In this document: positions 1 to 64,000 of the stretch, piece after piece
Numbering within the stretch: position 1 is the stretch's first letter
Layout: the number at the start of each line of letters is the position of its first letter
Assembly (NCBI GenBank): GCA_964482335.1
Contig: CAYZXA010000001.1
Location: 24,983-88,982 of the forward strand
Direction of reading: 5' to 3'
DNA length: 64,000 bases
Source: an uncultured Candidatus Saccharibacteria bacterium
GTDB lineage: Bacteria > Patescibacteriota > Minisyncoccia > Minisyncoccales > MHMH01
Program-made: the position numbers and the translations under genes
Notes under the pieces: model-generated
What the model was told of the DNA's origin: nothing
The model's database searches: none
The model's input: the letters and a program-made list of their open reading frames with translations, nothing else

Positions 1-227
1 CCGATATTTTATCTAATGCCGGGGGCGTAATTGCTTCCTATTTTGAATGGTTACAGTCAAAAGAAAAAAAACGATGGCAGAAAAAAGAAGTACTAGATAA
101 ATTATCTAAAATTTTAGAGAAAGCTTTCGACGAAGTTTGGAATTTATCTAAAAAAGAAAACATAAATTTAAGGAAGGCAGCCCATCTTTTGGCTGTAGAT
201 AGGGTGATCAAGGCAATGACAAAATAA
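1..227 (+). CDS. Glu/Leu/Phe/Val-type amino-acid dehydrogenase, C-terminal fragment (5' end outside window)
   Basis: Frame 3 reads DILSNAGGVIASYFEWLQSKEKK...LRKAAHLLAVDRVIKAMTK*, which resembles the conserved C-terminal tail of GDH-family enzymes. Stop TAA at 225-227. Confidence 0.6.
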   Translation, partial: DILSNAGGVIASYFEWLQSKEKKRWQKKEVLDKLSKILEKAFDEVWNLSKKENINLRKAAHLLAVDRVIKAMTK

Positions 228-228
228 T

Positions 229-549
229 ATGTCAGAATTAACTTTAACTGATCAAAATTTTGAAACTGAGGTTATAAAAAGCAATCAGCTGGTTTTGGTT
301 GATTTTTGGAGTCCAACTTGCCCTCCTTGTTTAATCTTGGGACCAATTATTGAAGAGATTGCCAAGGACTTTGAAGGTAGAGTAAAAGTTGGGAAATTAA
401 ATGTTTTTGAGAGTCAAGAAACTGCCAGAAATTACCAAATTATGAGCGTGCCAACTCTGATTATTTTTAAAGATGGAAAACCAATAGAAAGAGCAACTGG
501 ATTGCGACCTAAGCAAGTTTTAGTTGACAAGCTTAACTCTTTGCTTTAA
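229..549 (+). CDS. trxA: thioredoxin (atypical CPPC active site)
   Basis: 106 aa thioredoxin fold: VLVDFWSPTCPPC...MSVPTLIIFKDGK. Typical length and cis-Pro motif. Confidence 0.85.
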   Translation: MSELTLTDQNFETEVIKSNQLVLVDFWSPTCPPCLILGPIIEEIAKDFEGRVKVGKLNVFESQETARNYQIMSVPTLIIFKDGKPIERATGLRPKQVLVDKLNSLL

Positions 550-554
550 TTTTC

Positions 555-1193
555 ATGAAAATTACTATTGTTTATGACAATACTGTTTTCAAAGAAGGCC
601 TGAAGGCCGATTGGGGCTTTGCTGCGTTGGTTGAACAGAAAGATACTCCTAAGATTTTATTTGATACTGGGGCTAATGGAGGAATTTTGCTTGGCAATAT
701 GGAAAAACTGGGAGTTAAGCCCATATCAATTGATGAAGTTTTTATTTCCCATCCTCATTTTGATCATACTGGAGGACTTTCTGAATTTTTGAAGGTAAAT
801 AAGAAAGCTAAAATTTACGTTCCATCCTCTCTTCATGGAATAAAAGATAGAGAAGTTGTTGTGGTAGAAAAAGCTACCAAAATTCATGAAAATGTATTTT
901 CTACTGGAGAGCTGGAAGGAATAGAACAAAGTATGGGGGTCGAAACCGAAAAAGGTATTGTTTTAATTGTTGGTTGCTCTCATCCGTATATGGGTCATAT
1001 TTTGGATGCAATTAAACAGTTCGGTAAGCTCTACGCAATTATCGGTGGAATGCACGGTTTCAGTGAATTTGAATTATTTCGAGATTTAGAATTAATTTGT
1101 CCTACTCACTGTACCCAGCATAAAGCAGAGCTTAAAAAACTCTATCCTCAAAAATACATTGAAGGAGGAGCAGGAAAGATAATTGAGATATAA
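555..1193 (+). CDS. MBL-fold metallo-hydrolase
   Basis: HPHFDHTGG metal-binding motif (HxHxDH) and a COG1237-like N-terminus, MKITIVYDN...WGFA. Confidence 0.7.
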   Translation: MKITIVYDNTVFKEGLKADWGFAALVEQKDTPKILFDTGANGGILLGNMEKLGVKPISIDEVFISHPHFDHTGGLSEFLKVNKKAKIYVPSSLHGIKDREVVVVEKATKIHENVFSTGELEGIEQSMGVETEKGIVLIVGCSHPYMGHILDAIKQFGKLYAIIGGMHGFSEFELFRDLELICPTHCTQHKAELKKLYPQKYIEGGAGKIIEI

Positions 1194-1199
1194 TTAAAA

Positions 1200-1739
1200 A
1201 TGGAAAACAATATAGAAAATTGCATAGGGGGGGTTTTAAAAAGAATTGGTATTAAGAAAGACCAGGTTGTTTTAGATTTTGGATGTGGAGAAGGGGACTA
1301 TACTATTCCTGTTGCAAAGATAATCGGAAATAAAGGAAAAGTGTATGCTGTAGATAAAGATGAACATAAATTAAAACAGTTAATAGAGAGAGCTAAATCA
1401 GTTGGTCTTCAGAACATAAAGTCAAGAAAGACCTCTGGGGAATTAAAGTTTGGATTTGAAGGTGACAGTTTTGATGTGGTTTTGCTCTATGATATTTTTT
1501 GGTATTTTTCATTGCAAACTTCCGAGTTATCGAAACTATTGAAAGAGGTTTATAGAATTTCAAAACCAGGGGCTTTAATTTCGGTTTTTCCTGAACATGT
1601 TGATATAGAAAGACTCAAACAAGAAATAGAGAGATTTGGTTTTCGTCTCGAAAACAGATTTCGAGGAGAAGTTGTCCATGAAAATAAATTAGTAAAGGGT
1701 CAAATATTAAATTTTAGAAAAAAGGAAAATGAGAGCTGA
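1200..1739 (+). CDS. class I SAM-dependent methyltransferase
   Basis: SAM-binding motif I VLDFGCGEGDY, followed by the acidic loop VYAVDKD. Confidence 0.7.
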   Translation: MENNIENCIGGVLKRIGIKKDQVVLDFGCGEGDYTIPVAKIIGNKGKVYAVDKDEHKLKQLIERAKSVGLQNIKSRKTSGELKFGFEGDSFDVVLLYDIFWYFSLQTSELSKLLKEVYRISKPGALISVFPEHVDIERLKQEIERFGFRLENRFRGEVVHENKLVKGQILNFRKKENES

Positions 1740-1811
1740 AAGTTTGAATCAACCGAGTTCTTTATTTGTAGGTTTGGCTTGGAGAATAATTTCTAATTTT
1801 AGTTTAAAAAT

Positions 1812-2405
1812 ATGGAAGATTTAGAAAAAATAGAAAAAGAGCTTGAAAAAATCAAAGAGGAGGTTATAAATTGTAAGAAGTGTTCGTTATATAAAGAAAG
1901 GCATTTGCCGGTTATCGGAGAGGGGAGCCACCAGGCAAAAATAATGTTTGTTGGGGAAGCACCGGGACTCAACGAAGCTCAGACTGGACGACCCTTCTGT
2001 GGGGCGGCCGGTAAAATTTTAGATGAGTTATTAGATTCTATAAAAATCAAAAGAGAAGAGATTTATATCACCAATATTTTAAAAGATAGACCGTCTGGAA
2101 ATCGTAACCCAAAGAAAGAAGAAATAGAGGCCTGCACTCCTTATTTAGAAAGACAAATTGAAATCATTAAACCCGAAGTAATTTGTACCCTAGGAAATTA
2201 TTCAACTGCTTTTATTATGGAAAAACACGGATTAAAAAATCAAATCCAGGGTATTAGCAAAATCCACGGGAAAGTTTTTGAAGTAAAAAATCTTTTTCAA
2301 AAAATGAAAATTATTCCTTTATATCATCCGGCCGTAGCCACTTACAATATAAATATGAAAGAAATTCTTAAAAAAGATTTTAAGATTTTAGAGAAATTTA
2401 AATGA
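1812..2405 (+). CDS. uracil-DNA glycosylase, family 4
   Basis: CxxC near the N-terminus, the GEAPG motif and the late HPA motif (LYHPAVATYN) typical of family 4 UDG. Confidence 0.8.
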   Translation: MEDLEKIEKELEKIKEEVINCKKCSLYKERHLPVIGEGSHQAKIMFVGEAPGLNEAQTGRPFCGAAGKILDELLDSIKIKREEIYITNILKDRPSGNRNPKKEEIEACTPYLERQIEIIKPEVICTLGNYSTAFIMEKHGLKNQIQGISKIHGKVFEVKNLFQKMKIIPLYHPAVATYNINMKEILKKDFKILEKFK

Positions 2406-2845
2406 ACTCTTTAGAGAAATATTGGGGAAAAAGGAAATTTAAGAAAACTTCTGAGCCAAAGGGAAAAGTTTTGAAAACTGAAAAGCAAAGATTTGTAGTC
2501 CAGGAACACTGGGCAAGCCATCATCATTTTGATTTCAGATTAGAAATGGAAGAAGTTTTAAAATCTTCGGCAGTGCCAAAGGGAGTACCAAAGAAAACAG
2601 GAATGAGAAGATTGGCAATGCAAACCGAAGACCATCCCATAGATTATATTAATTTTGAAGGAAAGATTCCCGAAGGTCTATATGGCGCAGGGAAGGTTAA
2701 AATTTTTGATAAAGGAAAATATGAGTTAATTGAAAATAATAAAAATAGAATTATTTTTAAGCTAAAAGGAAAAAAACTAAAAGGAATTTATAATTTAATA
2801 AAATTTAAAAAACCTAATCAATGGTTATTATTTAAAACTAAATAA
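2402..2845 (+). CDS. stand-alone LigD-type 3'-phosphoesterase domain protein
   Basis: RFVVQEHWASHHHFDFRLE signature of the DNA ligase D phosphoesterase domain. ATGA overlap with the UDG gene. Confidence 0.65.
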   Translation: MNSLEKYWGKRKFKKTSEPKGKVLKTEKQRFVVQEHWASHHHFDFRLEMEEVLKSSAVPKGVPKKTGMRRLAMQTEDHPIDYINFEGKIPEGLYGAGKVKIFDKGKYELIENNKNRIIFKLKGKKLKGIYNLIKFKKPNQWLLFKTK

Positions 2846-2859
2846 AATTCACCCTGTGT

Positions 2860-3549
2860 ATGGAAAATATAATTTTAAAAGTAAGAAATTTAAATGTTGA
2901 ATTGGCTGGAGAAAAGATCATTGAGAATTTAAACTTCGAAGTTAAGAAAAAGGAAACTTTAGTCATTTTAGGCCCAAACGGAGCGGGCAAGACTGTTTTA
3001 TTTAGGACTTTATTAGGCTTTCTGCCTTTTAAAGGAGAAATCCAATGGCAGCCAGAATTAAAAATTAGCTATGTTCCCACCGGACTTGCTTCGACCAAAG
3101 AGATTCCATTAACTATAAAAGAGTTTTTTGATTTAAAAGAAGTTACTCAAAAAGAAGCTATTAAAGTTTTAGAGACAGTTGGAATGACAAGTTCTAATAT
3201 TTTAGAAAAAAGAGTGGCTTTTCTTTCCTCAGGTCAATTTCAGCGACTTTTGGTGGCTTGGGGTCTGACCGGTAATCCTCAGGTTTTACTTTTTGATGAA
3301 CCCACGGCTGGAATTGATATTAAGGGTCAAGAATCTATTTATTTACTTTTAAATAAACTAAGAGATAAAAGAAAACTCACCATTTTATTAATTACACACG
3401 ATTTAAGTATTGTTTATAAACTTGCCGATTATGTTATTTGTTTAAATAAAAAGGCTTTATGTCAAGGTCCCGTCTTAGAAGTTTTAACTCCTCAACACCT
3501 GTCTCAACTTTATGGAGGGGAAATAAAGTTTTATCAACATAAACATTAA
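2860..3549 (+). CDS. metal (Zn/Mn-type) ABC transporter ATP-binding protein
   Basis: Walker A GPNGAGKT, signature LSSGQFQR and Walker B LLLFDEP. ZnuC-like size. Confidence 0.85.
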   Translation: MENIILKVRNLNVELAGEKIIENLNFEVKKKETLVILGPNGAGKTVLFRTLLGFLPFKGEIQWQPELKISYVPTGLASTKEIPLTIKEFFDLKEVTQKEAIKVLETVGMTSSNILEKRVAFLSSGQFQRLLVAWGLTGNPQVLLFDEPTAGIDIKGQESIYLLLNKLRDKRKLTILLITHDLSIVYKLADYVICLNKKALCQGPVLEVLTPQHLSQLYGGEIKFYQHKH

Positions 3550-3552
3550 TTA

Positions 3553-4320
3553 ATGGAAACTCAATTTATACTTAGTTTATTGGTGGGAATTTTTATTGGA
3601 GGGGCGGCGGGATATTTAGGATCCTTGATGGTTTCTAAGAGAATGGCTTTGGTGGGGGGAGCTTTGGGGCATTTAACCTTACCAGGAATTGCTTTGGCTC
3701 TCATTTATGGTTTTGATGTTTCTTTAGGAGCTTTACCTTTAGTAGTTTTGGGAATAATTTTGATATGGTTATTTGAAATTAGAACTAAATTACCAATGGA
3801 GGCCTTAACTGCCGTGGTTTTTGCTTTGGGAGTGGCCGTTGCCTTTTTGATTTTACCTTCAGAGAAAACTGTTACTGCTTTAATTGGTGATATTTCTCAA
3901 GTAGAGCTTTATGGGGCTATAATTTCTATAATTTTAGCTATAACTGTTTTTTTTGTAATTCGCAGAATTTTTTCAAAAATGGTTCTTTCCGGTATTTCTG
4001 AAGATTTAGCCAGAGTCCAGGGGGTAAATGTAAAAAAATATAATTTTATTTTTTTGATTTCAATTGCTGTCTTAGTTGCTTTAGGAGTGAAAATAGTTGG
4101 TGGTCTTTTAACTGCAGCACTCATCGCTATTCCCGCTTGTGCTGCTAGAAATGTTAGTCGAAATTTATTTCAATATTCCTACGGAGCATTGATTATTGGG
4201 GCAGTGAGCTGTATCTTTGGAATTTTACTTTCTAGATTGACTGGATTTTCAGTTGGTCCTTTGATTATTTTAACTGCTACTTTCTTTTTCTTAATCTCTT
4301 TAATATGGCAAAAAAAATAG
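3553..4320 (+). CDS. metal ABC transporter permease (ZnuB/ABC-3 family)
   Basis: Polytopic membrane protein directly after the ATPase, with ABC-3-like length and hydrophobic pattern. Confidence 0.8.
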   Translation: METQFILSLLVGIFIGGAAGYLGSLMVSKRMALVGGALGHLTLPGIALALIYGFDVSLGALPLVVLGIILIWLFEIRTKLPMEALTAVVFALGVAVAFLILPSEKTVTALIGDISQVELYGAIISIILAITVFFVIRRIFSKMVLSGISEDLARVQGVNVKKYNFIFLISIAVLVALGVKIVGGLLTAALIAIPACAARNVSRNLFQYSYGALIIGAVSCIFGILLSRLTGFSVGPLIILTATFFFLISLIWQKK

Positions 4321-5159
4321 TAATTGCATCGGGAAAGGGCGGAGTAGGGAAGTCAATGTTGACTTCGGCTTTGGCAATGCTTTTTACCAAAACCAAAAAG
4401 ATAGTGGCGGTGGATTGTGATGCTGACGCTCCGAACTTGGCAATTTGGCTAGGCGGAGTTAAAAAGTGGGATAAAATTTTACCAGTTTCTACTTTAGCTA
4501 AACCAGAAATTGATTATAAAAAATGTAATAGCTGTGGTTTATGTGTTAAGAATTGTCGTTTTGATGCTTTAAAAATGGTAAATGGCAAACCAAAGCTGAA
4601 CCCATTTTTATGTGAAGGTTGTGGAGCTTGTGAAGCAATTTGTCCTCAAAAAGCAATAAAATTAAAGCCAGTTCAGAATGGTGAGATCAAAGTTAAAAAA
4701 ACCAAATATGGTTTTCCTTTAGTCTCCGGAAACCTTCATCCAGGAGAAACAGGCTCTGGCAAGGTAGTCAGCGAAATTAAAAGAGAAGCAGAGAAATTCA
4801 AACATAATCTGATGATCATTGATTCAGCGCCAGGTACTGGTTGTCCAGTAATTGCCTCTTTGCAGGGAGCTGATTTTGCTATTTTAATTACTGAGCCTAC
4901 TCCCTCGGGATTTTCTGACTTAAAAAGAGTTTTAAAAGTAGTCAATCATTTTAATATTCCCTGGGGTCTAGTAATAAATAAATGGGATATTAATTCTCAA
5001 TTAAGCGGTAAAATGAAGAGATGGACCAAAAAGAAATTTTTGGGTAAAATATCTTATGATAAAGAAATATTTAAAGCTATCTCTAATTTAACTCCAATAA
5101 TAGAAACTGACTTAAAAGTTAAAGACGAGATTGAAAAGATTTTTAAAAAATTATGGTAA
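4305..5159 (+). CDS. MinD/ParA-family P-loop ATPase with inserted 2x[4Fe-4S] ferredoxin domain
   Basis: Deviant Walker A SGKGGVGKS plus CNSCGLCVKNC and CEGCGACEAICP cluster motifs (COG1149-like). Confidence 0.75.
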   Translation: MAKKIVIASGKGGVGKSMLTSALAMLFTKTKKIVAVDCDADAPNLAIWLGGVKKWDKILPVSTLAKPEIDYKKCNSCGLCVKNCRFDALKMVNGKPKLNPFLCEGCGACEAICPQKAIKLKPVQNGEIKVKKTKYGFPLVSGNLHPGETGSGKVVSEIKREAEKFKHNLMIIDSAPGTGCPVIASLQGADFAILITEPTPSGFSDLKRVLKVVNHFNIPWGLVINKWDINSQLSGKMKRWTKKKFLGKISYDKEIFKAISNLTPIIETDLKVKDEIEKIFKKLW

Positions 5160-5440
5160 GACCAGTTAAACAAAGACGAGTTCAATTTGACCCGAGCATT
5201 ATTTATTTTAAGCCCAGGGCAGTACCCCTTTCCAAATTAAAAGAGGTGGCTTTAGCAGCAGATGAATTAGAAGCTGTTAGGCTTTGTGACTTAAAAGATT
5301 TAAATCAGATGGAGGCTGCTAAAAAAATGAATATTTCTCAAAGCACTTTTCAAAGAACTCTCGCCTCAGCTCATAAAAAAATAGCTCAAGCTTTAATAGA
5401 AGGTAAAGCAATAAAAATAAGAAAAATAAGTAAATTATGA
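5153..5440 (+). CDS. DUF134 (UPF0251) putative DNA-binding protein
   Basis: MVRPVKQRRV...FKP start and a C-terminal HTH (MEAAKKMNISQSTFQRTL) typical of DUF134. Overlaps both neighbouring genes. Confidence 0.7.
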   Translation: MVRPVKQRRVQFDPSIIYFKPRAVPLSKLKEVALAADELEAVRLCDLKDLNQMEAAKKMNISQSTFQRTLASAHKKIAQALIEGKAIKIRKISKL

Positions 5441-6828
5441 AAAAGTGGATTCTTAGCATTTTTGTTTTAGGTTTGTTATTTTTTTCTTTTCAGAATGTTT
5501 TGGCTCAAGACAACTATTTTTGTGCGGCTTATTTTACTAAAATAGGCTGTCCGGTGTGTGCTGAGGCTGATCCTATTGTTTTAAGTCAGTTAACTGAGGA
5601 AAATCCAAATCTTATTATTATTGAATATGAATTTGTCTATCAGCCAGAGAATGTTCCAGTTATGACTGAATATTATTTAACTTATAACCTTCCTGGTTGG
5701 GTTCCTTTAATTCTTTTTGAAAATAAATATTCAGTTGGCATGTCAATTCCGGATGCCATAAGAGAAAAAATTGAAAAATCTGAATTCAATAAATGTTCTT
5801 TATCCGATGGCTCTGCCGTCAGTTTTAAAGATCTTAATTTTAATGAATTGCCAGGAAGTCCAAAAATTTGGGCCAATGGCAGAGTGCTCATAAAAACGAG
5901 CAAAGGAGCAGTAGCAAGTGAATTACTTAAAAAATCATTATTTAATGAAGATTTAAATAAAGTATTTGAAGGAATAGAGTTCAAAAAAATAGAACCAATC
6001 AGGGTTGCTATCTCCGAGGATTATATTGAGTTTGACAATGCCATTTCAATTGGGAATTGGATTTTTCAATGGAACGGACCTGAATTAGAAATTTTACCTT
6101 CAGAAGAAGGAACAACCACCACCACAGAAGAAACATCCTTAGTTGAACCCGAGCTAAAGCTTACTTTGGCTAAAATTTTATCTCTGGCCGCTGTAGATGC
6201 TATTAACCCCTGCGCCTTGGCTGTTTTAAGTTTGATGCTTATCGCCATCCTAACTTATAATCCTACCAAAAGAAGAAATGTTTTATTAGCTGGCCTAGCT
6301 TTTGTCTTCGCAGTTTTTCTACTTTATTTGATTTATGGATTAGTGATTATAAAATCATTTCAGCTTATCCAAGCCTTAACTTTTATTAGATTATGGCTTT
6401 ACAAAATTTTAGGAATTGGAGCTATTATTTTAGGATTTTTTAAACTAAAAGATTTTTTCTGGCACAAAGCTGTCTGCACAATTTCTCCAAGGGTTGATAA
6501 AATTATTGCTAAGGTAACTAGTTCTAAAGGAGCTTTTTTAGCAGGAGCTTTTGTAACCATATTTTTGCTTCCTTGCACAGTCGGGCCCTATATTATCTGT
6601 GGTGGAATCCTTTGTCCTTTGGGAATATTGAAATCCCTTCCTTGGCTGTTGCTTTACAATTTAATATTTATCTTGCCAATGCTGGCCGTTGTTTTGATAA
6701 TTTATTTAGGATTAGGAAAAATTGAAGATATTTCAAGTTGGCAGGCAAGGAATATAAAGTATTTACATTTAATTACCGGATTAACTGTGTTGGGATTAGG
6801 AATAGCCATGATTTTGGAATTAGTCTAA
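5437..6828 (+). CDS. fusion of an exported thioredoxin-like domain (CPVC) and a CcdA/DsbD-type thiol:disulfide transmembrane domain
   Basis: Signal peptide, CPVC motif, Thr-rich linker (TTTTEETS), then a polytopic domain with NPC and LPC cysteines as in CcdA/DsbD. Confidence 0.65.
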   Translation: MKKWILSIFVLGLLFFSFQNVLAQDNYFCAAYFTKIGCPVCAEADPIVLSQLTEENPNLIIIEYEFVYQPENVPVMTEYYLTYNLPGWVPLILFENKYSVGMSIPDAIREKIEKSEFNKCSLSDGSAVSFKDLNFNELPGSPKIWANGRVLIKTSKGAVASELLKKSLFNEDLNKVFEGIEFKKIEPIRVAISEDYIEFDNAISIGNWIFQWNGPELEILPSEEGTTTTTEETSLVEPELKLTLAKILSLAAVDAINPCALAVLSLMLIAILTYNPTKRRNVLLAGLAFVFAVFLLYLIYGLVIIKSFQLIQALTFIRLWLYKILGIGAIILGFFKLKDFFWHKAVCTISPRVDKIIAKVTSSKGAFLAGAFVTIFLLPCTVGPYIICGGILCPLGILKSLPWLLLYNLIFILPMLAVVLIIYLGLGKIEDISSWQARNIKYLHLITGLTVLGLGIAMILELV

Positions 6829-6850
6829 AAATTTAAATTGGTAAATTAAT

Positions 6851-7126
6851 ATGGTTAAATTTTTAGGTATTTTAGATATATTGGCAGCTGGCCTTTTGGT
6901 TGGTGCAGCTTATAATCTGGCTATTCCAACTGGTTTAGTTATTGGTTTTGCAGTTTATCTTTTTCTGAAGGCTTTGCTGTTCTTGCTTGATATCGGCAGC
7001 TTTTTTGATGTTGTCGCTGGTATTTTGCTTATCTTAAGCTTGTCTCTGGCTTTGCCTCAGATATTGCTGTTTGTCTTTGCTGCTTTGGTTGGCTTCAAGG
7101 GTATTTTAAGCTTGTTTGCCTCTTGA
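6851..7126 (+). CDS. small hydrophobic membrane protein, unknown function
   Basis: 91 aa with about three predicted TM helices and no recognisable motif. Confidence 0.4.
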   Translation: MVKFLGILDILAAGLLVGAAYNLAIPTGLVIGFAVYLFLKALLFLLDIGSFFDVVAGILLILSLSLALPQILLFVFAALVGFKGILSLFAS

Positions 7127-7218
7127 CTGGCCCTTATGCTTAAATTAAGGTAAAATAAGGGTGTGGAAAACTAAATTAAAGGTCGATTCTGAAAATTTGT
7201 AAATAAAATATTTTTACT

Positions 7219-7374
7219 ATGGAAGGTTATTGTGTTAAATGTAAAGCCAAAAGAGAAATACAAAACGCCAAAGAAGTAGCCATGAAGGGAAAGGGCGGAG
7301 TGAAAAGAAGGGCTATGACCGGCACCTGCCCAAAATGCGGCACCAAGATGTTCCGAATACTGGGCAAAGCCTAA
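7219..7374 (+). CDS. 51-aa zinc-ribbon protein (DUF5679-like), absent from the ORF track
   Basis: My translation: MEGYCVKCKAKREIQNAKEVAMKGKGGVKRRAMTGTCPKCGTKMFRILGKA*. Two CxxC pairs, followed by a perfect terminator. Confidence 0.5.
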   Translation: MEGYCVKCKAKREIQNAKEVAMKGKGGVKRRAMTGTCPKCGTKMFRILGKA

Positions 7375-7398
7375 TTCGAAGATTTCCGGAACTCTTTG

Positions 7399-7440
7399 AA
7401 ACTAAAATGAGTAAGGCTAGACCTTACTCATTTTAGTTTT
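7399..7440 (+). terminator. intrinsic terminator
   Basis: Perfect 18-bp inverted repeat, AAACTAAAATGAGTAAGG / CCTTACTCATTTTAGTTT, with a 5-nt loop and a T-rich tail. Confidence 0.7.
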
Positions 7441-7471
7441 AGGTTTAGCTTAATTTGGGTATAATAGTTTA

Positions 7472-8326
7472 ATGAAGAAAGCTTTTGTTGTTTTAGTAAT
7501 TTTGTTTGGTTTGAATATTTTAGCTTGGGTAGCAGTTTATGACTTAAGTCAATCTCAGTTGTTGGAGGTTGTTTTTTTTGATGTGGGGCAAGGGGACAGC
7601 ATTTTTATTGCAACTCCTCAAGGACACCAAATTCTAATTGATGGGGGACCAGATGAAACGGTTTTAGAAAATTTGGGCAAAGAGATGCCGTTCTGGGACA
7701 GAACCATTGATCTGATTATTCTTAGTCATCCCGAGCACGATCATATAAGTGGTTTGATCGAGGTGTTAAAGAGATATAAGGTAGAGAATATCTTATGGAC
7801 TGGAGTTTTAAGAGATACTTCTGAATACAGGCAATGGCAGGAATTAATAAAAGAAGAAAGAGCTCGAATAACAATAGCTCGAGCCGGCCAGCAGATTCAA
7901 GGCTCGGGGTCAAATCTTAAGCGCTGGGCTATAGAGGTTTTATTTCCTTTTGAAAGTCTTGAAGGCAAGGAAGTTAAAAATACCAACAATACTTCTGTTG
8001 TTGTTCGTTTGGTCTACGGCGACAACTCCTTTTTATTTACCGGCGATGCTTATAAATCAATAGAAAGACAGCTTTTGGAAACAGCGATTGATGCTGATGT
8101 CCTAAAGGTCGGGCATCATGGCAGTAAGACTTCAAGTGCTCAAGAATTCATTGAGAAAGTTTCTCCAGACATTGCTGTTATTCAATGTGGCAAAGATAAT
8201 CATTATGGGCATCCTTCTCAGGAAACTTTGGAGATTTTAGAAAAATATGGTATAAATATCTTTAGAACCGACTTAGATGGTGATATTAAAATATTATGCA
8301 ATTCCCAGTCTTTAATACTAAAGTAA
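7472..8326 (+). CDS. ComEC/Rec2-related MBL-fold domain protein (membrane anchored, lacks the competence channel domain)
   Basis: N-terminal TM helix, FFDVGQGDS, SHPEHDHISG and LKVGHHGSKTSS motifs of the ComEC C-terminal beta-lactamase-like domain. Confidence 0.7.
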   Translation: MKKAFVVLVILFGLNILAWVAVYDLSQSQLLEVVFFDVGQGDSIFIATPQGHQILIDGGPDETVLENLGKEMPFWDRTIDLIILSHPEHDHISGLIEVLKRYKVENILWTGVLRDTSEYRQWQELIKEERARITIARAGQQIQGSGSNLKRWAIEVLFPFESLEGKEVKNTNNTSVVVRLVYGDNSFLFTGDAYKSIERQLLETAIDADVLKVGHHGSKTSSAQEFIEKVSPDIAVIQCGKDNHYGHPSQETLEILEKYGINIFRTDLDGDIKILCNSQSLILK

Positions 8327-9360
8327 AAGGATTAAAAAAAACCTTTAACTTAAATAATCCCAGAGAAAGAAAGGAGTATTTTGAATTGAAGGCTGGCCAA
8401 GAAATCAAGAAATTAAGAAACTACTTTAAAAGAGGCAATACTTTTATTGCCTATCTCGTGGGTAAGAAGAATTCTGGCAAAGGGACTTATGCTAAGATGT
8501 TTGCTGAAATTGTTGGTCCTCAATACATAGAGCATTTTTCCATTGGCGATATGATCAGGAGGGTTGATGAAGAATTAAAGGATAAAAAGAAGAAGAAAGA
8601 GCTGTTTGTCTTTTTGGAGAAGAACTACCGAGGCAAGTTTTCAATTAAAGAAATACTTTCTCTTCTAGCGAAAAGAAACACTTCAGCTCCTCTATTGCCA
8701 ACTGAATTGATTTTAACTTTAATTGAAAGAGAAATTGCCGAAAAGAAAAAGAAAACTCTCTTTATTGACGGTTTTCCTCGAGACCTAGACCAGATGAATT
8801 TTACCTTGTTTTTCCGTAACTTAATTGGCTACCGGGAAGATGATGATATTTTCATTCTTTTTAATGTTCCAGAGAAAGTTATTGACGAGAGAATGAAATA
8901 TCGCAGAGTTTGTCCTCGCTGCCATACTTCAAGGAATTTGAAATTACTACCAACTTCTAAATTAGGCTACGATCAAAAGAAAAAGGAATTTTACTTACTC
9001 TGCGATAATCCCAACTGCCAAGAAGTAAAAATGCTTCCTAAAGAAGGAGATGAAAAGGGGATTAAATCAATTAGGGCAAGGTTAATGAAAGCTGATCAAT
9101 TAATAAATCAGGCAGCCTCTCTCTACGGCATCCCCAAGGTTTATTTAAAAAATTCAGTCCCTAAAAGTTTAGCTTCCAAATTAGTTGATAACTACGAGCT
9201 TACTCCAGAATATAGTTATAAATGGAATGGCAAAGAAGTAAAGATTATAGAGAAACCTTGGGTATTTCCAGACGATGAAGGTAAACCTTCCTACAGTTTA
9301 CTTGCTGCAGCAGTTGTTCTTTCTTTGATCAAACAAACAACTAAGGTATTGAACCTATAA
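8296..9360 (+). CDS. divergent, extended adenylate-kinase-like NMP kinase paralog
   Basis: P-loop GKKNSGKGTYAKMF, FIDGFPRDLDQ and a Cys4 LID (CPRC...CDNPNC), plus a C-terminal extension of about 100 aa. The start is uncertain. Confidence 0.55.
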   Translation: MQFPVFNTKVKGLKKTFNLNNPRERKEYFELKAGQEIKKLRNYFKRGNTFIAYLVGKKNSGKGTYAKMFAEIVGPQYIEHFSIGDMIRRVDEELKDKKKKKELFVFLEKNYRGKFSIKEILSLLAKRNTSAPLLPTELILTLIEREIAEKKKKTLFIDGFPRDLDQMNFTLFFRNLIGYREDDDIFILFNVPEKVIDERMKYRRVCPRCHTSRNLKLLPTSKLGYDQKKKEFYLLCDNPNCQEVKMLPKEGDEKGIKSIRARLMKADQLINQAASLYGIPKVYLKNSVPKSLASKLVDNYELTPEYSYKWNGKEVKIIEKPWVFPDDEGKPSYSLLAAAVVLSLIKQTTKVLNL

Positions 9361-9365
9361 TTTCC

Positions 9366-9390
9366 TTGACAGTGATTTTTGTGATATAAT
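9366..9390 (+). promoter_or_regulatory. putative promoter with extended -10
   Basis: TTGACA (9366-9371) and TGATATAAT (9382-9390). The spacer is only 13 nt, so the extended -10 probably dominates. Confidence 0.4.
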
Positions 9391-9392
9391 AA

Positions 9393-9566
9393 GAGTAGCC
9401 CCGCTCATTTCTAGCAGATTCTGGGACAAACGTTCTTTTCGGGAGTCCTATATCTTGTAGTGCTTTCCATAGTGACTACATTGCGGACACCCACTTAAAT
9501 CATTTTCCAGAAGAATTCTCTAGAAAAGGCAGGGCTCAAAAAATCCGGCAAGCGCCGGACTTTTTG
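9393..9566 (+). ncRNA. ssrS: candidate 6S-like structured RNA
   Basis: Rod-like fold. Helices: 9397-9404/9529-9536, 9408-9414/9520-9526, 9419-9424/9507-9512. Central bubble 9425-9440 versus 9493-9506. Upper stem 9441-9448/9485-9492 and apical hairpin 9456-9461/9475-9480. It has its own promoter and terminator. Confidence 0.4.
9544..9566. terminator. bidirectional intrinsic terminator
   Basis: TCCGGC-AAGC-GCCGGA hairpin flanked by an A-run upstream and a T-run downstream. It can serve both the plus-strand RNA and the minus-strand rpmB-tRNA-Pro unit. Confidence 0.6.
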
Positions 9567-9573
9567 AATACTT

Positions 9574-9644
9574 TCGGGCTGCTGGGAATTGAACCCAGTT
9601 CGCAGAGCCCCCAGCTCTGCATAATACCAATATACCACAGCCCG
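9574..9644 (-). tRNA. tRNA-Pro (anticodon GGG), no encoded CCA
   Basis: The reverse complement folds as CGGGCTG/CAGCCCG acceptor, anticodon stem CAGAG/CTCTG, loop CTGGGGG and T-arm TGGG-TTCAATT-CCCA. Confidence 0.85.
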
Positions 9645-9645
9645 T

Positions 9646-9834
9646 TTATTTCTTTTTTGTTATTGTTTTGATGCATCTGGCACAGGCTTTGACTCTTTTA
9701 CCAGAAGCTAAAGTTACCCATTGGAGATTTGGGTATTTTCTTTTTTTAATGGTTGGATTGTACTTTCCCCTGAGTTTCTTTAATTTCCAAACCATCTTGC
9801 CTGTTTTTCCGCAGATAGCGCATTGTTTAGCCAT
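9646..9834 (-). CDS. rpmB: 50S ribosomal protein L28 (Zn-binding form)
   Basis: MAKQCAICGKTGKMV...KACARCIK matches L28. Confidence 0.9.
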   Translation of the reverse strand: MAKQCAICGKTGKMVWKLKKLRGKYNPTIKKRKYPNLQWVTLASGKRVKACARCIKTITKKK

Positions 9835-9891
9835 GTATCAACATTCTATCAGAGTTTTTTATTTTTTTCAAGTTATGATAGCATTAGGATA

Positions 9892-10509
9892 ATGGAAGTT
9901 TTATTTTTAATTGTTATTTTAATTTTTTCCATTGTTATTCATGAAGTCTCTCATGGGGCAATGGCAAATCATTTAGGTGATCCGACAGCTAAATATGCCG
10001 GCCGGCTTACCTTGAATCCACTCAAACATTTAGATCCAATTGGTTCTGTTATTGTGCCGGTTTTTTTAATTCTTACGACGGGTACAGGCATTGGTTGGGC
10101 AAAGCCAGTACCAATTAATCCCTCAAATTTTCGAGACCAAAAATACGGTTCTTTAAAGGTAGCTATTGCTGGTCCTGGGGCAAATTTAGTTGTAGCCTTG
10201 ATTTTCGGATTAGTTATTCGTTTCGGCTTTACTTTTTTGCCCGGTAGCTTAATTTCTATTTTCTCTTCAATTGTCTTCCTTAATATACTTTTAGCTGTGT
10301 TCAATTTAATACCTATTCCTCCTTTAGATGGTTCACATGTTCTTTTTACTTTTTTACCTTATTCAATGCAAAACATAAAAATATTTCTAAGCCAATTTGG
10401 TTTTTTCATTTTAATTTTTCTTATTTTCTTTTTTCCGTGGTTTCGTAGTCTTTTGTTTTATATTGTTAATTTCATTTTTTCTTTCATTGTTGGCGCACCA
10501 CTATATTAA
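9892..10509 (+). CDS. M50-family site-2 protease-like membrane metalloprotease
   Basis: HEVSHG zinc motif in TM1, a later NLIPIPPLDG motif, and the start MEVLFLIV preceded by AGGAT. Confidence 0.7.
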   Translation: MEVLFLIVILIFSIVIHEVSHGAMANHLGDPTAKYAGRLTLNPLKHLDPIGSVIVPVFLILTTGTGIGWAKPVPINPSNFRDQKYGSLKVAIAGPGANLVVALIFGLVIRFGFTFLPGSLISIFSSIVFLNILLAVFNLIPIPPLDGSHVLFTFLPYSMQNIKIFLSQFGFFILIFLIFFFPWFRSLLFYIVNFIFSFIVGAPLY

Positions 10510-10552
10510 CTGACATTTTATTGGTCGAGGATTAGCTTCGATCACTTTTATA

Positions 10553-10581
10553 TTGACGAAAGCTCTTATTTCTGTTAAATT
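10553..10581 (+). promoter_or_regulatory. putative str-operon promoter
   Basis: TTGACG, 17 nt, TAAATT, just upstream of rpsL. Confidence 0.4.
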
Positions 10582-10588
10582 ATAAAAT

Positions 10589-10999
10589 ATGCCAACAATT
10601 CATCAACTGATTAAAAAGGGTAGGAAAAAAACAAAAAGGCGAACACAGGCGCCTGCTTTAGAATTTGGTTTTAATATTTTAAGAAATAGGCCAAAGACCT
10701 ATGCATCTCCTTTTAAGAGAGGGGTTTGTTTAAAAGTCTTTACAGCTACTCCCAAAAAGCCAAACTCTGCCTTGAGAAAAGTAGCCAGAGTTCGTTTGAC
10801 CAACGGCATGGAAGTAACCGCCTATATTCCTGGCGAAGGTCATAATCTACAAGAGCACTCAGTTGTTTTAATTCGAGGGGGCAGGGTTAAGGATTTGCCT
10901 GGCGTTAGATATCATGTTATCAGAGGTGTTTTAGATAGTGGCGGAGTAGAAGGTCGTAAAAGAGAAAGAAGTAAATACGGTACTAAAAAGACAGAATAA
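10589..10999 (+). CDS. rpsL: 30S ribosomal protein S12
   Basis: [12 protein letters not shown]...[10 protein letters not shown] is universal S12 sequence. Confidence 0.97.
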
Positions 11000-11001
11000 T
11001 T

Positions 11002-11469
11002 ATGGCCAGAGGTAAGACAATAAAAAGAGAAATAGCGCCCGATCCTGTTTACAGCAATGTAATAGTCAGCAAGTTCATCAATCAGATTATGAGAAAAGGT
11101 AAAAAAACCATTGCTCGTAAGATTGTTTACCGAGCTTTTGATATTATTAAAGAAAAGACCAAAAAAGATCCTTTGGAGGTTTTTGAAAAAGCCTTGCAAA
11201 ATGCTTCTCCTTTGCTGGAAGTTAAGTCAAAAAGAGTTGGTGGGGCTACCTACCAGGTACCAAGAGAGGTTAGAGGTGACAGAAGAATGACCCTAGCTAT
11301 GAGATGGATTATTACTGCTGCCCGTTCTAAAAAAGGCAGGCCAATGAGAGAGAAATTGGCAGAAGAATTAATTTTAGCTTCTAATAATGAAGGAACAGCT
11401 ATTAAAAAGAAGGAAGATACCCACCGCATGGCTGAAGCTAACCGTGCTTTTGCTCATTTTGCCTGGTAA
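11002..11469 (+). CDS. rpsG: 30S ribosomal protein S7
   Basis: S7 sequence (DPVY...GGATYQVP...ANRAFAHF) in str-operon order. Confidence 0.97.
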
Positions 11470-11474
11470 TTACT

Positions 11475-13565
11475 ATGCCAAGAAAATATCCAATTGAAAA
11501 AATTAGAGATATTGGCATTATTGCCCACATTGACGCCGGTAAAACTACTATGACCGAGCGAGTTTTATTTTACACCGGTATCTCTCATAAGATTGGTGAG
11601 GTTCACGAAGGAAAAGCCATTATGGACTGGATGGCTCAAGAAAGAGAAAGGGGTATTACCATAACTTCAGCTGCTACCACTTGTTTTTGGAAAACAGGAA
11701 AAGGAGACGAACATAGTATCAATATTATTGATACACCCGGCCACATTGATTTTACAGCTGAAGTGCAAAGGTCTTTAAGAGTTTTAGACGGGGCTGTTGT
11801 TGTTTTTGACGGAGTGGCTGGCGTTGAGCCCCAGTCAGAAACTGTCTGGCGTCAGGCAGACAAATTTAAAGTTCCTCGCATCTGCTTCATTAACAAATTA
11901 GATAGAGTTGGCGCTTCTTTTGAGAAAAGCTTGGGTTCAATCTGGGAGAAATTAACTCCTAATGCTGTAGCCATGCAGATTCCCATTGGGGTCGAAGAGA
12001 AGCTCGAAGGAGTTATTGACCTTTTAACCATGAAAGCTTTGAGATTTGAAGGAGATTTTGGTCAGAATCTCAAAGAAGAAGAGATCCCTAAAGATTTGGC
12101 AGAAGAAGCCAAGAAGTGGCAAGAGAAATTGATTGAAAAGATTGCTGCTGAAGACGAAAAGTTGCTTGAAAACTATTTGGCTGGTAAAGAACTTTCAGTT
12201 GATGAGTTGAGAAAAGTTTTAAGGAAGGCGGTTTTAGAATATAAGTTAGTACCGGTCTTTTGCGGTTCTGCTTTAAAAAATAAAGGAATACAGGCAGTGC
12301 TTGATGCGGTCATCTATTATCTGCCTTCACCAAATGATTTACCGCCAGTCAAAGGCACTGATCCCAAAACAGGCAAAGAGGTTGAAAGAAAACCAGAGGA
12401 CAAAGAGGCTTTCTCTGCTTTAGCTTTCAAAGTAGCCACTGATCCTTATGTTGGTGCTCTGACTTATTTTAGGGTTTATTCCGGCACTTTAAAAAAAGGC
12501 TCCTATATTTTAAATACAAGCACTTCAGAGAAAGAAAGGATTGGCCGTATTTTAAGAATGCATGCTGCAGAGAGAGAAGAGGTGTCCGAACTCTTTACTG
12601 GTGATATTGCTGCCACCATTGGCTTAAAAAACACTTCAACCGGCCATACTTTGTGCGATGAATCGCATCCCATAGTTTTGGAGAAAATTGTCTTTCCTGA
12701 ACCGGTTATTTCTATTCGTATTGAGCCAAAGACAAAAGCTGACCAGGAGAAAATGGGTCTGGCCTTGAAAAGACTTTCTGAAGAGGATCCAACTTTTCGG
12801 GTCAAGGGAGACATTGAGACTGGTGAAACAATTATTTCTGGCATGGGCGAGCTGCACTTGGAAATTATTGCTGATAGAATGAAAAGAGAATTCAAGGTAG
12901 AAGCTTCTGTCGGCAGGCCCCAAGTAGCTTACAAAGAAACAATTAAAAATGAGGCAGAAGCTGAAGGAAAATATATTCGTCAGTCTGGCGGCCGGGGTCA
13001 ATATGGTCATGTTTGGCTGAAAGTTGAACCTAAAGATAGGGGACAGGGTTTTGAATTTATCAATGAGATAAAAGGAGGCATCATCCCTCAAGAATTCATT
13101 CCAGCTGTCGGAAAAGGAGTCAAAGAAGCTATGGACAAGGGAGTGGTCGCTGGCTACCCCATGGTTGATATACAAGTTACTTTATATGATGGTTCTTATC
13201 ATGAGGTTGATTCTTCTGAGGTGGCTTTTAAAATAGCTGGTTCCCAGGCCTTGCAGTCAGCTTGTAAAAAAGCTAAAGCTGTGCTTCTAGAACCTGTTAT
13301 GAAACTGGAGGTAGTCGTGCCCTCTGGCTTCTTAGGAGATGCTATTGGTGATTTATCAGCTCGTCGGGGAAAAATACAAGAAACCAAAGATAGGCTCAAC
13401 ACGAAAATTGTTGATGCTAAAGTGCCTTTGTCTGAGATGTTCGGTTATGCTACATCCTTGAGGTCATTGACTGAAGGCAGGGGAACCTTTACTATGGAGT
13501 TTGACAAGTATGAGGAAGTGCCTCAGAACATAGCTCAAGAAATAGTTGAAGGTAAACGCAAATAA
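11475..13565 (+). CDS. fusA: elongation factor G
   Basis: [10 protein letters not shown]1 motif, DTPGH, and full EF-G domain order. Confidence 0.97.
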
Positions 13566-13566
13566 C

Positions 13567-13767
13567 ATGGATTTAAATGAAATTAGACAATTTATTGAAG
13601 AAGAGGGAGGGAAATTTATCATTGTTGAAAACGGCAAGCCAGTCATGGTTATTACTTCTTTTGAAGATTATAAAAAAAAGAAGTTAAGTCCGGAGAAAAA
13701 AGCGAAGAAGCTAGTTTCAGCTGAATCAGAAGAAGAGGACTTGAAGATCGAAGATTTGCCATTTTAG
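13567..13767 (+). CDS. Phd/YefM-antitoxin-like small protein with an acidic tail, inserted between fusA and tuf
   Basis: MDLNEIRQFIEEEGGKFIIVENGKPVMVITSFEDYKK resembles the Phd/YefM N-terminal fold. The ATG lies 1 nt after the fusA stop. Confidence 0.45.
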   Translation: MDLNEIRQFIEEEGGKFIIVENGKPVMVITSFEDYKKKKLSPEKKAKKLVSAESEEEDLKIEDLPF

Positions 13768-13769
13768 TA

Positions 13770-13798
13770 TTGACATTTCCTTTTTAGTTTATTAAGAT
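13770..13798 (+). promoter_or_regulatory. putative tuf promoter
   Basis: TTGACA, 17 nt, TAAGAT. Confidence 0.5.
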
Positions 13799-13840
13799 AA
13801 TAATTAGTAATAATAATTAATCATTAATCAAATAAAAATT

Positions 13841-15040
13841 ATGGCAGAGAAAGAAAAATTTGTTAGAGGAAAACCCCACGTTAATATTGGGACTATTGGT
13901 CATGTTGACCATGGCAAAACTACACTAACAGCGGCCATCCTTCACGTGCTTAAACTAAAGGGTTTCCATGTGTCGGAGAAAAGCGTGGATCAAATTGATT
14001 CCGCTCCAGAAGAGAAAGCTCGTGGTTTGACCATTGCAGTTTCTCACTTAGAGTACGAAACCGAAAAAAGGCATTATGCCCATATTGACTGCCCAGGTCA
14101 TGCTGACTACATTAAAAACATGATTACTGGTGCTGCTCAGATGGATGGTGCTATTTTGGTCGTTTCTGCTCCTGATGGACCTATGCCTCAGACCAGAGAG
14201 CACATTCTTTTAGCTCGTCAGGTTGGTTTGCCTTCAATCGTTGTTTTTTTAAACAAGTGCGATGCGGTTGATGACCCAGAAATCATTGATTTAGTTGAAT
14301 CAGAGGTCAGAGAACTTTTAAAGAAATATAAGTACCCGGGAGATGAAATTCCAATTATCCGTGGTTCAGCTCTTAAGGCCTTAGAGGCTAAATCAGCTGA
14401 CGATGAGGCAGCCAAGCCAATCTTAGATTTAGTTAAGGCTTTGGATGAATCTATTCCTGAGCCGGTTCGTGAAATTAACAAGCCCTTCTTGATGGCAGTG
14501 GAGGATGTTTTCTCTATTGCTGGTAGAGGTACTGTGGCTACGGGCCGAATTGAAAGAGGTATTGTCAAATCTAATGAAGAAATAGAATTAATTGGCATCC
14601 GACCAACTGCTAAAACTACTGCTGTCAGTGTTGAGATGTTTAACAAGATATTGGACGAAGGAAGAGCTGGTGACAACGTTGGTGTTCTCTTGAGAGGGCT
14701 TAAGAAAGAAGACGTAGAAAGAGGGCAAGTTTTAGCCAAGCCCAGTTCCATTACCCCTCATACCGAATTTGAAGGTGAGATTTATATTTTGACTAAAGAA
14801 GAAGGAGGTCGTCACACTCCTTTCTTCCCTGGCTACAAGCCACAGTTTTACATTAGAACGACTGATGTGACAGGTGATGTTACTTTACCAGAAGGCACAG
14901 AAATGGTTATGCCTGGAGATACGGTTAACTTAAAGATTAAGTTAATTGCTCCAGTGGCTTTGGAGGAACAGCAAAGATTTGCTATTCGTGAAGGTGGTAA
15001 AACAGTTGGCGCAGGCGTTGTTACAAAAATAATTAAATAA
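13841..15040 (+). CDS. tuf: elongation factor Tu
   Basis: [18 protein letters not shown] motifs over the full length. Confidence 0.98.
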
Positions 15041-15381
15041 TGCCTAAAAAAAAGAAAGAAGCTACCGAGGTAGAGGTTCGCCCCAAGCTGCGTATTAAGC
15101 TTCGGGCTTATGATCATAAGGTCATTGATAAGAGTGCTCGCGAGATCTGTGAGACGGCTTTGCGTTACGGCTCTGAGATTTTAGGGCCGGTTCCTTTGCC
15201 AACAGAAATTCACAAGTATACGGTCAACCGGTCAAGTTTTGTGCACAAGGACGCAAGAGAGCAGTTTGAGATGAGAGTGCATAAAAGACTGATTGATATC
15301 TTAAATCCTTCCTCAAGAGTGATAGATGCTTTAACGAGCTTAACCTTGCCAGCCGGTGTTGATATTGAGATCAAAATGTAA
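15040..15381 (+). CDS. rpsJ: 30S ribosomal protein S10
   Basis: [14 protein letters not shown]...PLPT...VNRSSFVHK is S10. It carries a short basic N-terminal extension. Confidence 0.95.
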
Positions 15382-15449
15382 TATAATAAAAATGGCGGTG
15401 AATACCAAATCTTAAAATCTTAATTCATCTTAAATAGCCAGAGGAAATA

Positions 15450-15469
15450 CCGGGCTATGCCCGGTTTTC
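15450..15469 (+). terminator. terminator-like hairpin between rpsJ and rplC (possible attenuator)
   Basis: CCGGGC-TAT-GCCCGG followed by TTTTC, 12 nt before the rplC ATG. Confidence 0.4.
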
Positions 15470-15480
15470 TATTGAAAAGT

Positions 15481-16071
15481 ATGAAATTTATCCTTGGATT
15501 AAAATTAGAAATGTCTCAGGTATTTGACGAGAAAGGGAATATAGTTCCTGTAACTTTGATTGAAGCAGGGCCTTGTACCGTAACTCAGATTAAGACAAAA
15601 GACAAAGACGGCTATGATTCTTTGCAAATCGGTTTTAAAAAAATAGAGAAAAAAAACAAGATTAAAAAACCAATGAAGAAAAAGCCGTTTCGTTTTCTGC
15701 GGGAGTTCCAAGACGGTGAACATAAGATAGGGGCTGAAATTGATGTTTCTCTTTTCCAAGAAGGGGACATGGTTAAGGTTTCTGGAGTGTCAAAAGGAAA
15801 GGGTTTCCAGGGAGCCGTTAAAAGATGGGGGTTTTCTGGCAGAGATGCCACTCATGGCGTTAAGCACGAGCATCGTACCTTAGGTTCGGTTGGTACAACC
15901 GGTCCTCAAAGAGTCATTAAGGGAAAGAAGATGCCAGGCCGCATGGGTCAAGACCGAGTGACTGTTAAAAACTTAAAAATTGTCAGAATTGACAAAGAGA
16001 ACAATTTATTAGCAGTTAAGGGAGCTGTGCCTGGGAAAAGGGGCACACTTTTAGAAATTTATGAAGGTTAA
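15481..16071 (+). CDS. rplC: 50S ribosomal protein L3
   Basis: MKFILGLKLEMSQVFDEKGN...FQG is L3. The track ORF start at 15457 lies inside the hairpin. Confidence 0.95.
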   Translation: MKFILGLKLEMSQVFDEKGNIVPVTLIEAGPCTVTQIKTKDKDGYDSLQIGFKKIEKKNKIKKPMKKKPFRFLREFQDGEHKIGAEIDVSLFQEGDMVKVSGVSKGKGFQGAVKRWGFSGRDATHGVKHEHRTLGSVGTTGPQRVIKGKKMPGRMGQDRVTVKNLKIVRIDKENNLLAVKGAVPGKRGTLLEIYEG

Positions 16072-16690
16072 TTTCTATGATCAGCAGGGTAAACAAGCAG
16101 GTCAAACCTTACTACCAAAGGAGATTTTTGATGTGAAGTTTAACCCAGATTTAGTTCATCAGGTGGTTGTTTCTCAAATGGCCAATCGTCGCCAAGTTAT
16201 TGCTCATACTAAAGGCAAAGGAGAAGTGAGGGGTGGCGGCAGAAAACCTTGGCGGCAGAAAGGTACGGGCAGAGCCAGAGTAGGTTCAATTCGTTCGCCA
16301 ATTTGGCGAGGGGGCGGTATAACTTTCGGTCCAACCAAAAAAAGAGTATTTAAGAAAAAGATTAACAAAAAAATGAAGAGAAAAGCTCTTTTGATGGTTT
16401 TGTCAGCCAAAGCAAAGAATAACTCGCTCATTTTGATGGACGCTTTAAAGATTGAAAAACCCAAGACACAATTAATGGCTGAGATATTAAGGAAACTGCC
16501 GTGCAAAGAAAGAAGTTCTTTGATCGTTTTACCTGCTATAAATCAGAATATTATTAAAGCTACTAAGAACCTTTCTCAATCTGAAACAATCCAGGCAAAA
16601 GATTTAAATACTTTAGATTTACTTAATTTTAAATATTTAGTTATGCCAAAAGAGGCAATTAAAATAATAAAACAAACCTTTTTGAAATAA
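16061..16690 (+). CDS. rplD: 50S ribosomal protein L4
   Basis: GGGRKPWRQKGTGRAR motif. Confidence 0.95.
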   Translation: MKVNFYDQQGKQAGQTLLPKEIFDVKFNPDLVHQVVVSQMANRRQVIAHTKGKGEVRGGGRKPWRQKGTGRARVGSIRSPIWRGGGITFGPTKKRVFKKKINKKMKRKALLMVLSAKAKNNSLILMDALKIEKPKTQLMAEILRKLPCKERSSLIVLPAINQNIIKATKNLSQSETIQAKDLNTLDLLNFKYLVMPKEAIKIIKQTFLK

Positions 16691-16692
16691 TC

Positions 16693-17145
16693 ATGGCTTT
16701 ATTAGATATTTTTAGAAAAAAGAAGAAGGTGGAAGAGAAAAAGAAAGAAAAGAAAGTTAAGAAAATAGCAAAGAAGATTGTTGAGAAACCCAAAGTTAAG
16801 CCTGTCAAAAAAACCAAAGCTCCGGTTAAGGCCAAAATTCCTGTAAGGCCCAAGAAAATCTCTGAAGTAGCTCCTAGAGTTTTGGAAAAGCCTCATGTGA
16901 CAGAGAAAGCTACTGATTTAACCAAAAACAATCAATATGTTTTCAAAGTTTTTCCAAGAAGCAACAAGAAAGAGATAACCAAAGCGATTGAGGATCTTTA
17001 CGGAGTAGATGTGGTTTCAGTTAAGATTGTTAATATTCCTCGCAAAGCACGAAGGTTGGGCAGGGTTGAAGGCTGGAGAAAGGGATACAAGAAAGCCATT
17101 ATTAAGGTAAAAGAAGGCCAAAAGATAGAAGTTTTACCAAGGTAA
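16693..17145 (+). CDS. rplW: 50S ribosomal protein L23 with a lysine-rich N-terminal extension
   Basis: The C-terminal 90 aa are L23 (YVFKVFPRSNKKEITKAIEDLYGV). The first roughly 55 aa are K/E/P-rich. Confidence 0.9.
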   Translation: MALLDIFRKKKKVEEKKKEKKVKKIAKKIVEKPKVKPVKKTKAPVKAKIPVRPKKISEVAPRVLEKPHVTEKATDLTKNNQYVFKVFPRSNKKEITKAIEDLYGVDVVSVKIVNIPRKARRLGRVEGWRKGYKKAIIKVKEGQKIEVLPR

Positions 17146-17148
17146 AAT

Positions 17149-17949
17149 ATGTTGAAGAATCAATCGACAAAAGAAGACTTTAAAATGTTGACTAAGAAAA
17201 AGCCTGAAAAGAGGTTAGTTTTGAGATTGCAGCAAAAGGCTGGCAGAGCTACTTCTGGCAGGATAACAGTCAGGCACAAGGGCGGCGGAGCTAAAAAGCT
17301 TTACCGTATTATTGATTTCGGCCAAGAGAAACTCAATATAAAAGCAAAAGTTATCAGCTTAGAATACGATCCCTATCGTACCTCTTTCATTGCTCTCTTG
17401 GAATATGAAAATGGCGACAAGCGCTACCGTATAGCTCCCCAGCATTTAAAAGTTGGCGACGATGTTATTTGCCAAGAGAAAGCTGATTTAAAGCCTGGCA
17501 ACCGCATGAAATTAAAGAATATTCCTGTGGGTACCATAGTTTACAATATTGAGATTATTCCAGGTGGAGGCGGTAAACTAGCGAAAGGAGCAGGTACTGG
17601 GGCTGAAGTTTTGGCCCACGAAGGAAAATATGCTCATTTGGAAATGCCTTCTACCGAAGTCAGACAAATACTTCAGGAATGTTTTGCTTCGGTTGGCGCT
17701 GTCTCCAGGCCGGAAAAGCGTTACATGAAATTAGGCAAAGCAGGGAGGGCTCGCCATAGGGGTCGAAGGCCTTCTGTCAGAGGTACAGCTATGGTTCCTG
17801 CTGATCATCCGCATGGCGGAGGAGAAGGGAAAGCGCCAATTGGCTTAAAATACCCAAAGACTCCTTGGGGCAAGCCAGCGTTAGGAGTTAAAACAAGAAA
17901 GAGGAGATGGACAGATAAATATATTATTCAAAGAAGACGTAAGAAATAA
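17149..17949 (+). CDS. rplB: 50S ribosomal protein L2
   Basis: [13 protein letters not shown] and the HPHGGGEGK motif. The start could be 17185. Confidence 0.95.
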
Positions 17950-17950
17950 T

Positions 17951-18286
17951 ATGGCAAGAAGTCTTAAAAAGGGTCCGTATGTGGCCCAAAAACTATTAAA
18001 GAAGATTAAAGATTTAAAGCCTGGCACTAAAACCATTATTAAGACCTGGTGCAGGGCGTGCACCATTACTCCGGAGATGGTTGGCTTTACTTTTGGTGTA
18101 CATAATGGCAAAGAACATGTGCCAGTCTATATTTCAGAAGATATGGTCGGTCACAAATTAGGTGAGTTTGCTTCAACCACCAAATTCGGCAGGCACGGTG
18201 GCAGAATGCAGAGAGAAACGGAGGCAAAACAAACCGAGCAAGAAGCAGCCAAATTAGAAGAAGCAAAAGGAGAAAAATCAGAATAA
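17951..18286 (+). CDS. rpsS: 30S ribosomal protein S19 with a charged C-terminal extension
   Basis: [11 protein letters not shown]...[11 protein letters not shown]...GHKLGEF. Confidence 0.95.
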
Positions 18287-18290
18287 TTTT

Positions 18291-18704
18291 ATGCCTTTTC
18301 AAGCCACTTTACGATATTTAAGAATAGCTCCCAGGAAAGTCAGGTTGGTCGCTGACTTGATTCGCGGTAAGTCAGTTGAGCAGGCTCAGACTGTTTTGAA
18401 ATTCACTATTAAGGGAGCAGCTCTTCCTTTATTAAAGCTTTTAAACTCAGCTGCAGCTAATGCTAAGAGCAAAGAGTCCTCTGCCAGCAACCTTTACATA
18501 TCAAAGATTACTGTTGATGAAGGGCCAAAGTACAAAAGATGGATGCCTCGAGCTAGAGGCCAGGCCTATGAAATACAGAAGAGAACCTCTCACGTGACTA
18601 TAGTTTTATCAGAGATTAAGAAAAAGGTAGCCCAAAAACCCAAAAAGAAAAGCCGTAAGCTTTCCGTAGAAAAGGCTAAAAAAACTAAAAAACATGTCAC
18701 ATAA
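18291..18704 (+). CDS. rplV: 50S ribosomal protein L22 with a basic C-terminal tail
   Basis: LRIAPRKVRLVADLIRGK is L22. Confidence 0.95.
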   Translation: MPFQATLRYLRIAPRKVRLVADLIRGKSVEQAQTVLKFTIKGAALPLLKLLNSAAANAKSKESSASNLYISKITVDEGPKYKRWMPRARGQAYEIQKRTSHVTIVLSEIKKKVAQKPKKKSRKLSVEKAKKTKKHVT

Positions 18705-19335
18705 AGTTCACCCCAAAGCATTTCGCTTAAAGGATTCTCAGGATTGGGATTCCCGCTGGTTAAGCAAGAAAAAGCTTCCTCAGTATTTGGAAGAGGATTT
18801 TAGAATTAGAGAGTTTTTAGAAGAGAAGTTAAAAGATAGTGCTGTTGAGCGTATTGAAATTGAAAGATTTCCCGGCAAAGTTAATGTTATTATTAACAGC
18901 GGCCGACCTGGTTTAATTATTGGCCGGGGAGGCAAAGGAGCTGAGGAGTTAAAGAAAGAAATAGAAAGAATTCTGCCCTCAAAAGAAAAAAGAGAATTAA
19001 GAATCGAAATTAGAGAGATTAGAAATGTCTGGGCTTCAGCTTCTCTGGCTTCTCAATGGATCAGCCAGCAGTTAGAGAAACGAATGCCTCACCGCCGGGT
19101 TATAAGGCAGGCTATGGAAAAGATTATGGCCAGTAAAGAAGTCAAAGGAGCCAGGATTGAGATTTCCGGGAGATTAAGTGGTTCAGAGATTGCCAGAAGA
19201 GAATGGCTTAAAAAAGGTCGTTTGCCGCGTCAAACCTTGAGGTCAATTATTGATTACAAGCAAAGTGAAGCTTTTTGTACTTACGGTGTGATTGGCGTTA
19301 AGGTTTGGATTTACAAAGGAGAAAAGTTTGACTAA
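18694..19335 (+). CDS. rpsC: 30S ribosomal protein S3
   Basis: [10 protein letters not shown] and the KH-domain sequence GRGGKG. Confidence 0.95.
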
Positions 19336-19337
19336 AT

Positions 19338-19748
19338 ATGCTTTATCCTAAGAAAGTAAAACATCGAAAATGGCACAAGGGCCGACGTCGAGGCAAGGGC
19401 GTTGAAATTAGAGGTTCAGAACTCAGCTTCGGCAGTTTTGGCTTAAAGGCTTTGGAGGCAAAGTGGCTTACTACTCGTCAGCTTGAAGCTTCAAGAAGAG
19501 CCATTATCAGATATTTGAAAAAGGGCGGCAAGCTCTGGATCCGTATTTTTCCTGACAAGCCTGTTACCCGAAAAGGAACAGAAGTGCCCATGGGCGGTGG
19601 CAAAGGCGCAGTTGACCACTATGCTTTTTCTATTAAGCCCGGCAGAATACTTTTTGAGTTAGAAGGGATAAAAGAAGAGATGGCTAAAGAGGCTTTCTCA
19701 AGAGCTAGCGATAAATTGCCAATTAAGACTAAGTTTATTAAAAAATAA
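19338..19748 (+). CDS. rplP: 50S ribosomal protein L16
   Basis: [16 protein letters not shown]...MGGGKG. Confidence 0.96.
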
Positions 19749-19749
19749 C

Positions 19750-19932
19750 ATGAAGATTACTGAGCTGAGAACCAAAAATAAAAAAGAATTAACAAAAATG
19801 CTGATAGACAGCAAAGAGCGGTTGAGAACCTTAAAGTTTGACTTGGCTTCTGGTAAGGTTAAAAATGTCAGGGTAATCAGGGAATTAAAAAAAGATATTG
19901 CCCGCATTCTAACAATGTTAAAAGAAAAATAA
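19750..19932 (+). CDS. rpmC: 50S ribosomal protein L29
   Basis: 60 aa with an LRTKNKKEL...LKFDLASGK pattern; position in the S10 operon fits. Confidence 0.9.
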   Translation: MKITELRTKNKKELTKMLIDSKERLRTLKFDLASGKVKNVRVIRELKKDIARILTMLKEK

Positions 19933-19933
19933 T

Positions 19934-20167
19934 ATGCCAAAAAGACAATTACAAGGTATTATCACCTCAAACAAGATGGCAAACACCGTCGTAGTTAAGG
20001 TTGAGAGGGTTAAGGAACATCCTAAATACAAGAGAAGGTACAAAATTCATAAGAAATATAAAGCCCATTTTGATAAAGAGGAGTATACTCTTGGTGACAA
20101 GGTGATTATTGAAGAATGCCGGCCAGTTAGTAAAGATAAAAAATGGAAAGTGATTAAAAAAATATGA
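19934..20167 (+). CDS. rpsQ: 30S ribosomal protein S17
   Basis: GIITSNKMANTVVVKVER...HPKYKR. Confidence 0.93.
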   Translation: MPKRQLQGIITSNKMANTVVVKVERVKEHPKYKRRYKIHKKYKAHFDKEEYTLGDKVIIEECRPVSKDKKWKVIKKI

Positions 20168-20535
20168 TTCAACCCCAGACCATGTTAAAAGTTGCTGATA
20201 ACAGCGGAGCTAAAACACTCCAGTGTTTTCAGATTTTGGGCGGCACGCGTCACCGCTATGCTCAGCTCGGCGATGTTATCGTTGGCACAGTTAAGAAAGC
20301 TGAGCCGAGGAAGATTGTCAAAAAACATGAAGTAGTCAGAGCCGTTATTATCAGGCAAAAAAAAGCTTACAAAAGATCAACGGGAGTTTACGTTCGGTTT
20401 GACGATAATGCCTGCGTTATTTTAGACGCTAAAACAAAAGAGCCGAAAGGCGGCAGGATCTTTGGCCCCGTAGCTAAAGAATTAAAAGAAAAAGGTTTTG
20501 ACAAAATAGCCGGTTTAGCTCAAGAATTAATATGA
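20164..20535 (+). CDS. rplN: 50S ribosomal protein L14
   Basis: MIQPQTMLKVADNSGAK. Confidence 0.97.
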   Translation: MIQPQTMLKVADNSGAKTLQCFQILGGTRHRYAQLGDVIVGTVKKAEPRKIVKKHEVVRAVIIRQKKAYKRSTGVYVRFDDNACVILDAKTKEPKGGRIFGPVAKELKEKGFDKIAGLAQELI

Positions 20536-20837
20536 AGATTAAAAAGAACGACCAGGTATTAATAATTTCTGGCAAAGACCGTGGCAAACACGGCAAGGTT
20601 TTAGATGTTTTTCCTGGAAAGAGCAAGGTGGTAGTTGAAGGTGCTAATATTAGGAAAAAGCATGTTAAGCCGAAGAAATCAGGGGAAAAGGGCCAGATTG
20701 TTGAAATGCCAGCTAGTTTTAGTATTTCCAATGTTAAGTTGATTTGCTCCAAGTGCGGCAAGCCGACCAGAGTGGGGCATAAATTAATTGAAGGTAAAAA
20801 ATACCGTATTTGTAAGAAATGCGGCCAAGAAATATGA
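20532..20837 (+). CDS. rplX: 50S ribosomal protein L24 with a C-terminal zinc-ribbon
   Basis: KOW motif (KKNDQVLIISGKDRGKHGKV) plus CSKCG...CKKCG at the C-terminus. Confidence 0.93.
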   Translation: MKIKKNDQVLIISGKDRGKHGKVLDVFPGKSKVVVEGANIRKKHVKPKKSGEKGQIVEMPASFSISNVKLICSKCGKPTRVGHKLIEGKKYRICKKCGQEI

Positions 20838-21388
20838 TGCGCTTAAAAGATAAATATATAAAAGAAGTTGTGCCACAGATGATGGAGAAGTTCGGCTACA
20901 AAAATACCATGGCTGTGCCCAAGATTATTAAGGTTGTTTTAAATAATGGTTTTGGCTCGCACGTTATTGGCAAGACGGCAGTTGAACAGAAAAAGATTCA
21001 GGAAGCCATTGTTAATGATTTGTCTTTGATTGCCGGGCAGAGAGCTATTTTGACCAGGGCCAAGAAAGCCATTGCTTCCTTTAAAACAAGGAAAGGTATG
21101 CCTCTTGGTGCTTCCGTCACTTTAAGGGGCCAGAAGATGTATGATTTTTTAGAGAGACTTATTAATGTGGCTTTGCCTCGTTCTCGTGATTTCCGAGGCA
21201 TTGAGCAGAAGTCAGTTGACAAAAATGGTAATTTAACCTTAGCTATCAGAGAACACATTGCTTTTCCCGAAATTTCGCCAGAGAAGACGAAACAAATCTT
21301 TAGCTTTGAGATTTCTGTCGTAACAACAGCTAAAAATCATGAAAGGGCATTGGCCTTCCTGAAATTATTAGGTTTTCCTATTAAATAA
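20834..21388 (+). CDS. rplE: 50S ribosomal protein L5
   Basis: [28 protein letters not shown] overlap with rplX. Confidence 0.95.
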
Positions 21389-21389
21389 T

Positions 21390-21575
21390 ATGGCAACTAA
21401 AGCTCAAATTGCAAAATCAAAGAAAAAACCAAAGTTTTCGTCTCGAATTGTCAGGCGCTGTTTTCGTTGCGGCAGAAAAAGAGGCTATATGAGGAAGTTC
21501 GGACTTTGTCGCATTTGTTTCCGGGAAATGGCTAATAAAGGTTTAATACCAGGTGTTAAAAAATCAAGTTGGTAA
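21390..21575 (+). CDS. rpsN: 30S ribosomal protein S14 type Z (zinc form)
   Basis: 61 aa with [20 protein letters not shown]. Confidence 0.95.
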
Positions 21576-21579
21576 TTAT

Positions 21580-21966
21580 ATGGATCCCATAACTGACATG
21601 TTAAATAGAATAAGGAATGCTCAGGCTGTTTTGCATGCTCAAGTAGAGGTTCCTTTTTCCAATTTAAAGTTTGAGATTGCTAAGGTTTTAGAGAAAAAGG
21701 GTTTTATTGAAAAAGTTGTTAAATCTGGTAGAAAAGAAAAGAAGTCTCTTGAGATTACTTTGAAGTATGAAAACAAGGTGCCGGTCATCTCCGGGTTAAG
21801 AAGAGTTTCCAAGCAGGGTCAGAGAATCTATTTGTCAGCCAAGAAAGTTAGAAAAGTCAAAGGAGGTTATGGCATTGCCATAATTTCTACTTCTAAAGGG
21901 TTGATGACTGGCAAAGAAACTAGACGCCAAAAATTAGGAGGAGAAATCCTTTGTGAAGTTTGGTAA
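21580..21966 (+). CDS. rpsH: 30S ribosomal protein S8
   Basis: MDPITDMLNRIRNA. Confidence 0.95.
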   Translation: MDPITDMLNRIRNAQAVLHAQVEVPFSNLKFEIAKVLEKKGFIEKVVKSGRKEKKSLEITLKYENKVPVISGLRRVSKQGQRIYLSAKKVRKVKGGYGIAIISTSKGLMTGKETRRQKLGGEILCEVW

Positions 21967-21971
21967 ATACT

Positions 21972-22514
21972 ATGTCTCGTATAGGTAGAAAACCAATTGA
22001 AATACCTCAGGGAGTGGAAGTAAAAATTGATGACAGGAAGGTTTTAATTAAAGGTCCAAAGGGCGAACTCTTTTTTGAAGTTAGGCCAGAAATTAAGGCT
22101 GAAGTAAAGGAAGGCAAGGTTTTGTTAACTCCCCAGATTGAAACCAAAAACACCAAAGCTTTTTGGGGATTAACTAGAGCTTTGCTGCAAAATATGGTCA
22201 AGGGAGTGACCGAAGGCTACGAAAAGAAGCTGGAGATGGAAGGTGTTGGCTACAAGGCTAATCTAGAAGGCCAGGATTTAGTTTTAAACATTGGCTTTTC
22301 TCATCCAGTTAAGATAAAAGCTTCTGAAGGCATTAAGTTTGCTGTTGAAAAGAATATGATTACTGTCTCTGGCATTGACAAAGGACTGGTTGGCCAAACA
22401 GCTGCTAAAATCAGAAAGGTCAGACCGCCCGAGCCTTACAAAGGAAAAGGCATTAGATACGTTGGTGAGCAAATTAGAAGAAAAGTCGGTAAAAGAGCAG
22501 TCACCACTACTTAA
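21972..22514 (+). CDS. rplF: 50S ribosomal protein L6
   Basis: [17 protein letters not shown]. Confidence 0.95.
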
Positions 22515-22515
22515 T

Positions 22516-22842
22516 ATGTTAAAGAAGCAAGAAAAGAGATTAAGACGTCATAAAAGAGTGAGAGCTAAAATAGCAGGTAGTGCTGAAGTGCCGCGACTTT
22601 GCGTTTTCAGATCCCATCAGTATATTTATGCTCAACTGATTGACGATGAAAAAGGAAAAACCCTTATTGCTGTTCAGGGAGAGGCAAATGTTGATAAGGC
22701 AAAAAAAGTGGGGAAACTCATCGCCAAAAAAGCATTAGAGAAAAAGATCGAGAAAGTTGTTTTTGACCGAGGCGGCTATAAATACCACGGCAAAGTAAAA
22801 GCTTTGGCCGAGGGCGCCAGAGAAGGCGGTTTAAAGTTTTAA
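22516..22842 (+). CDS. rplR: 50S ribosomal protein L18
   Basis: [10 protein letters not shown]...[19 protein letters not shown]. The track ORF start at 22375 lies inside rplF. Confidence 0.93.
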
Positions 22843-22875
22843 GAACCTCTCTTTCAGCGAGAATCTTGATTTTTT
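22840..22875 (+). repeat. post-stop-codon hairpin motif, copy A (TAAGAACCT...AGAATCTTGATTTTTT)
   Basis: Begins with the rplR stop codon and shares its framework with the copies at 43264 and 54993. Confidence 0.5.
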
Positions 22876-22888
22876 CAAAATTAAATTT

Positions 22889-23380
22889 ATGCAAAGAGAT
22901 AGATTTAGAAAATTTGGAAAGGATAAACCAAAGGATGAATTTGAATCCAAGCTTTTGGATTTAGCTCGCGTTTCTCATACCCGGGCTGGCGGCAGGAAGA
23001 TGAGATTTAGAGCAGTCATTGTCACCGGTGACAAGAAAGGTAAAGTAGGTTTGGGCATAGCTAAAGGCTCTGATGTCCGGTTAGCCATTGAAAAAGCAAC
23101 CCGCCTTTCTAAGAAATATTTAATAGAGGTGCCTATTGTTGAAGATAGTATTCCCCATGAGGTAGAAGCTAAAGTCGGGGCAGCTCGTGTTCTATTAAGG
23201 CCTCAGAGGAAAGGCAGGGGATTGGTGGCTGGAGGCACTGTCAGAGTAGTTTGTAATTTAGCTGGTATTAAAAATATTTCTTCTAAGATATTGGGTAGGA
23301 CCGGCAATAAGATTGGTAATGCCAGAGCAACTATGGAAGCATTAAAAAAATTAAAAGCTCATGCAACTCCACGAACTTAA
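22889..23380 (+). CDS. rpsE: 30S ribosomal protein S5
   Basis: VSHTRAGGRKMRFRAVIVTGD...GIAKG. Confidence 0.95.
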   Translation: MQRDRFRKFGKDKPKDEFESKLLDLARVSHTRAGGRKMRFRAVIVTGDKKGKVGLGIAKGSDVRLAIEKATRLSKKYLIEVPIVEDSIPHEVEAKVGAARVLLRPQRKGRGLVAGGTVRVVCNLAGIKNISSKILGRTGNKIGNARATMEALKKLKAHATPRT

Positions 23381-23789
23381 ACCAACTCATAAGAAAAAAA
23401 CAAGAAAAAGAGTAGGCAGAGGCGGCAAAAGAGGTACTTATTCTGGCAAAGGAATGAAGGGCCAGAAATCAAGGGCTGGCAAAAGGATGAAGCCGGTGAT
23501 TCGCAGTTTGATTAAAAGGTATCCTAAGTTGAGAGGCTACAAGTTTAATCCTCAAACAACAAAACCTGTTGTTATTAATTTTGAGGTGCTTGAAAAGAAA
23601 TTCAAGTCAGGCGACAAGGTAAGCCCTAAAATCTTGTTAGAAAAGGGATTAATTCGTAAAATAAAAGGGAGGATGCCTCTTGTTAAGATTTTAGGCAAGG
23701 GAAAGATTGCCAAAGCTCTAACCATTGAGGGATGTTCAGTTTCTAAATCAGTTAAAGAGAAACTTAAAACTAATGCAGTGGCTAAATAA
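23361..23789 (+). CDS. rplO: 50S ribosomal protein L15
   Basis: MQLHELKPTHKKKTRKRVGRGG. Overlaps rpsE, so there is no room for L30. Confidence 0.93.
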   Translation: MQLHELKPTHKKKTRKRVGRGGKRGTYSGKGMKGQKSRAGKRMKPVIRSLIKRYPKLRGYKFNPQTTKPVVINFEVLEKKFKSGDKVSPKILLEKGLIRKIKGRMPLVKILGKGKIAKALTIEGCSVSKSVKEKLKTNAVAK

Positions 23790-25053
23790 AGTCATCCAAG
23801 TATTTAAGATTCGCGATCTTCGCAAAAAGATTCTTTTTGTTTTGGCTGTTTTTGTTGTTTTTAGGCTGATGGCCAATATTCCTATGCCCGGCATTGATAT
23901 TGAAAACCTCAAATCTTTCTTTGAGCAGTTTCAAATCTTTGGGCTTTTGAACCTCTTTACCGGTGGTACTTTGTCTAATCTATCAATTATTATGCTAGGT
24001 TTAGGTCCTTATATCACGGCCACCATTATTATGCAGTTATTGACCATGATTTTTCCTCCTTTGGAGCGCATGTATAAAGAAGAAGGCGAGGCTGGCCGTC
24101 AGAAGTTTAATCAGTACGGCAGACTTTTAACCGTGCCCTTAGCCATGATGCAGGGCTATGCTATGCTGACTTTGCTGCAAAAACAAGGAGCTATTGGCGC
24201 CCTTACCCTAACCACTATTCTTACCTCAGTCGTGACCGTGGCAGCTGGCTGTTTATTTTTAATGTGGTTGGGAGAGCTGATTACTGAAAGAGGTATTGGC
24301 AATGGTGTCAGCTTGTTGATTTTTGCTGGAATTATTGCTAGGGTCCCTCAAAGTATCAGAGAAACCCTGGTTAAGTGGGAGCCTTCTCAACTACCAGCTT
24401 ATTTGCTCTTCCTCGGCATGGCTTTGTTAATTATTTCTGGAGTTGTTATGATAAACGAAGGAAGAAGGAACATACCTGTTTCTTATGCTAAAAGAGTCAG
24501 GGGTATGAGAATGTATGGGGGTGTCTCTACCTATTTGCCTTTGAACGTTAACCCAGCAGGCGTTATACCGATTATCTTTGCTTTATCAATCATGCTTTTT
24601 CCTGGTATGGTTGCTAACTTCCTGTCAGGTGCTCCTGGCATGGTTGGTTCTGTTGCTCAGTATGTTGGTGACCTTTTTGAAAATGCCTGGGTTTACGGCA
24701 TCTTATACTTTCTTTTGGTCTGCCTTTTTACTTACTTTTATACGGCTGTTACCTTTGACCCCAAATCAATTTCTTCTAATCTGCAGAAAATGGGTGGCTT
24801 TGTGCCAGGTATCAGGCCAGGCGAATCAACAGCCAACTTCCTTCACTATATTCTAAATAGGGTTCTGCTGATTGGAGCTTTGTTTTTAGGCACGATAGCT
24901 GTTCTGCCTTCAATTATTGGCGGTGCTACTGGCATTACTGTCTTTTCTTTCTTGATTGGTGGTACGGCTTTGCTTATTACTGTTTCAGTTGTCTTGGAGA
25001 CAATGCGCCAAATCAATGCTCAATTACAAATGAGAGAATATGAAACGTTCTAA
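23773..25053 (+). CDS. secY: preprotein translocase subunit SecY
   Basis: Ten-TM SecY pattern (LGLGPYITATIIMQLL, GNGVSLLIF). Start chosen at MQWLNKV. Confidence 0.95.
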   Translation: MQWLNKVIQVFKIRDLRKKILFVLAVFVVFRLMANIPMPGIDIENLKSFFEQFQIFGLLNLFTGGTLSNLSIIMLGLGPYITATIIMQLLTMIFPPLERMYKEEGEAGRQKFNQYGRLLTVPLAMMQGYAMLTLLQKQGAIGALTLTTILTSVVTVAAGCLFLMWLGELITERGIGNGVSLLIFAGIIARVPQSIRETLVKWEPSQLPAYLLFLGMALLIISGVVMINEGRRNIPVSYAKRVRGMRMYGGVSTYLPLNVNPAGVIPIIFALSIMLFPGMVANFLSGAPGMVGSVAQYVGDLFENAWVYGILYFLLVCLFTYFYTAVTFDPKSISSNLQKMGGFVPGIRPGESTANFLHYILNRVLLIGALFLGTIAVLPSIIGGATGITVFSFLIGGTALLITVSVVLETMRQINAQLQMREYETF

Positions 25054-25735
25054 GCTATTCATTATTGTTTTAGGACCACCAGGTTCTGGCAAAGGAACCC
25101 AGGCCGAGCTTTTGGCTGAGAAATTTGATTTCTACCACTTAGAAACAAGTGAAATTATTGAGAGAAATTTGGCCAATGCTAAAAAAGACGATTTTGTTCT
25201 GGTCAACAACAAGAAATATTTTTTATTAGACGAGAAAAAAATGAGGGAATCAGGCGAGTTAATGAGCCCTCCTTTGATTGCTTTTTGGGTTAAGGATAAA
25301 ATTAAGGAATTGGCTCAAGAAGGAAAAGGGATTACAACTTCCGGTTCTCCCAGGACGCTCTACGAAGGCAAAGAAGTAGTCCCTGTTTTAAAAAAATTAT
25401 ACGGCATAAAGAATATCAAAGTAATTTTACTTAATTTAAGTGCCAAAGAATCTATTTGGAGAAATTCTCACCGCAGAAGCTGTCGGTTAATGCGGCATCC
25501 TATTTTATACACTAAAGAAACTGCTAAACTGACTAAGTGTCCTATTGATGGTTCAGAATTAATCATCCGCAAGGATGACAATTCAGAGGTTATTAAGATC
25601 AGGTTAAAAGAATATAAAGAAAGAACATTTCCTTTGGTAAAATATTTTAAAGGGGAGGATTTGCAGGTTAAAAAAATAAATGGCAAGCAGTCAGTTGAAA
25701 AAGTATTTAAAGATATTTTAAAAGCTGTCAAATGA
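25040..25735 (+). CDS. adk: adenylate kinase
   Basis: GPPGSGKGTQAELLAEKF P-loop; spc-operon position. Confidence 0.9.
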   Translation: MKRSKLFIIVLGPPGSGKGTQAELLAEKFDFYHLETSEIIERNLANAKKDDFVLVNNKKYFLLDEKKMRESGELMSPPLIAFWVKDKIKELAQEGKGITTSGSPRTLYEGKEVVPVLKKLYGIKNIKVILLNLSAKESIWRNSHRRSCRLMRHPILYTKETAKLTKCPIDGSELIIRKDDNSEVIKIRLKEYKERTFPLVKYFKGEDLQVKKINGKQSVEKVFKDILKAVK

Positions 25736-26478
25736 TTACTATTAAAACTGCTCAAGAAATCAAGATAATGGCTGAAGGTGGCAAGATTCTGGCTCGTATC
25801 ATGAAAGAGCTGGAAAAGAAAGTTAAACCAGGAGTTAGTACCAAAGAATTAGACAGGGCTGCAGAAGCCCTGATTTTAGAATCTGGCAGCAAATGTTCTT
25901 TTAAAGGATATGAGGGTTATCCTGCTTGTTTGTGTGCTTCTATTAATCAAGAGATTGTTCACGCTATACCTTCTGATAGAATTTTAAAAGAAGGTGATAT
26001 TCTTTCACTTGATTTAGGTATTTTGTATAAAGGGTTCCATGCTGATATGGCCGTGACGTTGCCGGTTGGCAAAGTTCCTCCTGAAACCCAAAGGTTAATC
26101 AGAGTTACTAAAAAAGCCTTAAAAAGAGGTATTAAAAAGATTAAACCCGGCAATACTTTGGGTGATATTGGCAATACAATTCAAAGACATGTTGAATCCC
26201 AGGGGTTTAATGTAGTCAGAGAGCTTTGTGGCCATGGCATTGGCAGAAAACTTCATGAAGAACCCCAGATTTTAAATTATGGAAAAAGAAAAGCAGGTCT
26301 CGAGATAAAAGAAGGCATGACTTTATGCTTGGAGCCAATGGCTACAGCGGGGGATTACCATATTAGAGAATCAAAAGATGGCCATGGTTTTGAAACTGCT
26401 GATGGTTCTCTTTCAGCACACTTTGAACATATGATCATTGTTACTAAGAATGGAGCAAAGATTTTAACTGTGATATAA
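25732..26478 (+). CDS. map: type I methionine aminopeptidase
   Basis: Pita-bread fold motifs (DLGILYKGFHADMA, GHGIGRKLHEEP, EPM). Confidence 0.95.
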   Translation: MITIKTAQEIKIMAEGGKILARIMKELEKKVKPGVSTKELDRAAEALILESGSKCSFKGYEGYPACLCASINQEIVHAIPSDRILKEGDILSLDLGILYKGFHADMAVTLPVGKVPPETQRLIRVTKKALKRGIKKIKPGNTLGDIGNTIQRHVESQGFNVVRELCGHGIGRKLHEEPQILNYGKRKAGLEIKEGMTLCLEPMATAGDYHIRESKDGHGFETADGSLSAHFEHMIIVTKNGAKILTVI

Positions 26479-26492
26479 TATTTTAATATTAA

Positions 26493-26951
26493 ATGATTGC
26501 TGAGTTTAAAATTCTTTTGATAGCCATGTCGCCGATTTTGGAATTAAGGGGTTCTATTCCTATTGCTCTGGGTGTTTATCAAATGCCGTTTTGGTCTTCT
26601 TTTTTAATTTCAATCGTTGGTAACTTGATTCCTGTTCTTTTGCTTCTTTGGTTGCTGGAGGCTGTTTCTAAATATTTGAGTTCTCACTTTTACTTCTTTA
26701 ACCGTTTCTTTACTTGGTTGTTTGAAAGAGCAAGGAGAAAACATACAGATAAGTTTGAGCGCTGGAAAGAATATGCTTTGGTTGTTTTGGTAGCCATTCC
26801 TTTGCCTTTTACTGGTGCTTGGACAGGTTCTTTGTGTGCCTTTGTCTTTGGCATTCCTTTTAAAAAAGCTTTTCCTTTAATTAGTATTGGTGTAGTTATT
26901 GCTGCTGTTATAGTTACCTTAACTACTTTAAGTATTTTCATAGTTACATGA
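26493..26951 (+). CDS. small membrane protein, COG2426 / putative small multidrug-export family
   Basis: ILELRGSIPIALGVY motif and four TM segments. Confidence 0.55.
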   Translation: MIAEFKILLIAMSPILELRGSIPIALGVYQMPFWSSFLISIVGNLIPVLLLLWLLEAVSKYLSSHFYFFNRFFTWLFERARRKHTDKFERWKEYALVVLVAIPLPFTGAWTGSLCAFVFGIPFKKAFPLISIGVVIAAVIVTLTTLSIFIVT

Positions 26952-27568
26952 AGCCCTTAATCGTTGCCAATTGGAAAATGAATCCCTCAAGCTTAAAAGA
27001 AGCTAAACTTCTTTTTAATCGTGTGAAAAAAGCTGATGGAATAATTTGTCCACCGTTTGTTTATTTGTCCAGTCTGAAAGCTACTGGCGCTCAGGATGTT
27101 TTTTGGGAAAATAGAGGAGCTTTCACTGGTGAAGTTTCGGCTTTAATGTTGAAGAATTTAGGAGTGAAATACGTTATCGTCGGTCATTCGGAAAGAAGAA
27201 AGCATTTTAAAGAGACAGACGAGATGATTGCTAAAAAAATAAAGGCTGTTTTAAAAGTGAGTTTAAAGCCGATTTTATGCATTGATAAGCTTTCTCAAAT
27301 TCCCAAAAAGATTAAAGGAAAACTAATTGTAGCTTACGAGCCCCTCTTTGCTATTGGCACAGGAAAAGCTTGTAGTCCTTTGAGAGCAAAAAAGATGAGG
27401 CTCAGCATTAAAAAGATTGTTGGCGGCAAGGTGCCTATTTTATATGGCGGCAGTGTCAATTCCCAGAATGCCAAATCATACATTAAACAGGCTGGCTTTC
27501 AGGGCTTATTGGTTGGTGGAGCTTCTTTGAAACCTCAAGAATTCATTGACATTGTTAAAAATACTTGA
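26948..27568 (+). CDS. tpiA: triosephosphate isomerase (compact form)
   Basis: VANWKMN, VGHSERR, AYEPLFAIGTG and GGSV motifs. Confidence 0.85.
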   Translation: MKPLIVANWKMNPSSLKEAKLLFNRVKKADGIICPPFVYLSSLKATGAQDVFWENRGAFTGEVSALMLKNLGVKYVIVGHSERRKHFKETDEMIAKKIKAVLKVSLKPILCIDKLSQIPKKIKGKLIVAYEPLFAIGTGKACSPLRAKKMRLSIKKIVGGKVPILYGGSVNSQNAKSYIKQAGFQGLLVGGASLKPQEFIDIVKNT

Positions 27569-27607
27569 CTTATTTGCTTTTTTACAATAGAATATTAGGA
27601 GATAAAT

Positions 27608-28123
27608 ATGCAAGACATTCTTAATAACGGTCATTTTTATAATCCAACGCAGGGAAATTTGACATTCGACCAGATGGTTAAAGCATTGTTCCAATACATG
27701 GGAGAGAAGCCTGACAAGTCATACGAAATTATTGTTGGCTGCGATTCTTCTTCTGGAGAGGAGCCTAATTTCCCTTTGGCAGTTGTTGTTTTAAGAAAAG
27801 GCGAAGGAGGCAGGTTTTTTCTTAAGAGAATAAAATATCCTCCTGCTGAGAGAAAGTTTTTCAATTGGAAGTCAAGGATTTTGAATGAAGTTATGCTATC
27901 TTGTGAGCTTGCTTTATCCTTAAGGGAGAAAGTGGAAAAAAGAACCAAAAGAGCTGACTCCTTTGATTTCGAATTTCGTTACATCCATGCTGATGTTGGA
28001 GAAAACGGCCAGACAAAAGATATGATAAAAGAAGTGACTGGCCTTATTCGTGGTAATGGTTTTGAACCAAAGATTAAGCCAGAGTCATATGTTGCTTCAG
28101 TCGTCGCGGACCGCTACAGCTAA
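27608..28123 (+). CDS. YkuK/DUF458-like RNase H-fold protein
   Basis: YEIIVGCDSS...FPLAVVVLRKGEGGRFF resembles DUF458. Confidence 0.45.
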   Translation: MQDILNNGHFYNPTQGNLTFDQMVKALFQYMGEKPDKSYEIIVGCDSSSGEEPNFPLAVVVLRKGEGGRFFLKRIKYPPAERKFFNWKSRILNEVMLSCELALSLREKVEKRTKRADSFDFEFRYIHADVGENGQTKDMIKEVTGLIRGNGFEPKIKPESYVASVVADRYS

Positions 28124-28130
28124 AATAATT

Positions 28131-29087
28131 GTGGCTATGTCAGGCGGTGTTGATTCTTCTGTTGCTGCGGCCCTTTTGAAAAGGGCTGGTTTTAATGTGA
28201 GCGGAGTTTTTATAGAACTCTATGATTTGCCTTGCCTCAGAGAAGCAGAAAAAAGAGCAAAAAGAGTTGCTAAGGCTTTAAAAGTTCCCCTCCGAGTTTT
28301 AGACTTGAGGAAGGAATTTAAAAAGGAGGTTATTGATTATTTTCTAGCTGAATATCGGGCTGGCCGTACTCCTAATCCTTGCATAGTTTGTAATAAGAAA
28401 ATAAAGTTTAATTTTGGTGGATGGATGGCTACAGGTCATTATGTCAGAAGGGTTGGTTCTAAATTGCTGCAAGCCAGAGATAAAGAAAAAGATCAGTCAT
28501 ATTTTCTTTGGCAGCTTGCTCAGAAACAATTGAAGCATATTTTGTTTCCTAACGGACACTATACCAAGCCTGAGATAAGAAAATTAGCCAAGGAATTTAA
28601 GTTGCCAGTATTTGAAACTCCTGAATCTCAGGAAGTTTGCTTTGTCCAAAAAACCACAGAACAATTCTTATCTCGTTATATTAAAAGGAAGCCAGGTTAC
28701 ATAATTGATGTTAAAGGAAAAGTTTTAGGTCAGCACCAGGGTTTGCTTTTTTACACCATCGGACAGAGAAAGGGGATAGGATTGAGTGGCGGTCCTTTCT
28801 GGGTTTTGAAAAAAGATTTAAAGAAGAATCTTTTGATAGTGACTAAAAAAGAAAAAGATTTATTGAGGAAAGAATTAACTTTTAAAAATGTTAATTGGAT
28901 TTCTGGAAAAGCTCCAAAACTGCCTTTGAAAGTTAAGGCAAAAATTAGATACCGTTCAGCACTTAGCCCAGCCACTGTCTATAAAAACAAAGTTATCTTT
29001 AATCGACCCCAACGTGCTATAACCCCCGGCCAATCAGTGGTATTTTATAGAGGTGAAGAGCTTTTAGGTGGTGGGGTGATTAGATAA
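28131..29087 (+). CDS. mnmA: tRNA 2-thiouridine(34) synthase MnmA
   Basis: PP-loop AMSGGVDSS, TPNPCIVCN, ATGHY and DQSYFL. The start is GTG 28131 or ATG 28137. Confidence 0.88.
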   Translation: MAMSGGVDSSVAAALLKRAGFNVSGVFIELYDLPCLREAEKRAKRVAKALKVPLRVLDLRKEFKKEVIDYFLAEYRAGRTPNPCIVCNKKIKFNFGGWMATGHYVRRVGSKLLQARDKEKDQSYFLWQLAQKQLKHILFPNGHYTKPEIRKLAKEFKLPVFETPESQEVCFVQKTTEQFLSRYIKRKPGYIIDVKGKVLGQHQGLLFYTIGQRKGIGLSGGPFWVLKKDLKKNLLIVTKKEKDLLRKELTFKNVNWISGKAPKLPLKVKAKIRYRSALSPATVYKNKVIFNRPQRAITPGQSVVFYRGEELLGGGVIR

Positions 29088-29141
29088 TTATCTCTTAATA
29101 ACAAGACATGCTGAAAGAGGAGGCTTACCTAGTTTTCCACA

Positions 29142-29170
29142 TTGACAAGAGGTCGTGGTTTTCATAAGAT
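29142..29170 (+). promoter_or_regulatory. consensus-like promoter P1 in the mnmA-alaS spacer
   Basis: TTGACA, 17 nt, TAAGAT. Confidence 0.5.
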
Positions 29171-29177
29171 TGATTAA

Positions 29178-29286
29178 AGCACGTTTTTTATAGGAGATCT
29201 CCTTTCTTTGACTGGTCAGGAGATGTCCTACCAAGTTTAGGGGGTTCTGTGTTTTTAAACTACCTTTCAGAACCCCCTTTGTGTTT
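29178..29286 (+). ncRNA. candidate small RNA of about 105 nt
   Basis: Bounded by P1 and a GGGGGTTCTG/CAGAACCCCC hairpin plus T-rich tail. Contains AGGAGATCTCCT and AGGAGATGTCCT repeats. Confidence 0.3.
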
Positions 29287-29324
29287 AGTAGTTATCATTT
29301 TGTGACGAATTAAAGGATTAGGAC

Positions 29325-29353
29325 TTGACAAAGCTGAGAAGGCATGCTATAAT
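29325..29353 (+). promoter_or_regulatory. perfect consensus promoter P2
   Basis: TTGACA, 17 nt, TATAAT. Confidence 0.55.
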
Positions 29354-29459
29354 ACAGACGTAGAGAGGGTCAATAACTTTTCTATATTATAATTTCACAG
29401 ACGGCTCTCTCTTCGAGAGTCGTTTGTTAGTTTAAAAAAAATAATAAGGGGGTGCTGAG

Positions 29460-29549
29460 ATGGCATATACTGTCATAAGTGGAGTGTTCTTCCCGCTTCG
29501 AAATAGGGAAGACCTAGAAGAAGCTATCGCCTGCAAGAATGAAAAGTAG
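29460..29549 (+). CDS. 29-aa orphan small ORF
   Basis: MAYTVISGVFFPLRNREDLEEAIACKNEK*, preceded by AAGGGGGTG 7 nt upstream. No homology recognised. Confidence 0.3.
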   Translation: MAYTVISGVFFPLRNREDLEEAIACKNEK

Positions 29550-29710
29550 GCGAGAGCAAGGAGGATTTATTAAATATTATGTTAAATCCAATATAAATCC
29601 TCCGATCTCTCAAGTTCAAGATATCCATCGTGAATTTGAGAGTTGGGAAATGAACATTGAAAAATACGAATTTCGTGCCGCTCATATAAAATAGAAAGGA
29701 GGTAAGTCTA

Positions 29711-30064
29711 ATGAAAACTAGTAAGATTCTTGAAAGACTATTAGAAAGTGAACCTGGCGCTGTGGTAGTTGAGGAATGTTCCAAAAAGTTTATTCTATGG
29801 ACTCTTTCAAATTCTTTCCGGAAGGAGAGAATTCTTAAAGAGCTTAGGACAAACTTTCCTAGTTTAGAAAAACAGGATTTACTATTAAAACTAGGAACTT
29901 ATCCATTATTATCCACGGCTAATAAGTTTGTTGCAAATGCTAGATACAATTCTTCATCTTCTTCCATTCGGCAGCTTTTCTTGCTGCCCTTAGTGAAAAA
30001 GAAGATTCCTCGACCAAGACGTCTTCTAGTGCGGCAGTCAAAGAGGAGGGTGATTACAACGTAA
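29711..30064 (+). CDS. 117-aa orphan protein with a Ser-run and a very basic C-terminus
   Basis: Strong RBS AAAGGAGGT 7 nt upstream of the ATG, and a terminator follows. No recognisable family. Confidence 0.45.
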   Translation: MKTSKILERLLESEPGAVVVEECSKKFILWTLSNSFRKERILKELRTNFPSLEKQDLLLKLGTYPLLSTANKFVANARYNSSSSSIRQLFLLPLVKKKIPRPRRLLVRQSKRRVITT

Positions 30065-30098
30065 TCTCCCTCCTCCATTTTAAACAGATGAGGTTAGA

Positions 30099-30154
30099 GG
30101 TGCTTTCCGCTTTTCGAGGCTCTCTCGAAGCGGAGGGCACCTTTGGCCTTTTTT
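30099..30154 (+). terminator. intrinsic terminator
   Basis: Long imperfect hairpin, GGTGC..CCGCTTTTCGAG / CTCGAAGCGG..GCACC, then TTTGGCCTTTTTT. Confidence 0.6.
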
Positions 30155-30170
30155 GATTGTTTGAGATTTG

Positions 30171-30199
30171 TTGCTTAAAAGCTGTTAATTGGATATAAT
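30171..30199 (+). promoter_or_regulatory. putative alaS promoter
   Basis: TTGCTT, 17 nt, TATAAT. Confidence 0.5.
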
Positions 30200-30211
30200 A
30201 TAATAATTGAA

Positions 30212-31963
30212 ATGACTTCCAAGAAACTACGGCAAGAGTTTTTAAGTTTTTTTAAGAAAAAAGGACACAAAATTGTACCCTCATCTTCACTTTTGCCGAC
30301 TGATCCTTCTGTTTTATTTACTACTGCTGGCATGCAGCAGTTCAAGGAATATTTTTTAGGCAAGAAATCTCCTTATGGTAAAAAAACAGCCTCTTGCCAA
30401 AAATGTTTCCGTACTTCTGATATTGATATAGTTGGAGATATTTCCCATCTAACTTTCCTTGAAATGCTGGGAAACTTCAGTTTCGGCGGTTACTTTAAGA
30501 AAGAAGCAATGGCATTGGCTTTAGAACTTTTAACAAAACAATACAAAATTCCAATTGGAAAGCTATGGTTTACCTATTTTAAGGGAGATAAAGAAATGCC
30601 AGAAGATGAAGAATCAAAGAAAATCTGGCAGAGTTTAGGCGTTTCTTCAAACCAAATTTCTGGTTTTTCTAGAGAGGATAATTTCTGGGGGCCGACTGGC
30701 CAAGCTGGTCCTTGCGGGCCAACCACCGAGATTCATTATGAACTGACTTCTCAACCCTGTGAAAAAGGAAAGAAATGTCTGCCCAATTGTAGTTGCGGTC
30801 GCTTTCTTGAGATTTGGAACTTGGTTTTTAATGAATATCATCAGGATAAAAATGGAAGTTTAACTTTGTTGAAGCAAAAAGGAGTTGATACTGGCATGGG
30901 TTTGGAAAGATTGGCGGCGGTCTCGCAGGGTGTGCCTTCAGTTTTTGAAACAGATTTATTCAAACCACTTTTAAAAGAGATTGAGAAAATTTCTCCAGAA
31001 CCCTACAGTCAGAATCCCAAACCTTACCGCATTATTGTTGATCATATTAAAGGTGTTGTTTTTCTAGCTGCTGAAGGCATTTTTCCATCAAATGTTGAAC
31101 AAGGTTACATTTTAAGAAGGATTTTGAGGAGGATTATAAGACTTGGCAGATTACTCAATTTTCCCAGCAACTTTTTAATTCCTTTAGCTAAAAAAGTTAT
31201 TGAAATTTATCAAGACATTTATCCAGAATTGAAGAGGCAGGAGCCCGATATATTAACCGTTATCCAGAAAGAAGAAGAAAAGTTTTCTAAGACCTTAGCT
31301 AAAGGCCTGAGGCAGTTTGAAAAGATCGCCACCTTAGGAGATATTGATGGCCAGGATGCTTTTCATCTTTTCGATACTTATGGTTTTCCTTTAGAGGTGA
31401 CAGAAGAGTTAGCTAGAGAGAAAGGTTTAAAGATTGATAAAAGAGGGTTTGAGGAAGCTTTTGAAAAACATCGGGCTGTTTCCAGGGCAGGCCGAGAGAA
31501 GAAATTTGGTGGAGTGGGCAAGGAGGCCGGCTTTGAATCAGCTAAGCTTCATACGGCCACTCATTTGCTGCATGCGGCCTTAAGGAAAGTTTTAGGTTCT
31601 CATGTTAAGCAAATGGGTTCAGATATTACTCCAGCCAGGCTTCGTTTTGATTTTTCTCATCCTTGCAAAGTGACTGAAGCTGAAATCAGAAAAGTGGAAA
31701 AAATAGTAAATCAGAAGATCAAAGATGATTTACAGGTTGAAAAGATTGAAATGAAATATGAAGAAGCCTTGGAATTTGGTGCTTTAGCTTTTTTTAAAGA
31801 GAAATATCCTCTCAAAGTAACTGTCTATTCCATTAATGACTTTTCAAAAGAAATCTGCGCTGGTCCTCACGTTAAGAGAACTTCAGAGCTTGGCCACTTT
31901 AAAATTATTAAAGAAGAAAGCTCGGGAGCAGGTGTTAGAAGAATTAGAGCAATTTTAGAATAA
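30212..31963 (+). CDS. alaS: alanine--tRNA ligase, short form ending after the editing domain (no C-Ala domain)
   Basis: FTTAGMQQFK class II core, and HTATHLLHAAL and CAGPHV editing-domain motifs. 583 aa. Confidence 0.92.
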   Translation: MTSKKLRQEFLSFFKKKGHKIVPSSSLLPTDPSVLFTTAGMQQFKEYFLGKKSPYGKKTASCQKCFRTSDIDIVGDISHLTFLEMLGNFSFGGYFKKEAMALALELLTKQYKIPIGKLWFTYFKGDKEMPEDEESKKIWQSLGVSSNQISGFSREDNFWGPTGQAGPCGPTTEIHYELTSQPCEKGKKCLPNCSCGRFLEIWNLVFNEYHQDKNGSLTLLKQKGVDTGMGLERLAAVSQGVPSVFETDLFKPLLKEIEKISPEPYSQNPKPYRIIVDHIKGVVFLAAEGIFPSNVEQGYILRRILRRIIRLGRLLNFPSNFLIPLAKKVIEIYQDIYPELKRQEPDILTVIQKEEEKFSKTLAKGLRQFEKIATLGDIDGQDAFHLFDTYGFPLEVTEELAREKGLKIDKRGFEEAFEKHRAVSRAGREKKFGGVGKEAGFESAKLHTATHLLHAALRKVLGSHVKQMGSDITPARLRFDFSHPCKVTEAEIRKVEKIVNQKIKDDLQVEKIEMKYEEALEFGALAFFKEKYPLKVTVYSINDFSKEICAGPHVKRTSELGHFKIIKEESSGAGVRRIRAILE

Positions 31964-31970
31964 TAAATAT

Positions 31971-33203
31971 ATGGCAAATAAGAAAAAAGTTTTTGATGTT
32001 ATCCCGCCCAAAGAGGTAGAAATAGCTCCAGTCAAAAAACCAATCCGTCGGAGCAAGCCCCGACGCTTTGTCCCCAAAGCTCCGATTTTATCTATTGGTG
32101 CTCTCCTGCTCATAATTATTTTAAGCTATGTTTTTATTGAAGATAAAGCTACTTTAGAGATTTGGCCAGTTAAATCACAAGTACAGTTTGAAAAACAAGT
32201 AATGGTTGATATATCTCAAAATACAACGACTTCTATTCCTGGAGAAATAGTGACAAAAGAGCAATCTGCTTCTGCTAAGTTTCCCTCTACCGGCAGCAAG
32301 CTTAAAAGCGTTAAAGCTTCAGGCATAATCCGGATTTACAACGCTTACTCAACACTGTCTCAGATATTGATAGCAACAACTCGTTTTGTTTCCGATGACG
32401 GTAAGCTATTTCGTACGCCAAAAAGAGTGACTATTCCCGGAGGTCACTATGAAGGAGGCAGGTTAGTGCCTGGAGAAATTGATATTACGGTTGAAGCAGG
32501 GGAAGCGGGCGAGGAATACAATATTGGGCCTTCAACCTTTTCCATTCCTGGATTTGCCGGGACTCCAAGATACACTGCTTTTTATGCTAAGTCTTTTGAG
32601 CCGATGGTCGGTGGCATGAAGCAAGAGGTAGCCCAGGTAAGCCAGGAAGATTTGAATAAAGCTCAAGAAGCTTTAGAAGAAGAAGCTTTAACTAACTGCC
32701 AGACAGCTTTAGAAGAGTTCACGTCTTCCCAGAACTATATTCTTGTTGAAGAAGCTATAACTGGACAAATTACTCAAATTACCCCTCTAGCAGAAAAAGA
32801 TCAGGAAGTAGATAGTTTTGTCTTTCAGGTTAAAGCTCAAGTTAAAGCCTTGGTCTTTAAAAAACAGAATTTGGAAGATTTTGCCAAAAACTATATTCTT
32901 AGTCAGATTCCTCAAGAAAAAGAATTAGTTGCTGGAGCTTTGACTATTGGCTATTCGGTCAAAGATGTTGACTTAGAGGAAGGCAGAATGATTTTAGACA
33001 TTGAGATGACAAGTGAGATTTATTCAGCTATTGACGAGGTTTCCTTGAAAGAAGCAGTCAAAGATAAAAGACCAGATGAGATAAAGAGCGTTTTGGGAAG
33101 CTTCCCCGAGATTGATAAAGTTGGGGTAAGGCTCTGGCCGTTTTGGATAAACAAATCACCTGAAAATGCAGATAGAGTTAAGATTAGCTTAATCCTTGAC
33201 TAA
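31971..33203 (+). CDS. membrane-anchored extracytoplasmic protein, unknown function
   Basis: Basic N-terminus, one TM helix (ILSIGALLLIIILSYVFI), then a beta-rich domain of about 350 aa. Confidence 0.5.
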   Translation: MANKKKVFDVIPPKEVEIAPVKKPIRRSKPRRFVPKAPILSIGALLLIIILSYVFIEDKATLEIWPVKSQVQFEKQVMVDISQNTTTSIPGEIVTKEQSASAKFPSTGSKLKSVKASGIIRIYNAYSTLSQILIATTRFVSDDGKLFRTPKRVTIPGGHYEGGRLVPGEIDITVEAGEAGEEYNIGPSTFSIPGFAGTPRYTAFYAKSFEPMVGGMKQEVAQVSQEDLNKAQEALEEEALTNCQTALEEFTSSQNYILVEEAITGQITQITPLAEKDQEVDSFVFQVKAQVKALVFKKQNLEDFAKNYILSQIPQEKELVAGALTIGYSVKDVDLEEGRMILDIEMTSEIYSAIDEVSLKEAVKDKRPDEIKSVLGSFPEIDKVGVRLWPFWINKSPENADRVKISLILD

Positions 33204-33242
33204 ATTTAGCAGCCCTGGTATCATAAGTAATTGTTTAGAATA

Positions 33243-33467
33243 ATGAAGGCAAAAAAACAAAGTTTAAGCAAAAATGGAGTTGTTATTGAGGCTTTGCCCA
33301 GTACTCATTTTAAGGTTAGGTTGGATGATGGCAAGGAGATTATTGCCCATTTGGCTGGTAGATTACGTATGTTTCATATTAAGGTATTACCGGGCGACAA
33401 GGTGACGGTGGAGACAACTCCCTATGATGAAAGCAAGGGCAGAATAACATACAGGGGAAAACAATGA
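33243..33467 (+). CDS. infA: translation initiation factor IF-1
   Basis: [31 protein letters not shown] is the S1-like fold of IF-1. An alternative TTG start lies at 33231. Confidence 0.92.
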
Positions 33468-33577
33468 AAGTTAGACCATCGGTTAAAAAAATTTGTAAAC
33501 ACTGCAAAATAGTTCGTAGAAAAGGAAAAATCTACGTCATCTGCAAAAACCCAAAACATAAACAACGTCAGGGTTAA
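33464..33577 (+). CDS. rpmJ: 50S ribosomal protein L36 (not in the ORF track)
   Basis: My translation: [41 protein letters not shown] overlap with infA. Confidence 0.92.
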
Positions 33578-33586
33578 TTTTAATTT

Positions 33587-33976
33587 ATGCCAAGAATTGC
33601 TGGAGTTAACATTCCAGAAGAAAAGCAAATAGAAACTGCGCTGACCTATATCTACGGCATAGGTCGTTCTTTGAGTGGAAAAATCCTAGATCAAACCAAG
33701 ATAAATCCAGAGACCAAAGCTTCGAAGCTTTCAGCGGCCGAAGTTAACAAACTTAGAGAAATCATTGAGAAGGACTACAAAATTGAGGGAGAACTAAAAA
33801 GGGAAAGGATGATGGGTATTAAAAGGTTGAAAGACATTGGTTCTTGGCGAGGCCTGCGTCATATTAAAGGTCTGCCGGTTAGAGGTCAAAGGACTAAAAC
33901 AAACAGCAGAACAGTTAGGGGAAATGTTAGAAAAACAGTTGGTTCAGGTAGAAAGCCAGCTCCCGAACCGACTTAA
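33587..33976 (+). CDS. rpsM: 30S ribosomal protein S13
   Basis: [26 protein letters not shown]. Confidence 0.96.
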
Positions 33977-33982
33977 TAAACT

Positions 33983-34438
33983 ATGGGTAAAAAACGGATA
34001 ATTCAAAAAACTGAAAAGGAGCTGCTTGAAGAAAGAGAAAAGGTAGAAGCATCTGTCAAAAAAGAAGTTAAAACAGAGGTGCCTTCAATTAAGGTAAAAG
34101 AAGGCAGGGTTTACGTTGCTTCTTCTTACAACAACACCATTATTACCTTGACTGATTCAAGGGGTAATGTTTTAGCCTGGACAAGTGCTGGTGCTATTGG
34201 CTTCAGAGGAACAAAGAAAGCCACTCCTTTTGCTGCGTCCAAAGTAGCAGAGACCATTTCACAGACGATTAAGAAAATGGGCATTGAAAAGGTTGCTGTT
34301 TTTATTAAAGGCATTGGCTCGGGTAGAGAATCAGCTATTAGGTCTTTAGCTGCCAGAGGTTTAGAGATTACCTCTATTACTGACGTTACGCCAGTGCCCC
34401 ATAACGGTTGCCGACCTCCTAAAGTGCGTAGAGTATAA
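33983..34438 (+). CDS. rpsK: 30S ribosomal protein S11
   Basis: NNTIITLTD..GN...W.SAG..GF.G..K.TPFAA. Confidence 0.96.
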   Translation: MGKKRIIQKTEKELLEEREKVEASVKKEVKTEVPSIKVKEGRVYVASSYNNTIITLTDSRGNVLAWTSAGAIGFRGTKKATPFAASKVAETISQTIKKMGIEKVAVFIKGIGSGRESAIRSLAARGLEITSITDVTPVPHNGCRPPKVRRV

Positions 34439-34440
34439 TA

Positions 34441-35073
34441 ATGCAAAACAATAAATGTAAAATTTGTCGAAGACTTGGCGTTAAACTCTTTTTAAAAGGC
34501 GAGAGGTGTCTGTCGCCTAAATGTTCTTTGACTAGGAAACCTTATGCACCAGGCATGAAAAAGAGAACGAGAGGTCGTCGGGCCTTTTCCGAATATGCTA
34601 AAGAATTGAGAGAGAAACAAAAGCTTAAAAACTGGTACAATTTAAAAGAGAAGCAGTTTAGGAACTATGTCAAAGAAATTCTTAATAAAAGGAGTCACGT
34701 TGAAGACGCTTCCACTCTTTTAATTCAGAAGTTGGAGAGCCGTTTTGACAATGTTATTTTTCGTTTGGGTTTAAGCGGTTCCAGGCCCCATGCTCGCCAG
34801 ATGGTTTCTCACGGACACTTCTTGATTAATGGCAAGCCAGTTAATATTCCGGCCTATCAGCTAAAGAAAGGAGATAAAGTAAGCATAAACCTTGGTTCTC
34901 AGAAAAAGAAAGTTTTCAGTAATATAACTCCTTTGCTTAAAAAACATCAGACTCCTTCTTGGTTAAAAATTAGCCCTGAGAAATTAGAGGGAGAGGTGAT
35001 AGGCAAACCATCTTTGGAAGAATCCAGCCCTCCGGCTGAAATATCAACTATTTTCGAGTATTATTCAAGATAA
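34441..35073 (+). CDS. rpsD: 30S ribosomal protein S4 (zinc-ribbon form)
   Basis: CKICRRLGVKLFLKGERCLSPKC plus the S4 RNA-binding domain. Confidence 0.95.
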   Translation: MQNNKCKICRRLGVKLFLKGERCLSPKCSLTRKPYAPGMKKRTRGRRAFSEYAKELREKQKLKNWYNLKEKQFRNYVKEILNKRSHVEDASTLLIQKLESRFDNVIFRLGLSGSRPHARQMVSHGHFLINGKPVNIPAYQLKKGDKVSINLGSQKKKVFSNITPLLKKHQTPSWLKISPEKLEGEVIGKPSLEESSPPAEISTIFEYYSR

Positions 35074-35099
35074 AAATAATTATTAATTTTTAAATCATT

Positions 35100-35918
35100 A
35101 TGATTCCTTTACCTTCTCAACCTAAAATCATCGAAAAAAAAGGGAACCGAGCTCTTTTTGAAATTGAAAGCCTTTATCCAGGCTATGGTGTAACTGTTGG
35201 CAATACCCTGAGAAGAGTTTTACTTTCTTCTTTAGAGGGTAGTGCTGTTACTCAAGTTAAAATTAAAGGAGCACAGCACGAGTTTTCAACTATTCCCGGA
35301 GTTCTTGAAGATGTGGTTACTATTTTACTTAATATTAAGCAGTTGAGATTCAAGCTGCATACTGAAGAACCTCAAAAAGCAAAGCTCTCTATTAAAGGAG
35401 AGAAAATCGTTAAAGGTTCTGCTTTTGATTTGTCTCCTCAGGTAGAATTAATGAATAAAGATGCTCACGTGGCTACTTTGACTTCTAGAGGAGCTCATCT
35501 GGATATAGAAATTCTTATTGAGAAGGGGTTGGGCTATGAGCCGGTTGAGACAAGAAAAAAGGGAAAGCTGGAGATTGGCAGCATTGCCTTAGATGCTATC
35601 TTTACCCCAGTCAGAAAAGTCAGCTACCGGGTGGAGAGCATGCGGGTCGGGGAAAAAACTGATTTTGACAGGTTGTTTGTTGATTTGGAAACCGATGGCA
35701 CCTTGAGTCCGGAAGAGGCGGTGAGTCGGGCTTCTGACGTTCTGGTTCAACACTTTTCTTTATTGGGTGAAAGCTTGAAAAAGAAAGAAAAAACTTTACA
35801 TGAGAAAACTCTTGTTAAAAGAGTCAAAAAGGCAAAAAAGGCAAAGAAAGTTAAGAGAGCTGAAAAAAGTACTGCTAAAAAACATGCGAAAAAGAAAAAA
35901 AGGAAGAAAATTAAGTAG
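35100..35918 (+). CDS. rpoA: RNA polymerase alpha subunit: NTD only, with a lysine-rich tail replacing the CTD
   Basis: The NTD is clear (GYGVTVGNTLRRVLLSS, DAIFTPVRKVSY). After about residue 225 there are only K/A/E repeats up to the stop. Confidence 0.9.
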   Translation: MIPLPSQPKIIEKKGNRALFEIESLYPGYGVTVGNTLRRVLLSSLEGSAVTQVKIKGAQHEFSTIPGVLEDVVTILLNIKQLRFKLHTEEPQKAKLSIKGEKIVKGSAFDLSPQVELMNKDAHVATLTSRGAHLDIEILIEKGLGYEPVETRKKGKLEIGSIALDAIFTPVRKVSYRVESMRVGEKTDFDRLFVDLETDGTLSPEEAVSRASDVLVQHFSLLGESLKKKEKTLHEKTLVKRVKKAKKAKKVKRAEKSTAKKHAKKKKRKKIK

Positions 35919-36234
35919 GAAGAGAGATCAGCGCAGGGCACTATTGAAGGCATTGTCTAGTGCTCTTCTTTTGCGAGAAAAAATCAAGACAACAGAAGCT
36001 AAAGCTAAAGAAGCTTCTAGTTATACCGAGAAGTTCATTACTATTGCCAAGAAAGGCAATTTAGCTTCCAGGAGAAGACTTTCTTGTTTTTTCTCTCCCA
36101 AAATAGTTAAGAAGCTAATGGCTGAAATTGCTCCCAGATACAAGACAAGGAAGGGTGGTTATACTAGAGTTATTAAATTGGGTCCTCGAAGGTCAGACGG
36201 AGCAAGAATGGCTTTAATCGAGTTAGTAAAATGA
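35884..36234 (+). CDS. rplQ: 50S ribosomal protein L17
   Basis: MRKRKKGRKLSRKRDQRRALLKAL...GGYTRVIKLGPRRSDGA. Overlaps rpoA by 35 nt in another frame. Confidence 0.92.
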   Translation: MRKRKKGRKLSRKRDQRRALLKALSSALLLREKIKTTEAKAKEASSYTEKFITIAKKGNLASRRRLSCFFSPKIVKKLMAEIAPRYKTRKGGYTRVIKLGPRRSDGARMALIELVK

Positions 36235-36578
36235 AAAGACAAACTCACACCATCGATGCTCAAGACAGAGTGCTGGGCAGACTAGCTACAGAAATCGCTG
36301 TCTTATTACGAGGCAAGGGAAAACCTGATTTTCAGCCTAATCAGGATATGGGTGATTTTGTGGTTGTTAAAAATGTTGATAAGATTAAGGTTACTGGCAG
36401 AAAAATGGAGCAGAAGAAATATTACCGCCACACAGGCTACTTAGGAGGATTGAAAGAAACTCCGTTGAAGAAGGTTTTTGATAGTAGACCAGATGAGGTT
36501 TTAAAGAGAACTGTTTGGGGGATGCTGCCCAAGAATAAATTAAGGGCAGAACAGATTAAAAGGCTGAAGTGCCAATAA
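36231..36578 (+). CDS. rplM: 50S ribosomal protein L13 (short form)
   Basis: IDAQDRVLGRLATEIAVLLRGK...YYRHTGYLGG. Confidence 0.93.
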   Translation: MKRQTHTIDAQDRVLGRLATEIAVLLRGKGKPDFQPNQDMGDFVVVKNVDKIKVTGRKMEQKKYYRHTGYLGGLKETPLKKVFDSRPDEVLKRTVWGMLPKNKLRAEQIKRLKCQ

Positions 36579-36582
36579 ATAT

Positions 36583-37050
36583 ATGGCAGTTAAAAAAACT
36601 AAAAAGAAAACAAAACCTAAAGTAAAAGCTAAACCGAAAGCTAAACCGAAAGTTAAAGCTGAACGTTATATTGAAGCAGTTGGCAGGAGAAAAACAGCTG
36701 TGGCCCGAGTTAGGCTACAAGCTCAGGGCAAAAAAGAGTTTTTGGTCAATAACAAATCATTAGAAAGCTATTTTCCTATTTTAGAGTTGCAGCAGATTGC
36801 CAAAGAAGCTTTGGAGAAAACAAACTGCCTTGATAAGTTCAAGGTTTCAGCTAAAGTAAATGGAGGAGGTTTACATGCTCAAGCTCAAGCTTTGAGGCAC
36901 GGCATTGCCAGAGCCTTAGTAAAATTTAATTCTGAATTTCGCATGAGATTAAAAAAAACCGGTTTCTTAACACGCGATTCTCGCATGAGAGAACGTAAGA
37001 AGTTCGGTTTAAAGCGAGCTCGAAGAGCGCCTCAATGGAAAAAGAGATAA
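36583..37050 (+). CDS. rpsI: 30S ribosomal protein S9 with a KAKPK-repeat N-terminal extension
   Basis: GRRKTAVARV...GGGLHAQAQALRHGIARAL...RDSRMRERKKFG. Confidence 0.95.
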   Translation: MAVKKTKKKTKPKVKAKPKAKPKVKAERYIEAVGRRKTAVARVRLQAQGKKEFLVNNKSLESYFPILELQQIAKEALEKTNCLDKFKVSAKVNGGGLHAQAQALRHGIARALVKFNSEFRMRLKKTGFLTRDSRMRERKKFGLKRARRAPQWKKR

Positions 37051-37087
37051 TGATACTTAATAAATCTTTGATCTATCTTGACCTCCG

Positions 37088-37771
37088 ATGTTAAAAGAAC
37101 TTATAGACCAACTTTATCTGAACAGGCAAAGAGATAGAGAACAGCATCATTTTTATATTACTGATGCAGGCAAGTGTAACAGGGCTGTTTTTTTTAAGTT
37201 CAAAAATGTACCTAGAAAAAAAATGGATGCTAGGATTTTAAGATTGTTTGACCACGGCGACTACATACAGATGCAGATTTTGAATTCCTTGTTTAGTTTG
37301 GGGATTGTCAGGGCCTCTGAGATCCGTATACCTCCGCAGGAGCTTATTTCTGGCAGAGCAGATGCCATAGTTACCTTGAATAACGAGCTTTATGTGGTTG
37401 ATTTCAAAAGTATGAACAGCATGATTTTTAGGAAACTAGAAGAGCCAAAGGAAGAAAATGTCAACCAGATACAGCTCTATTTGCACTACTTTAAAATCCC
37501 AAAAGGCATACTGCTTTATATGAGCAAAGACACGTCGGAGTTAAAGGATTTTGTGATTCAGTACGATCCAAAGCTTGCGCAATCTCTTATAAAAGGGTTA
37601 GAGACTCTTGATAAAAAAATCAAAGCTAATATCATTCCTGAAAGGTTAACTAATTATCCGCAAAACTGGCAATGCCAGTACTGCCAGTTCAAAGATATTT
37701 GTTCGGCAGCTGGTAAAGGAGAAGTGAAATGGCAAGCGTTTAAAGACAAGATTGAAAAGCTAAGGAAGTAG
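37088..37771 (+). CDS. Cas4/RecB-like PD-(D/E)XK nuclease with a 4-Cys cluster, orphan
   Basis: N-terminal Cys (DAGKC), GRADAIV...VVDFKS...QIQLY nuclease motifs and a C-terminal CQYCQFKDIC. Confidence 0.6.
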   Translation: MLKELIDQLYLNRQRDREQHHFYITDAGKCNRAVFFKFKNVPRKKMDARILRLFDHGDYIQMQILNSLFSLGIVRASEIRIPPQELISGRADAIVTLNNELYVVDFKSMNSMIFRKLEEPKEENVNQIQLYLHYFKIPKGILLYMSKDTSELKDFVIQYDPKLAQSLIKGLETLDKKIKANIIPERLTNYPQNWQCQYCQFKDICSAAGKGEVKWQAFKDKIEKLRK

Positions 37772-38527
37772 GTTCTCTGAAAGGTAGAGGTTATTCTGGC
37801 TTAAAACATATAGTTTTTTTGTTTTTTCTGACCAGAATATTTTAGGACTTTCAAATTCTACCAGGTCAACAATATTGATTCTGTCGCGGTCGTCGATTTC
37901 GGCGACTTTTATTTTATTGCCAACATTGAATATCATGTAGTAATTATTCAGCCAGAAAACCTTGTCAATTTTTTCTGAGAAGCGGGTTATGAAGATTTTT
38001 TCTTCTTCTGTCTGAGACTGAACAGTCCGGCTTTCTATAAGTGAAATCCAGATTTCGTAGTCGTTAAATTCAATCAACTTATTTTTATCAGAAGAAGTAG
38101 CTACCATTTCTATTTCCGAGGTAATATCTAAAACTTCTTTTGTACTAGTGGCCAAGATAATAAAATTTGGATTTTTTGGAATAAGAAGAACATTTTTAGC
38201 TTCTGTCACTTGTCTTTCTTTGACCTCTAAGTTTTTCTGCCATGTATGGTAGCCCTGTTTTTTTATTTCAACTTCATAGGTTTTGGGCACTAGGTTTTCA
38301 ATTAGGGCAGAATTGGTAAAGATTGAAGTTTTAACTTTCGATTTGTTATTAAGCCAGACCTCGGCGTTTCTGGGCAATACCTTAAAATAGAACGCACCGG
38401 TTTGGACAATTTTCTTTGTTTCAAAATCAAAGCGGTAGCCCTGGGAATAAAAAACAACTACTGGCGCTGCCAGAGCGAATATTACTACGCAGATAATAAA
38501 CAAAACGGTCCTTGTTCTCTTTTCCAT
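37760..38527 (-). CDS. PEGA-domain membrane-anchored protein
   Basis: N-terminal TM helix, then a PEGA-like segment (NAEVWLNN...YEVEIKKQGYHTWQKNLEV). It is one of only three minus-strand genes in the window, alongside rpmB and tRNA-Pro. Confidence 0.6.
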   Translation of the reverse strand: MEKRTRTVLFIICVVIFALAAPVVVFYSQGYRFDFETKKIVQTGAFYFKVLPRNAEVWLNNKSKVKTSIFTNSALIENLVPKTYEVEIKKQGYHTWQKNLEVKERQVTEAKNVLLIPKNPNFIILATSTKEVLDITSEIEMVATSSDKNKLIEFNDYEIWISLIESRTVQSQTEEEKIFITRFSEKIDKVFWLNNYYMIFNVGNKIKVAEIDDRDRINIVDLVEFESPKIFWSEKTKKLYVLSQNNLYLSENLLP

Positions 38528-38547
38528 ATCGTTTCTATTTTAACTTA

Positions 38548-38576
38548 TTGACAAATTAAAATCAATTTGCTAAGAT
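38548..38576 (+). promoter_or_regulatory. consensus-like promoter
   Basis: TTGACA, 17 nt, TAAGAT. Confidence 0.5.
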
Positions 38577-38644
38577 AACCTAGACAAAAAATGTCTTTAG
38601 CCTGATTTAGTTAGTACATAAAAAACAAAAAAGGAGGCGTCAAA

Positions 38645-38872
38645 TTGGCAGAGGTTGAGTTAACAAAAGCAGCTGGAGAGCTCCCAAACGGCTTACTTGC
38701 TCCCTTTATGGAAGGATTGTTAAAAATAGGGCAGTATAATTTTGAACTTATTAAACATTATGCCAATTGCCTGGCAGATATCCTAGAGAGAGCAGGGGTG
38801 AGCGAAGAACAGATAAGCGCCATAGAAGAACAATATCGTAACGAGAAGAAAGAAAAACAAGCAAAAGATTAA
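38645..38872 (+). CDS. 75-aa helical protein, unknown function (TTG start)
   Basis: AAGGAGG lies 7 nt upstream of the TTG. Visibly more GC-rich than its flanks. Confidence 0.45.
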   Translation: MAEVELTKAAGELPNGLLAPFMEGLLKIGQYNFELIKHYANCLADILERAGVSEEQISAIEEQYRNEKKEKQAKD

Positions 38873-38885
38873 AGGAGGTGCCAAC

Positions 38886-39410
38886 ATGGCAACAGCTCAA
38901 CCAAAGATTGGTTTGTTTGCTGGAATATTTAACACAGAGGGGAAACTACTGATTAAAAGAAGGCCGAAAGGTATTTCTTTGGCTGGCGAATGGGATCTGC
39001 CCGGTGGTGCAGTTGAGGAAAAAAACAATCAGAATGCGCTTGATGAACGAATCGTTGGTCAAGAACTTGCCAGAGAAGTAAAAGAAGAAGTAGGACTTGC
39101 TATACCTGAATTTCTTCCGATGCCAGCTATGTATCCAACAGTGCTCAGAGGCGGTGGCGATTGGGCTTTTGCGATCCTTGTTGGGGTTGTTGAAGAAAGT
39201 CCGAGCAAAGGAGAAACGAGGTATATTTCTCCTCAAGAGCTTCAAGAACTGGCCGAAGGACCGGAAGGAAATAGGTTGGTTAGCGGTTGGGGAAAGCGCA
39301 TGTGTCGGCTTTGTCTTCGACTTTTTGCATCACGAGATGCTCCCAATCAGGATTACGCAAAACAGGCAGGAGAGATGCTTGCCAAGATTCAGTCGAGTTG
39401 GAGCAATTAG
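38886..39410 (+). CDS. NUDIX hydrolase (Nudix box with an insertion)
   Basis: GGAVEE...LAREVKEEVGL Nudix-box elements, with RBS AAAGGAGGTG. Confidence 0.7.
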   Translation: MATAQPKIGLFAGIFNTEGKLLIKRRPKGISLAGEWDLPGGAVEEKNNQNALDERIVGQELAREVKEEVGLAIPEFLPMPAMYPTVLRGGGDWAFAILVGVVEESPSKGETRYISPQELQELAEGPEGNRLVSGWGKRMCRLCLRLFASRDAPNQDYAKQAGEMLAKIQSSWSN

Positions 39411-39415
39411 TTTTT

Positions 39416-39458
39416 AAGGCGTTTCGTCAAGGCAATTTGACGAACGCCTTTTATATTT
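39416..39458 (+). terminator. intrinsic terminator
   Basis: AAGGCGTTTCGTCAA / TTGACGAACGCCTT stem, followed by TTATATTT. Confidence 0.65.
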
Positions 39459-39534
39459 CAAATGATGGAGGCCGGGCCTCGATCAGGTTGATATTTGCCA
39501 AATTAAGGGTTTTAAGATAGGATAAAAAGAGCAT

Positions 39535-40803
39535 ATGGCAGAGAAATTTATCATTAATGGCAGTCGGCCTCTTAAGGGTGAAATTGAAGTGAGAGGTGCT
39601 AAGAATGCTGCTTTTCCGATTTTAGCTGCTTCTCTTTTGACTAAAGACGAATGCTTTATTGAGAATCTTCCTTTGATAGAGGATCTCTTTCGCATGATTG
39701 AAATATTAAAAGGTATGGGCTCTAAGATTTCCTGGGTTGGCCAAAGGTCCCTGAAGATCAAAAATTCTCAGATTGACCCTTTAAAAGTCAGAGAGGATTT
39801 GGTTGGTCTTTTACGGGGTTCAGTGCTTTTTTTCGGACCTTTACTCGGCAGATTCGGTAAGGTAAAATTTCCTCAGCCTGGCGGCGATATTATTGGTGCT
39901 CGTCCCATTAATACTCACTTAGACGGTTTCTCGCAAATGGGAGTTAGCGTTACCAAAGATGGAGATAAATATTTATTGGAAGCTCCCAAAAAGAAAGAGA
40001 AAGAAGTTGTTTTAAATGAGTTTAGCGTGACAGCGACCGAGAACTTAATGCTTTTTGCTAGTTTAATTCCTGGCAAGACAGTTATTAAAACAGCTGACCA
40101 GGACTATCAGGTTATAGAGTTGGCTAAGTTTTTGAAGAAAATGGGAGTTAAGATTAAAGGGGCTGGTACTCATAAGATAACCATCGAAGGCTCTAAAAGA
40201 TTAAAGGGAGTTAAGCATCGACTGATTTATGACCCAATTGAAGCAGGTACTTTTATCTTGACAGCAGTAGCTACCAGAGGTAATGTTTTGGTGAAAAATG
40301 TAGAAATCTCCTTTTTAGAGCTTCCTTTAAAAAAACTTAAAGATTTCGGCGTACCTTATCAGATTGTTGGGAAAAAAGGCATTAGAGTTTTGCCTTGGAA
40401 GAGCCTGAAGATTGATAAAATTCAAAGTATGCCTTATCCTGGCATTCCTTCTGATTTACAGTCTGCTTTCGGAGTTTTAGCTACCCAGGCCCAAGGCTCT
40501 ACTTTAATTCATGACCCGCTTTACGAAGGCAGGTTGAAATATCTTGAGGAAATCAATAAAATGGGAGCAGAAATCTATTTTGCTGATCCTCATCGGGCAG
40601 TCATTAACGGTCCGACTCAGCTTTATGGCAGAGAACTTGGTTCTTTTGATTTGAGGGGCGGGGCATCTTTAATCATTGCTGGCTTGATTGCCAAAGGAAA
40701 AACAACTATTAATAATATATATCAGATAGATAGGGGATATGAGAAAATAGAAGAGAGGCTGCAGCAATTAGGAGCTGACATTAAAAGAGTAAAAAATTCT
40801 TAA
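39535..40803 (+). CDS. murA: UDP-N-acetylglucosamine 1-carboxyvinyltransferase
   Basis: Full-length EPSP-synthase-fold MurA (GAKNAA, RGSVLFFGPLLGR, PYPGIPSDLQ). Confidence 0.93.
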   Translation: MAEKFIINGSRPLKGEIEVRGAKNAAFPILAASLLTKDECFIENLPLIEDLFRMIEILKGMGSKISWVGQRSLKIKNSQIDPLKVREDLVGLLRGSVLFFGPLLGRFGKVKFPQPGGDIIGARPINTHLDGFSQMGVSVTKDGDKYLLEAPKKKEKEVVLNEFSVTATENLMLFASLIPGKTVIKTADQDYQVIELAKFLKKMGVKIKGAGTHKITIEGSKRLKGVKHRLIYDPIEAGTFILTAVATRGNVLVKNVEISFLELPLKKLKDFGVPYQIVGKKGIRVLPWKSLKIDKIQSMPYPGIPSDLQSAFGVLATQAQGSTLIHDPLYEGRLKYLEEINKMGAEIYFADPHRAVINGPTQLYGRELGSFDLRGGASLIIAGLIAKGKTTINNIYQIDRGYEKIEERLQQLGADIKRVKNS

Positions 40804-40845
40804 TTGCTTCGCAATTACAAGGAGTGAAGCAACTGGTTATAACCT

Positions 40846-41856
40846 ATGTTTGTTAGAAAAATTGGCATTGACTTGGGCACTTGCAATTCATTGGTCTTTG
40901 TGCCTAAAAAGGGTGTGGTTTTGCAAGAACCATCGGTCGTGGCTGTTTCTTTAGACGAGAATAGGATTTTAGCTGTGGGAGAAAAAGCCAAGGAAATGAC
41001 CGGCAGAACTCCTGATACCATTAGGATTTACCGGCCTTTGAAAGACGGTGTTATCGCTGATTTTCGGGTAACCCAGGCCATGTTAAGATATTTTATTAAT
41101 AAAAGCAGTGGCCATTTCCAGTTTTTAAAGCCAGAGCTAATGATTGCTGTGCCCGCTGGTATTACCTCAACCGAGAGAAGAGCTGTTATTGAGGCAGCGA
41201 TCAATGCTGGAGCCAAGGAGGCGTTTGTGGCCAAAGAACCGATTCTGGCAGCTATTGGCGCTTCTATTCCGATCAATGCTTGTTCTGGGCATTTGATTGT
41301 TGATATTGGCGGCGGTACAGCTGAGGTGGCAGTTATATCTTTAGGAGGCATTGTTACTTCAAGCTCAGTCAGAGTGGCTGGCGACAAGATGAATATAGCT
41401 ATTTCAGAACATATTAAGAAAAAACATAATTTAGCAGTTGGCGACCAGACAGCCGAAGATATTAAGATTAAAATTGGTACTGCTTTGCCAGAAAAGGAAG
41501 AGAAGATAATGGAAATCAGGGGCCGTGATTTGCTTTCGGGTTTGCCAAGAACCATTAAGATTTCTTCCAACGAGGTGGCTGAGGCTATTTCTGAGACCTT
41601 GGTTGAAATCATTCAGGTAATTAAACAGGTTTTAAGAGATACTCCACCCGAGTTGTCAGCTGATATCATGGATAAAGGCATGATTCTTTCTGGCGGCGGT
41701 GCTTTATTGCGCAACATGGATGAGTTAATAGCTCAATCAACTGGCGTACCCTGCTTTATAGCAGAAGATCCTTTGTTATGCGTGGCTAAGGGTACTGGGA
41801 TTGTTTTGGAGAACTTGAATATTTATAAGAAAAGCATTATGAGTAAGCGAAAATGA
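40846..41856 (+). CDS. mreB: rod-shape/actin-like protein MreB, paralog 1
   Basis: IGIDLGTCNSLV, DIGGGTAEVAVISLGG, LSGGGALL. Confidence 0.9.
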   Translation: MFVRKIGIDLGTCNSLVFVPKKGVVLQEPSVVAVSLDENRILAVGEKAKEMTGRTPDTIRIYRPLKDGVIADFRVTQAMLRYFINKSSGHFQFLKPELMIAVPAGITSTERRAVIEAAINAGAKEAFVAKEPILAAIGASIPINACSGHLIVDIGGGTAEVAVISLGGIVTSSSVRVAGDKMNIAISEHIKKKHNLAVGDQTAEDIKIKIGTALPEKEEKIMEIRGRDLLSGLPRTIKISSNEVAEAISETLVEIIQVIKQVLRDTPPELSADIMDKGMILSGGGALLRNMDELIAQSTGVPCFIAEDPLLCVAKGTGIVLENLNIYKKSIMSKRK

Positions 41857-42653
41857 TCAGTTATCAAAAACAATGGCAATATCTTAAAAAAACAGCTGAG
41901 CTGGGGAAAACACCCCATGCTCTGTTATTTTACGGCCAAGCTTCAATCGGCAAGAAAATTTTAGCTTTAGAGTTCATTAAGTTGCTCAATTGTCAGCAGG
42001 AGAATTTTATAGACCGGCCTTGCCAGAAATGCCGTTCTTGCTTGGACATTGGAAAGAATGTTCATCCTGATTTATTTGTGGTTGAACCCCAAGATAACAA
42101 AGAGATTAGGATCTCTCAGATTAGAGATTTACATACTCGTCTTTCTTTGCGTTCTTATTCTGCTCCCTTTAAGACAGTTATTATTGATCAGGCTCATTCT
42201 CTCAACCAGGAAGCGCAAAGCGCTTTTTTGAAGTTGTTGGAAGAGCCAAAAGGTAGAACGCTTTTCGTTTTAATAACTGAATACCCAGAAATGTTATTGC
42301 CGACTATTCTTTCCCGGGTTGAGCGTTTGAGGTTTTACAGTACTCTTAAGGCCGTTGATCCTCAAGAGAAAAGGATAAAAGAGATTTTACAAATAGGGCG
42401 TTCAGATTTGGCTGCGCGCTTTCAATATGCCAAAAAGCTATCTCAAGAACCTCAGGGCTTAAAAGAGATATTAGATCTTTGGTTGAGATATTTCAGAGAA
42501 GTATTGTTGTTAACAATTAATAATAAATCCAAAGACTATTCTATAGCTAAATTGCAAAGAATTCTCCACCTTATTCAGACTACCAGCTTTTTGATTTCAA
42601 CTACCAACATCAACTCCAGATTAGCTTTAGAGATGTTTATGCTGGAATTGTAG
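41853..42653 (+). CDS. holB: DNA polymerase III delta' subunit (short)
   Basis: HALLFYGQASIGK, a C-x-x-C zinc module (CQKCRSC) and TILSRV. Confidence 0.8.
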   Translation: MISYQKQWQYLKKTAELGKTPHALLFYGQASIGKKILALEFIKLLNCQQENFIDRPCQKCRSCLDIGKNVHPDLFVVEPQDNKEIRISQIRDLHTRLSLRSYSAPFKTVIIDQAHSLNQEAQSAFLKLLEEPKGRTLFVLITEYPEMLLPTILSRVERLRFYSTLKAVDPQEKRIKEILQIGRSDLAARFQYAKKLSQEPQGLKEILDLWLRYFREVLLLTINNKSKDYSIAKLQRILHLIQTTSFLISTTNINSRLALEMFMLEL

Positions 42654-42711
42654 AATTACTCTTATTTTTTCTCGACAAGCGGTGGAGATTTTGTTATTAT
42701 TTTAATTAGAT

Positions 42712-43266
42712 ATGCATAAAGAGATAATTGATAAAATTAAGCCAGAACTGGACAAGGTTATTCATTTTTTAGAAGGAGAATTGGCTAAAATTAGGACTTC
42801 AAGAGCATCTCCTTCTCTGGTCGAAGATGTGAAAGCTGATTGCTTTGGTCAGAAACTCCCCTTGAGGCAGTTGGCAGCCATTTCAACACCTGAAGCCAAA
42901 CAGATATTAATACAACCCTGGGACAAATCCTATATTAAAGGCATTGTTTCTGCTTTGGAAAAGGCTGGTATTGGTGCCAATCCCGTGGTTGATAAAGATG
43001 TTATTCGTATTCAACTACCTCCTTTGACAGAGGAATATCGTAAGAATCTTTTGCACTTGTTATCTGATAAGCAGGAAGAGGCTCGCAAGACCTTGAGGAG
43101 GTGGAGAGAGCAAGCATGGAAGGAGGTTCAGGATGGTTTTCAAGAAGGTAAGATTAGGGAAGATGATAAGTTCCGGGCCAAGGATGATTTGCAGGAATTA
43201 ATAGATGAATACAATAAGAAGATTGATAACCTGGGAGATAAGAAGAAACGAGAAATAACAAGGTAA
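42712..43266 (+). CDS. frr: ribosome recycling factor
   Basis: LAKIRTSRASPSLVEDV...IQLPPLTEEYRK. Confidence 0.95.
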   Translation: MHKEIIDKIKPELDKVIHFLEGELAKIRTSRASPSLVEDVKADCFGQKLPLRQLAAISTPEAKQILIQPWDKSYIKGIVSALEKAGIGANPVVDKDVIRIQLPPLTEEYRKNLLHLLSDKQEEARKTLRRWREQAWKEVQDGFQEGKIREDDKFRAKDDLQELIDEYNKKIDNLGDKKKREITR

Positions 43267-43295
43267 GAACCTTGCTTTTAGCAAGAACTTTGGAT
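43264..43295 (+). repeat. post-stop-codon hairpin motif, copy C
   Basis: TAAGAACCTTGCTTTTAGCAAGAACTTTGG, beginning with the frr stop codon. Confidence 0.5.
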
Positions 43296-43313
43296 ACTTA
43301 GTATTTAAAACAC

Positions 43314-44387
43314 ATGTTAATTATTACTATCTTAGTTGCTATTTTCAGTTTGATAGGATTAATCATTATCCATGAATTCGGTCACTTCGTTCTAGCTAAG
43401 AAGTTTGGCACCAAGGTTGAAGAGTTTGGTATTGGTTATCCGCCCAGGATTGTTGGCAAGAAAATCGGTGAGACAATTTATTCTTTGAATCTGCTACCTT
43501 TTGGTGCTTTTGTTAGGATTCACGGGGAGGAAGGCGGTGTAGAGAACTACCGCAGCTTTGTTGGCAAGCCTATATGGCAGAGGGTTTCAATTGTTCTGGG
43601 AGGCGTTGTTTCTTTTTGGATCATATCAATTGTTTTGTTAAGTATTGTGGCAGGAGTCTGGGGTTTGCCCGTAGCCGTTGAAGACGATGACAATCATAAT
43701 TTAATAGAGCCAAAGGTTCAGATTGCCTACATTATTCCTGGTTCGCCAGCAGCTAAAGCTGATTTAAGGGCCGGTGATGTTATTGTTGGCTTTGATAAAG
43801 TCAGAGATGTTCAAGAATTTGTTCAGGCCAATTTAGGTCAAGAAACTGACATGACTATTAAACGGGGGCAGGATTTGTTTAGCAAGCAGGTTATTCTCCG
43901 GACTTCTTTTCCGGAAGATGAAGGACCTTTGGGCGTTGGTTTAACCAGGACTGCTTTAAGACCTTATACCTGGTATCAGGCACCGGTCCAGGGAGTGATT
44001 ACTTGTGGTAAGCTCACTTATAATATTGTTGATGGCTGGGTCTTGGGAGTCAAAAACCTTTTGGGCATAGTTCAATTGCCCAAAGGTCTGAAAATGGAAA
44101 TGATGGGGCCAATCGGTATCCTTGATTTGCTGAGGCAATACTCTAAACTGGGTATTAATTACTTTTTATTTTTAATATCTTTAATTTCAATTGCTTTAGC
44201 TTTAGCTAATATTCTGCCCATTCCGGCTTTGGATGGAGGAAAACTTGTCTTTCTGGTCATTGAGAGCATTAAAGGTAAACCGATTAATTATAAACTGGAG
44301 CAAAAGATTACCGCTACTTTCTTCGTTCTATTAATTATCTTGATGATTTTCGTTACTATAAAATTTGATATCCCAAGAATATTTTAA
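43314..44387 (+). CDS. rseP: RseP/RIP site-2 metalloprotease with a PDZ domain
   Basis: HEFGHF zinc site, a PDZ segment (GSPAAKADLRAGDVIV) and NILPIPALDGG. Confidence 0.9.
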   Translation: MLIITILVAIFSLIGLIIIHEFGHFVLAKKFGTKVEEFGIGYPPRIVGKKIGETIYSLNLLPFGAFVRIHGEEGGVENYRSFVGKPIWQRVSIVLGGVVSFWIISIVLLSIVAGVWGLPVAVEDDDNHNLIEPKVQIAYIIPGSPAAKADLRAGDVIVGFDKVRDVQEFVQANLGQETDMTIKRGQDLFSKQVILRTSFPEDEGPLGVGLTRTALRPYTWYQAPVQGVITCGKLTYNIVDGWVLGVKNLLGIVQLPKGLKMEMMGPIGILDLLRQYSKLGINYFLFLISLISIALALANILPIPALDGGKLVFLVIESIKGKPINYKLEQKITATFFVLLIILMIFVTIKFDIPRIF

Positions 44388-44390
44388 TTC

Positions 44391-45509
44391 ATGCTTCAAT
44401 CACAACTATTTTATAAAACTAAGAAGGAAACGCCAAAAGAAGCTGTCGCAGTCTCTCATAAATTATTATTGAGAGGTGATTTCATTGAGCAGTCTTTTTC
44501 CGGTGTTTATAGGTTTTTGCCGCTGGGTGTGATGGTTTTGAGAAAGATAGAAAAGATTATCAGAAAGGAAATGTTTAGCCTGGGCGCCCAAGAAGTGATT
44601 TTACCTGCTTTGCAAAATAAATCCCTTTGGCTAAGAACCAAACGTTGGGACAAAATTGACCCACCGCTTTTTAAGTTTAAAGATAGGCACAAAAAAGAAA
44701 TTGCTTTAGGGCCTACTCATGAAGAGGAAATTACTGATAGTTTCAGCCGTCGCATTAAATTGCCCCTAGCCGTTTTTCAGATTCAAACTAAATTCAGAAA
44801 TGAGATGAGGTCGACAGGAGGATTATTGAGAACCAGGGAATTTTTAATGAAAGACTTGTATAGTTTTCATTCCAGCAAAAAAGACCTCGAAAATTTTTAC
44901 GAAAAAGTTAAAAAAGCCTATTTTAAGATATTTAAAAAATGCGGACTCCGAGCATTCTGCATTGAAGCAGATTCGGGCACAATCGGCGGTGACTTTTCCC
45001 ACGAGTTTATGGTTGTTTCTCCATCTGGAGAGGATAAAGTTAAAGGTAAAAACGCAATTGAAATAGGCCATATATTTAATCTAGGGACGAAATATAGTAA
45101 AGCCATGAATTTGCCAAAGCAAGTTATAATGGGATGCTATGGCATAGGTTTGTCGCGGTTAATGGCAACCATTGTTGAAGAGCATCATGACAAAAAAGGC
45201 ATTATCTGGCCAAGAGAAGTTTCTCCTTTTGATATTCATTTAATTCAGATTGAAAGTAGTCAGAGGGTAAAAAAAGCAGCTCAAAAGATCTATCAGGATT
45301 TACAAAAACAAGATTTTGAAGTATTATATGACGACAGAACTGATAAGACGCCGGGCGAAAAGTTTGCTGAAGCTGACCTGATTGGCATTCCTTTGCGTCT
45401 GGTGGTCAGCGAAAAAACCTTGAAAAAGAACTTGGTTGAGGTAAAAAAACGCCAGGAACAAAAAATAAAGTTAGTCAAACTTAGTCAGATTAAATCATAT
45501 GCTAAATAA
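44391..45509 (+). CDS. proS: proline--tRNA ligase, minimal bacterial-type lacking the INS editing domain
   Basis: Class II motif 2 (FRNEMRSTGGLLRTREFLMKD) and motif 3 (GCYGIGLSRL) lie close together, with the anticodon-binding domain at the C-terminus. 372 aa. Confidence 0.85.
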   Translation: MLQSQLFYKTKKETPKEAVAVSHKLLLRGDFIEQSFSGVYRFLPLGVMVLRKIEKIIRKEMFSLGAQEVILPALQNKSLWLRTKRWDKIDPPLFKFKDRHKKEIALGPTHEEEITDSFSRRIKLPLAVFQIQTKFRNEMRSTGGLLRTREFLMKDLYSFHSSKKDLENFYEKVKKAYFKIFKKCGLRAFCIEADSGTIGGDFSHEFMVVSPSGEDKVKGKNAIEIGHIFNLGTKYSKAMNLPKQVIMGCYGIGLSRLMATIVEEHHDKKGIIWPREVSPFDIHLIQIESSQRVKKAAQKIYQDLQKQDFEVLYDDRTDKTPGEKFAEADLIGIPLRLVVSEKTLKKNLVEVKKRQEQKIKLVKLSQIKSYAK

Positions 45510-46551
45510 ATTATTTTCACGTTTTTTCCAAGATATTGCCATTGATTTGGGGACAGCCAACTCTCTTGTTTATGTTCGTGGAAAAGGCATTGTTTTAACT
45601 GAGCCTTCAGTCGTGGCCGTTAATAAAAAGACCGGCCAGGTTTTGGCTATTGGCGAAGAAGCAAAAAAAATGGTTGGTAGAACTCCAGGTCATATTGTAG
45701 CTACGCGCCCCTTGGTCAAAGGAGTAATTTCTGATTTTGAAGTAACTGAGCAAATGCTTAAGTATTTTATTGAGAAAGTCTATCCGAGCAAATTTATTTT
45801 AACTCCCAAGCCTCGGGTAATTGTTGGTGTTCCTTGCGGAGTGACTGAAGTTGAGAAAAAAGCAGTTCAGGATGCAACTAAAAGTGCTGGGGCCAGAGAA
45901 GTCTATTTGATTGAAGAGCCGATGGCCGCAGCCATTGGTGCCCGTTTACAGGTTCAGGAAGCAGGCGGCAACTTTGTTGTTGATATTGGCGGTGGCACTT
46001 GCGAAGTGGCTGTCATTTCTCTTGGTGGCTTGGTTTTAGCTAAGAGCTTGAGAGTGGCTGGCGACAAACTCAGCGAAGACATTATTTATTTCGGTCAGGA
46101 AGAATATAAACTGCTGATTGGTGAAAGGACTGCCGAAGAGATTAAAATTGGCATTGGTTCTGCCTATCCTTTAAAGGAGAAAAAGGAAATGTCCATGCGG
46201 GGCAGGAATTTAGTCACTGGTTTGCCAGAAGAGATTATGGTCTCTGATAGTGATATCAGGAGGGCCATGGAAAAGTCAGTCAAGCAAATTGTTGACACTA
46301 TCAAAATTACGGTGGAAGAGACACCGCCCGAACTTTTAGCAGATATTATGTCAAACGGCATTTATTTGACTGGCGGGGGTGCCTTGCTTCGGGGTTTGGA
46401 TACTTTAATCACCAAAGAAACAAAAATACCTACTAAAGTCATAGATGATCCTTTGACAGCTGTGGTCAGGGGAGCAGGCATGGTTTTAGAAGATCTTGAT
46501 GAATTGAGGGAAGTTATTATTGAAACAGATTCTTTAGAACCGCCCAAGTAA
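45499..46551 (+). CDS. mreB: MreB, paralog 2
   Basis: IAIDLGTANSLV, DIGGGTCEVAVISLGG, LTGGGALL. Confidence 0.9.
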   Translation: MLNKLFSRFFQDIAIDLGTANSLVYVRGKGIVLTEPSVVAVNKKTGQVLAIGEEAKKMVGRTPGHIVATRPLVKGVISDFEVTEQMLKYFIEKVYPSKFILTPKPRVIVGVPCGVTEVEKKAVQDATKSAGAREVYLIEEPMAAAIGARLQVQEAGGNFVVDIGGGTCEVAVISLGGLVLAKSLRVAGDKLSEDIIYFGQEEYKLLIGERTAEEIKIGIGSAYPLKEKKEMSMRGRNLVTGLPEEIMVSDSDIRRAMEKSVKQIVDTIKITVEETPPELLADIMSNGIYLTGGGALLRGLDTLITKETKIPTKVIDDPLTAVVRGAGMVLEDLDELREVIIETDSLEPPK

Positions 46552-46552
46552 C

Positions 46553-46834
46553 ATGATTTCTAAAAAGGAGGTTCAACATATTGCCAAATTAGCTAGGCTT
46601 AGTTTAAAGCTATCCGAAGAGAAGAAGTTCCAGAAAGAACTTTCTTCGATTTTAGACTACATTGAGAAGCTAAAAAAGGTAAATATATCAAAAACAGAAC
46701 CGACTACCCATCCTTTGAAAATTGAGAATATCATGAGGCAGGATAAAGGACAAAAAAGAAAGAATAAAAAACTTTTAGATTTAGCACCAGAAACGCAAAA
46801 AGGGCATATAAAAGTAAAGTCAATTTTAAAATGA
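46553..46834 (+). CDS. gatC: Asp/Glu-tRNA amidotransferase subunit C
   Basis: VQHIAKLARLSL..EE...F...L..IL.YIE.L. Upstream of gatA. Confidence 0.88.
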   Translation: MISKKEVQHIAKLARLSLKLSEEKKFQKELSSILDYIEKLKKVNISKTEPTTHPLKIENIMRQDKGQKRKNKKLLDLAPETQKGHIKVKSILK

Positions 46835-48231
46835 ATTTAGAGGAGCTCACCATTACCAAGGCTCATCAAGGATTAAAGAAAAAACAATTCTCAGCTCTTG
46901 AACTTTGCAAAGCATATTTAGACAAGATCGAAGAGGGTAAGGAGGTCCATGCTTTTTTAACAGTGAACGAGAGCTTGGCCTTATCTCAAGCAAAAAAGAT
47001 AGATGATTTAATTGCTGTAGGCAGTGAAATGCCAGTTCTGGCTGGATTGCCTTGCGCTGTCAAAGACAATATTTTAGTTGAGAACGTGAGATGTACGGCT
47101 GGCTCCAAGATTTTAGGCAATTACATTGCTCCCTATAGTGCTACTGTCGTAGAAAAGCTCAAAAGCCAGGGAGCTGTTATTTTGGGCAAAACCAATATGG
47201 ATGAGTTTGCCATGGGTTCCTCGACCGAAAACTCAGGATTTGGAGCAACAAGGAATCCCCATGACTTAACAAGGGTGCCTGGTGGTTCATCGGGCGGGTC
47301 AGCGGCTGCTGTAGCTACTGGCGAGTGTTTATATGCTTTAGGCTCTGATACTGGTGGTTCTGTGCGTCAGCCTGCTTCTTTTTGCGGAGTAGTTGGTTTA
47401 AAGCCTACTTACGGAGCAGTTTCCCGCTATGGCTTGATTGCTTTTGCTTCTTCCTTGGACCAGATAGGGCCAATCACAAAAACAGTGGAAGATGCTAAAA
47501 TAGTATTTGAGGCTATCTCTGGGAAAGACGAGTTAGATAGTACTTCAGTCAGCCCAAAAATAGGGATCCAGAAGTTAAAGAATGTCAGGATTGGCGTGCC
47601 CAAGGAATACTTTGTTAAGGGCATGGATAAAGAGATTGAGAAGATGATCAGAGCTGCCATTAAAAAGTATACGGATAAAGGCGCAAAAGTAATTGAAGTT
47701 AGCTTGCCCCATACTGAATATGCTCTGCCTGCTTACTATATTATTAATCCCTCGGAAGCTTCAGCTAACTTGGCCAGATATGATGGCATAAAGTACGGTT
47801 TTTCTAAAAAAGAGAAATCATTGATAGATGTTTATTTGCAAAGCAGGGGACAGGGTTTTGGCGCAGAAGTTCGCCGCAGGATTATGCTGGGCACTTACGC
47901 TCTGTCATCGGGTTATTACGAAGCATATTATCTGAGGGCTCAGAAGGTTAGAACCAAAATTAAGGAAGATTTTGATAAAGCTTTTAGCAAGGTTGACGTG
48001 ATTGTTACTCCTACTTCGCCAACCACAGCTTTTAAGATAGGCGAGAAAACCAGCGATCCTTTAACTATGTATCTTTCTGATATTTATACTGTTTCTATTA
48101 ATTTAGCTGGTTTGCCTGCTATTTCTCTGCCTTGCGGCAGAATAGGCAAATTGCCAGTAGGCATGCAAATTATTGGCAAAGCTTTTCAGGAAAACATTAT
48201 TTTTAAAGTAGCTCAACTGTATGAAGATTGA
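46831..48231 (+). CDS. gatA: Asp/Glu-tRNA amidotransferase subunit A
   Basis: Amidase signature GGSSGGSAAAVA...GSDTGGSVRQPA. Confidence 0.95.
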   Translation: MNLEELTITKAHQGLKKKQFSALELCKAYLDKIEEGKEVHAFLTVNESLALSQAKKIDDLIAVGSEMPVLAGLPCAVKDNILVENVRCTAGSKILGNYIAPYSATVVEKLKSQGAVILGKTNMDEFAMGSSTENSGFGATRNPHDLTRVPGGSSGGSAAAVATGECLYALGSDTGGSVRQPASFCGVVGLKPTYGAVSRYGLIAFASSLDQIGPITKTVEDAKIVFEAISGKDELDSTSVSPKIGIQKLKNVRIGVPKEYFVKGMDKEIEKMIRAAIKKYTDKGAKVIEVSLPHTEYALPAYYIINPSEASANLARYDGIKYGFSKKEKSLIDVYLQSRGQGFGAEVRRRIMLGTYALSSGYYEAYYLRAQKVRTKIKEDFDKAFSKVDVIVTPTSPTTAFKIGEKTSDPLTMYLSDIYTVSINLAGLPAISLPCGRIGKLPVGMQIIGKAFQENIIFKVAQLYED

Positions 48232-48748
48232 TGTTGATACCATAATTTCATTTCTTACTTCCCAAGAAGTGCAGCAAGACTTATTCTGGGTTAAACTTGG
48301 TTTTTTGATTTTTTCCGGACTGTTAGTGCTTGGTATAATTATTTTAGCCCTCTTTAAAACTCATTATCTGCAATGGCGGTTTTTCCAGGACAGTTTTGAA
48401 TTTTTAACTTACCGCCAGTTTGGTGCCCGGAGAATGCAAGGAAAATGGAGAAAGATTTTGAAGCGCTTGGAAACCGGCCTTGAGTCAGAATACAAAATAG
48501 CCATTGTTGAAGCTGACAATATGTTGAACAATTCTTTGAACAGGATGGGCTATGTGGGAAAAACGCTTGGAGAAAGATTAGAGAAGCTGGCTTCGGCTAC
48601 CATACCCAATATCGACGAGGTTCACCAAGCTCATAAGCTTCGCAATTCTATTGTTCGCGATCCTGATTATCAATTGAGCTTGGAGGATGCTAAAAGAACT
48701 ATAGATATTTATGGAAAAGCCTTTACTAGTTTACAGATTTTAGCTTGA
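48221..48748 (+). CDS. membrane-anchored protein, unknown function
   Basis: One TM helix (LGFLIFSGLLVLGIIILALF) followed by a helical soluble domain. Confidence 0.45.
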   Translation: MKIDVDTIISFLTSQEVQQDLFWVKLGFLIFSGLLVLGIIILALFKTHYLQWRFFQDSFEFLTYRQFGARRMQGKWRKILKRLETGLESEYKIAIVEADNMLNNSLNRMGYVGKTLGERLEKLASATIPNIDEVHQAHKLRNSIVRDPDYQLSLEDAKRTIDIYGKAFTSLQILA

Positions 48749-48773
48749 TTTTTTCTTGAAATTAAAGTAGAAT
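48745..48773 (+). promoter_or_regulatory. putative promoter of the intron-containing tRNA
   Basis: TTGATT, 17 nt, TAGAAT. The -10 ends 7 nt before tRNA position 1. Confidence 0.45.
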
Positions 48774-48780
48774 ACTAGAC

Positions 48781-49053
48781 AGCGCCGTGGAGGAGTAGTA
48801 CCTCACCAGTCTCATAAATTTTTGTGACCTAAAATGGTAACATTTTATGGAAAAATTCCCGAAATTGCTGGGAACCCGTAAAAATATTTTATGGCAATCA
48901 GCAGCCAAGCTTCGACATTTTGTCGGAGAAGGTTCAGAGACTATAATGGGAACACCCTTTTATTTAAGGGAGATGGGATAGTCCGTTCCATTTGGAAACA
49001 AATGGCTAACACTAAAGAAGCTGGGGGCCCCCGTGCAATTCGGGGCGGCGCAA
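48781..49053 (+). tRNA. tRNA(CAU) gene interrupted by a group I intron (exons 48781-48815 and 49018-49053)
   Basis: The joined exons fold as a 71-nt cloverleaf. Acceptor AGCGCCG/CGGCGCA, D-arm GAGG-AGTAGTA-CCTC, anticodon arm CCAGT-CTCATAA-GCTGG, variable GGGC, T-arm CCCCG-TGCAATT-CGGGG. Confidence 0.75.
48816..49017 (+). mobile_element. group I intron, IC3-like (tRNA-type, Azoarcus/Anabaena-like core), 202 nt, no ORF
   Basis: Core strings TATGGCAA..GCAGCCAAGCTTCG and GAAGGTTCAGAGACTATAATGGG match remembered tRNA-intron cores. IGS TTGTGA (48822-48827) pairs with TCAT|AA. P2 has a GTAA loop. P7 is GACTAT/ATAGTC. P9 is CCATTTG-GAAA-CAAATGG. The terminal G is at 49017. Confidence 0.8.
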
Positions 49054-49066
49054 CAAAGATTCTATA

Positions 49067-49095
49067 TTGTCATATTTTTAGACCTACGGTATAAT
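49067..49095 (+). promoter_or_regulatory. putative promoter of the endonuclease-like ORF
   Basis: TTGTCA, 17 nt, TATAAT. The -10 sits in the loop of the GACCTAC/GTAGGTC hairpin (49081-49120) that abuts the ATG. Confidence 0.45.
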
Positions 49096-49121
49096 GAAAG
49101 AATACTTATAACTGTAGGTCC

Positions 49122-49832
49122 ATGGCTAGAATTATAGAAAAAAATAAAGCGCTAAGACTGCGCCAAAAAGGGAAAAGTATAAATGAAATTGCTAGAAGAT
49201 TAAAATTACCAAAAAGCACTGTTAGTGTTTGGTGTCGTGATATTAAACTTACTTCGGAACAGATCGGAAGATTAGCAAAAAGACAAAAATCTGGAAGTTA
49301 TAAAGGAAGAATGAAATTTTTAGAAAGAGTAAGAAAAAAAAGAATGGAAGAGATGATAAGATTGAGAAAGGAAGGAATTCAAGAGATTGGTAAGATAAAA
49401 AAAAGAGATTTATTTGTTGCTGGAATTGCAATGTATTGGAGCGAAGGAGTGACTTCTTCAAATAGCGATGAAGTAAGTTTTTCTAATTCAGACCCCAAAA
49501 TGCTTCTTTTGATGTTGAGATGGTTTAAAGAGATTTGTGGCGTATTAGATAACCAATTTGTTATTCAAATCAGAATCAATAAAATACATAAACAGAGAAT
49601 AAAAGAGATTGAAAATTATTGGTCTAATATAACAAAGATTTCATTAAGCCAATTTACTAAAACGATTTTAATAAAAAGTAAATTGAAGAAGATTTATCCT
49701 AAGACCGACGCTTATTACGGTACTCTAAGAATAAAAATTCGACGCGGTACTCAATTAAGAAGAAAGATTAATGGTTGGATTGAAGGATTGGCTAGGCGGG
49801 GTAGCTCAGTTGGTAGAGCAAAGGACTCATAA
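49122..49832 (+). CDS. free-standing HTH + LAGLIDADG-like homing endonuclease candidate
   Basis: N-terminal HTH (GKSINEIARRLKLPKSTVSVW). LFVAGIAMYWSEG helix followed by the EVSFSNSDPKMLLLMLRWFKEICGV beta-alpha pattern typical of single-motif LAGLIDADG enzymes. The last 38 nt are the 5' half of the next tRNA. Confidence 0.55.
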   Translation: MARIIEKNKALRLRQKGKSINEIARRLKLPKSTVSVWCRDIKLTSEQIGRLAKRQKSGSYKGRMKFLERVRKKRMEEMIRLRKEGIQEIGKIKKRDLFVAGIAMYWSEGVTSSNSDEVSFSNSDPKMLLLMLRWFKEICGVLDNQFVIQIRINKIHKQRIKEIENYWSNITKISLSQFTKTILIKSKLKKIYPKTDAYYGTLRIKIRRGTQLRRKINGWIEGLARRGSSVGRAKDS

Positions 49833-49867
49833 GCCTTAGGTCGTGGGTTCAAGTCCCACCCTCGCCA
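49795..49867 (+). tRNA. tRNA with anticodon CAT (elongator Met or lysidine-Ile2), canonical, no encoded CCA
   Basis: GGCGGGG-TA-GCTC-AGTTGGTA-GAGC-A-AAGGA-CTCATAA-GCCTT-AGGTC-GTGGG-TTCAAGT-CCCAC-CCTCGCC-A. Confidence 0.88.
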
Positions 49868-49892
49868 CATTAAAATTTTAATATTGAATTCT

Positions 49893-49969
49893 GGGGACGT
49901 AGCTCAATTGGTTAGAGCACATGCTTGTCGAGCATGGGGTTGCCGGTTCGAGTCCGGTCGTCCCCGCCA
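49893..49969 (+). tRNA. tRNA-Asp (GTC) with encoded CCA
   Basis: GGGGACG..CATGC-TTGTCGA-GCATG..GCCGG-TTCGAGT-CCGGT-CGTCCCC-G-CCA. Confidence 0.9.
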
Positions 49970-50010
49970 AACGATTATTGATAAACGATAGAAAATAAAG
50001 GAGGTGAAAA

Positions 50011-50268
50011 ATGAGCGAAGATAGTGTTCTTTCACTAGAAGAAGCAGAAGAAATATGGGAGAAGCATTTAAGCATCGGTGAAAAGAGTGAAATGTTTCAG
50101 GAACTATTAAAGAAAGGTAAAATTTCTTTTATAGATTATGGACTAGGTGTTAACCGTCATTTCGAAAGACTTAGACACTTAACAAAATCATCAATTGCTA
50201 AAAAAATAGAGGAAAACGAGCCGTTGTCAGTTGCTTTCGCCCATTCTAAAATAAGAGAAACCACCTGA
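50011..50268 (+). CDS. 85-aa acidic protein, unknown function
   Basis: RBS AAGGAGGTG 5 nt upstream, and a terminator overlaps the stop codon. Confidence 0.45.
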   Translation: MSEDSVLSLEEAEEIWEKHLSIGEKSEMFQELLKKGKISFIDYGLGVNRHFERLRHLTKSSIAKKIEENEPLSVAFAHSKIRETT

Positions 50269-50290
50269 GTATTGCAAGGGTGGTTTTTTA
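50258..50290 (+). terminator. intrinsic terminator
   Basis: AAACCACC / GGTGGTTT stem with a T-run. Confidence 0.6.
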
Positions 50291-50419
50291 TTGAAGATTG
50301 CCTTTTCTTTCGGAATATGGTAGATAAATCAGAGGAGGTGAATCAATATAGTTTTTTAACAAGAGAATAAACACTGTAACGCTCAACAAAATAAAAAAAG
50401 CCAAAAGAAGGAAAAGAAA

Positions 50420-51136
50420 ATGGAAAAACTGATTACTATACAGAAGAGTGTAATTCCTGCTTGTGATGTGGATACCTTGGGAAAATTGGGACAGGTAGCC
50501 GAGGCTACTTTTGGCCTATCAGGAATTGGTGCCTATAAAGTCGGATTAGAGCTTGCTCTTTCCTTCGGCTTAAAAGAGGTAGTTAAGATAATCAGGGAAC
50601 ATAGTAATTTCCCAGTTATCTATGACCACCAAAAAGCAGCTACTGACATTCCAGCCCTAGGAACAAAATTTGCTAAGGCAGTGAAAGGTGCCGGCGTAGA
50701 CGCTGTAATACTATTTCCCTTTGGAGGTGCTGCGACTGAGCGAGAGTGGATAAAAGTTTGTCGAGAAGAAGGTTTAGTGGTTTTAGTTGGCGGTCATATG
50801 ACCCAGCCGGAGTTTCTTGAGGCGGAAGGTGGCTTTATTGCTACTACAGGGCCAGAAAGAATGTATCAGATTGCTGCTGACAGTGGGGTGACCAATTTTG
50901 TTGTTCCGGGAAATAAGCCGGAATTTGTTCTAAAGTATCGTCAGCTACTAGAAAAAGAGTTGGGAGAGGACAAATTTACCCTCTATGCTCCTGGCTTCAT
51001 TACTCAGGGTGGTAGTATCTCGGAGGCCGGCCAGATGGCTGGAGACAATTGGCATGCAATTATCGGCAGTGCTATTTATAAAGCTGAGAATATGAGAAAA
51101 GCTGCTCAGCAGGTGACATTTCAGATTGTTAGCTAA
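50420..51136 (+). CDS. pyrF: orotidine-5'-phosphate decarboxylase family protein
   Basis: DHQKAATDIP matches the DxKxxDIP motif. TIM-barrel-like length, adjacent to pyrE. Confidence 0.65.
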   Translation: MEKLITIQKSVIPACDVDTLGKLGQVAEATFGLSGIGAYKVGLELALSFGLKEVVKIIREHSNFPVIYDHQKAATDIPALGTKFAKAVKGAGVDAVILFPFGGAATEREWIKVCREEGLVVLVGGHMTQPEFLEAEGGFIATTGPERMYQIAADSGVTNFVVPGNKPEFVLKYRQLLEKELGEDKFTLYAPGFITQGGSISEAGQMAGDNWHAIIGSAIYKAENMRKAAQQVTFQIVS

Positions 51137-51173
51137 TAGCCATGCCACCAAAAATCCAAGGAGGTAAAAAGAA

Positions 51174-51833
51174 ATGGTAACTAGAGAAGGACTAACCAAT
51201 TCGCAAAAACAGGTAGCTAACAGAATTTATGATCGGGAAGCAGTAAAGTTTGGAGCCTTCAAATTAAAACTTCATGAGAAGAATCCTGATGCCCCGCTTT
51301 CTCCCATCTATATTACTCTCCGGAAACCACCTGGCGGACCTTTGACCGATGTGGATGTTGAGATGATCGGGCAAGAACTTTACGCCCAGGTAAAAAAGCA
51401 AAAAGTCCTATTTGATGTAGTAGCTGGTATTCCTCGAGCTGGAGAACCATTTGCTGAAGTGGTCGCTCGATTGTCAAGAAGACCCACGCTCAAACTTAGC
51501 AAGAAGGAAGGAGGAGATAAACGAAAGATTGACTCAATTGTCAGTGGAGAATACCGACCTGGCCAGCTTGTCTTATTGGTTGATGATTTAATCACTCAGG
51601 CTGATACAAAGAAAGAGGCAATCGGGGTTTGTGAGAATGCCGAGTTAACAGTTGCCGGAGTAGTCGTCCTGGTAGATCGGGAACAAGGCGGATCAGAGGA
51701 CTTAGGGAATGCCGGTTACACCTTGCATACTGTTTTTCCTCTTTCAGCTCTTCTTGACTATTATGTTGAGGTTGGCAAGATTGATTCGGTAAAGTGTGAT
51801 GAGGTAATGGAATACATCACAGCTAACAGATAG
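51174..51833 (+). CDS. pyrE: orotate phosphoribosyltransferase (type I PRTase)
   Basis: PRPP-binding loop VLLVDDLITQADTK. Confidence 0.7.
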   Translation: MVTREGLTNSQKQVANRIYDREAVKFGAFKLKLHEKNPDAPLSPIYITLRKPPGGPLTDVDVEMIGQELYAQVKKQKVLFDVVAGIPRAGEPFAEVVARLSRRPTLKLSKKEGGDKRKIDSIVSGEYRPGQLVLLVDDLITQADTKKEAIGVCENAELTVAGVVVLVDREQGGSEDLGNAGYTLHTVFPLSALLDYYVEVGKIDSVKCDEVMEYITANR

Positions 51834-51863
51834 GTCAGTGCTTTAAAGAGTTTAATATTAAGG

Positions 51864-51896
51864 TCGCTGGGACCAGTGCGTTCCAGCGATTTTTCT
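51864..51896 (+). terminator. intrinsic terminator
   Basis: TCGCTGG / CCAGCGA stem followed by TTTTTC. Confidence 0.65.
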
Positions 51897-51961
51897 TGTG
51901 AAGTTATCCCCAGTTTTCAGCTTGATTTTAGGTTAATTTTAAGGTAAAATAAAGGAAGGAA

Positions 51962-52975
51962 ATGACTCTGAAAACCCTTAAAATTGAGGCTGAAAAAGCC
52001 ATTGAAAAAGCTCGAGATTTGAAGGTTTTGAACAATGCTTTTAAGAAATATCTGGGTAAAAAATCAGAACTTACCCGGATTTTGCGTTCTTTAGAAAAGC
52101 TACCTAAAGCCAAGCGAGTTAAAGTTGGTAAAGAAGCTAATACTTTGAAGAATTCTTTAAGGATTCAATTTGATAAAAAAGCCAGAGAACTTAAAGAGAA
52201 AGCCCAAAAAGAAACTGAAGAAAAAGAATGGATAGATGTGACCGTTCCTGGCAAAAGGCCTGTTTTAGGCCATTTACATCCTCTGACCTTGGTCAAAAGA
52301 AAAGCAGAAGAGATTTTCCAAGCCATGGGCTTTACAGTAATTCAAGGTCCAGAGATGGAGAATGAATGGTATAACTTTGATGCTTTAAACATTCCTAAAG
52401 ACCATCCAGCCAGAGATCTTTGGGATACTTTCTATTTGAAGAATGGTTTGCTTTTAAGAACTCATACCTCTCCTGTGCAGATTAGATTTATGGAAAAAAA
52501 CCAGCCGCCTTTAAGAATTATTGTGCCAGGAAGAATCTTTCGGCACGAGGCGACCGATGCTTCTCATGAGACTAACTTTTATCAGCTAGAAGGGTTAATG
52601 GTTTCAGAACAAGTTTCTGCTGCTAACTTTAAAGCCATTATCGAAGAATTCTTCCAGAGATTCTTTGAAAAACCAGTAAAAATTCGCTTGATACCCAGCT
52701 TTTTCCCGTTTGTGGAGCCTGGTTTTCAAGTTGATATGACCTGTTTAAATTGCGAAGGCAAGGGTTGTCCAGCTTGTTCTCGGACTGGTTGGCTAGAGAT
52801 GATGGGAGCTGGCATGGTTCATCCTAATGTTTTGAGAGCAGCCGGCTTAAATCCTAAAAACTGGCAGGGTTTTGCCTTTGGCATGGGAATAGATAGATTG
52901 GCTATGATGAAATATAAAATTAACGATATTAGATTATTTTATTCTGGAGACTTAAGGTTTCTCCAACAATTTTAA
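51962..52975 (+). CDS. pheS: phenylalanine--tRNA ligase alpha subunit
   Basis: HPARDLWDTFY, FRHEATDASHE and GFAFGMGIDRLAM. Confidence 0.96.
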   Translation: MTLKTLKIEAEKAIEKARDLKVLNNAFKKYLGKKSELTRILRSLEKLPKAKRVKVGKEANTLKNSLRIQFDKKARELKEKAQKETEEKEWIDVTVPGKRPVLGHLHPLTLVKRKAEEIFQAMGFTVIQGPEMENEWYNFDALNIPKDHPARDLWDTFYLKNGLLLRTHTSPVQIRFMEKNQPPLRIIVPGRIFRHEATDASHETNFYQLEGLMVSEQVSAANFKAIIEEFFQRFFEKPVKIRLIPSFFPFVEPGFQVDMTCLNCEGKGCPACSRTGWLEMMGAGMVHPNVLRAAGLNPKNWQGFAFGMGIDRLAMMKYKINDIRLFYSGDLRFLQQF

Positions 52976-52976
52976 A

Positions 52977-54995
52977 ATGAAATTCTCCTATAATTTTTTT
53001 AGAGATTACGTTTCAAGATTGCCAAAGCCAGAAAAATTGGCCGAGCTTTTAACACAGCACTCTTTTGAGGTAGAGGAAGTTAAAAAAACCGGAGGAGATT
53101 TTCTCCTAAGTATTGATATCCTGCCTAATCGAGCTCCTGATTGTTTCTCACATTTTGGTGTTGCCAGAGAAATAGCAGCTATTACCAAATCAACTTTAAA
53201 GCCCCTGCTTGTTCGAGGCTTGATCTCAAACAAACTGAAGACCAGGGATTATGTTTCAGTTGATATTAGGGATAAAAAAGCCTGTCCTCGCTATACAGCT
53301 AAAGTTCTAACTGACGTTAAAGTAGGATCTTCCCCTAAATGGTTGAAAGACAGGTTAAGGGTTTGCGGCTTGAATCCAATCAACAATATTGTTGATATTG
53401 CCAACTACGTTATGCTGGAAACCGGCCAGCCCTTGCATGCTTTTGACGGTCAGAAACTAGAAGGCAAAAAGATTATTGTCAGATTTGCCAAAAACAGAGA
53501 GAAGATAGTTACTTTAGATGAGCAAAAATTTGATTTGAATCCCGATGTTTTAGTCATTGCTGATATCAAAAAACCAATAGCCATTGCTGGCCTCAAGGGA
53601 GGCAAAATACCAGAAATAGATAAAAAGACAAAAATAGTTGTTTTGGAATCAGCCAATTTCAATCCGCGGGTCATTCGCAAGAGTTCCAGGAAATTAAATT
53701 TGAAAACTGACGCTTCTTTAAGATTTGAACATGGCATTGACTCTAACTTAACTGAATTGGCTATTTCGCGAGCTGCTTATTTAATCCAAAAAATTGCTGG
53801 TGGCAAAATAGCTCAAGGCTTGATTGATATCTATACTAAGAAATCTTATCCAAAGAGAATTAGGTTAGACTATGGGTACCTTATAAGGCTTTTAGGAATA
53901 AAAATAGAAAGGAAAGAAGTCAAAAGTATCTTAACTAAATTAGGATTTAAAATTATTAAAGAGAAATTTCCCAATTTGATCGTTGAGGTCCCAACCTGGA
54001 GATTGGATGTTTCAATTCCAGAAGATTTGATTGAAGAAATCGGCAGAATATATGATTATGAGAAAATTCCTGCTACTTTTCCCATAGCTGCCCTGATTCC
54101 AGCCAAAAGAAATTTAAACGCCTTTTGGGAAGATATGACAAAGAATATTTTGAAAGAAGCTGGTTTTACTGAAGTTTATAATTACTCCTTTATTTCTGAA
54201 GATGAGGTAAAGATATTTAACAATGAGAACCTGATTGAGTTGGAAAACCCGATGAGCAAAGAACAGAAGTATTTGCGGTCTAGTTTAATTCCAAATTTAT
54301 TAAAAAACGTTCAGAAGAACCAGAAAAGTTTTAATAAGATTAGGATTTTTGAACTAGGCAAGATTTTTGGTTTAAAGATTAAAGAAAAAAGACAGCTGGC
54401 CGGCTTGATTAGTGGTGATGATTTTTACCGACTCAAGGGGGTGATGGATTTGCTTTTGAACAAATTAGGCATTAGCAATATTTGGTATGATGAGCACCAG
54501 CCAACGCCTGGACAAAGCAAGAAAGCTCTATGGCATGCCAAGAAATGTGCTGAGATTAAGGTAGACAACAAAGAAATCGGCTTTTTAGGAGAGATTTCAC
54601 CAAGAATTCTGCAGTCTTTGAAGATTGCCAATAAGGTAGTTGTCTTTGATTTGGGTTTTGACAAGTTGCAGAAGCTTGCTTCAGAAGAGCATGAGTATAT
54701 GTCTCTTTCCAAGTTTCCTTCAGCTGTCAGAGATTTGGCTGTTTTGGTCCCCCGGGGCACTAAAGTAGTTCAGGTTTTAAATAAGATAAATGCGGCTGGC
54801 GGCAAATTAATCAGAGATATTGATTTATTTGATATTTACGAGGGAGAAGAGCTGCCTCAAGGCAAAAAGAATTTAGCTTTTCATATCATCTATCAGGCGA
54901 AAGATAGAACCCTTAAATCAAAAGAGGTAGATGAAATTCATCAAAAAATAATTAAAGCTTTAGAAAAAGATCCAACATGGCAAATAAGAAAGTAA
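52977..54995 (+). CDS. pheT: phenylalanine--tRNA ligase beta subunit (short, no N-terminal tRNA-binding domain)
   Basis: B3/4, B5 and FDX-ACB domain order. 672 aa. Confidence 0.92.
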   Translation: MKFSYNFFRDYVSRLPKPEKLAELLTQHSFEVEEVKKTGGDFLLSIDILPNRAPDCFSHFGVAREIAAITKSTLKPLLVRGLISNKLKTRDYVSVDIRDKKACPRYTAKVLTDVKVGSSPKWLKDRLRVCGLNPINNIVDIANYVMLETGQPLHAFDGQKLEGKKIIVRFAKNREKIVTLDEQKFDLNPDVLVIADIKKPIAIAGLKGGKIPEIDKKTKIVVLESANFNPRVIRKSSRKLNLKTDASLRFEHGIDSNLTELAISRAAYLIQKIAGGKIAQGLIDIYTKKSYPKRIRLDYGYLIRLLGIKIERKEVKSILTKLGFKIIKEKFPNLIVEVPTWRLDVSIPEDLIEEIGRIYDYEKIPATFPIAALIPAKRNLNAFWEDMTKNILKEAGFTEVYNYSFISEDEVKIFNNENLIELENPMSKEQKYLRSSLIPNLLKNVQKNQKSFNKIRIFELGKIFGLKIKEKRQLAGLISGDDFYRLKGVMDLLLNKLGISNIWYDEHQPTPGQSKKALWHAKKCAEIKVDNKEIGFLGEISPRILQSLKIANKVVVFDLGFDKLQKLASEEHEYMSLSKFPSAVRDLAVLVPRGTKVVQVLNKINAAGGKLIRDIDLFDIYEGEELPQGKKNLAFHIIYQAKDRTLKSKEVDEIHQKIIKALEKDPTWQIRK

Positions 54996-55025
54996 GAACC
55001 TCGCTTTGCGAGAACCTTGATTTTT
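54993..55025 (+). repeat. post-stop-codon hairpin motif, copy B
   Basis: TAAGAACCTCGCTTTGCGAGAACCTTGATTTTT, beginning with the pheT stop codon. Confidence 0.5.
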
Positions 55026-55037
55026 AATTAAAATAAT

Positions 55038-57032
55038 ATGCTTAAAAAATTAAAAAAAGCCAAAAAAGCAAAACCAAAGAAGAAGCCAAAGGAAATGATT
55101 AAACCAAGAAAGAAGGTTGCTAAAGACACTACTTACGAAGCTAAGGATATTTATGTTTTGCAAGGATTGGAGCCGGTAAGGCGAAGACCAGGCATGTACA
55201 TTGGTTCAACTGGGACAGAAGGTCTTCATCATTTAATCTATGAAACGACTGACAATTCCTTGGACGAGGCCATTGCTGGTTACTGTAAAAACATTGATGT
55301 TATTCTAATGAAAGATAACAAAGTGAAGGTGACTGATGATGGCAGAGGTATTCCAGTATCCAAACACCCCCAGACTAAGAAATCAGCCTTAGAGACAGTT
55401 ATGACTACTCTGCATGCTGGAGCAAAGTTTGGCGGTAAATCTTATCAGATTGCCGGAGGCTTGCACGGCGTTGGTGTTTCAGTAGTTTGTGCTTTGTCTC
55501 GTTGGATGAGGGCTGAAGTTTGTCGGGATGGTATTAGATACTTCCAAGAATATTCTCAAGGTAAAGCGAAAACAAAAGTGAAAAAGGCTGGAAAATGCAA
55601 GCAGACCGGCACCACTGTTTTGTTTGAGCCAGACCCAGAAATTTTCAAAGAAATAAAGTTTGATTTAAAGAAAATTTTAGAACACCTTCGCCAACAAGCT
55701 TATTTAACTTCTGGTGTTAGAATAACAGTTATTGACAATAGGACTGCTGTTTCCCAAAACTACAGTTTTTATTTTGAAGGCGGGCTGAAGTCCTACATTA
55801 AATACTTAGTCCAGGGCGTAGTGCCGGTGCAGCAGAGTATCTTTTATACCAGCGGAGAAAAGCAAGGGATCCTAGTTGAGGCAGCTTTTCAATATACGCA
55901 GGAGAGGGAAGCGTATGAGGAAAGCTTTGCCAATAATATTAATACTGGTGAAGGCGGTTCTCATTCGACTGGCTTCAGAACTGCTTTGACTCGTTCCTTG
56001 AACGACTATGCTCGGAAAAACAACTTCATTAAAAACACAGATGACAATTTTAGTGGTGAGGATGTCAGAGATGGTTTTTCCGGAGTGGTGGCTGTCAAGC
56101 TAAGAGAACCTCAGTTTGAAGGCCAAACCAAAGCTAAACTTGGCAACCCCGAAGCAAAGGCAGCAGTTGAGGCAGTCATTACCGATGGTTTAGCTGATTT
56201 CCTAGAGAGAAATCCTCAGGATGCCAGAGCCATTATTGAGAAGTGTCTTTTGACTGCCAAAGCCAGAAAAGCAGCCCGAGCCGCTCGTCAGACCGTTTTG
56301 AGAAAAGGAGCTTTAGAGGGTTTGGCGCTTCCTGGTAAACTGGCTGATTGTGCTTCCCGTAAGCCAGAAGAGTCAGAGCTTTTTATTGTTGAGGGACCTT
56401 CTGCTGGAGGCTCATGTAAGATGGGTAGAGATAGACGATTTCAGGCTGTTCTGCCTTTGCGGGGAAAGATTTTAAACGTTGAGAGAGCCGGGCTAGACAA
56501 AGTATTATCTTCCCAAGAGATTAAATCTTTAATTATTGCTTTAGGTACAGCAATTGCCGAGGATTTTAATATTGAGAAATTAAGGTATCAACGTGTTATT
56601 CTGACCTTAGATGCTGATGTTGATGGTTCACATATTAGAACCTTGCTCTTGACTCTTTTTTATCGCTATTTCCAGTCAATTATTGAAAAAGGCTTTCTAT
56701 ACATTGCTCAGCCTCCACTTTATAAAATACAGTCAGGCAAAAGAATGGAGTATGCTTATACCGAGCAAGACAGGGCAGAGATTTTAAGTTCAATGAAAAA
56801 GGAGAATAAAGGCACTCCTTCTGTCCAAAGATATAAAGGTTTGGGAGAGATGAATCCTTTAGAGCTGTGGACAACGACCATGGATCCACAAAACAGAATC
56901 TTATTGAAGGTGATGATTGAAAATGCCAGAGAAGCTGATCATATCTTTGATACTTTGATGGGAGATGAGGTTTTGCCCAGAAAGAAGTTTATTCAGGCTC
57001 ATGCTAAAAAAGTTAAAAACTTAGATATTTAA
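55038..57032 (+). CDS. gyrB: DNA gyrase subunit B with a lysine-rich N-terminal extension
   Basis: GLEPVRRRPGMYIGS, the GHKL ATPase fold, a Toprim domain (EGPSAGGS, PLRGKILNVE) and QRYKGLGEM. Confidence 0.95.
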   Translation: MLKKLKKAKKAKPKKKPKEMIKPRKKVAKDTTYEAKDIYVLQGLEPVRRRPGMYIGSTGTEGLHHLIYETTDNSLDEAIAGYCKNIDVILMKDNKVKVTDDGRGIPVSKHPQTKKSALETVMTTLHAGAKFGGKSYQIAGGLHGVGVSVVCALSRWMRAEVCRDGIRYFQEYSQGKAKTKVKKAGKCKQTGTTVLFEPDPEIFKEIKFDLKKILEHLRQQAYLTSGVRITVIDNRTAVSQNYSFYFEGGLKSYIKYLVQGVVPVQQSIFYTSGEKQGILVEAAFQYTQEREAYEESFANNINTGEGGSHSTGFRTALTRSLNDYARKNNFIKNTDDNFSGEDVRDGFSGVVAVKLREPQFEGQTKAKLGNPEAKAAVEAVITDGLADFLERNPQDARAIIEKCLLTAKARKAARAARQTVLRKGALEGLALPGKLADCASRKPEESELFIVEGPSAGGSCKMGRDRRFQAVLPLRGKILNVERAGLDKVLSSQEIKSLIIALGTAIAEDFNIEKLRYQRVILTLDADVDGSHIRTLLLTLFYRYFQSIIEKGFLYIAQPPLYKIQSGKRMEYAYTEQDRAEILSSMKKENKGTPSVQRYKGLGEMNPLELWTTTMDPQNRILLKVMIENAREADHIFDTLMGDEVLPRKKFIQAHAKKVKNLDI

Positions 57033-57034
57033 TT

Positions 57035-57475
57035 ATGAATGATTCTGTTGATAAAAAAGGAGTTTTGAAGGCAATGTTTCTGGCTATTTTAATTGCTTTT
57101 TTAGCCATTGGCATTTTAGCCTGGCAATACCAACGCATAGAGAAAGAGCGGTTGCCAGCACTTGAGGAGAAAATTGAGAAAAGATCAACTGAGGATGTTT
57201 TAGATAAGTTCATGCAAATGAGGATTGATAAAAATGAAAAAGGAGCCTTGCGCTATCTGACAGAGGGCGCTGTCCAGCAAAGGGATCAGGCAGAGTTTAG
57301 CTTGCTGGACAACTTTGAAAGCTATGAGATTTTACAAAGTGAGAAAGTGGATGAAGAGAAATACCGCTATGTAGTTAAAATATATGAAGAAGGAATGGGT
57401 GATTTTATTGAAGTAATTACCTTAATTAAAATCTTAGACAATTACTATATTGACTCAGTGCAAATCGCCGGCTAA
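57035..57475 (+). CDS. membrane-anchored protein, unknown function
   Basis: One TM helix (AMFLAILIAFLAIGILAW) followed by a soluble domain. Confidence 0.45.
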   Translation: MNDSVDKKGVLKAMFLAILIAFLAIGILAWQYQRIEKERLPALEEKIEKRSTEDVLDKFMQMRIDKNEKGALRYLTEGAVQQRDQAEFSLLDNFESYEILQSEKVDEEKYRYVVKIYEEGMGDFIEVITLIKILDNYYIDSVQIAG

Positions 57476-57483
57476 GTACGGGG

Positions 57484-57513
57484 TTGACAAACTATACCTT
57501 ATTTTATTAAGAT
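57484..57513 (+). promoter_or_regulatory. putative secE-nusG-rplK promoter
   Basis: TTGACA, 18 nt, TAAGAT. Confidence 0.45.
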
Positions 57514-57548
57514 AAAGATGAGGCCCCAAAGGGGCTTTTAAAAACCTT

Positions 57549-57734
57549 ATGATTGGTAAACTCATTACTTATTTAAAGGAAGTTAAATTAGAAATAAGAA
57601 AGGTCAACTGGCCAACGCGCCAGCAGACTATTAGATACACTTTAATTGTTTTAGGGATTTCAGCAGTTGTTGCCATATTCTTGGGTGGTCTAGATTTTCT
57701 TTTCACCTATTTATTAAATGCCTTTATACTTTAA
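57549..57734 (+). CDS. secE: preprotein translocase subunit SecE
   Basis: 61 aa: EVKLEIRKVNWPTRQQ followed by a single TM helix. Confidence 0.9.
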   Translation: MIGKLITYLKEVKLEIRKVNWPTRQQTIRYTLIVLGISAVVAIFLGGLDFLFTYLLNAFIL

Positions 57735-58279
57735 TGCCTAAGCAACAAATAGAACAACAAAAAAACTGGTATGTTATCCATACTTATTCTGGGTATGAGG
57801 ATGCTGTAGCTAAAAATCTCAAGCAAAGGATTGAGTCTTTAGGCATGGAAGACAAGATTTTCAATGTTATTGTGCCCAAAGAGAAAAAGATTAAGATCAA
57901 AGACAGTAAGAGAAAGGTGATTGAAGAGAAGATTTATCCAGGTTACGTTTTGGTTGAGATGATTGTTACAGATGATTCCTGGTATGTTGTCAGAAATACG
58001 CCTAATGTGACTGGCTTTGTCGGAGCAGGAACTACTCCTGTGCCGGTTTCTCTTCAAGAAATTGAAACCTTGAAGAAAAAGATGGGAGTTGAAACTCCTC
58101 AGTACAAGATAGACGTTAAGGCAGGCGATGCCGTAAAAATTATTGATGGTCCCTTTAAGGATTTTGACGGCAAGGTTTCAGAGATAGACGAAGAGAGAGG
58201 CAAGGTCAAAGTATTAGTTAATATGTTTGGCAGAGATACGCCAGTTGAACTTGATTCTCTGCAGATAAAAAAGATCTAA
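57734..58279 (+). CDS. nusG: transcription termination/antitermination factor NusG
   Basis: [15 protein letters not shown] domain and a C-terminal KOW ([18 protein letters not shown]). Confidence 0.95.
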
Positions 58280-58280
58280 C

Positions 58281-58703
58281 ATGGCAAAAAAAGTTAAAGC
58301 TATTATTAAATTACAGATTCAAGCTGGCGGGGCAACGCCTGCTCCTCCAGTGGGGCCGGCTTTGGCTCAGCACGGTTTGAATATTGGCGAGTTTTGTCAA
58401 AAGTTCAACGATGCCACTAAACAGAACCAGGGATTTAAGATTCCAGTTGAAATTACGGTGTATGAAGACAGAACATATAATTTTAGATTAAAGCAGCCCC
58501 CAGCCGCTGAGCTTTTGAAAAAAGCAGCTGGCATTGAGAAGGGCTCTGGAGAACCTAACAAGACCAAGGTTGCTAAGATTTCCCGAGCCCAATTACGCCA
58601 GATTGCTGAAAAGAAGATGGAAGACTTGAACGCTGAAGACATTGAAAGCGCTATGAGGATCATTGAGGGCACAGCCCGTAATATGGGGATTGAAGTGCAG
58701 TAG
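58281..58703 (+). CDS. rplK: 50S ribosomal protein L11
   Basis: [27 protein letters not shown]. Confidence 0.96.
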
Positions 58704-58725
58704 CCTTTTGTTGGGGAAATTATAT

Positions 58726-59076
58726 ATGCCAATAATAATTGTTAAAGATTCAATAAAGCGAGAAGAATTGAAACGTGTTGCCAAAAAGCAGTTCGGTGAC
58801 TTAGTAAAGGCAGTGGTAGACATAGAACAGGGGATTATGGCAGTTGGTGGAGAACTTCACTCTGATGAGGAGGTCTTTCTTATGGAGCAAGAAAACTCAA
58901 AGCGAGAGTATACCTGGGGCATTAGTCTTTATCCTGAGAAAACGGGTGATGACTGGATTGAGCTTGATTCTGTGATTAACCTAAAACCTTCTTTTGGTAA
59001 TCGCTCTCGAGATGTGGATAATCCCATAGTTCGAGAAAAAATTAGAAAAATTGTAGAAAAACTCGTATCAAGATGA
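58726..59076 (+). CDS. DUF5674-like protein
   Basis: FGDLVKAVVDIEQGIMAVGGELHSDEE...WGISLYPEK...INLKPSFGNRSR matches my memory of DUF5674. Confidence 0.5.
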   Translation: MPIIIVKDSIKREELKRVAKKQFGDLVKAVVDIEQGIMAVGGELHSDEEVFLMEQENSKREYTWGISLYPEKTGDDWIELDSVINLKPSFGNRSRDVDNPIVREKIRKIVEKLVSR

Positions 59077-59414
59077 ATAAACTTTATCACAAAGAATTGG
59101 CTGAAGGTAGATGGTTTCAGCTTTCTTTAGCAGAGCAATTGGCAAATATTGGTAGCGAGGTGAGTCGGGCACGCAAATGGCAGGGAAAAGACGAAAATAT
59201 TTTTTGGGGCGCAGTTGACAGAGCCCTTGAACTTTTTGATTTGACTCTTGCGGATCCTCGGTGGAGAAAGGGTCGTTTGCGGGAAATTGCAAGGGTACGA
59301 GAAATATTTTGCGATGCTCTTTTTGGAGGAAAGAATTATCAAAGTTCCCTTAAAGATCTTGAACGATATTTTCTGCTTTTTGCGTTTCTTGTTCGGCAAC
59401 GATTGCTAGTTTGA
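59073..59414 (+). CDS. 113-aa helical protein, unknown function
   Basis: ATGA-coupled to the previous gene. W/R-rich helices, no motif recognised. Confidence 0.45.
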   Translation: MNKLYHKELAEGRWFQLSLAEQLANIGSEVSRARKWQGKDENIFWGAVDRALELFDLTLADPRWRKGRLREIARVREIFCDALFGGKNYQSSLKDLERYFLLFAFLVRQRLLV

Positions 59415-59459
59415 AGTTTTGAAGGCGCTGCCAAAAATATTGGGATTGAAATTAAATAA
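59415..59459 (+). pseudogene. displaced duplicate of the rplK 3' end (last 13 L11 codons plus stop)
   Basis: Reads S-FEGAAKNIGIEIK*, compared with the [13 protein letters not shown] of the live rplK (58662-58703). It follows the cassette stop codon in the same frame. Confidence 0.65.
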
Positions 59460-59481
59460 ATTTTAAGATATTATTAATCAT

Positions 59482-60060
59482 ATGATTCTTTCTGATAAAG
59501 ACATTAAGAAACATATTGCTGAAGGCAAGATAAAGATTAATCCAGAACCGAATTTTGATGAACAGTTAGGTCCTTGCTCTTTAGATTTACACTTAGGCAA
59601 CATCTTTAAAGTTTTCAAACCTTCTCAATATCCTTATTTAGACTTAAAGAGGAACGTCCATTTTGAGGAATTGATGGAGGAGGTAAGAATAGAAGATGGT
59701 GCTCCATTTATTTTACAGCCCAAAGATTTTATTTTAGCTACGACCAAAGAAGAGTTTATTTTACCCGACAATATAATGGCCAGACTCGATGGCAGGTCTT
59801 CCTTAGGCAGATTAGGCATTGTTGTTCATTCAACCGCTGCCAGATTTGATCCAGGATGGCAGGGCAACGCAGTTATGGAACTTGGCAATTTAGGCATTAT
59901 GCCCGTTGTTTTGTATTCTGGCATGCGTATTTGCGCTTTAACCTTTGAAACGCTTTCTAGCCCCTGCGACATTACTTATTTAAAAAAGAAAGGTCAGAAA
60001 TATGGAAAACAGACATCTCCGCGAGCCAGTAAAATTACTGAAGAATTTAACAAGCAATAA
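59482..60060 (+). CDS. dcd: dCTP deaminase (possibly the bifunctional dCTP deaminase/dUTPase type)
   Basis: MILSDKDI, GPCSLDLHLG, RLDGRSSLGRLG and NAVMELGN motifs. Confidence 0.88.
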   Translation: MILSDKDIKKHIAEGKIKINPEPNFDEQLGPCSLDLHLGNIFKVFKPSQYPYLDLKRNVHFEELMEEVRIEDGAPFILQPKDFILATTKEEFILPDNIMARLDGRSSLGRLGIVVHSTAARFDPGWQGNAVMELGNLGIMPVVLYSGMRICALTFETLSSPCDITYLKKKGQKYGKQTSPRASKITEEFNKQ

Positions 60061-60062
60061 TT

Positions 60063-60917
60063 ATGGAGGATTTAAAGAGTTGGCCTTCGATTGAAGGAAG
60101 ATATAAAAAGGGAAATCCACAATCTCCGGTGGCTATTTGTACCAATGCCACGGTTGAAGGAATTGAACCTGATATGGAAAAAGTAGCTTTGATCGGCAAA
60201 TGTGTTACTGAAAATATTGGTATTGAGAAAATCATCCAGAACATTGTTGCTAATCCATACATCAGGTTTTTGATTTTTTGTGGCAAAGTCTCCAAGGGGC
60301 ATTTTGTCAGCCAAGCTTTCCTTTCTTTAAAAAAAAACGGTATAGATAAAGAGAAAAGAATTATTGGGGCTCGGGGGAACACCCCTTTTTTGAAAGGGAT
60401 TGATGAAGCATTAATAGAAAGGTTTCGTCAACAGGTTGAGATGGTTGATTTAATGCCAGAACAAGATAGGGAGAAAATAATGAAAAAAGTAGACGATTGC
60501 TTAAGGCGAAATCCCGGTCCTTTTTCTGGAGAACCTGTTAAGGTTCAGGAAGTTGAAACAATCCAGGCTAAGTCTTGTCCTGACTGGATTGCTGACCCCA
60601 AAGGATTTTTTGTTATTTCCATAGACCGTAACCTAAACAAGATAATCGTTGAGCATTTTCAGAATAATAAACTTACCAAAAAGATAATTGGTAATTCAGC
60701 TGAAGAAATTTCAAAAACTATCAGCTACCTTGATTTGATTGGCGATTTTGAACAGACAAAAGAACATACCATGTATTTAGCCAGAGAACTTCAAAAAGCA
60801 GAATTTGCCTTGAAAAATAATTTAGATTATGAGCAAGATAGTGAGTTACAAATAAAAAAGGTCAAACAAGAAGATAAACAAAAAAAATCAGCCAATGAAG
60901 ATGATTGGTTCGATTAA
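60063..60917 (+). CDS. MtrA-like (tetrahydromethanopterin S-methyltransferase subunit A family) N-domain fused to a DUF4346-like C-domain
   Basis: WP..[28 protein letters not shown]...GH and G..PFL......ERFR.Q all parallel archaeal MtrA, including the His that ligates the corrinoid in MtrA. Confidence 0.6.
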   Translation: [284 protein letters not shown]

Positions 60918-60923
60918 AAAACT

Positions 60924-61700
60924 ATGTACGAAACAAAAATCGTTGAAGCTAAAACTTTAGGGGAGGCATGGGAAAAATCCTGTATTTTAATGATGCAGGA
61001 AGGTCATACTCGTTATGTCCAAGCACCTGAATATCAGATAGAGACAAAGGACCTTCCCTTGTTGATTAAAGTCGCAGATCCTTTTTCTGAACCAAGATTG
61101 AGCGATAAAGTCAATACAACAAAAGGATTAGCGGATGAATACACTAAGAAATTCTTACATGGTTCGGGTAAAGAGAACGAGAACAGTTTTGATTATACCT
61201 ATTTTTCTCGTTTGCGCTGCTACCCTGATTGTAAGGTCAGGGCCTGGCTGCCAAGCGTTACTGAGACTGATGAAGAATTGGCCGAAGAAGTTAAAAAAAT
61301 CTCTCCTGACGGCAAATGCGTTGTTCAGCGCATCGACCAGGTGGAGAAAGCCATCAATATCCTTAAAAAGGATCCAACCCGCCGCACAGTGGTTATGCAT
61401 ACCTGGGTGCCCTTCCGAGACTTAATGAAATTCGGGCCAAAGAGAGGAGACACTTCTTCGCCTTGCGTGCTTTTATTTTATCCTCAGTTGGTTGATGAGA
61501 AGCTCCATATGTTTGTCGTTATGAAGACCAATGATTTGTACAACGCTTGGCCAGAAAACGCTTATGCTTTCAGTGCTTTGCAAAAATACATGGCAGATGA
61601 GCTGAGAGTGGGGACTGGTACCTATACTCATTTTTCTGTCAGTATGCATATTTACAAAGATATGTACAATGAGGTCAAGAAAAAGTTCAATTTGCAATAG
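60924..61700 (+). CDS. thyA: divergent (archaeal-type) thymidylate synthase ThyA homolog
   Basis: The catalytic Cys context SPCVLLFYPQ aligns with PPCHxxxQF. MKTNDLYNAWPENAYAFSAL aligns with QRSxDxxLGxPFNIASYALL. Confidence 0.65.
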   Translation: MYETKIVEAKTLGEAWEKSCILMMQEGHTRYVQAPEYQIETKDLPLLIKVADPFSEPRLSDKVNTTKGLADEYTKKFLHGSGKENENSFDYTYFSRLRCYPDCKVRAWLPSVTETDEELAEEVKKISPDGKCVVQRIDQVEKAINILKKDPTRRTVVMHTWVPFRDLMKFGPKRGDTSSPCVLLFYPQLVDEKLHMFVVMKTNDLYNAWPENAYAFSALQKYMADELRVGTGTYTHFSVSMHIYKDMYNEVKKKFNLQ

Positions 61701-61719
61701 AGAAGATTAGTTAGATGCT

Positions 61720-61751
61720 AGGCTTCTGAGAAGCGGAAGCCTTTTTCTTTT
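61720..61751 (+). terminator. intrinsic terminator
   Basis: AGGCTTC / GAAGCCT stem followed by TTTTTCTTTT. Confidence 0.65.
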
Positions 61752-61779
61752 GAGGTAAATTTGTTAAAATTAAGGAAGT

Positions 61780-62472
61780 ATGGAAATTGCTAAAGTTATT
61801 GACCAGACCTTTCTGAAAAAGGGAGCGGCGGATGAAAAGATAAAGGAACTTTGCCAAGAGACCAGAGAATACGGCTTTCGGGGTTTTTGCATTTTTCCAG
61901 AACATACGAAGTTGGCTAAAAAATGCCTTAAGGGCAGTGGCGTTAAAGTGACCACTTTGATAGATGAGCCAACTGGTCAGAGTTCTTCTAAAAAGAGAAT
62001 TAAGATGGTTAAGAAAGCTAAAAAAGCAGGGAGCGATGAAGTTGACGTAGTTATGAAGATAGATGATTTTAAAAACGGCAAATATGAAGAAGTTTTAAAG
62101 GATTTGAAAGCTATTTGTTCTATTCTGCCAACAAAAGTCATAATTGGCTCAGGATACTTGACTGACGAAGAGATTAAGAAGGCTTCTCAAATTGTTAAAA
62201 CTGCGGGCGCTATCTGTGTTAAAACAGCTACCATCAGTGATCCTTTGGACCATTCAGAGTTAGACGAGAAAGCAAAACATGTCAGGATTATGAAAGAATC
62301 TGCTCCTGGCTTGCTGGTTAAAGCGGCTGGCAATGTTAGGAAAATAGCTGATTTAAGAATAATGACGGAGGCTGGAGCTAATATCATTGGTACAAGTTCT
62401 GGCGTTGAAATTGTTAATGAAGCTCAAGGTATTCAAACCGAAACTAAAAAAGACGATAGAATAATTGAGTAA
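61780..62472 (+). CDS. deoC: deoxyribose-phosphate aldolase
   Basis: IDQTFLK, DEVDVVM and CVKTAT (Schiff-base Lys context) match the DeoC pattern. Confidence 0.8.
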   Translation: MEIAKVIDQTFLKKGAADEKIKELCQETREYGFRGFCIFPEHTKLAKKCLKGSGVKVTTLIDEPTGQSSSKKRIKMVKKAKKAGSDEVDVVMKIDDFKNGKYEEVLKDLKAICSILPTKVIIGSGYLTDEEIKKASQIVKTAGAICVKTATISDPLDHSELDEKAKHVRIMKESAPGLLVKAAGNVRKIADLRIMTEAGANIIGTSSGVEIVNEAQGIQTETKKDDRIIE

Positions 62473-62490
62473 AGCCGGATCTTACTCAAT

Positions 62491-63927
62491 ATGATTATGG
62501 CGTATATACCAACAATTGGACTGGAGATACATGTTGAGTTGAAAACAAAGAGCAAAATGTTTTGTTCTTGTTTGAATGATGCAAATGAGTCACATCCTAA
62601 TGTTAATATTTGTCCTATTTGTATGGGACACCCGGGCACGCTGCCCGTTATTAATGAAGAAGCTTTAAGAAAAGTCATTAAAACTGGCTTGGCTTTGAAC
62701 AGTGATATTCCTGAACATTCCAAATTTGACAGGAAAAACTATTTTTATCCTGACCTGCCTAAGGGTTATCAAATATCTCAGTATGATATGCCTCTTTGTA
62801 AGGGGGGCTTTTTGAAGGTTAATGGCAAAAAGATAAAGATTACCAGGGTTCATTTGGAAGAAGACACGGGCAAGCTAATTCATCCCGAAGAGACTCAGTA
62901 TTCTTTGGTTGATTTTAATCGAGCTGGCATTCCTTTAATGGAGTTAGTAACAGAGCCCGACATCACTTCAGCCATAGAGGCTCGCAAATTTGCTGAAGAG
63001 TTTCAGCTAATTTTACGATATCTCGGTGTGTCTGAAGCCAATATGGAAAAAGGGCAAATGAGGGTTGAAGCAAATATTTCTTTGAAGAAAGGTTCTAAAT
63101 TAGGAACTAAGGTAGAGATTAAGAACTTAAATTCATTTAGGTCGGTTGAGAGGGGGATTGATTATGAGATTGAGCGGCAGGCAAAGCTTTTAAAAGTAGG
63201 CAAGAAGGTTATACAGGAAACCCGGGGTTGGCACGATTTCAAAGAAATAACTTTTAGCCAAAGGGCAAAAGAAGAATCTCATGATTATCGATATTTCCCT
63301 GAGCCAGACTTACCACCTCTTCATTTTGGCTTGAAAACCATTCGAGAGATTAAAGGTGAAATTCCTGAACTGCCTTTTGGTAGGAGAGAGAGATTTAAAA
63401 AGGAATATGGTATTTTAGACAAAGAAATTGAGGTACTTGTTCAAAATAAAGACTTGGGTGAATATTTTGAAAAGGCAATGTCAGAAATAGGGGATAGAAA
63501 GCTTGTTAAACTTTGTACAAACTACATGTTGACTGATTTGCAGGGTTTATTAAAAAGAGCTTCAGTTGTTGGAGAAGACTTCAGGATTACCCCGGAAGAT
63601 TTTGCTAAATTCATTATTTTAATTTCTCAAGGCAAAATCTCAAGCAAAATAGCCAAACAAGTTTTAGCAGAGATGTTCTCTACTGGTGCTGATCCCTCTC
63701 AGATAATTAAAAAGAAAGGGTTGGTGCAGATTACTAACGAAAGGGAAATTGAGATGGCTGTTAAAGAAGTAATTTCTAAGAATCCCAAGGCAATCAAAGA
63801 TTACAAAAAAGGAAAAGAAAACGCTTTTCAATTTTTAATAGGGCAGGTGATGGCTCAAACTCGTGGCAAAGCTAGTCCAGCACTAGTTAATAAAATATTA
63901 AAAGTACTCTTGACAAAAATAAAATAG
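62491..63927 (+). CDS. gatB: Asp/Glu-tRNA amidotransferase subunit B
   Basis: IGLEIHVEL, CPICMGHPGTLP, DRKNYFYPDLPKGYQISQ and RVHLEEDTGK. Confidence 0.96.
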   Translation: MIMAYIPTIGLEIHVELKTKSKMFCSCLNDANESHPNVNICPICMGHPGTLPVINEEALRKVIKTGLALNSDIPEHSKFDRKNYFYPDLPKGYQISQYDMPLCKGGFLKVNGKKIKITRVHLEEDTGKLIHPEETQYSLVDFNRAGIPLMELVTEPDITSAIEARKFAEEFQLILRYLGVSEANMEKGQMRVEANISLKKGSKLGTKVEIKNLNSFRSVERGIDYEIERQAKLLKVGKKVIQETRGWHDFKEITFSQRAKEESHDYRYFPEPDLPPLHFGLKTIREIKGEIPELPFGRRERFKKEYGILDKEIEVLVQNKDLGEYFEKAMSEIGDRKLVKLCTNYMLTDLQGLLKRASVVGEDFRITPEDFAKFIILISQGKISSKIAKQVLAEMFSTGADPSQIIKKKGLVQITNEREIEMAVKEVISKNPKAIKDYKKGKENAFQFLIGQVMAQTRGKASPALVNKILKVLLTKIK

Positions 63928-63974
63928 GAGTTATAATAAAAACAATCTCATTTAAGTTAAAAGGAGGTAAACTT

Positions 63975-64000
63975 ATGAGTAACAAGGGTAATAGTTTCTC
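63975..64000 (+). CDS. start of an unidentified CDS (truncated by the window end)
   Basis: AAAGGAGGT RBS 6 nt upstream of ATG; reads MSNKGNSF. Confidence 0.3.

Follow-up and report, generated by a model that had tools for sequence, protein, structure and literature searches.

Genomic context and fold of the RNA

The 64-kb stretch of DNA analysed here, referred to throughout as the window, is from a Candidatus Nealsonbacteria-like member of the CPR/Patescibacteria, judging from the source names of the closest homologues of the neighbouring protein. The gene order around the RNA considered below comprises a metallo-beta-lactamase-fold protein, an adk paralogue (+), the RNA itself, tRNA-Pro (−), rpmB (−), an M50 protease, rpsL, rpsG and fusA. 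The adk paralogue (8296–9360, +) encodes an adenylate-kinase-like NMP kinase of 354 aa that matches the Pfam families ADK and AAA_17, with an extended N-terminus and a lid of the form CxxC...CxxxxC. Its P-loop region also has a separate match near 25084, possibly the genuine adk. On the other side, a convergent gene for tRNA-Pro(GGG) occupies 9574–9644 (−). The preliminary description of this DNA placed the RNA in a 285-bp non-coding gap between the adk paralogue and tRNA-Pro; this value runs as far as rpmB at 9646, the next coding sequence, and the interval between the adk-paralogue stop (9360) and tRNA-Pro (9574) is 213 bp. No open reading frame of 20 aa or more on the + strand overlaps the RNA rod. 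Elsewhere in the window, a group I intron is located at 48803–49005 (+), where RF00028 matches with 91.8 bits. The sequences flanking this intron (GCGCCGTGGAGGAGTAGTACCT... and ...GGGGCCCCCGTGCAATTCGGGGCGGCGCA) resemble a tRNA gene split in two, in that the halves of an acceptor stem match each other and a T-arm is present, and ARAGORN called no tRNA at the site (48803–49005).

The RNA extends over 140 nt, from 9397 to 9536 (+), and folds into one long interrupted rod in which each of the helices originally named, together with a bubble of 16 against 14 nt, is recovered (all on the + strand, from the sequence and RNAfold). The closing arm (5′ strand 9397–9424, 3′ strand 9507–9536), which is also supported by covariation, is composed of three helices: P1, AGCCCCGC (9397–9404) paired with GCAGGGCT (9529–9536); P2, TTTCTAG (9408–9414) paired with CTAGAAA (9520–9526); and P3, TTCTGG (9419–9424) paired with CCAGAA (9507–9512), which would be the counterpart of the ‘downstream helix’ of 6S RNA. 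The central bubble consists of a 16-nt 5′ strand, GACAAACGTTCTTTTC (9425–9440), and a 14-nt 3′ strand, ACTTAAATCATTTT (9493–9506), the latter being the putative counterpart of the ‘−10-like’ region of 6S RNA. The apical (‘upstream’) arm (9441–9492) is built from P4, GGGAGTCC (9441–9448) paired with GGACACCC (9485–9492), an internal loop and an apical hairpin (9456–9480) closed by TGTAGT (9456–9461) and ACTACA (9475–9480). This rod is both the minimum-energy and the centroid structure predicted by RNAfold for the window copy, with an energy of −60.7 kcal/mol (z = −6.3), and none of 200 dinucleotide shuffles folds as well. As for any near-palindrome, the reverse strand folds equally well and, therefore, folding alone cannot identify the strand from which the RNA is made.

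A conserved gene with a predicted transcription unit of its own

Related loci were fetched by means of the adk paralogue, seven from species-representative genomes and 80 from metagenomes, and a covariance model (CM), R1, was built from six copies of the RNA. With this model the RNA is detected at 64 distinct loci, each time on the same strand as the paralogue and with scores of 43–131 bits; matches on the reverse strand, where present, score at most 35 bits. The window copy (9397–9537) scores 107 bits with R1 and 109.5 bits with the family model R2, and is the only copy in the 64-kb window. The RNA lies downstream of the paralogue in 73 of the 80 Nealsonbacteria-type loci with 200 nt or more of sequence downstream, most often starting ∼37–50 nt past the stop codon of the paralogue. 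Homologues of the paralogue are 61–79% identical in many Nealsonbacteria-type genomes, and the downstream neighbour of the RNA varies between homologous loci. In five loci (L016, L022, L026, L027 and L028), no RNA was found within 1.3–1.5 kb downstream of the paralogue, and a motif search returned only chance matches, inside coding sequences. In these five cases the RNA may be encoded elsewhere in the genome or may have been lost.

The signals expected of a separate transcription unit flank the RNA on both sides, as had been proposed. A perfect extended −10 element, TGaTATAAT, is located at 9382–9390 (+), and a −35-type hexamer, TTGACA, at 9366–9371 (+) lies 13 nt upstream of the −10 in the window copy. 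The end of the −10 element and the first paired base of the RNA are separated by 6 nt in the window, and an offset of 5–6 nt is found in 41 homologous loci. In most of the 64 loci a promoter is similarly present upstream of the RNA, typically in the form TTGACA-N18-TATAAT and often with both hexamers perfect. The shorter distance of 13–14 nt between the two hexamers is common to the window and its closest relatives, L010 and L012, in both of which the TGn of the extended −10 is conserved, compared with 18 nt in most relatives. From these sequences, the short spacer of this sub-lineage looks like a small deletion that has been compensated by the extended −10, and the shared TGn lends support to the promoter originally proposed. 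Downstream, an intrinsic terminator at 9544–9565 (+) is made up of a hairpin, TCCGGCAAGCGCCGGA (9544–9559), followed by the T-run CTTTTT. A hairpin and T-run are found 3′ of the rod in at least 45 of the 64 homologues and, in others, a T-run directly follows a GC-rich P1. Within 9537–9573 the terminator hairpin is flanked by an A-run as well as by the T-run, and it could therefore also end the convergent rpmB–tRNA-Pro transcript (−). The RNA thus belongs to a conserved gene family, predicted to be transcribed independently, and is not a chance feature of the spacer.

In several relatives the RNA gene has itself been the target of an insertion. A MITE-like element of ∼70–85 nt is inserted inside the 5′ strand of P1, with copies at 2616–2695 in L029, 1075–1154 in L042, 1381–1460 in L062, 2879–2958 in L056 and 1264–1345 in L075, and further copies in L037, L039 and L040; single ends of the element are found at 4039 in L045 and at 595 in L064. 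The element has the terminal inverted repeats CCCCGTTAGAAAT and ATTTCTAACGGGG and is accompanied by an apparent target-site duplication, GCTCGG or CCCTG. Its insertion shifts the promoter and the original 5′ end of the RNA upstream, and the duplicated target leaves P1 pairable. The window contains no copy of this element.

Covariation, strand and conserved positions

The pairing of the rod is maintained across the family. In an alignment of 64 sequences, which was fitted to the covariance model, standard pairs make up 87.9% of cells, as against 70.2% when partners are shuffled and 36–54% when partners are slid by one to three columns. Compensatory double changes are present in 32 of the 36 base pairs, and none of 500 shuffles reaches any of the observed measures of pairing or covariation. 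Six sequences aligned independently of the model with MAFFT and analysed with RNAalifold again give this rod, and covariation is seen in 18 of 39 pairs. When applied to the CM-fitted alignment, RNAalifold recovered only the apical arm because the columns of the closing arm are gappy; support for the closing arm comes instead from the pairing statistics of the 64-sequence alignment and from the independent six-sequence alignment. The comparison of homologous spacers that the preliminary description had suggested as a check is, in this way, favourable to the rod. Pairing reaches 71–89% in helices 1–5, all of which show compensatory changes, and 95% in the apical helix, where all eight pairs covary; the GGG/CCC pairs of P4 are formed in 62–64 of the 64 sequences. 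The alignment also distinguishes the two strands, as it contains 201 G-U cells against 73 A-C cells, and this excess identifies the + strand as the RNA strand.

Conservation is not limited to the helices. The two unpaired strands of the bubble (1.19 and 1.30 bits per column) exceed the stems (1.01 bits) in conservation, and the bubble has the dimensions 16/14 nt in 51 of the 64 members. In 57 members the 5′ bubble strand has C as its third base, and the 3′ bubble strand starts with ACTT in 40 members and with ACCT in 18. The family consensus reads ...UUCUGG on the closing side, (G/U)ACAAA(C/A)nUUyUUUnn along the 5′ bubble strand and GGGAGUCU... beyond it; on the return, the apical arm ends in ...GAyWCCC, the 3′ bubble strand is AC(C/U)UGGAAnnUUUU and the closing arm resumes with CCAGAA.... 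The window copy has GGGAG on the outward strand and CACCC on the return, immediately followed by ACTT, and has AAAT where most relatives have GGAA, such that its 3′ bubble strand, ACUUAAAUCAUUUU, is without the UGGAA found in most relatives.

A further unpaired element is strongly conserved in most members of the family: an asymmetric internal loop, 5′-UGAnAUGA-3′ opposite ∼3 nt, is situated between P4 and the apical hairpin. The sub-lineage of the window has UAUAUCU (9449–9455) in place of this loop. To our knowledge, the UGAnAUGA loop has no counterpart in the 6S RNAs that have been described. In view of its fold, covariation and conservation, the spacer almost certainly encodes a genuine structured small RNA.

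Probable relationship to 6S RNA

A closing stem, a central bubble and a terminal stem were originally read as the architecture of 6S RNA, the open-promoter mimic. In described 6S RNAs, the arms of the rod are interrupted by small loops and enclose a large central bubble (PMC8876501). The same arrangement of closing arm, large central bubble and apical arm is found here. The conserved core of 6S RNA, consisting of GGG...CCC and a 3′ bubble strand beginning ACCU, is likewise found in the family; the window copy has ACTT at this position. With respect to length, for which about 200 nt was taken as the criterion, the rods measure 129–146 nt, compared with 187 consensus positions in RF00013, the Rfam 6S family, and the window RNA would reach ∼170 nt if the terminator hairpin were retained.

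The consensus of RF00013 allows a comparison position by position. Its 5′ part reads ...CuGAgCC, followed by a 16-nt bubble strand, gAaaauuuuuauaaua, and then GGGagccc..., and its 3′ part reads ...gggcaCCC, followed by a 13-nt bubble strand, ACCUggaAcagCa, and then GGuUCaAg.... The family motif GGGAG...CACCCAC(C/U)UGGAA and the 16-nt 5′ bubble strand match this consensus at the same structural positions.

Searches with the Rfam models, which had been proposed as a check, give a divided result, with the link to 6S RNA emerging from two homologues and not from the window copy. At the gathering cut-off of RF00013 (46.4 bits; Rfam release 15) the family is missed: there is no match at the gathering score in the whole window, none at E ≤ 10 in regions of 361 and 149 nt around the RNA, and no 6S match when 15 homologous loci were searched together against Rfam. 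When single homologues were searched in a narrow slice, for which the filters are laxer, L067 and L070 were positive and L044, whose 3′ bubble strand starts with ACUU like that of the window, gave no RF00013 match. L067 matches RF00013 with 31.5 bits (E = 3.2e-5) and L070 with 29.6 bits (E = 8.7e-5), these E-values being calibrated on random sequence and not on unrelated rod-shaped RNAs, and in both cases RF00013 is the sole significant family of 4227. As both scores are below 46.4 bits, neither RNA is a member of RF00013 by the operational rule of Rfam. Both alignments are global (model positions 1–187) and in register, so that the ends of the RNA fall on the ends of 6S RNA: GGGAG is placed on GGGag, and CACCC followed by ACCUGGA is placed on caCCC followed by ACCUgga, with ∼8 positions deleted in the closing arm and 20–30 in the apical arm. 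The identity of the window RNA to these two homologues is 83% (L067) and 72% (L070) and, accordingly, its own link to 6S RNA is transitive. In the opposite direction, the family model R2, with filters off, gave no meaningful match to E. coli ssrS, which is unsurprising because the E. coli RNA departs from the GGG/CCC consensus.

The conserved gene with its covarying rod, the positions shared with the 6S consensus and the RF00013 matches of two homologues all support the earlier 6S-like reading, and the sequence at 9397–9536 (+) is probably a divergent, compact homologue of 6S RNA that would act as an open-promoter mimic. Bacterial SRP RNA was also considered and was rejected, given that Rfam yields no SRP match and that the apical loop and helix are variable in sequence, in contrast to the conserved domain IV with its GNRA tetraloop.

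Alternative explanations

The strongest competitor of the 6S reading is that the family constitutes a different, undescribed structured small RNA, which binds some other protein partner through its conserved internal loops and has come to resemble the shape of 6S RNA by convergence. Such an origin could accommodate the lack of an above-threshold Rfam match, the failure of R2 to find E. coli 6S RNA, the strongly conserved UGAnAUGA loop of the apical arm and the tight linkage to an NMP-kinase paralogue. However, it does not account for the coincidence of the conserved positions with the 6S consensus, including a 5′ bubble strand of 16 nt in both, as well as the end-to-end alignment of L067 and L070 with RF00013 as their sole significant family, and we regard it as unlikely.

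It is also conceivable that the RNA descends from 6S RNA but works unlike the canonical molecule, as a minimal derivative that forms a nucleotide-sensing module together with the kinase, or that is adapted to a CPR-specific form of the polymerase or to another partner. Such a derivative could follow from the apical arm, which is probably too short for a −35-like contact, the UGAnAUGA loop, the nearly constant placement directly downstream of a lineage-specific NMP-kinase paralogue and the loss of UGGAA and of the release hairpin in the sub-lineage of the window. We consider a departure of this kind improbable.

A third proposal, that the rod is a cis-acting 3′ element of the adk-paralogue mRNA, serving as a stabiliser or a processing signal, appears very unlikely. 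It would explain why the RNA is always on the strand of the paralogue and most often begins ∼37–50 nt past its stop codon, and read-through is possible since there is no terminator between the two. Against this, the stop codon and the RNA are separated by a near-consensus promoter in most loci, and in several loci the RNA is 240–1128 nt away from the paralogue, or has been split off from it by inserted elements, with the promoter kept. In addition, a role in trans is favoured by the fact that particular unpaired bases are conserved.

Finally, a palindromic mobile or repeat element of the MITE type, or a chance hairpin, which a 140-bp imperfect inverted repeat with a well-folding reverse strand does resemble, and of which a genuine MITE-like example occurs in these genomes, is effectively refuted by the single copy in the window, the fixed syntenic position across species whose neighbour protein is 61–79% identical, the strand asymmetry of G-U over A-C cells, the widespread compensatory changes and the greater conservation of unpaired strands than of stems.

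Proposed mechanism and release

If the RNA is a 6S homologue, a mechanism of action can be proposed by analogy. The RNA would be expressed from its own strong promoter and its transcript ended by the intrinsic terminator, both of which are predicted. The rod would then act as an open-promoter mimic in which upstream DNA is represented by the apical arm and the non-template strand of the −10 region by the 3′ bubble strand (AC(C/U)UGGAA...). By homology with 6S RNA, it is expected to occupy the active-site channel of the RNA polymerase holoenzyme containing the housekeeping sigma factor and, in this way, to sequester the enzyme. The apical arm may be too short for a −35-like contact.

Release would be brought about by a rise in NTPs, upon which the polymerase would copy the 5′ bubble strand, from near the conserved C9427 into the 5′ strand of P3. 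The choice of C9427 as the predicted start of templating depends on an alignment with E. coli, in which product-RNA synthesis starts at U44; this is the third base of the bubble when ssrS is aligned to RF00013, and it aligns with the conserved C of the family. The product RNA predicted for the window is 5′-GUCCCAGAAUCUG, which would be G-initiated, and its predicted start is 5′-GUCCCAGAAUC in the window and 5′-GUACCAGAA in relatives. This product would unzip P3, allowing the RNA to change its fold and dissociate from the enzyme. For about half of the relatives, the expected new fold contains a hairpin of the 3′ bubble strand with the freed strand of P3; in the window copy, GUUCUUUU of the 5′ bubble strand would form a weaker helix with AGAAGAAU.

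Shuffle-tested refolding and simulated binding of the product RNA bear on this last step. The hairpin of the 3′ bubble strand with P3 is better than in shuffled sequences at p ≤ 0.05 in 31 of the 64 members (e.g. UUGGAA-UUUU-UUCCGAG, −8.1 kcal/mol), and a collapse helix of the Bacillus/Aquifex type reaches significance relative to shuffles in 14 (22%). With the product RNA bound in simulation, 26 sequences form the 3′-bubble hairpin, five form the collapse helix and 33 adopt other structures. The window copy has no release hairpin in the shuffle-tested refolding, and its collapse-type helix, GUUCUUUU/AGAAGAAU, has an energy of −5.7 kcal/mol that is not significant (p = 0.10). For the family as a whole, the release elements modelled in this manner are suggestive.

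Significance

6S RNA has been described as present in nearly all bacteria (PMC8414754), and a literature search found no paper reporting one in the CPR/Patescibacteria; the RNA described here is missed by Rfam 15 at its cut-off. Confirmation would mean that ultra-small, host-dependent bacteria retain RNA-based global control of RNA polymerase, and the covariance model built here could then serve to annotate related genomes for this RNA. A 6S RNA that has been minimised naturally, to ∼140 nt with both arms shortened, would also help to define the smallest functional open-promoter mimic.

Comparison with known systems

The RNA shares with E. coli ssrS and the RF00013 family the rod of closing arm, central bubble and apical arm. 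In common with RF00013, it has a 16-nt 5′ bubble strand, GGG/CCC pairs where the bubble meets the apical arm, and a 3′ bubble strand that begins AC(C/U)U(G)GAA and is 14 nt long, against 13 nt in the Rfam consensus. A conserved base also occupies position 3 of the bubble, the position at which the product RNA starts in E. coli 6S RNA. In E. coli, the 3′ bubble strand, A131-CCUUGAACC, forms the ‘−10-like’ region and contributes, together with the 3′ strand of the neighbouring helix, to the release hairpin (PMC8876501); a hairpin between the equivalent strands is possible in about half of the members of the present family. The predicted product RNA of the window would be G-initiated, like that of B. 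subtilis 6S-1 RNA, whose synthesis initiates with GTP (PMC8876501). The ‘central bubble collapse helix’, in which the distal part of the 5′ bubble strand pairs with the 3′ strand of the downstream helix, is the mode of release of 6S-1 and of the Aquifex aeolicus 6S RNA (PMC8876501), and a helix of this type could form in the window copy, although not at a significant level (p = 0.10).

Several features set the family apart. The rod measures 129–146 nt compared with ∼185 nt for RF00013, the closing arm lacking ∼8 nt per strand and the apical arm 20–30 nt; relative to canonical 6S RNA, the shortening of each arm ranges from several base pairs to roughly one helical turn. In vitro, 6S-1 RNAs truncated to short arms remain functional (PMC8876501). 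Next to the bubble, the helix of the closing arm is UCUGG/CCAGA here and GAGCC/GGUUC in RF00013, and the genomic neighbour is an NMP-kinase paralogue, unlike E. coli, where ssrS is followed by the gene for 5-formyl-THF cyclo-ligase (fau/ygfA). The 6S RNA of A. aeolicus, at ∼160 nt, is small like the RNA described here.

At the other end of the size range, Ms1 RNA is ∼300 nt long, and we know of no 6S bubble signature in it. Ms1 is found in Actinobacteria, where it forms a 6S-like rod and binds RNA polymerase, in a lineage for which canonical 6S RNA is reported as not found (PMC9130861). The partner of Ms1 is the core enzyme, whereas the RNA of the present family, at ∼140 nt, carries the bubble signature of 6S RNA.

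Follow-up and report, generated by a model that had tools for sequence, protein, structure and literature searches.

Alpha subunits without a C-terminal domain

The C-terminal domain (CTD) of the RNA polymerase alpha subunit is regarded as near-universal in bacterial transcription, where it reads UP elements at strong promoters such as those of rRNA and is the part of the enzyme on which many activators dock. What is left without this domain is known from engineered polymerases. RNA polymerase of B. subtilis with a CTD-less alpha subunit assembles, binds DNA and elongates, while UP-dependent and activator-dependent expression is lost (PMC4495994). Both this RpoA-del form and alpha(1-235) of E. 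coli, in which alpha is reduced to its N-terminal domain (NTD), dimerise, assemble core and allow basal transcription (PMC4495994; PMC8321222). The alpha subunit described here, encoded in a 64-kb stretch of DNA referred to as the window, is likewise an alpha-NTD without a CTD. The engineered forms, however, are costly laboratory truncations in which UP-dependent and activator-dependent transcription, including that of ribosomal genes, has been lost, whereas the form in the window occurs naturally, is fixed in whole lineages and carries a long polycationic tail.

Natural CTD-less alpha subunits are already known from extreme endosymbionts and from plastids. In Hodgkinia, Tremblaya and the plastids of Euglena the CTD was lost in evolution and the NTD retained (PMC8321222), as in the window. 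In those cases the genomes resemble organelles and the polymerases are eroding; here, by contrast, the NTD is well conserved (76% identity within the clade), the hosts are widespread bacteria of the candidate phyla radiation (CPR), and a basic tail or an AT-hook is found instead of erosion. The loss of the CTD in Parcubacteria has also been touched on in print, in one sentence stating that it "is also present in Parcubacteria" (PMC8321222). The main text of the source cited there does not contain the word "polymerase", and rpoA is named in the supplement only, as one entry among the core genes (PMC4508563). This sentence was all that was found in the literature on the alpha-CTD in CPR, Patescibacteria or Parcubacteria, and nothing was found that links an AT-hook with rpoA. 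Nor was any published description found of the polycationic tail, of the switch in charge as compared with CTD-bearing relatives, of the overprinting between rpoA and rplQ, or of an AT-hook-tailed RpoA.

Basic disordered tails on other transcription proteins offer a further comparison. In Sulfolobus Rpo13, binding of double-stranded DNA without sequence specificity depends on a disordered, lysine-rich C-terminal tail (PMC3479171). This tail resembles the one in the window in being attached to a polymerase subunit, although the subunit is unrelated and sits at the downstream DNA channel while the RpoA tail would lie at the upstream face. In CarD, an HMGA-like domain made of an acidic region and AT-hooks and a histone-H1-like, lysine-rich domain can be interchanged with function kept (PMC2919716; PMC4374960); the former type is found in Myxococcus and the H1-like type in Anaeromyxobacter, and both are disordered basic tails that bind DNA with a preference for AT and sit on a module bound to RNA polymerase. 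In contrast to CarD, which is an accessory factor on the beta subunit with four hooks, the RpoA tail belongs to a core subunit, has at most one hook, and has a putative role in DNA binding.

The best explanation for the locus, to which we give a probability of roughly 0.6, is that it holds the genuine and only detectable rpoA of a member of Candidatus Nealsonbacteria, that the CTD has truly been lost, and that the tail is a putative tether to upstream DNA which replaces the contacts with UP elements and activators.

Domain content of the window's alpha subunit

The features of the locus are collected in Table 1. In the window protein, the Rpb3/Rpb11-type dimerisation domain is found by Pfam at residues 26-219 (PF01193, E=2.4e-20) and the bacterial insert domain at residues 53-169 over the full length of its profile (PF01000, E=3.3e-29), while the helix-hairpin-helix CTD (PF03118) gives no match in the protein even at E<=1. 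The protein scores 246.1 bits against the NCBIfam model TIGR02027, above the equivalog cutoff of 227.8. The NCBIfam rpoA models are matched only over profile positions from about 1 to 230/260 of 298-344, and the PRK05182 sub-models, whose CTD portions find no match in the protein, for that reason stay below their own cutoffs. The alignment to solved RpoA structures (E=1e-55) is in the same way confined to residues ~10-225, and AlphaFold2, run on a 49-sequence alignment, models the NTD with a pLDDT of ~90. These results bear out the preliminary description of the gene, which had reported a complete NTD and no CTD and had quoted the sequence exactly. From the intact NTD and its similarity to solved NTDs we infer that the protein can assemble an alpha2-beta-beta' core.

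Table 1. Position of rpoA, its parts and its neighbours in the window
Feature	Position	Strand	Basis
rpsD (ribosomal protein S4), upstream neighbour of rpoA	34441..35073	+	PF00163, PF01479; order shared by homologous contigs
rpoA, RNA polymerase alpha subunit, CTD-less form, 272 aa	35100..35918	+	ORF list; PF01193 and PF01000 only; TIGR02027
alpha-NTD, residues 1-222, dimerisation and beta/beta' assembly, complete	35100..35765	+	aligns to solved RpoA NTDs; AlphaFold2
polycationic tail, residues 223-272, predicted disordered	35766..35915	+	composition; pLDDT; no Pfam or PDB counterpart
dual-coding rpoA/rplQ overlap, 35 nt	35884..35918	+	last 11 rpoA codons and stop = first rplQ codons
rplQ (ribosomal protein L17), 116 aa	35884..36234	+	PF01196, E=1.9e-33; N-terminus conserved in relatives

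An assembly platform without an alpha-CTD is also what the homologous archaeal Rpo3 (subunit D) and eukaryotic Rpb3 provide. Unlike these, the window protein matches TIGR02027, contains the bacterial insert PF01000 and stands in a bacterial rpsD-rpoA-rplQ context, marks that place it clearly in the bacterial type, with no archaeal-type features; the model for archaeal subunit D (NF001988) gives a weak match at residues 178-229.

The tail and its charge

The NTD is followed by a tail with the sequence GESLKKKEKTLHEKTLVKRVKKAKKAKKVKRAEKSTAKKHAKKKKRKKIK, in which 26 of the 50 residues are lysine or arginine (52%) and four are aspartate or glutamate, giving a net charge of +22. Among the 78 ORFs of the window, the most cationic stretch of 30 residues lies in this tail, ahead of those in the ribosomal proteins. 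The tail is predicted to be without fixed structure, with a pLDDT of 53 at residues 231-240 and below 50 from residue 243 to the end (range 39-53 beyond residue 231) in the same AlphaFold2 model. Neither Pfam nor the PDB yielded a counterpart of the tail, and its sequence contains no GRP, the core of an AT-hook. It fits the class of histone-H1-like or lysine-rich disordered tails, which is a class of composition and not a family of homologues. By analogy with Rpo13 and CarD, such a tail may bind double-stranded DNA without sequence specificity (PMC3479171; PMC2919716).

Lysine makes up 11% of the proteome sampled in the window, and other lysine-rich extensions occur there at the N-termini of GyrB, S9 and L23 and at the C-terminus of L22. 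Mutational bias therefore certainly contributes to the tail.

This leads to the strongest of the competing explanations, in which the CTD was lost during genome reduction in bacteria with few or no activators and UP elements left, and the tail is a functionless remnant of the old linker plus read-through into A-rich DNA and rplQ that became lysine-rich through AT and purine bias and through slippage at poly-A runs. Several facts fit such a neutral origin. Besides the other lysine-rich extensions in the window and the known absence of the CTD in endosymbionts and Euglena plastids, the tail DNA is 51% A. The sequence of the tail is also poorly kept: among the 114 CTD-less homologues described below, identity to the window protein averages 76% in the NTD and drops to 27% in the middle of the tail, as compared with 22% for shuffled sequences. 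Identity rises again to 72% over the last 13 residues, and dual coding with rplQ accounts for this conserved end.

What is kept among these homologues, despite the lack of positional conservation in the middle of the tail, is its charge and its length. The tails of all 33 CTD-less proteins compared are net-positive, ranging from +3 to +24 with a median of +11, with 40% lysine or arginine and lengths of 19-72 residues, although in several CTD-less lineages the tails are short and weakly basic (+3). The linkers of 48 CTD-bearing relatives, in contrast, range from -9 to +8 with a median of -3 and contain 29% aspartate or glutamate. The difference in charge is significant when the sequences are treated as independent of phylogeny (Mann-Whitney p = 9e-14). 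A relic of an acidic, ancestral-type linker would not be expected to be net-positive, and at least 19 residues long, in every one of the 33 lineages.

The reading frame points in the same direction. Lysine codons are one mutation away from stop codons. Nonetheless, in 29 of 33 CTD-less loci the ORF stops at most 15 nt short of rplQ or runs further, while the two other frames of the same tail DNA contain 58 and 103 stops per 1293 codons (4.5-8% per codon). Useless DNA would moreover be expected to be deleted from streamlined genomes. Taken together, the comparisons of charge, length and open frame support the view that the charge of the tail is under selection and its sequence is not. With the further evidence from a separate clade given in the next section, a purely neutral origin of the tail appears unlikely, though it keeps some weight.

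A separate CTD-less clade with an AT-hook

A second clade of CTD-less alpha subunits, with source names of Candidatus Falkowbacteria or Patescibacteria group, shares 42-46% identity with the window protein. PF03118 is absent from all 120 closest homologues of one of its members, P0261, and in 108 of these 120 the motif KK[K/R]RGRPKK lies within the last 14 residues, where it is strictly conserved (KKRGRPKK). It is preceded in the P0261 clade by a variable acidic spacer of about 35-50 residues. Judged by its residues, the KKRGRPKK end of these Falkowbacteria-like proteins is a canonical AT-hook; matches to the AT-hook model PF02178 are weak and below threshold in P0277 and P0216. In the two loci of this clade that were examined, rpoA and rplQ are separated by gaps of 18 and 57 nt and do not overlap, which places the conservation of the motif at the level of the protein.

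AT-hooks bind the minor groove of AT-rich DNA, the same sort of target as is read by the alpha-CTD in UP elements. The most telling sign that the tail may be more than debris is the conserved AT-hook of this separate clade, since a canonical AT-hook fixed at the same position in an independent lineage is hard to reconcile with a functionless relic. The preliminary description had proposed that a polycationic tail could confer a non-specific affinity for AT-rich DNA, a suggestion that the uniformly positive tails and the AT-hook clade make much more plausible.

A proposed model of upstream DNA contact

The role most likely to fall to the tail, as far as can be inferred from these comparisons, is that of an AT-preferring, non-specific DNA tether in place of contacts with UP elements and activators. 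According to this model, the intact NTD would dimerise and nucleate the assembly of the core enzyme as usual. Two tails per polymerase would then emerge where the alpha linker normally does, at the upstream face near -35, and would tether the enzyme by their charge to upstream promoter DNA, at both the backbone and the narrow, AT-rich minor groove. Such a contact could be a generic, sequence-tolerant stand-in for the contact with an UP element, while activation of the class I type, in which a regulator docks on the alpha-CTD, would no longer be available.

If this is true, promoter strength and regulation in these bacteria would follow different rules, with fewer activator-dependent promoters and a reliance on AT-rich upstream DNA. 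A CTD-less alpha would also bear on the prediction of CPR promoters, and natural experiments on the minimal function of the CTD would exist in a major bacterial radiation.

Overlap and overprinting of rpoA and rplQ

The rpoA gene of the window lies in the canonical gene order rpsM-rpsK-rpsD-rpoA-rplQ, which is shared by homologous contigs. By homology, rplQ starts at the ATG at 35884, with L17 beginning MRKRKKGRKLSRKRD, and thus 35 nt before the rpoA stop codon, as the preliminary description had it. In the overlap the rplQ frame is +1 relative to rpoA, and the same bases encode the RpoA end ...KKHAKKKKRKKIK with its stop and the L17 start MRKRKKGRKLSR. Both readings of this segment are conserved. 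The start of L17 is as rich in lysine and arginine in CTD-bearing relatives as in CTD-less ones, so L17 is the older constraint and the RpoA end the overprinted newcomer. This also explains why the last ~11 residues of the tail (KKHAKKKKRKK) are its best conserved part, as the start of rplQ is encoded by the same bases. The overlap is thereby a clean case in which overprinting has given rise to a new protein end. The string KKH[AE]KKKKRKKTK was considered as a functional peptide motif and set aside; being the rplQ start read in another frame, it is not evidence of one.

The simplest history would be a deletion that took the CTD together with the rpoA stop codon and the short spacer before rplQ, after which the frame would have run for about 39 codons through A-rich sequence and then for 11 codons into rplQ in another frame. 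Overlaps of 32-41 nt between the two genes occur in 14 of 33 CTD-less loci, whereas the overlap is at most 4 nt in all 47 CTD-bearing loci.

An overlap of conserved length raises the question of whether selection acts on the mRNA, with the A-rich stretch and the rpoA stop inside rplQ serving translational coupling or unstructured initiation of rplQ and the lysine tail arising as a by-product. The recurrence of the 32-41 nt overlap in 14 loci, the purine-rich region and the lack of an obvious Shine-Dalgarno sequence ahead of rplQ in the window are what would be expected if this were so. Yet basic tails are also found in many CTD-less lineages in which the genes are separated by gaps of 40-106 nt or overlap by only 1-4 nt, and lysine-rich ends without any rplQ overlap, such as ...AKKPAKVKAKPKKKK and ...KKAPVKKKATAAKKKAPAKKVSSKKK, occur in some of them. 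The A-rich coding stretch furthermore reaches upstream of rplQ for more than 100 nt, well past an initiation region, and the two rpoA genes examined in the AT-hook clade do without the overlap. Selection at the level of the mRNA is thus an improbable source of the tail.

Search for a CTD encoded elsewhere

From the end of the NTD to the start of rplQ there are ~118 nt, while a CTD of ~63 residues requires ~190 nt. This interval is too short for a hidden CTD frame to be restored by any indel or frameshift, and together with the rplQ overlap it rules out a split CTD ORF at the locus, for which the preliminary description had likewise seen no room.

The function of the CTD might still be provided in trans, by a stand-alone alpha-CTD, by a fusion of the CTD to another protein or by a second full-length rpoA elsewhere in the genome. 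The sampling of the genome, of which 64 kb is covered, leaves space for such a gene, and the coexistence of two rpoA genes in Francisella (PMC3294249) offers a precedent. A search of all six frames of the window with an HMM built from the nearest CTD-bearing relatives found no CTD, the best match having an E-value of 0.4. When 5.8 billion proteins were searched with a CTD profile, 80 short proteins with PF03118 only came up, which at first sight look like stand-alone CTDs. The five on the longest contigs were inspected: three are fragments at a contig edge with rplQ directly downstream, and in two an NTD ORF directly precedes a piece cut off by a frameshift, in assemblies with many broken genes. 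All five are thus pieces of ordinary rpoA genes and were rejected as stand-alone CTDs. Among 26 metagenomic CTD loci, the NTD lies directly upstream in all 21 that include enough upstream DNA, and the other five are at contig ends. In the window, the inspected short proteins and the metagenomic CTD loci there is accordingly no sign of a stand-alone CTD, and provision of the CTD in trans must be regarded as very improbable.

Distribution of CTD-less alpha subunits in the CPR

The source names of the closest homologues assign the organism, an ultra-small bacterium of the groundwater type, to Candidatus Nealsonbacteria (Parcubacteria, CPR). A protein identical over all 272 aa is called on 12 contigs, which stem from several independent samples of JGI and ENA. 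Among its 120 closest homologues, which are 65-99% identical to it, 114 have no PF03118 and measure 249-289 aa, and the remaining six (305-320 aa) retain the CTD. Although A-rich homopolymer runs are prone to error and rpoA is split in noisy assemblies, a frameshift or deletion in the contig can be dismissed, given the same ORF on 12 contigs from independent samples, an architecture that recurs in over 100 clusters of homologues and in 32 species genomes, and DNA before rplQ that is insufficient for a CTD. The frameshift that the preliminary description had wished to see excluded is thereby ruled out, and the truncation, whose extent it had left to comparison, proves widespread in related lineages. 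This has a consequence for annotation, as a short rpoA gene in a CPR genome is not to be read as a fragment.

In trees of the NTD (single-gene neighbour-joining, NJ), CTD-less forms stand among CTD-bearing ones at many points, which implies repeated loss, with a backbone too weak for the losses to be counted: a Fitch count gives nine changes among 81 sequences, and as the bootstrap of the NJ backbone is poor no number of losses is claimed. Comparison of the two kinds of ends, lysine-rich tails on the one hand and an acidic spacer with an AT-hook in the Falkowbacteria-like clade on the other, suggests that the same solution may have arisen repeatedly in the CPR. Extended to the radiation as a whole, the tether model would hold that the alpha-CTD was lost many times and was each time replaced by a disordered DNA tether, either poly-lysine or an acidic spacer with a single AT-hook; that an activator-independent upstream contact made by two tails replaces both UP-element recognition and class I activation; and that in Nealsonbacteria the end of the tail was overprinted on the lysine- and arginine-rich start of rplQ. 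This general form is put forward tentatively, as a possibility that falls a little short of even odds.

An exhaustive search of 1.84 billion representatives gave 51 sequences without a CTD, as judged by the CTD HMM, among the best 150 matches, some of these 51 being frameshift junk from high-GC assemblies or fragments. In the scan of species-representative genomes, CTD-less RpoA was found in 32 of 80 related loci and a normal CTD in the other 48. Two of the 32 are in complete genomes, CP179887.1 with 689 kb and AP024682.1 with 562 kb.

RpoA without the alpha-CTD

A separate clade of RpoA proteins without PF03118 (P0261, P0277, P0290, P0216 and their homologues), the sources of which are named as Candidatus Falkowbacteria or Patescibacteria group, carries at the end of the protein a conserved, canonical AT-hook, KK[K/R]RGRPKK, which is found in 108 of the 120 closest homologues and is preceded by an acidic spacer in the RpoA of this clade. 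The overlap of rpoA with rplQ is absent at the two loci of this clade, L090 and L092.

Fragmented assemblies such as those of loci L081 and L082 give rise to false entries for a 'stand-alone alpha-CTD' in protein databases. In these two metagenome assemblies many ribosomal-operon genes are broken into short ORFs, among them those for S4, L17 and L13, and rpoA is divided into an NTD piece and a CTD piece. Such fragmentation is typical of error-prone long-read assemblies.

The sole published statement found on Parcubacteria lacking the alpha-CTD is that of PMC8321222, which cites PMC4508563. The main text of the latter never mentions RNA polymerase, and its supplement merely lists rpoA as a core gene.

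Gene content of the ribosomal super-operon

The window genome alone has no stop in the rplQ frame between 35884 and an ATG 5' of it, at 35800 (35800-35883, + strand), from which L17 would gain 28 residues (MRKLLLKESKRQ...). As stops interrupt the upstream frame in relatives, the true start of rplQ is 35884 and not this ATG.

The L30 gene (rpmD) is absent between the overlapping S5 and L15 genes of the window, which is the expected arrangement in CPR bacteria. Non-ribosomal genes occupy the map-infA interval inside the super-operon, including a short alanyl-tRNA synthetase (AlaRS) in which the C-terminal domain was not detected and which may be a further case of domain loss besides RpoA. The nuclease that follows rpsI carries a C-terminal cluster of cysteines, CQYCQFKDIC, and a PDDEXK_1 gene occupies the equivalent place in a CTD-bearing relative (L085, 1489-2178).

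Coordinates of the features (locus-internal for L090 and L092, otherwise window positions)
Feature	Position	Strand	Remarks
L23	16693-17145	+	lysine-rich N-terminal extension; Pfam match begins at residue 63
L22	18291-18704	+	lysine-rich C-terminal extension; Pfam match stops at residue 107 of 137
S5	22889-23380	+	overlaps L15
L15	23361-23789	+	overlaps S5
map-infA insert	26493-33203	+	small multidrug-export protein, triosephosphate isomerase, RNase-H-like protein, MnmA-type tRNA thiolase, AlaRS
410-aa protein	within 26493-33203	+	sole match weak, to GlxA beta-barrel
AlaRS	30212-31963	+	583 aa; catalytic domain and tRNA_SAD editing-associated domain
S9	36583-37050	+	lysine-rich N-terminal extension; Pfam match begins at residue 34
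PD-(D/E)XK / Cas4-like nuclease	37088-37771	+	immediately 3' of rpsI
GyrB	55038-57032	+	lysine-rich N-terminal extension before ATPase domain
rpoA, AT-hook clade (L090)	2501-3379		
rpoA, AT-hook clade (L092)	2501-3412		

Lysine-rich extensions and gene orientation

Lysine-rich extensions are also present in three ribosomal proteins of the window (S9, L23 and L22) and in GyrB, a further DNA enzyme with a polycationic tail in the same genome as RpoA, the extension of which (KKLKKAKKAKPKKKPKEMIKPRKKVAKD) has a net charge of +14 over 30 aa.

The window is part of one replichore with co-oriented genes: GC skew is above 0 in all 2-kb bins of positions 1-64000, over which the + strand carries almost all long ORFs.

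Follow-up and report, generated by a model that had tools for sequence, protein, structure and literature searches.

The stretch 48781-49053 of the window, by which we mean the whole 64-kb piece of DNA analysed here, is best explained as a functional tRNA(CAU) gene of a member of the Patescibacteria (Parcubacteria-group, Nealsonbacteria-related), most probably its initiator, split between tRNA positions 36 and 37 by a 202-nt group I ribozyme that contains no ORF. We put the probability of this reading at roughly 85%; the catalytic activity of the ribozyme and the initiator role of its host are the parts of it that we infer. The features on which the following argument draws are collected in Table 1.

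Table 1. Features of the interrupted tRNA gene and of its immediate surroundings, in window positions
Feature	Position	Strand	Basis or remark
Promoter-like element (TTGATT-17-TAGAAT) whose end lies 7 nt upstream of the tRNA	48745-48773	+	Consensus scan, 9/12 matches; putative function
5' exon: acceptor strand, D-arm (7-nt loop AGTAGTA), 5' anticodon stem, loop C32 U33 C34 A35 U36	48781-48815	+	ARAGORN on joined exons
Group I intron, 202 nt, no internal ORF	48816-49017	+	RF00028; U-1/omega-G rule; intron-less orthologs
Internal guide UUGUGA	48822-48827	+	P1 pairing with exon; UU possible P10
P2 hairpin, 9 bp, one bulged U, GUAA tetraloop	48828-48850	+	7/9 pairs change on both sides
P3, 5' strand	48856-48860	+	Pairs with 48948-48952; 5/5 pairs change on both sides, 100% paired
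P4 (48865-48871/48898-48904) enclosing P5 (48876-48883/48887-48894)	48865-48904	+	A-rich J4/5 and J5/4; recovered by MFE folding
P6 (2 bp) and P6a hairpin	48905-48932	+	P6 invariant; 5/5 basal P6a pairs change on both sides
P7, 5' strand GACUAU	48939-48944	+	Pairs with 48978-48983; 100% paired, 5 pairs invariant, 1 changes from U-A to C-G
P3, 3' strand	48948-48952	+	Covariation as for the 5' strand
P8 hairpin	48955-48970	+	4/5 pairs change on both sides
P7, 3' strand AUAGUC	48978-48983	+	Same helix as the 5' strand
P9 hairpin, GAAA tetraloop	48988-49005	+	5/7 pairs change on both sides, 99% paired
Omega-G, final intron nucleotide	49017	+	G in 15/15 family members
3' exon: A37 A38, 3' anticodon stem, variable loop, T-arm (TGCAATT loop), acceptor strand, A72, A73	49018-49053	+	ARAGORN on joined exons
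Near-consensus promoter-like element TTGTCA-17-TATAAT before the ORF	49067-49095	+	11/12 matches; conserved in related loci
Inverted repeat GACCTACGG (49081-49089) / CTGTAGGTC (49112-49120)	49081-49120	+	Arms covary among loci and tolerate G.T
236-aa ORF: N-terminal HTH, C-terminal domain with possible LAGLIDADG-like fold	49122-49832	+	Could be a free-standing homing endonuclease or a maturase
Another, canonical tRNA(CAU), for elongator Met or for Ile2; the ORF 3' end runs into it	49795-49868	+	Rfam, ARAGORN

A scan of the whole window against Rfam returned a single match to the group I intron family RF00028 (Intron_gpI), at 48803-49005 on the plus strand, which spans the full length of the model (model positions 1-253) and scores 91.8 bits (E 2.9e-22), above the curated gathering score of 50 bits. 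Orthologous introns at three other loci (L135, L137, L139) score 77-87 bits. The first-pass annotation, made from the letters of the sequence, had called a group I intron in a tRNA(CAU) gene at this place and had proposed the Rfam search as a check; the full-length match, the tRNA formed by the joined exons, the orthologs and the covariation described below all bear the call out, and each sequence feature that it listed is found where it was placed. When the two proposed exons, 48781-48815 and 49018-49053, are joined, ARAGORN reports a tRNA(cat) of 71-72 nt, as anticipated; the 3' exon encodes no CCA, and A72 is mismatched with A1. ARAGORN does not call the interrupted gene itself, while three ordinary tRNAs are called in the 64-kb window. 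A 67-aa ORF at 48891-49094, which the same annotation had dismissed, does exist, but it overlaps the RNA and is therefore spurious.

The exact junctions follow from the ends of the exon and the intron. If both junctions are moved by +1 or +2, the mature sequence stays identical, and only the proposed register lets the 5' exon end in U and the intron end in G. The latter nucleotide, G49017, had been named as the last intron base and provides the terminal guanosine of a group I 3' splice site; it is invariant in all 15 family members. The insertion point thus defined by the register lies between positions 36 and 37 of the tRNA, the site that had been likened to that of Azoarcus and which we also find in at least 54 Ile2(CAU) 36/37 introns. 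Insertion at 33/34 was considered for the window intron and rejected: this register lacks the omega-G, and the anticodon would become AAG. The intron is not confined to the window, as a 90%-identical relative (L129, GCA_964438155.1) carries it too, and the same intron-bearing allele is present in several metagenomes. A scan of GTDB genomes with a pattern for the intron core gave no close relative of the window among the matches listed; these were mostly Pseudomonadota Ile2 introns and chance matches, the latter including a candidate from Komeilibacteria (L066) that we discarded.

Evidence for the structure comes from comparison with related introns. Fifteen distinct family members from related loci were aligned; their lengths run from 201 to 296 nt, and they share 70-86% identity with the window intron, the value varying with the alignment method. 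In this alignment, 92.5% of the cells assigned to the P1-P10 structure hold standard pairs, against 33-47% in a control in which the 3' partners were slid by 1-3 columns. Both sides change in 36 of the 62 pairs, and none of 500 shuffles reaches any of the observed measures. Covariation is seen in P2, P3, P5, P6a, P8 and P9; P4 and P7 are near-invariant. Together these helices build the conserved core of a group I intron, with the P3-P8 and P4-P6 domains and the P3/P7 pseudoknot, and the core is supported by covariation. P7, which is pseudoknotted with P3, is the expected guanosine-binding helix. Within P5 the five basal pairs covary (4/5 on both sides), and the three distal pairs are weaker, with 72% paired; in P2, the intron of the 90%-identical relative alone shows two double compensatory changes. 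Minimum-free-energy folding of the window intron by itself independently yields P2-P6, P8 and P9, with a z-score of -3.95 and none of 200 shuffles folding as well. The helices that had been singled out from the sequence, namely P2 with its GUAA loop, P7, and P9 with its GAAA loop, all pair as proposed. Some family introns carry an extension of P5 of roughly 60 nt.

For the pairing at the splice sites, a single six-base guide had been proposed to form both P1 and P10, and its two parts fare differently. P1 consists of GUGA (48824-48827) and the exon sequence UCAU (48812-48815), running from the pair U48812-A48827 to the wobble U48815.G48824 at the 5' splice site. This U.G wobble is found in 15 of 15 family members, and in all 15 the guide tracks exon nucleotide 33: introns in a CUCAU loop have GUGA (6/6), those in a CCCAU loop have GUGG (9/9). 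The Rfam alignment sets P1 one base off, with a U-U at the splice site; covariation within the family favours the GUGA/UCAU register. The remaining two guide bases (48822-48823) could form a P10 of 2 bp with A49018 and A49019, a weak candidate that is paired in 10/15 and 13/15 sequences and shows no covariation.

From this architecture a conventional splicing pathway can be proposed. The precursor would fold into P1-P9, and pairing of the guide GUGA with the exon UCAU would mark the 5' splice site with the wobble U48815.G48824. There the RNA would be cut by a free guanosine nucleotide docked in P7, after which the terminal G49017 would take over the same binding site and the exons would be joined, restoring the anticodon loop CUCAU|AA.

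The neighbourhood of the gene offers a view of the same locus without the intron. Just upstream of the tRNA lies a gene for a 175-aa protein (48221-48748) with homologs in related metagenomic genomes. In the contigs that carry the 69%- and 54%-identical homologs, the order GatC, GatA, 175-aa gene is kept, and the next gene is an uninterrupted tRNA(CAU) (L130:947-1018, 57.3 bits; L133:3108-3179, 55.4 bits; Rfam tRNA model), after which a second tRNA(CAU) and a tRNA-Asp come within 10-30 nt. Both uninterrupted genes read CTCATAA across the predicted junction; a comparison with intron-less orthologs in sister genomes had been suggested as a check in the first-pass annotation. They differ from the joined exons of the window by compensatory changes in all four stems and retain the 1:72 mismatch, the D-loop AGTAGTA and the T-loop TGCAATT. 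The named homologs of the flanking proteins all belong to the Patescibacteria group (Nealsonbacteria, Portnoybacteria, Staskawiczbacteria), and the G+C content is 32-42%; as judged from sequence, the genome is one of the Patescibacteria, of the Parcubacteria group and related to Nealsonbacteria.

An ORF of 236 aa, which may encode a free-standing homing endonuclease, lies between the interrupted gene and the tRNA that follows it. Its protein family comprises over 447 members from Patescibacteria, with a length of about 227 aa, in which the N-terminal HTH is the only part recognised by Pfam, NCBIfam, PHROGs and PDB-HMM profiles; no LAGLIDADG profile is matched. The C-terminal domain gave no match in Pfam (E up to 10), in PHROGs, in NCBIfam or in phmmer/hmmsearch comparisons with the PDB, and divergent family members likewise gave no Pfam match in this domain. 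An hhalign comparison of the ORF with LAGLIDADG_3, run against one sequence and against a family of 27 sequences, was negative (probability 0.16 for the family), and Foldseek returned no significant match in the PDB. What the family does share is a motif, ...AGIA(M/L)YW(S/G)EG, whose Glu-Gly (E108-G109) is invariant in 32 sequences. The motif may represent a degenerate LAGLIDADG helix, in which E108 would occupy, on our reading, the position of the catalytic Asp/Glu, and we regard a LAGLIDADG-like nuclease fold as possible, with no more than moderate support. Directly ahead of the ORF, the -10 box of the promoter-like element lies in the loop of the inverted repeat, the 3' arm of which abuts the ATG, an arrangement that could have a regulatory role. 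In other loci, the same spacer region holds ORFs of endonuclease type, GIY-YIG and LAGLIDADG_3.

But is this ORF tied to the intron? At all four loci with an ORF homolog that we looked up, the intron lies immediately upstream, in one case within a different upstream context, and the ORF is absent at the two intron-less loci described above. The strict one-to-one link that these first four loci suggested did not hold in a sample of loci chosen regardless of the intron, from at least 120 loci listed. Here intron and ORF occur together at 5 loci, the intron without the ORF at 2, the ORF beside an intron-less allele at 10, and neither at 73. The ORF is enriched beside intron alleles, with an odds ratio of 18 and a Fisher p of 0.0012, a value that ignores shared ancestry. 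The intron-linked ORFs, nine out of nine, fall into one clade with 54-84% identity, and seven ORFs found beside intron-less alleles fall outside it. Near-identical host tRNAs were found in all three states (L133, L227, L196), and the intron family, mostly with the ORF beside it, is present in about 9% of the sampled CPR loci with this tRNA, among the loci listed.

Our best guess, offered as a hypothesis, is that the ORF takes the intron with it as it spreads through double-strand-break repair, or that it targets the intron insertion site. In its fullest form this would amount to a two-part selfish module in the initiator tRNA gene of many Parcubacteria-group CPR, composed of the ORF-less 36/37 ribozyme and a free-standing HTH/LAGLIDADG-like endonuclease from a family not recognised before, both of which would move together by double-strand-break repair (collaborative/trans homing or co-conversion). 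We regard this full scheme as doubtful; if it is true, a system of this kind would for the first time be seen on a cellular chromosome and not in a phage. A competing account, to which we give an appreciable chance but one well short of even, holds that the HTH gene is no mobility factor, being instead a maturase-like splicing helper or a DNA-binding regulator linked by chance to the tRNA cluster. Against this account speak the patchy presence of the gene among near-identical host tRNAs, its 54-84% conservation across several candidate phyla, the invariant E108-G109 at what we read as the place of the catalytic acidic residue, and the GIY-YIG and LAGLIDADG_3 ORFs of the same spacer region; a selfish element therefore fits these observations better than a housekeeping regulator. 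Whichever role it has, the linked downstream gene gives a lead on how ORF-less bacterial tRNA introns spread.

The host of the intron has so far been called an initiator, and the grounds for this come from a wider sample of the tRNA. It was collected with a pattern for the 3' half, which is blind to the presence of an intron, and comprises at least 120 metagenomic loci and, among the loci listed, at least 82 distinct mature sequences. Bacterial initiator tRNAs are marked by a mismatch at 1:72 and by A11:U24, with three G:C pairs in the anticodon stem as a third hallmark. The window tRNA has A1xA72 and hence no Watson-Crick pair at 1:72; among the loci listed, family members show CxA in 70, AxA in 25 and U-A in 7, so that 95 of 102 have one of the two mismatches. 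The window tRNA also has A11:U24, as do 93 of 102 family sequences, again among the loci listed. The third hallmark is where the window departs: its anticodon stem reads A29-U41, G30-C40, U31.G39 and so contains one G:C pair, and across the family, among the loci listed, 8 sequences have three such pairs, 66 have two and 28 have one. As the hallmark is absent from the window and partly present in most relatives, we grade the host only as a probable initiator, unlike the tRNA-Ile of Azoarcus. C33, otherwise known from some eukaryotic initiators, occurs in about half of the family sequences among the loci listed.

This leaves room for a reading in which the host is an elongator tRNA-Met or a tRNA-Ile2(CAU) and the intron a 36/37 intron of the Ile2 type that has turned up in a new phylum. 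It could point, besides the single G:C pair in the anticodon stem of the window, to a site and a flanking loop CUCAU|AA that are identical to those of the 54 or more Ile2(CAU) 36/37 introns from other phyla. We nevertheless judge it improbable: the 1x72 mismatch and A11:U24 are conserved across the at least 82 distinct family sequences, and a second canonical tRNA(CAU) adjoins in every locus. The commonest acceptor stem of the family, CGCGGGG/CCCCGCA, is identical to that of fMet references (survey supplement), the window itself having AGCGCCG/CGGCGCA. Overall identity ranges over 0.61-0.85 to the fMet references, which are closest, and over 0.56-0.73 to the neighbouring tRNA(CAU); identity to the Ile2 reference is 0.63-0.74, over alignments that are much shorter for two of the three queries. 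The common loop CUCAU|AA itself suggests how an Ile2-type intron could pass from one kind of CAU tRNA to another.

It is very improbable that the tRNA has become a pseudogene around a decaying intron that no longer splices, as might be thought from the failure of ARAGORN to call the gene, given a nearly invariant core with peripheral helices kept paired through compensatory changes in 15 lineages, exons that retain a perfect cloverleaf and covary with their orthologs, the recurrence of the same allele in several metagenomes, and a guide sequence that follows exon nucleotide 33. The last of these makes sense only if P1 is used.

With a probably functional, probably initiator tRNA in mind, several consequences follow. 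If the interrupted gene is the sole initiator tRNA gene, all translation initiation in these very small genomes would depend on a ribozyme, although the window covers 64 kb and another initiator tRNA may be encoded elsewhere in the genome. On a practical level, standard finders overlook the tRNA, and the intron is given spurious ORFs by gene callers; as a result, an initiator tRNA may seem to be missing from genomes of this lineage, which affects completeness estimates.

How does the intron relate to what has been described? The four classical classes of bacterial tRNA introns are Leu 34/35, Arg 36/37, fMet 33/34 and Ile2 36/37, all of subgroup IC3, to which a survey of 2020 adds 17 new classes; in assemblies from unnamed phyla it counts 0.49 tRNA genes with an interruption per genome (Williams, bioRxiv 10.1101/2020.01.27.920355). 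In 95 complete Patescibacteria genomes, 25 intron-bearing tRNAs were reported, with insertions in Asn, Asp and Tyr at 35/36, in Met and Phe at 33/34, and in Thr at 36/37 (Nakagawa et al. 2026, PMC13011429). Our first reading of the sequence had seen no described case in a CPR-like genome, and this must be given up, as these two publications of 2020 and 2026 already document group I introns in Patescibacteria tRNAs. Like the introns of the later survey, which are mostly ORF-less, the one described here interrupts a Patescibacteria tRNA that standard tRNA finders miss. What is new, with respect to the accessible parts of these sources, is the combination of a CAU host with the 36/37 site in Patescibacteria, which does not appear among the 25 cases, none of them assigned there to subgroup IC (PMC13011429); the phenomenon as such was known. 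A class of the type 'fMet 36/37' may exist in other phyla or in draft genomes beyond the portions of the surveys consulted. The conserved possible endonuclease gene next door is likewise not in the published survey, to the extent that it was accessible. The family thus extends the known diversity of tRNA introns in Patescibacteria.

The subgroup assignment requires a similar adjustment. The intron had been described as Azoarcus-like or IC3-like, and the compact architecture agrees with this: P2 is present, P2.1, P5abc and P7.1/7.2 are missing, and a short P9 ends in a GNRA loop, as in the periphery of IC3 introns, with GUAA as L2 and GAAA as L9. Only 3 nt separate P7 from the 3' strand of P3, and the extra sequence that published Asn introns have at this place (PMC13011429) is absent. 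Sequence affinity is a different matter, since pairwise identity does not discriminate, being 0.63-0.74 to IC3-labelled introns and 0.59-0.74 to the IA-labelled Asn introns of Patescibacteria; the IC3 label is thus an architectural one.

Among the closest known systems are the Azoarcus-type Ile2(CAU) introns (Ile2.5Ug, IC3). They share the 36/37 site and the flanking loop CUCAU|AA, a P1 that is short and uses GUG(A/G) as its guide, the same P1-P9 set with GNRA loops on P2 and P9, and the lack of an internal ORF; at 202 nt the window intron matches the 197-204 nt of the compact Ile2.5Ug members L043, L053, L057, L067 and L078. It differs from them in its initiator-like host, its phylum (Patescibacteria versus Pseudomonadota) and the conserved ORF that follows the host gene, and with 0.60-0.74 identity it is no closer to them than to other bacterial tRNA introns. 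The pairing of an ORF-less intron with a free-standing, endonuclease-like gene adjoining the host gene is reminiscent of phage T4 mobE/I-TevIII and of the cyanophage F-CphI/psbA intron, where intron and gene are also present or absent among related alleles. Those systems belong to phages and have proven nucleases with mapped cleavage sites, whereas here the setting is a bacterial chromosome and the possible nuclease fold has no more than moderate support; collaborative or trans homing and intronless homing by free-standing endonucleases provide the closest frameworks (PMC3984707, PMC2790892, PMC6083498).

With the fMet.2Ug class (33/34), known from cyanobacteria and other bacteria, the intron shares its host, here probably an initiator tRNA, and the nearest sequence outside the family is an IC3-labelled fMet 33/34 intron from Desulfobacterota with 0.74 identity. 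That class is inserted three nucleotides further upstream and uses a different guide. [quoted passage not shown] Introns of the 33/34 type also occur in this very CPR tRNA (L143, L030, L126), so the 33/34 and 36/37 introns represent separate insertions.

The tRNA type hosting the window intron, a probable initiator tRNA(CAU), is widespread among CPR metagenomes (L141-L260) and unusual in its D-loop, T-loop, 3' end and position 33. Its D-loop has only 7 nt (AGUAGUA) and lacks G18G19, its T-loop reads UGCAAUU where T-Psi-C would be usual, CCA is not encoded, and about half of the 82 distinct sequences among the matches listed carry C33, not U33. In the same or similar CPR tRNA(CAU), three loci harbor a distinct group I intron, inserted at 33/34; the tRNA gene thus has two sites of invasion. 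The family of introns related to that of the window itself varies by lineage-specific insertions: a P5 extension of ~60 nt (L137, L139, L228, L214), an extra hairpin within the P1 loop (L139, L228) and a P6 insertion of ~90 nt (L203). In four family introns, one P4 pair is a C.A mismatch. The short ORFs that ORF finders and public gene callers put inside the intron are spurious.

Coordinates of features in and around the intron-bearing tRNA(CAU) gene and in related loci
Feature	Locus	Coordinates
175-aa protein gene	window	48221-48748
Promoter-like element	window	48745-48773
Host tRNA exons	window	48781-48815; 49018-49053
Spurious intron ORF, 67 aa	window	48891-49094
Spurious intron ORF, 44 aa	L001	3627-3761
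Promoter and inverted repeat	window	49067-49120
HTH ORF overlap with next tRNA(CAU)	window	49795-49832
Intron at 33/34	L143	
Intron at 33/34	L030	7628-7841
Intron at 33/34	L126	608-834
Endonuclease-type gene	L137	3323-3940
Endonuclease-type gene	L139	3195-3449
Endonuclease-type gene, downstream of tRNA	L179	
Endonuclease-type gene, downstream of tRNA	L246	

Downstream of the host tRNA, a near-consensus promoter precedes the 236-aa HTH ORF. Its -10 box lies in the loop formed by an inverted repeat, which covaries and runs up to the ORF's start codon. This arrangement would allow the start codon to be hidden in read-through transcripts and exposed in promoter-initiated ones; it could equally be an operator. 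At its other end, the ORF overlaps the next tRNA(CAU) gene by 38 nt, whereas its homologs (227-228 aa) stop before or just within that gene; from this comparison, the usual stop codon appears to be missing from the window copy through loss. The fMet-Met-Asp tRNA cluster gathers further endonuclease-type genes: an ORF assigned to Pfam LAGLIDADG_3 separates tRNA-Met from tRNA-Asp, and small ORFs of the GIY-YIG type lie 3' of the tRNA or of the HTH ORF.

Upstream, a conserved gene overlapping the end of gatA encodes a 175-aa protein without a Pfam domain and is found at this position in all syntenic relatives examined (L129-L138). The end of a promoter-like element is separated from the 5' end of the tRNA by 7 nt, and the primary transcript may therefore start at or adjoining the mature 5' end.

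Follow-up and report, generated by a model that had tools for sequence, protein, structure and literature searches.

The group I intron in the pre-tRNA-Ile(CAU) of Azoarcus is small and ORF-less, is inserted after the third base of the anticodon and forms a short CAU/GUG P1 helix that includes a U·G pair. This pre-tRNA-Ile intron belongs to subgroup IC3, as named in PMC3984707. The initiator tRNA-fMet of cyanobacteria (Synechocystis type) is likewise interrupted in its anticodon loop by a group I intron of patchy presence, which lies between positions 33 and 34 and, when mobile, has a PD-(D/E)XK endonuclease inside (PMC13011429). Within Patescibacteria, Nakagawa et al. (2026) surveyed 95 complete genomes and found introns in tRNA-Met(CAU) only at 33/34, in two Microgenomatia, while no IC-class tRNA introns were reported for the phylum (PMC13011429). 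In phages, ORF-less introns occur together with free-standing endonucleases in what is called collaborative homing (PMC3984707).

Regarding the tRNA itself, the determinants of Fmt are positions 1:72, 2:71 and 3:70, and in the E. coli initiator the G30-C40 pair alone is sufficient and essential, with natural variants of the au/GC/gu type having been listed (PMC5389676). In the elbow of tRNA, G18 contacts Psi55, which has been termed "universally conserved", the exposed face of G19:C56 is read by the ribosome, RNase P and T-boxes, and the 18-55 pair of the P-site tRNA affects translocation according to work cited in the same review (PMC4810234).

A 64-kb stretch of DNA, referred to here as the window, was analyzed and holds a tRNA(CAU) gene that combines elements of these systems. 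The contig is low in GC (approximately 38%) and encodes GatC/GatA, MreB, ProRS and PheST, and the tRNA region is 100% identical in at least 20 contigs originating from several metagenomes, with samples that include JGI 3300005645 and ENA ERZ27248954. Based on sequence, fold, orthology, covariation and membership in an intron family, the locus is very probably a functional initiator tRNA of the tRNA-fMet type that is split at 36/37 by an ORF-less, self-splicing group I intron. Taken jointly with this reading, it is similarly very probable that the host is a Parcubacteria/Paceibacteria-like member of Patescibacteria (CPR). The features of the locus are as follows.

48745 to 48773, forward strand: putative promoter-like site TTGATT-17-TAGAAT, with 7 nt between its end and tRNA position 1
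48781 to 48815, forward strand: exon 1 of the tRNA(CAU), tRNA positions 1-36, letters AGCGCCGTGGAGGAGTAGTACCTCACCAGTCTCAT, the last of which is the T of CAT; contains A1, the 5' strand of the acceptor stem, the D-arm GAGG/AGUAGUA/CCUC with A11, CCAGU and C32 U33 C34 A35 U36; the elbow bases are A18 (48797) and G19 (48798)
48816 to 49017, forward strand: group I intron of 202 nt that lacks an ORF, insertion site 36/37 of the tRNA, terminal G at 49017
49018 to 49053, forward strand: exon 2 of the tRNA(CAU), positions 37-73, with A37 A38, GCUGG, the 4-nt variable loop GGGC, the T-arm CCCCG/UGCAAUU/CGGGG (U54 at 49034, G55 at 49035, C56 at 49036) and the acceptor 3' strand CGGCGCA (A72 at 49052, A73 at 49053)
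49067 to 49120, forward strand: spacer between tRNA and ORF, in which a promoter-like TTGTCA-17-TATAAT (49067-49095) overlaps a kept hairpin (49081-49120)
49122 to 49832, forward strand: free-standing ORF of 236 aa, with an N-terminal helix-turn-helix and a C-terminal LAGLIDADG-fold domain, motif LFVAGIAMYWSEG
49795 to 49868, forward strand: canonical elongator-type tRNA(CAU) with a paired G1:C72, G18G19 and U54 U55 C56, called by ARAGORN and by the Rfam tRNA model (71.6 bits)
49893 to 49969, forward strand: tRNA-Asp(GUC), the third gene in the conserved cluster of tRNAs

The region 48803-49005 matches the Rfam group I intron model RF00028 at 91.8 bits (E 8.7e-24) against a gathering score of 50, with the whole model covered. 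ARAGORN with default settings calls no tRNA at 48781-49053, and genomes like that of the window can consequently seem to be without an initiator. The sole junction that agrees with group I rules is 48815/48816 joined to 49017/49018, where U36, the last base of the 5' exon, forms a U·G pair with the guide GUGA and G49017 precedes AAGCUGG. Two other junctions were considered. The intron i(37,183) drawn by ARAGORN was rejected on the grounds that the 36/37 junction has both the U·G pair and the terminal G and agrees with homologous introns, and a junction at 33/34 in the style of cyanobacterial tRNA-fMet was rejected as CATAA was not found before GCTGG on the 3' side.

When spliced in silico, the sequence was recognized by ARAGORN as tRNA-Met(cat) with an unpaired A/A atop the acceptor stem. 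The product is 71 nt long, its minimum-energy and centroid structures from RNAfold are one and the same cloverleaf, and the 20 stem pairs besides 1:72 are all intact. The anticodon stem CCAGU/GCUGG is made with A29:U41, G30:C40 and U31·G39 and closes a CUCAUAA loop. The original prediction had placed the exon at 48781-48815 and had described the sequence, the 71-nt length, A1·A72, A11:U24, an anticodon stem without three G:C pairs, the D-loop AGUAGUA and the T-loop UGCAAUU, all of which were borne out.

Compared with E. coli tRNA-fMet (metZWV/metY), the spliced tRNA has the same CAU anticodon, lacks a Watson-Crick pair at 1:72 and shares G2:C71, C3:G70, G4:C69, A11:U24, A73, G30:C40 and the loop CUCAUAA. 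It differs by having A·A rather than C·A at 1:72, by the A29:U41 and U31·G39 that flank G30:C40, by a 7-nt D-loop and a 4-nt variable loop, by A18/G55 in place of G18/Psi55, by a CCA that is absent from the gene (only C74 follows A73) and by being split by an intron.

In order to place this tRNA among its relatives, orthologous loci were collected through neighboring proteins and through a metagenome scan. The cluster order in Patescibacteria is GatA, a hypothetical gene, tRNA(CAU), tRNA-Met and tRNA-Asp. GatA-anchored loci with a short tRNA(CAU), a canonical tRNA-Met(CAU) and tRNA-Asp in this order were found in a Parcubacteria MAG (L010), in Nomurabacteria (L040), in Saccharibacteria (L056) and in Paceibacterota (L085). 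Among the matches listed in the GatA scan of genome contigs the best were 50–59% identical and came mostly from other phyla, one peptide pattern being universal in amidases, and closer relatives were reached via the lineage-specific hypothetical protein encoded directly upstream (48221-48748). In a relative with 90% protein identity (L087), exon 1 is identical to that of the window and is followed by the same intron. At 69% identity (L088) the gene at the same site is intronless, and its D-loop AGTAGTA, its stem CCAGT/GCTGG and its T-loop TGCAATT are all identical to those of the window. Intronless orthologues were also found in L091-L093, L094, L097, L100 and L102. As gene order is shared and intronless relatives stand at the equal place, the split gene is orthologous by position to a tRNA that is widespread in the phylum, which agrees with the suggestion in the original prediction of an unusual initiator. 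The canonical tRNA(CAU), said to lie 740 nt downstream, starts 742 nt past A73. It holds the equivalent cluster position in relatives and is probably tRNA-Met, the elongator-type partner of the split tRNA.

The metagenome scan with GTGCAATTCNNNNNNNCGCAAC returned 120 stretches, of which roughly half were tRNA(CAU) genes; the others matched the pattern by chance, contain no tRNA and were set aside. Pooling these genes with the loci reached through proteins yielded 66 distinct mature tRNAs. Both the T-loop (UGCAAUU) and the 3' end (CGCAAC, C69-A73) were preset by the scan pattern and most of the 66 were found in this way, so that frequencies of G55, A72 and A73 are biased in the sample, while the partners on the 5' side (positions 1-4 and 18) were left free. 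Standard pairs make up 91.6% of cells, shuffled alignments reaching 70.3%, the score for covariation is 0.54 versus 0.12 after shuffling and at most 0.10 with the partners slid, and changes on both sides occur at 15 pairs versus 11.2 in shuffles, the sequences being phylogenetically related and the counts hence overstating independent events. Every stem covaries in these orthologues.

These comparisons bear directly on whether the gene is a decaying duplicate or pseudogene that is kept as an intron carrier while the real initiator is encoded elsewhere. Such decay could be read from the departures from the textbook consensus at positions 18 and 55 and at two of the three pairs that are G:C in a standard anticodon stem, and a second, intronless copy could lie outside the 64 kb of genome in view. 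It is nevertheless highly improbable. All pairs besides 1:72 are intact, and two of them (C5:G68 for G5:C68 and C6:G67 for G6:C67) are double compensatory changes relative to L088, the nearest intronless orthologue, which argues against decay. The same "defects" are found in syntenic intronless orthologues, where they belong to the sole initiator-type genes at those loci. The gene is moreover identical in at least 20 contigs from several samples, A18 and G55 covary in 62 of 62 sequences and the intron guide still matches the exon. The original prediction had offered decay as one option, and it does not hold up against these observations; consensus rules would mislabel the split tRNA(CAU) as a pseudogene.

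Conservation across the 66 sequences was evaluated position by position. Position 1:72, with A72 favored by the scan pattern and the base at 1 left free, carries C·A 34 times, A·A 29 times and U-A three times, and is thus paired in 4.5% as compared with 100% for pairs 2–7. A paired 1:72 is required of an elongator tRNA for EF-Tu. The pairs G2:C71, C3:G70 and G4:C69 do not vary, G2, C3 and G4 occurring in 66/66 and their 3' partners, like A73, being set by the pattern; G4:C69 is a determinant of the formylase. A11:U24, which in the D-stem marks initiators, is present in 64 of the 66 orthologues (GAGG/CCUC in the window). The CAU anticodon is invariant, as is G30:C40 (both 66/66). The flanking pairs vary, with 31:39 being G:C in 46/66 and U·G in 18/66, the latter including the window as well as intronless members, and with 29:41 being A:U in 49/66. 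The window, with A:U, G:C and U·G, accordingly lacks an unbroken run of G:C pairs over 29:41, 30:40 and 31:39. This resembles initiator variants of mycoplasma and alpha-proteobacteria, in which 29:41 and 31:39 are relaxed and G30:C40 is held (PMC5389676). In contrast to those variants, which keep purine:pyrimidine order (au/GC/gu), the U·G of the window is pyrimidine:purine, an arrangement absent from the natural variants in PMC5389676.

The initiator reading is based on the unpaired 1:72, G2:C71, C3:G70, G4:C69, A11:U24, A73, G30:C40 and orthology. The same data bear on a lysidine-type tRNA-Ile2(CAU), which would resemble the Azoarcus tRNA-Ile with its group I intron at 36/37 and which had been the other option put forward. 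The CUCAUAA anticodon loop, the 36/37 site and A73 are in common with Azoarcus. However, 1:72 is unpaired in 63 of the 66 sequences, where an elongator needs pairing for EF-Tu, and the tRNA carries the initiator and Fmt determinants G2:C71 and C3:G70 in addition to G4:C69 and A11:U24. TilS of E. coli has C4:G69 and C5:G68 as determinants; with G4:C69 and C5:G68 the window has half of these, which may not apply in this phylum. The tRNA-Ile2 explanation is therefore extremely unlikely. In a motif search of the 64-kb window, motifs of fmt, def, truB, tilS and the CCA-adding enzyme were not found and only an MnmA-like SGGVDS was seen. No tRNA-Ile2 gene was located within these 64 kb.

The elbow was read in another way in the original prediction, according to which the loops were degenerate and the D-loop had no G18G19. 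Taken literally the GG is indeed missing. Aligned to the 7-nt, GG-bearing D-loops AGAGGCA and AACGGTA of orthologues, the loop reads A14 G15 U16 A18 G19 U20 A21, and it follows from this alignment that G19 is kept and can still pair with C56 whereas G18 is replaced by A and U55 by G. The predicted alteration of elbow contacts thus applies to 18/55, which is swapped to A18/G55, but not to G19:C56 or to U54 and A58, which are retained. G19:C56 is found in 66/66 (G 48798 and C 49036 in the window), and U54 and A58, the closing pair of the T-loop, are invariant in the alignment and present in the UGCAAUU of the window. G55 occurs with A18 in 62/62 and U55 with G18 in 4/4 (L040, L081, L085 and L127), and no mixed states were seen; protein-anchored loci, which are free of the T-loop pattern bias, include nine distinct A18/G55 and three G18/U55. 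The loops are the same in 61–62 of the 66 distinct orthologues, intronless ones included, which is well beyond chance, and constitute a conserved alternative elbow rather than degenerate loops.

In our reading, the inner 18-55 contact would be replaced by a covarying purine-purine A18/G55, with the outer face and U54/A58 kept. T-loops that occur in RNAs other than tRNA often have guanine as their second base, and the T-loop fold should therefore tolerate G55. Elongator tRNAs on the same contigs (n=152) have a canonical elbow in 132 cases, A18/G55 in 8, G18/C55 in 7 and A19:U56 in 4–5. On one contig (L167) all four elongator tRNAs seen are A18/G55, and the tRNA-Pro, tRNA-Met and tRNA-Asp of the window have the canonical elbow. 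A literature search on the initiator tRNA of Patescibacteria or on an A18/G55 pair returned nothing relevant, within an incomplete coverage of the literature. The oddities of the tRNA are the normal state of the initiator of this lineage, namely A·A interchangeable with C·A, the middle G:C only, a D-loop of 7 nt with a variable loop of 4 nt, and the alternative elbow. A large bacterial radiation would then initiate translation with determinants that are minimal by experiment, an unpaired 1:72 and G30:C40, and A18/G55 would be a natural test case for the role of the 18-55 contact in the P site and for the dispensability of Psi55.

For the tRNA(CAU) we infer splicing, charging, formylation and ribosomal use, which could proceed as follows. 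The precursor would be transcribed, possibly from A1 or nearby, and the guide GUGA would pair with U33-C34-A35-U36. The intron would then excise itself with the help of an exogenous guanosine and of the G at its 3' end (49017), the exons would be ligated and CCA would be added post-transcriptionally. The 71-nt product would be charged by MetRS on account of CAU, A73, G2:C71 and C3:G70. A1·A72 together with G2:C71, C3:G70, G4:C69 and A11:U24 would direct it onto the initiator path, that is exclusion from EF-Tu and formylation if Fmt is present, while G30:C40 would act as the signal for the ribosomal P site.

The intron is one of a family. Homologous introns at 36/37 were found in L117, L129, L164, L174, L200, L224, L226 and L228 and introns at 33/34 in L081, L114, L122, L124 and probably L184; 13 of the initiator loci examined have an intron at one of the two sites. 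An essential, apparently single-copy gene is repeatedly occupied by introns at two sites. Rfam confirms the introns of eight of these related loci as group I. Among the 36/37 introns the whole core can be aligned, with several helices that vary in apparently compensatory ways; in L087 there are two compensatory pair changes in the P2 helix. In the nine introns compared, a host with U33 goes with the guide GUGA and a host with C33 (L117, L174, L224 and L228) with GUGG, a correspondence that amounts to covariation between exon and intron in P1. The window intron looks IC3-like, an assignment that derives solely from the resemblance of its core motifs to those of introns in Azoarcus and Anabaena, and the motifs AGCCAAGC and AAGGU.(C/U)AGAGACUA are similar to those of Azoarcus. 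Unlike in Azoarcus, the host is an initiator tRNA and belongs to another phylum.

The likeness to the cyanobacterial tRNA-fMet intron lies in the group I type, the anticodon loop of an initiator and the patchy presence, and the difference in the 36/37 site, the lack of an ORF within the intron and a LAGLIDADG-fold gene that stands outside the tRNA gene. The Nakagawa catalogue is from the same phylum and its two Microgenomatia tRNA-Met(CAU) have GCAA 3' ends, 4-nt variable loops and 33/34 introns. In contrast to the window, those two tRNAs have a canonical G18G19/U55, and no 36/37 insertion in a CAU tRNA is found in the 95 genomes; tRNA features and flanking endonuclease genes fall outside the discussion of that study (PMC13011429), in which self-splicing of introns at 35/36 was confirmed by RT-PCR sequencing.

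The same authors speculate that introns of Patescibacteria may act as RNA-based regulators (PMC13011429), which speaks for a functional, initiator-like tRNA that has a specialized role and is not the sole initiator, either as a second isoacceptor or with a supply regulated by splicing. The A18/G55 elbow, which separates the split tRNA from the elongator tRNAs of the window, points in the same direction. Two initiator-type genes were however not seen at any syntenic locus, and an identical mature tRNA is obtained from L200, with the intron, and L182, without it. On this account the intron is argued to be neutral cargo, and a specialized role is most unlikely. The flanks of L200 and L182 are unrelated, and the notion that the two are alleles of one population was rejected as they have the tRNA exons alone in common.

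The protein encoded by the free-standing ORF belongs to a family with members of approximately 227 aa, more than 447 of which were found. Comparison with known proteins gave figures of 8.3 for WhiA, 8.1 for an intein endonuclease, 7.8 for I-Tsp061I, 7.4 for I-CeuI and 7.1 for I-DmoI, and the C-terminal domain is assigned a LAGLIDADG fold based on these comparisons. In the motif LFVAGIAMYWSEG, which runs two residues over the consensus, E108 and G109 are invariant in 30 homologues; the fold is shared by non-catalytic, WhiA-like relatives. Homologues of the ORF adjoin 8 of the 9 assessable intron-bearing initiator loci; for loci without an intron the figure is 2 of 36 (Fisher p = 1.8e-6). Three homologues picked from the protein side each lie 65–70 nt downstream of an initiator with a 36/37 intron. 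The tRNA is identical in L091, L092 and L093, of which the first has the ORF and the other two are without it.

The co-occurrence with introns together with this presence and absence of the ORF suggests that the intron and the free-standing LAGLIDADG-fold gene may move jointly, as the two parts of one mobile element, in the manner of collaborative homing. The protein would then be a putative endonuclease, although it may instead serve as a maturase. As in phages, where an ORF-less intron is combined with a free-standing endonuclease (PMC3984707), both parts strongly co-occur. Unlike in phages, the host is a cellular tRNA gene instead of a phage protein gene, the protein consists of a helix-turn-helix and a single LAGLIDADG-fold domain, and the system is known here at the level of sequence. 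If true, collaborative homing would extend from phages to cellular tRNA genes. With respect to the literature searched, the A18/G55 covariation, the A·A at 1:72, the au/GC/ug stem, the family of initiator introns at 36/37 and their linkage to a LAGLIDADG-fold gene are new.

A broader proposal can be made, although it is rather doubtful. The Parcubacteria-type elbow A18/G55, without a possible Psi55, which comes with A1·A72 and the lone G30:C40, could be a lineage-specific identity element of the initiator as opposed to a neutral isosteric swap, in a gene that would also be the homing site of the two-part element of intron and LAGLIDADG-fold gene. Candidate readers of such an elbow in the reduced translation and processing machinery of these bacteria would be the ribosomal P site and L5, IF2/IF3 or RNase P, or else the absence of TruB action would account for it.

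The surroundings of the two genes hold further signals. Upstream of the tRNA, TTGATT-17-TAGAAT has 9 of 12 consensus matches in a consensus scan, and the box is also present in L087. In the spacer, TTGTCA-17-TATAAT reaches 11 of 12 matches in the promoter scan and may serve as a promoter. The hairpin at 49081-49120 stops directly 5' of the ATG of the ORF and is predicted in six loci, where its arms change in step. At the other end, the final 12 or so codons of the ORF and its stop lie inside the downstream tRNA-Met gene.

The intron-bearing initiator tRNA of the window and the elongator tRNA-Met that follows it are separated by an ORF encoding a helix-turn-helix (HTH) and a LAGLIDADG fold, with a conserved hairpin ahead of it.

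Features between and within the two tRNA(CAU) genes
48847-48981, short ORF of 44 aa, and
48891-49094, short ORF of 67 aa, which overlap the intron and exon 2
49081-49120, conserved hairpin/palindrome within the spacer 49054-49121, 3' edge just upstream of the ATG of the HTH-LAGLIDADG ORF
49122-49832 (+), HTH-LAGLIDADG ORF
49795-49868 (+), downstream canonical tRNA(CAU)

Homologues of the HTH-LAGLIDADG ORF were also found at L091, L117, L129, L164, L174, L224, L226 and L228 (L-numbers denote loci or contigs of other Patescibacteria). The ORF was strongly enriched beside interrupted genes, adjoining 8 of 9 intron-bearing initiator genes compared to 2 of 36 intronless ones, and when sampling was performed from the protein side all three homologues adjoined an intron-bearing initiator gene. 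In the window the ORF extends into the first half of the tRNA-Met gene that follows (49795-49832), its TAA stop being formed by U36-A37-A38 of the anticodon loop, and at L091 the homologous ORF spans the entire tRNA gene. The anticodon stem of this tRNA-Met is closed by an A31·G39 mismatch (arm 49822-49834); A31·G39 or A31·A39 was likewise observed at L010, L056 and L085.

The hairpin carries a TATAAT-like box inside its loop and showed co-ordinated changes in both arms across six loci. It might block translation of read-through transcripts; alternatively, it could be an operator bound by the HTH domain of the ORF. The 67-aa and 44-aa ORFs are annotated as genes on identical contigs in public annotations, and these calls are almost certainly spurious. 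Further endonuclease-type genes crowd the tRNA cluster at three other loci.

Additional endonuclease-type genes
L224 2323-2940, PF14528 LAGLIDADG_3 ORF between tRNA-Met and tRNA-Asp
L226 2195-2449, GIY-YIG ORF immediately 3' of the HTH-LAGLIDADG ORF
L114 5358-6026, second member of the HTH-LAGLIDADG ORF family

The 3' end of a promoter-like -10 element, TAGAAT (window 48745-48781), lies 7 nt upstream of A1 of the initiator gene, and on this basis we speculate that the transcript could lack a 5' leader; a purine as the first nucleotide would, equally speculatively, be favourable for transcription start. At its 3' end the gene reads GCAAC (49050-49056) and CCA is not encoded. C74 is common to all initiator orthologues while CCA is encoded in only some of them. 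In 23 of the 66 distinct initiator sequences, including those of L094, L097, L100, L102, L117 and L174, the near-universal U33 is replaced by C33 (loop CCCAUAA), which is otherwise recorded in some eukaryotic initiators. Further initiator-like tRNA(CAU) genes with a UGCAAUU or UGCGAUU T-loop were observed at L010, L121, L155, L177, L194 and L197. Their D-arms are odd, featuring for instance GUGU/GCAC stems together with AA at positions 8-9. ARAGORN missed five of these six genes and called that of L010 one base short at the 5' end.

The alternative A18/G55 elbow contact of the initiator was also observed in elongator tRNAs, namely those of L167 (tRNA-Cys, His, Trp and Phe), L196 (Cys and Leu), and L114 and L220 (both tRNA-Met). 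As all four elongators seen on contig L167 carry it, the G18-Psi55 contact is suggested to be replaced genome-wide in some lineages. Seven elongators combine C55 (T-loop UCCGA) with G18G19, these being the second tRNA-Met of L091, L116, L134, L138, L174 and L182 and the tRNA-Thr of L122; three bases, U, G and C, thus occur at position 55 in Patescibacteria. A UUU T-loop accompanied by GA rather than GG in the D-loop was found at L121 (tRNA-Gly and Trp), L169 (tRNA-Arg) and L147 (tRNA-Asp), a set that looks like covariation from G19:C56 to A19:U56.
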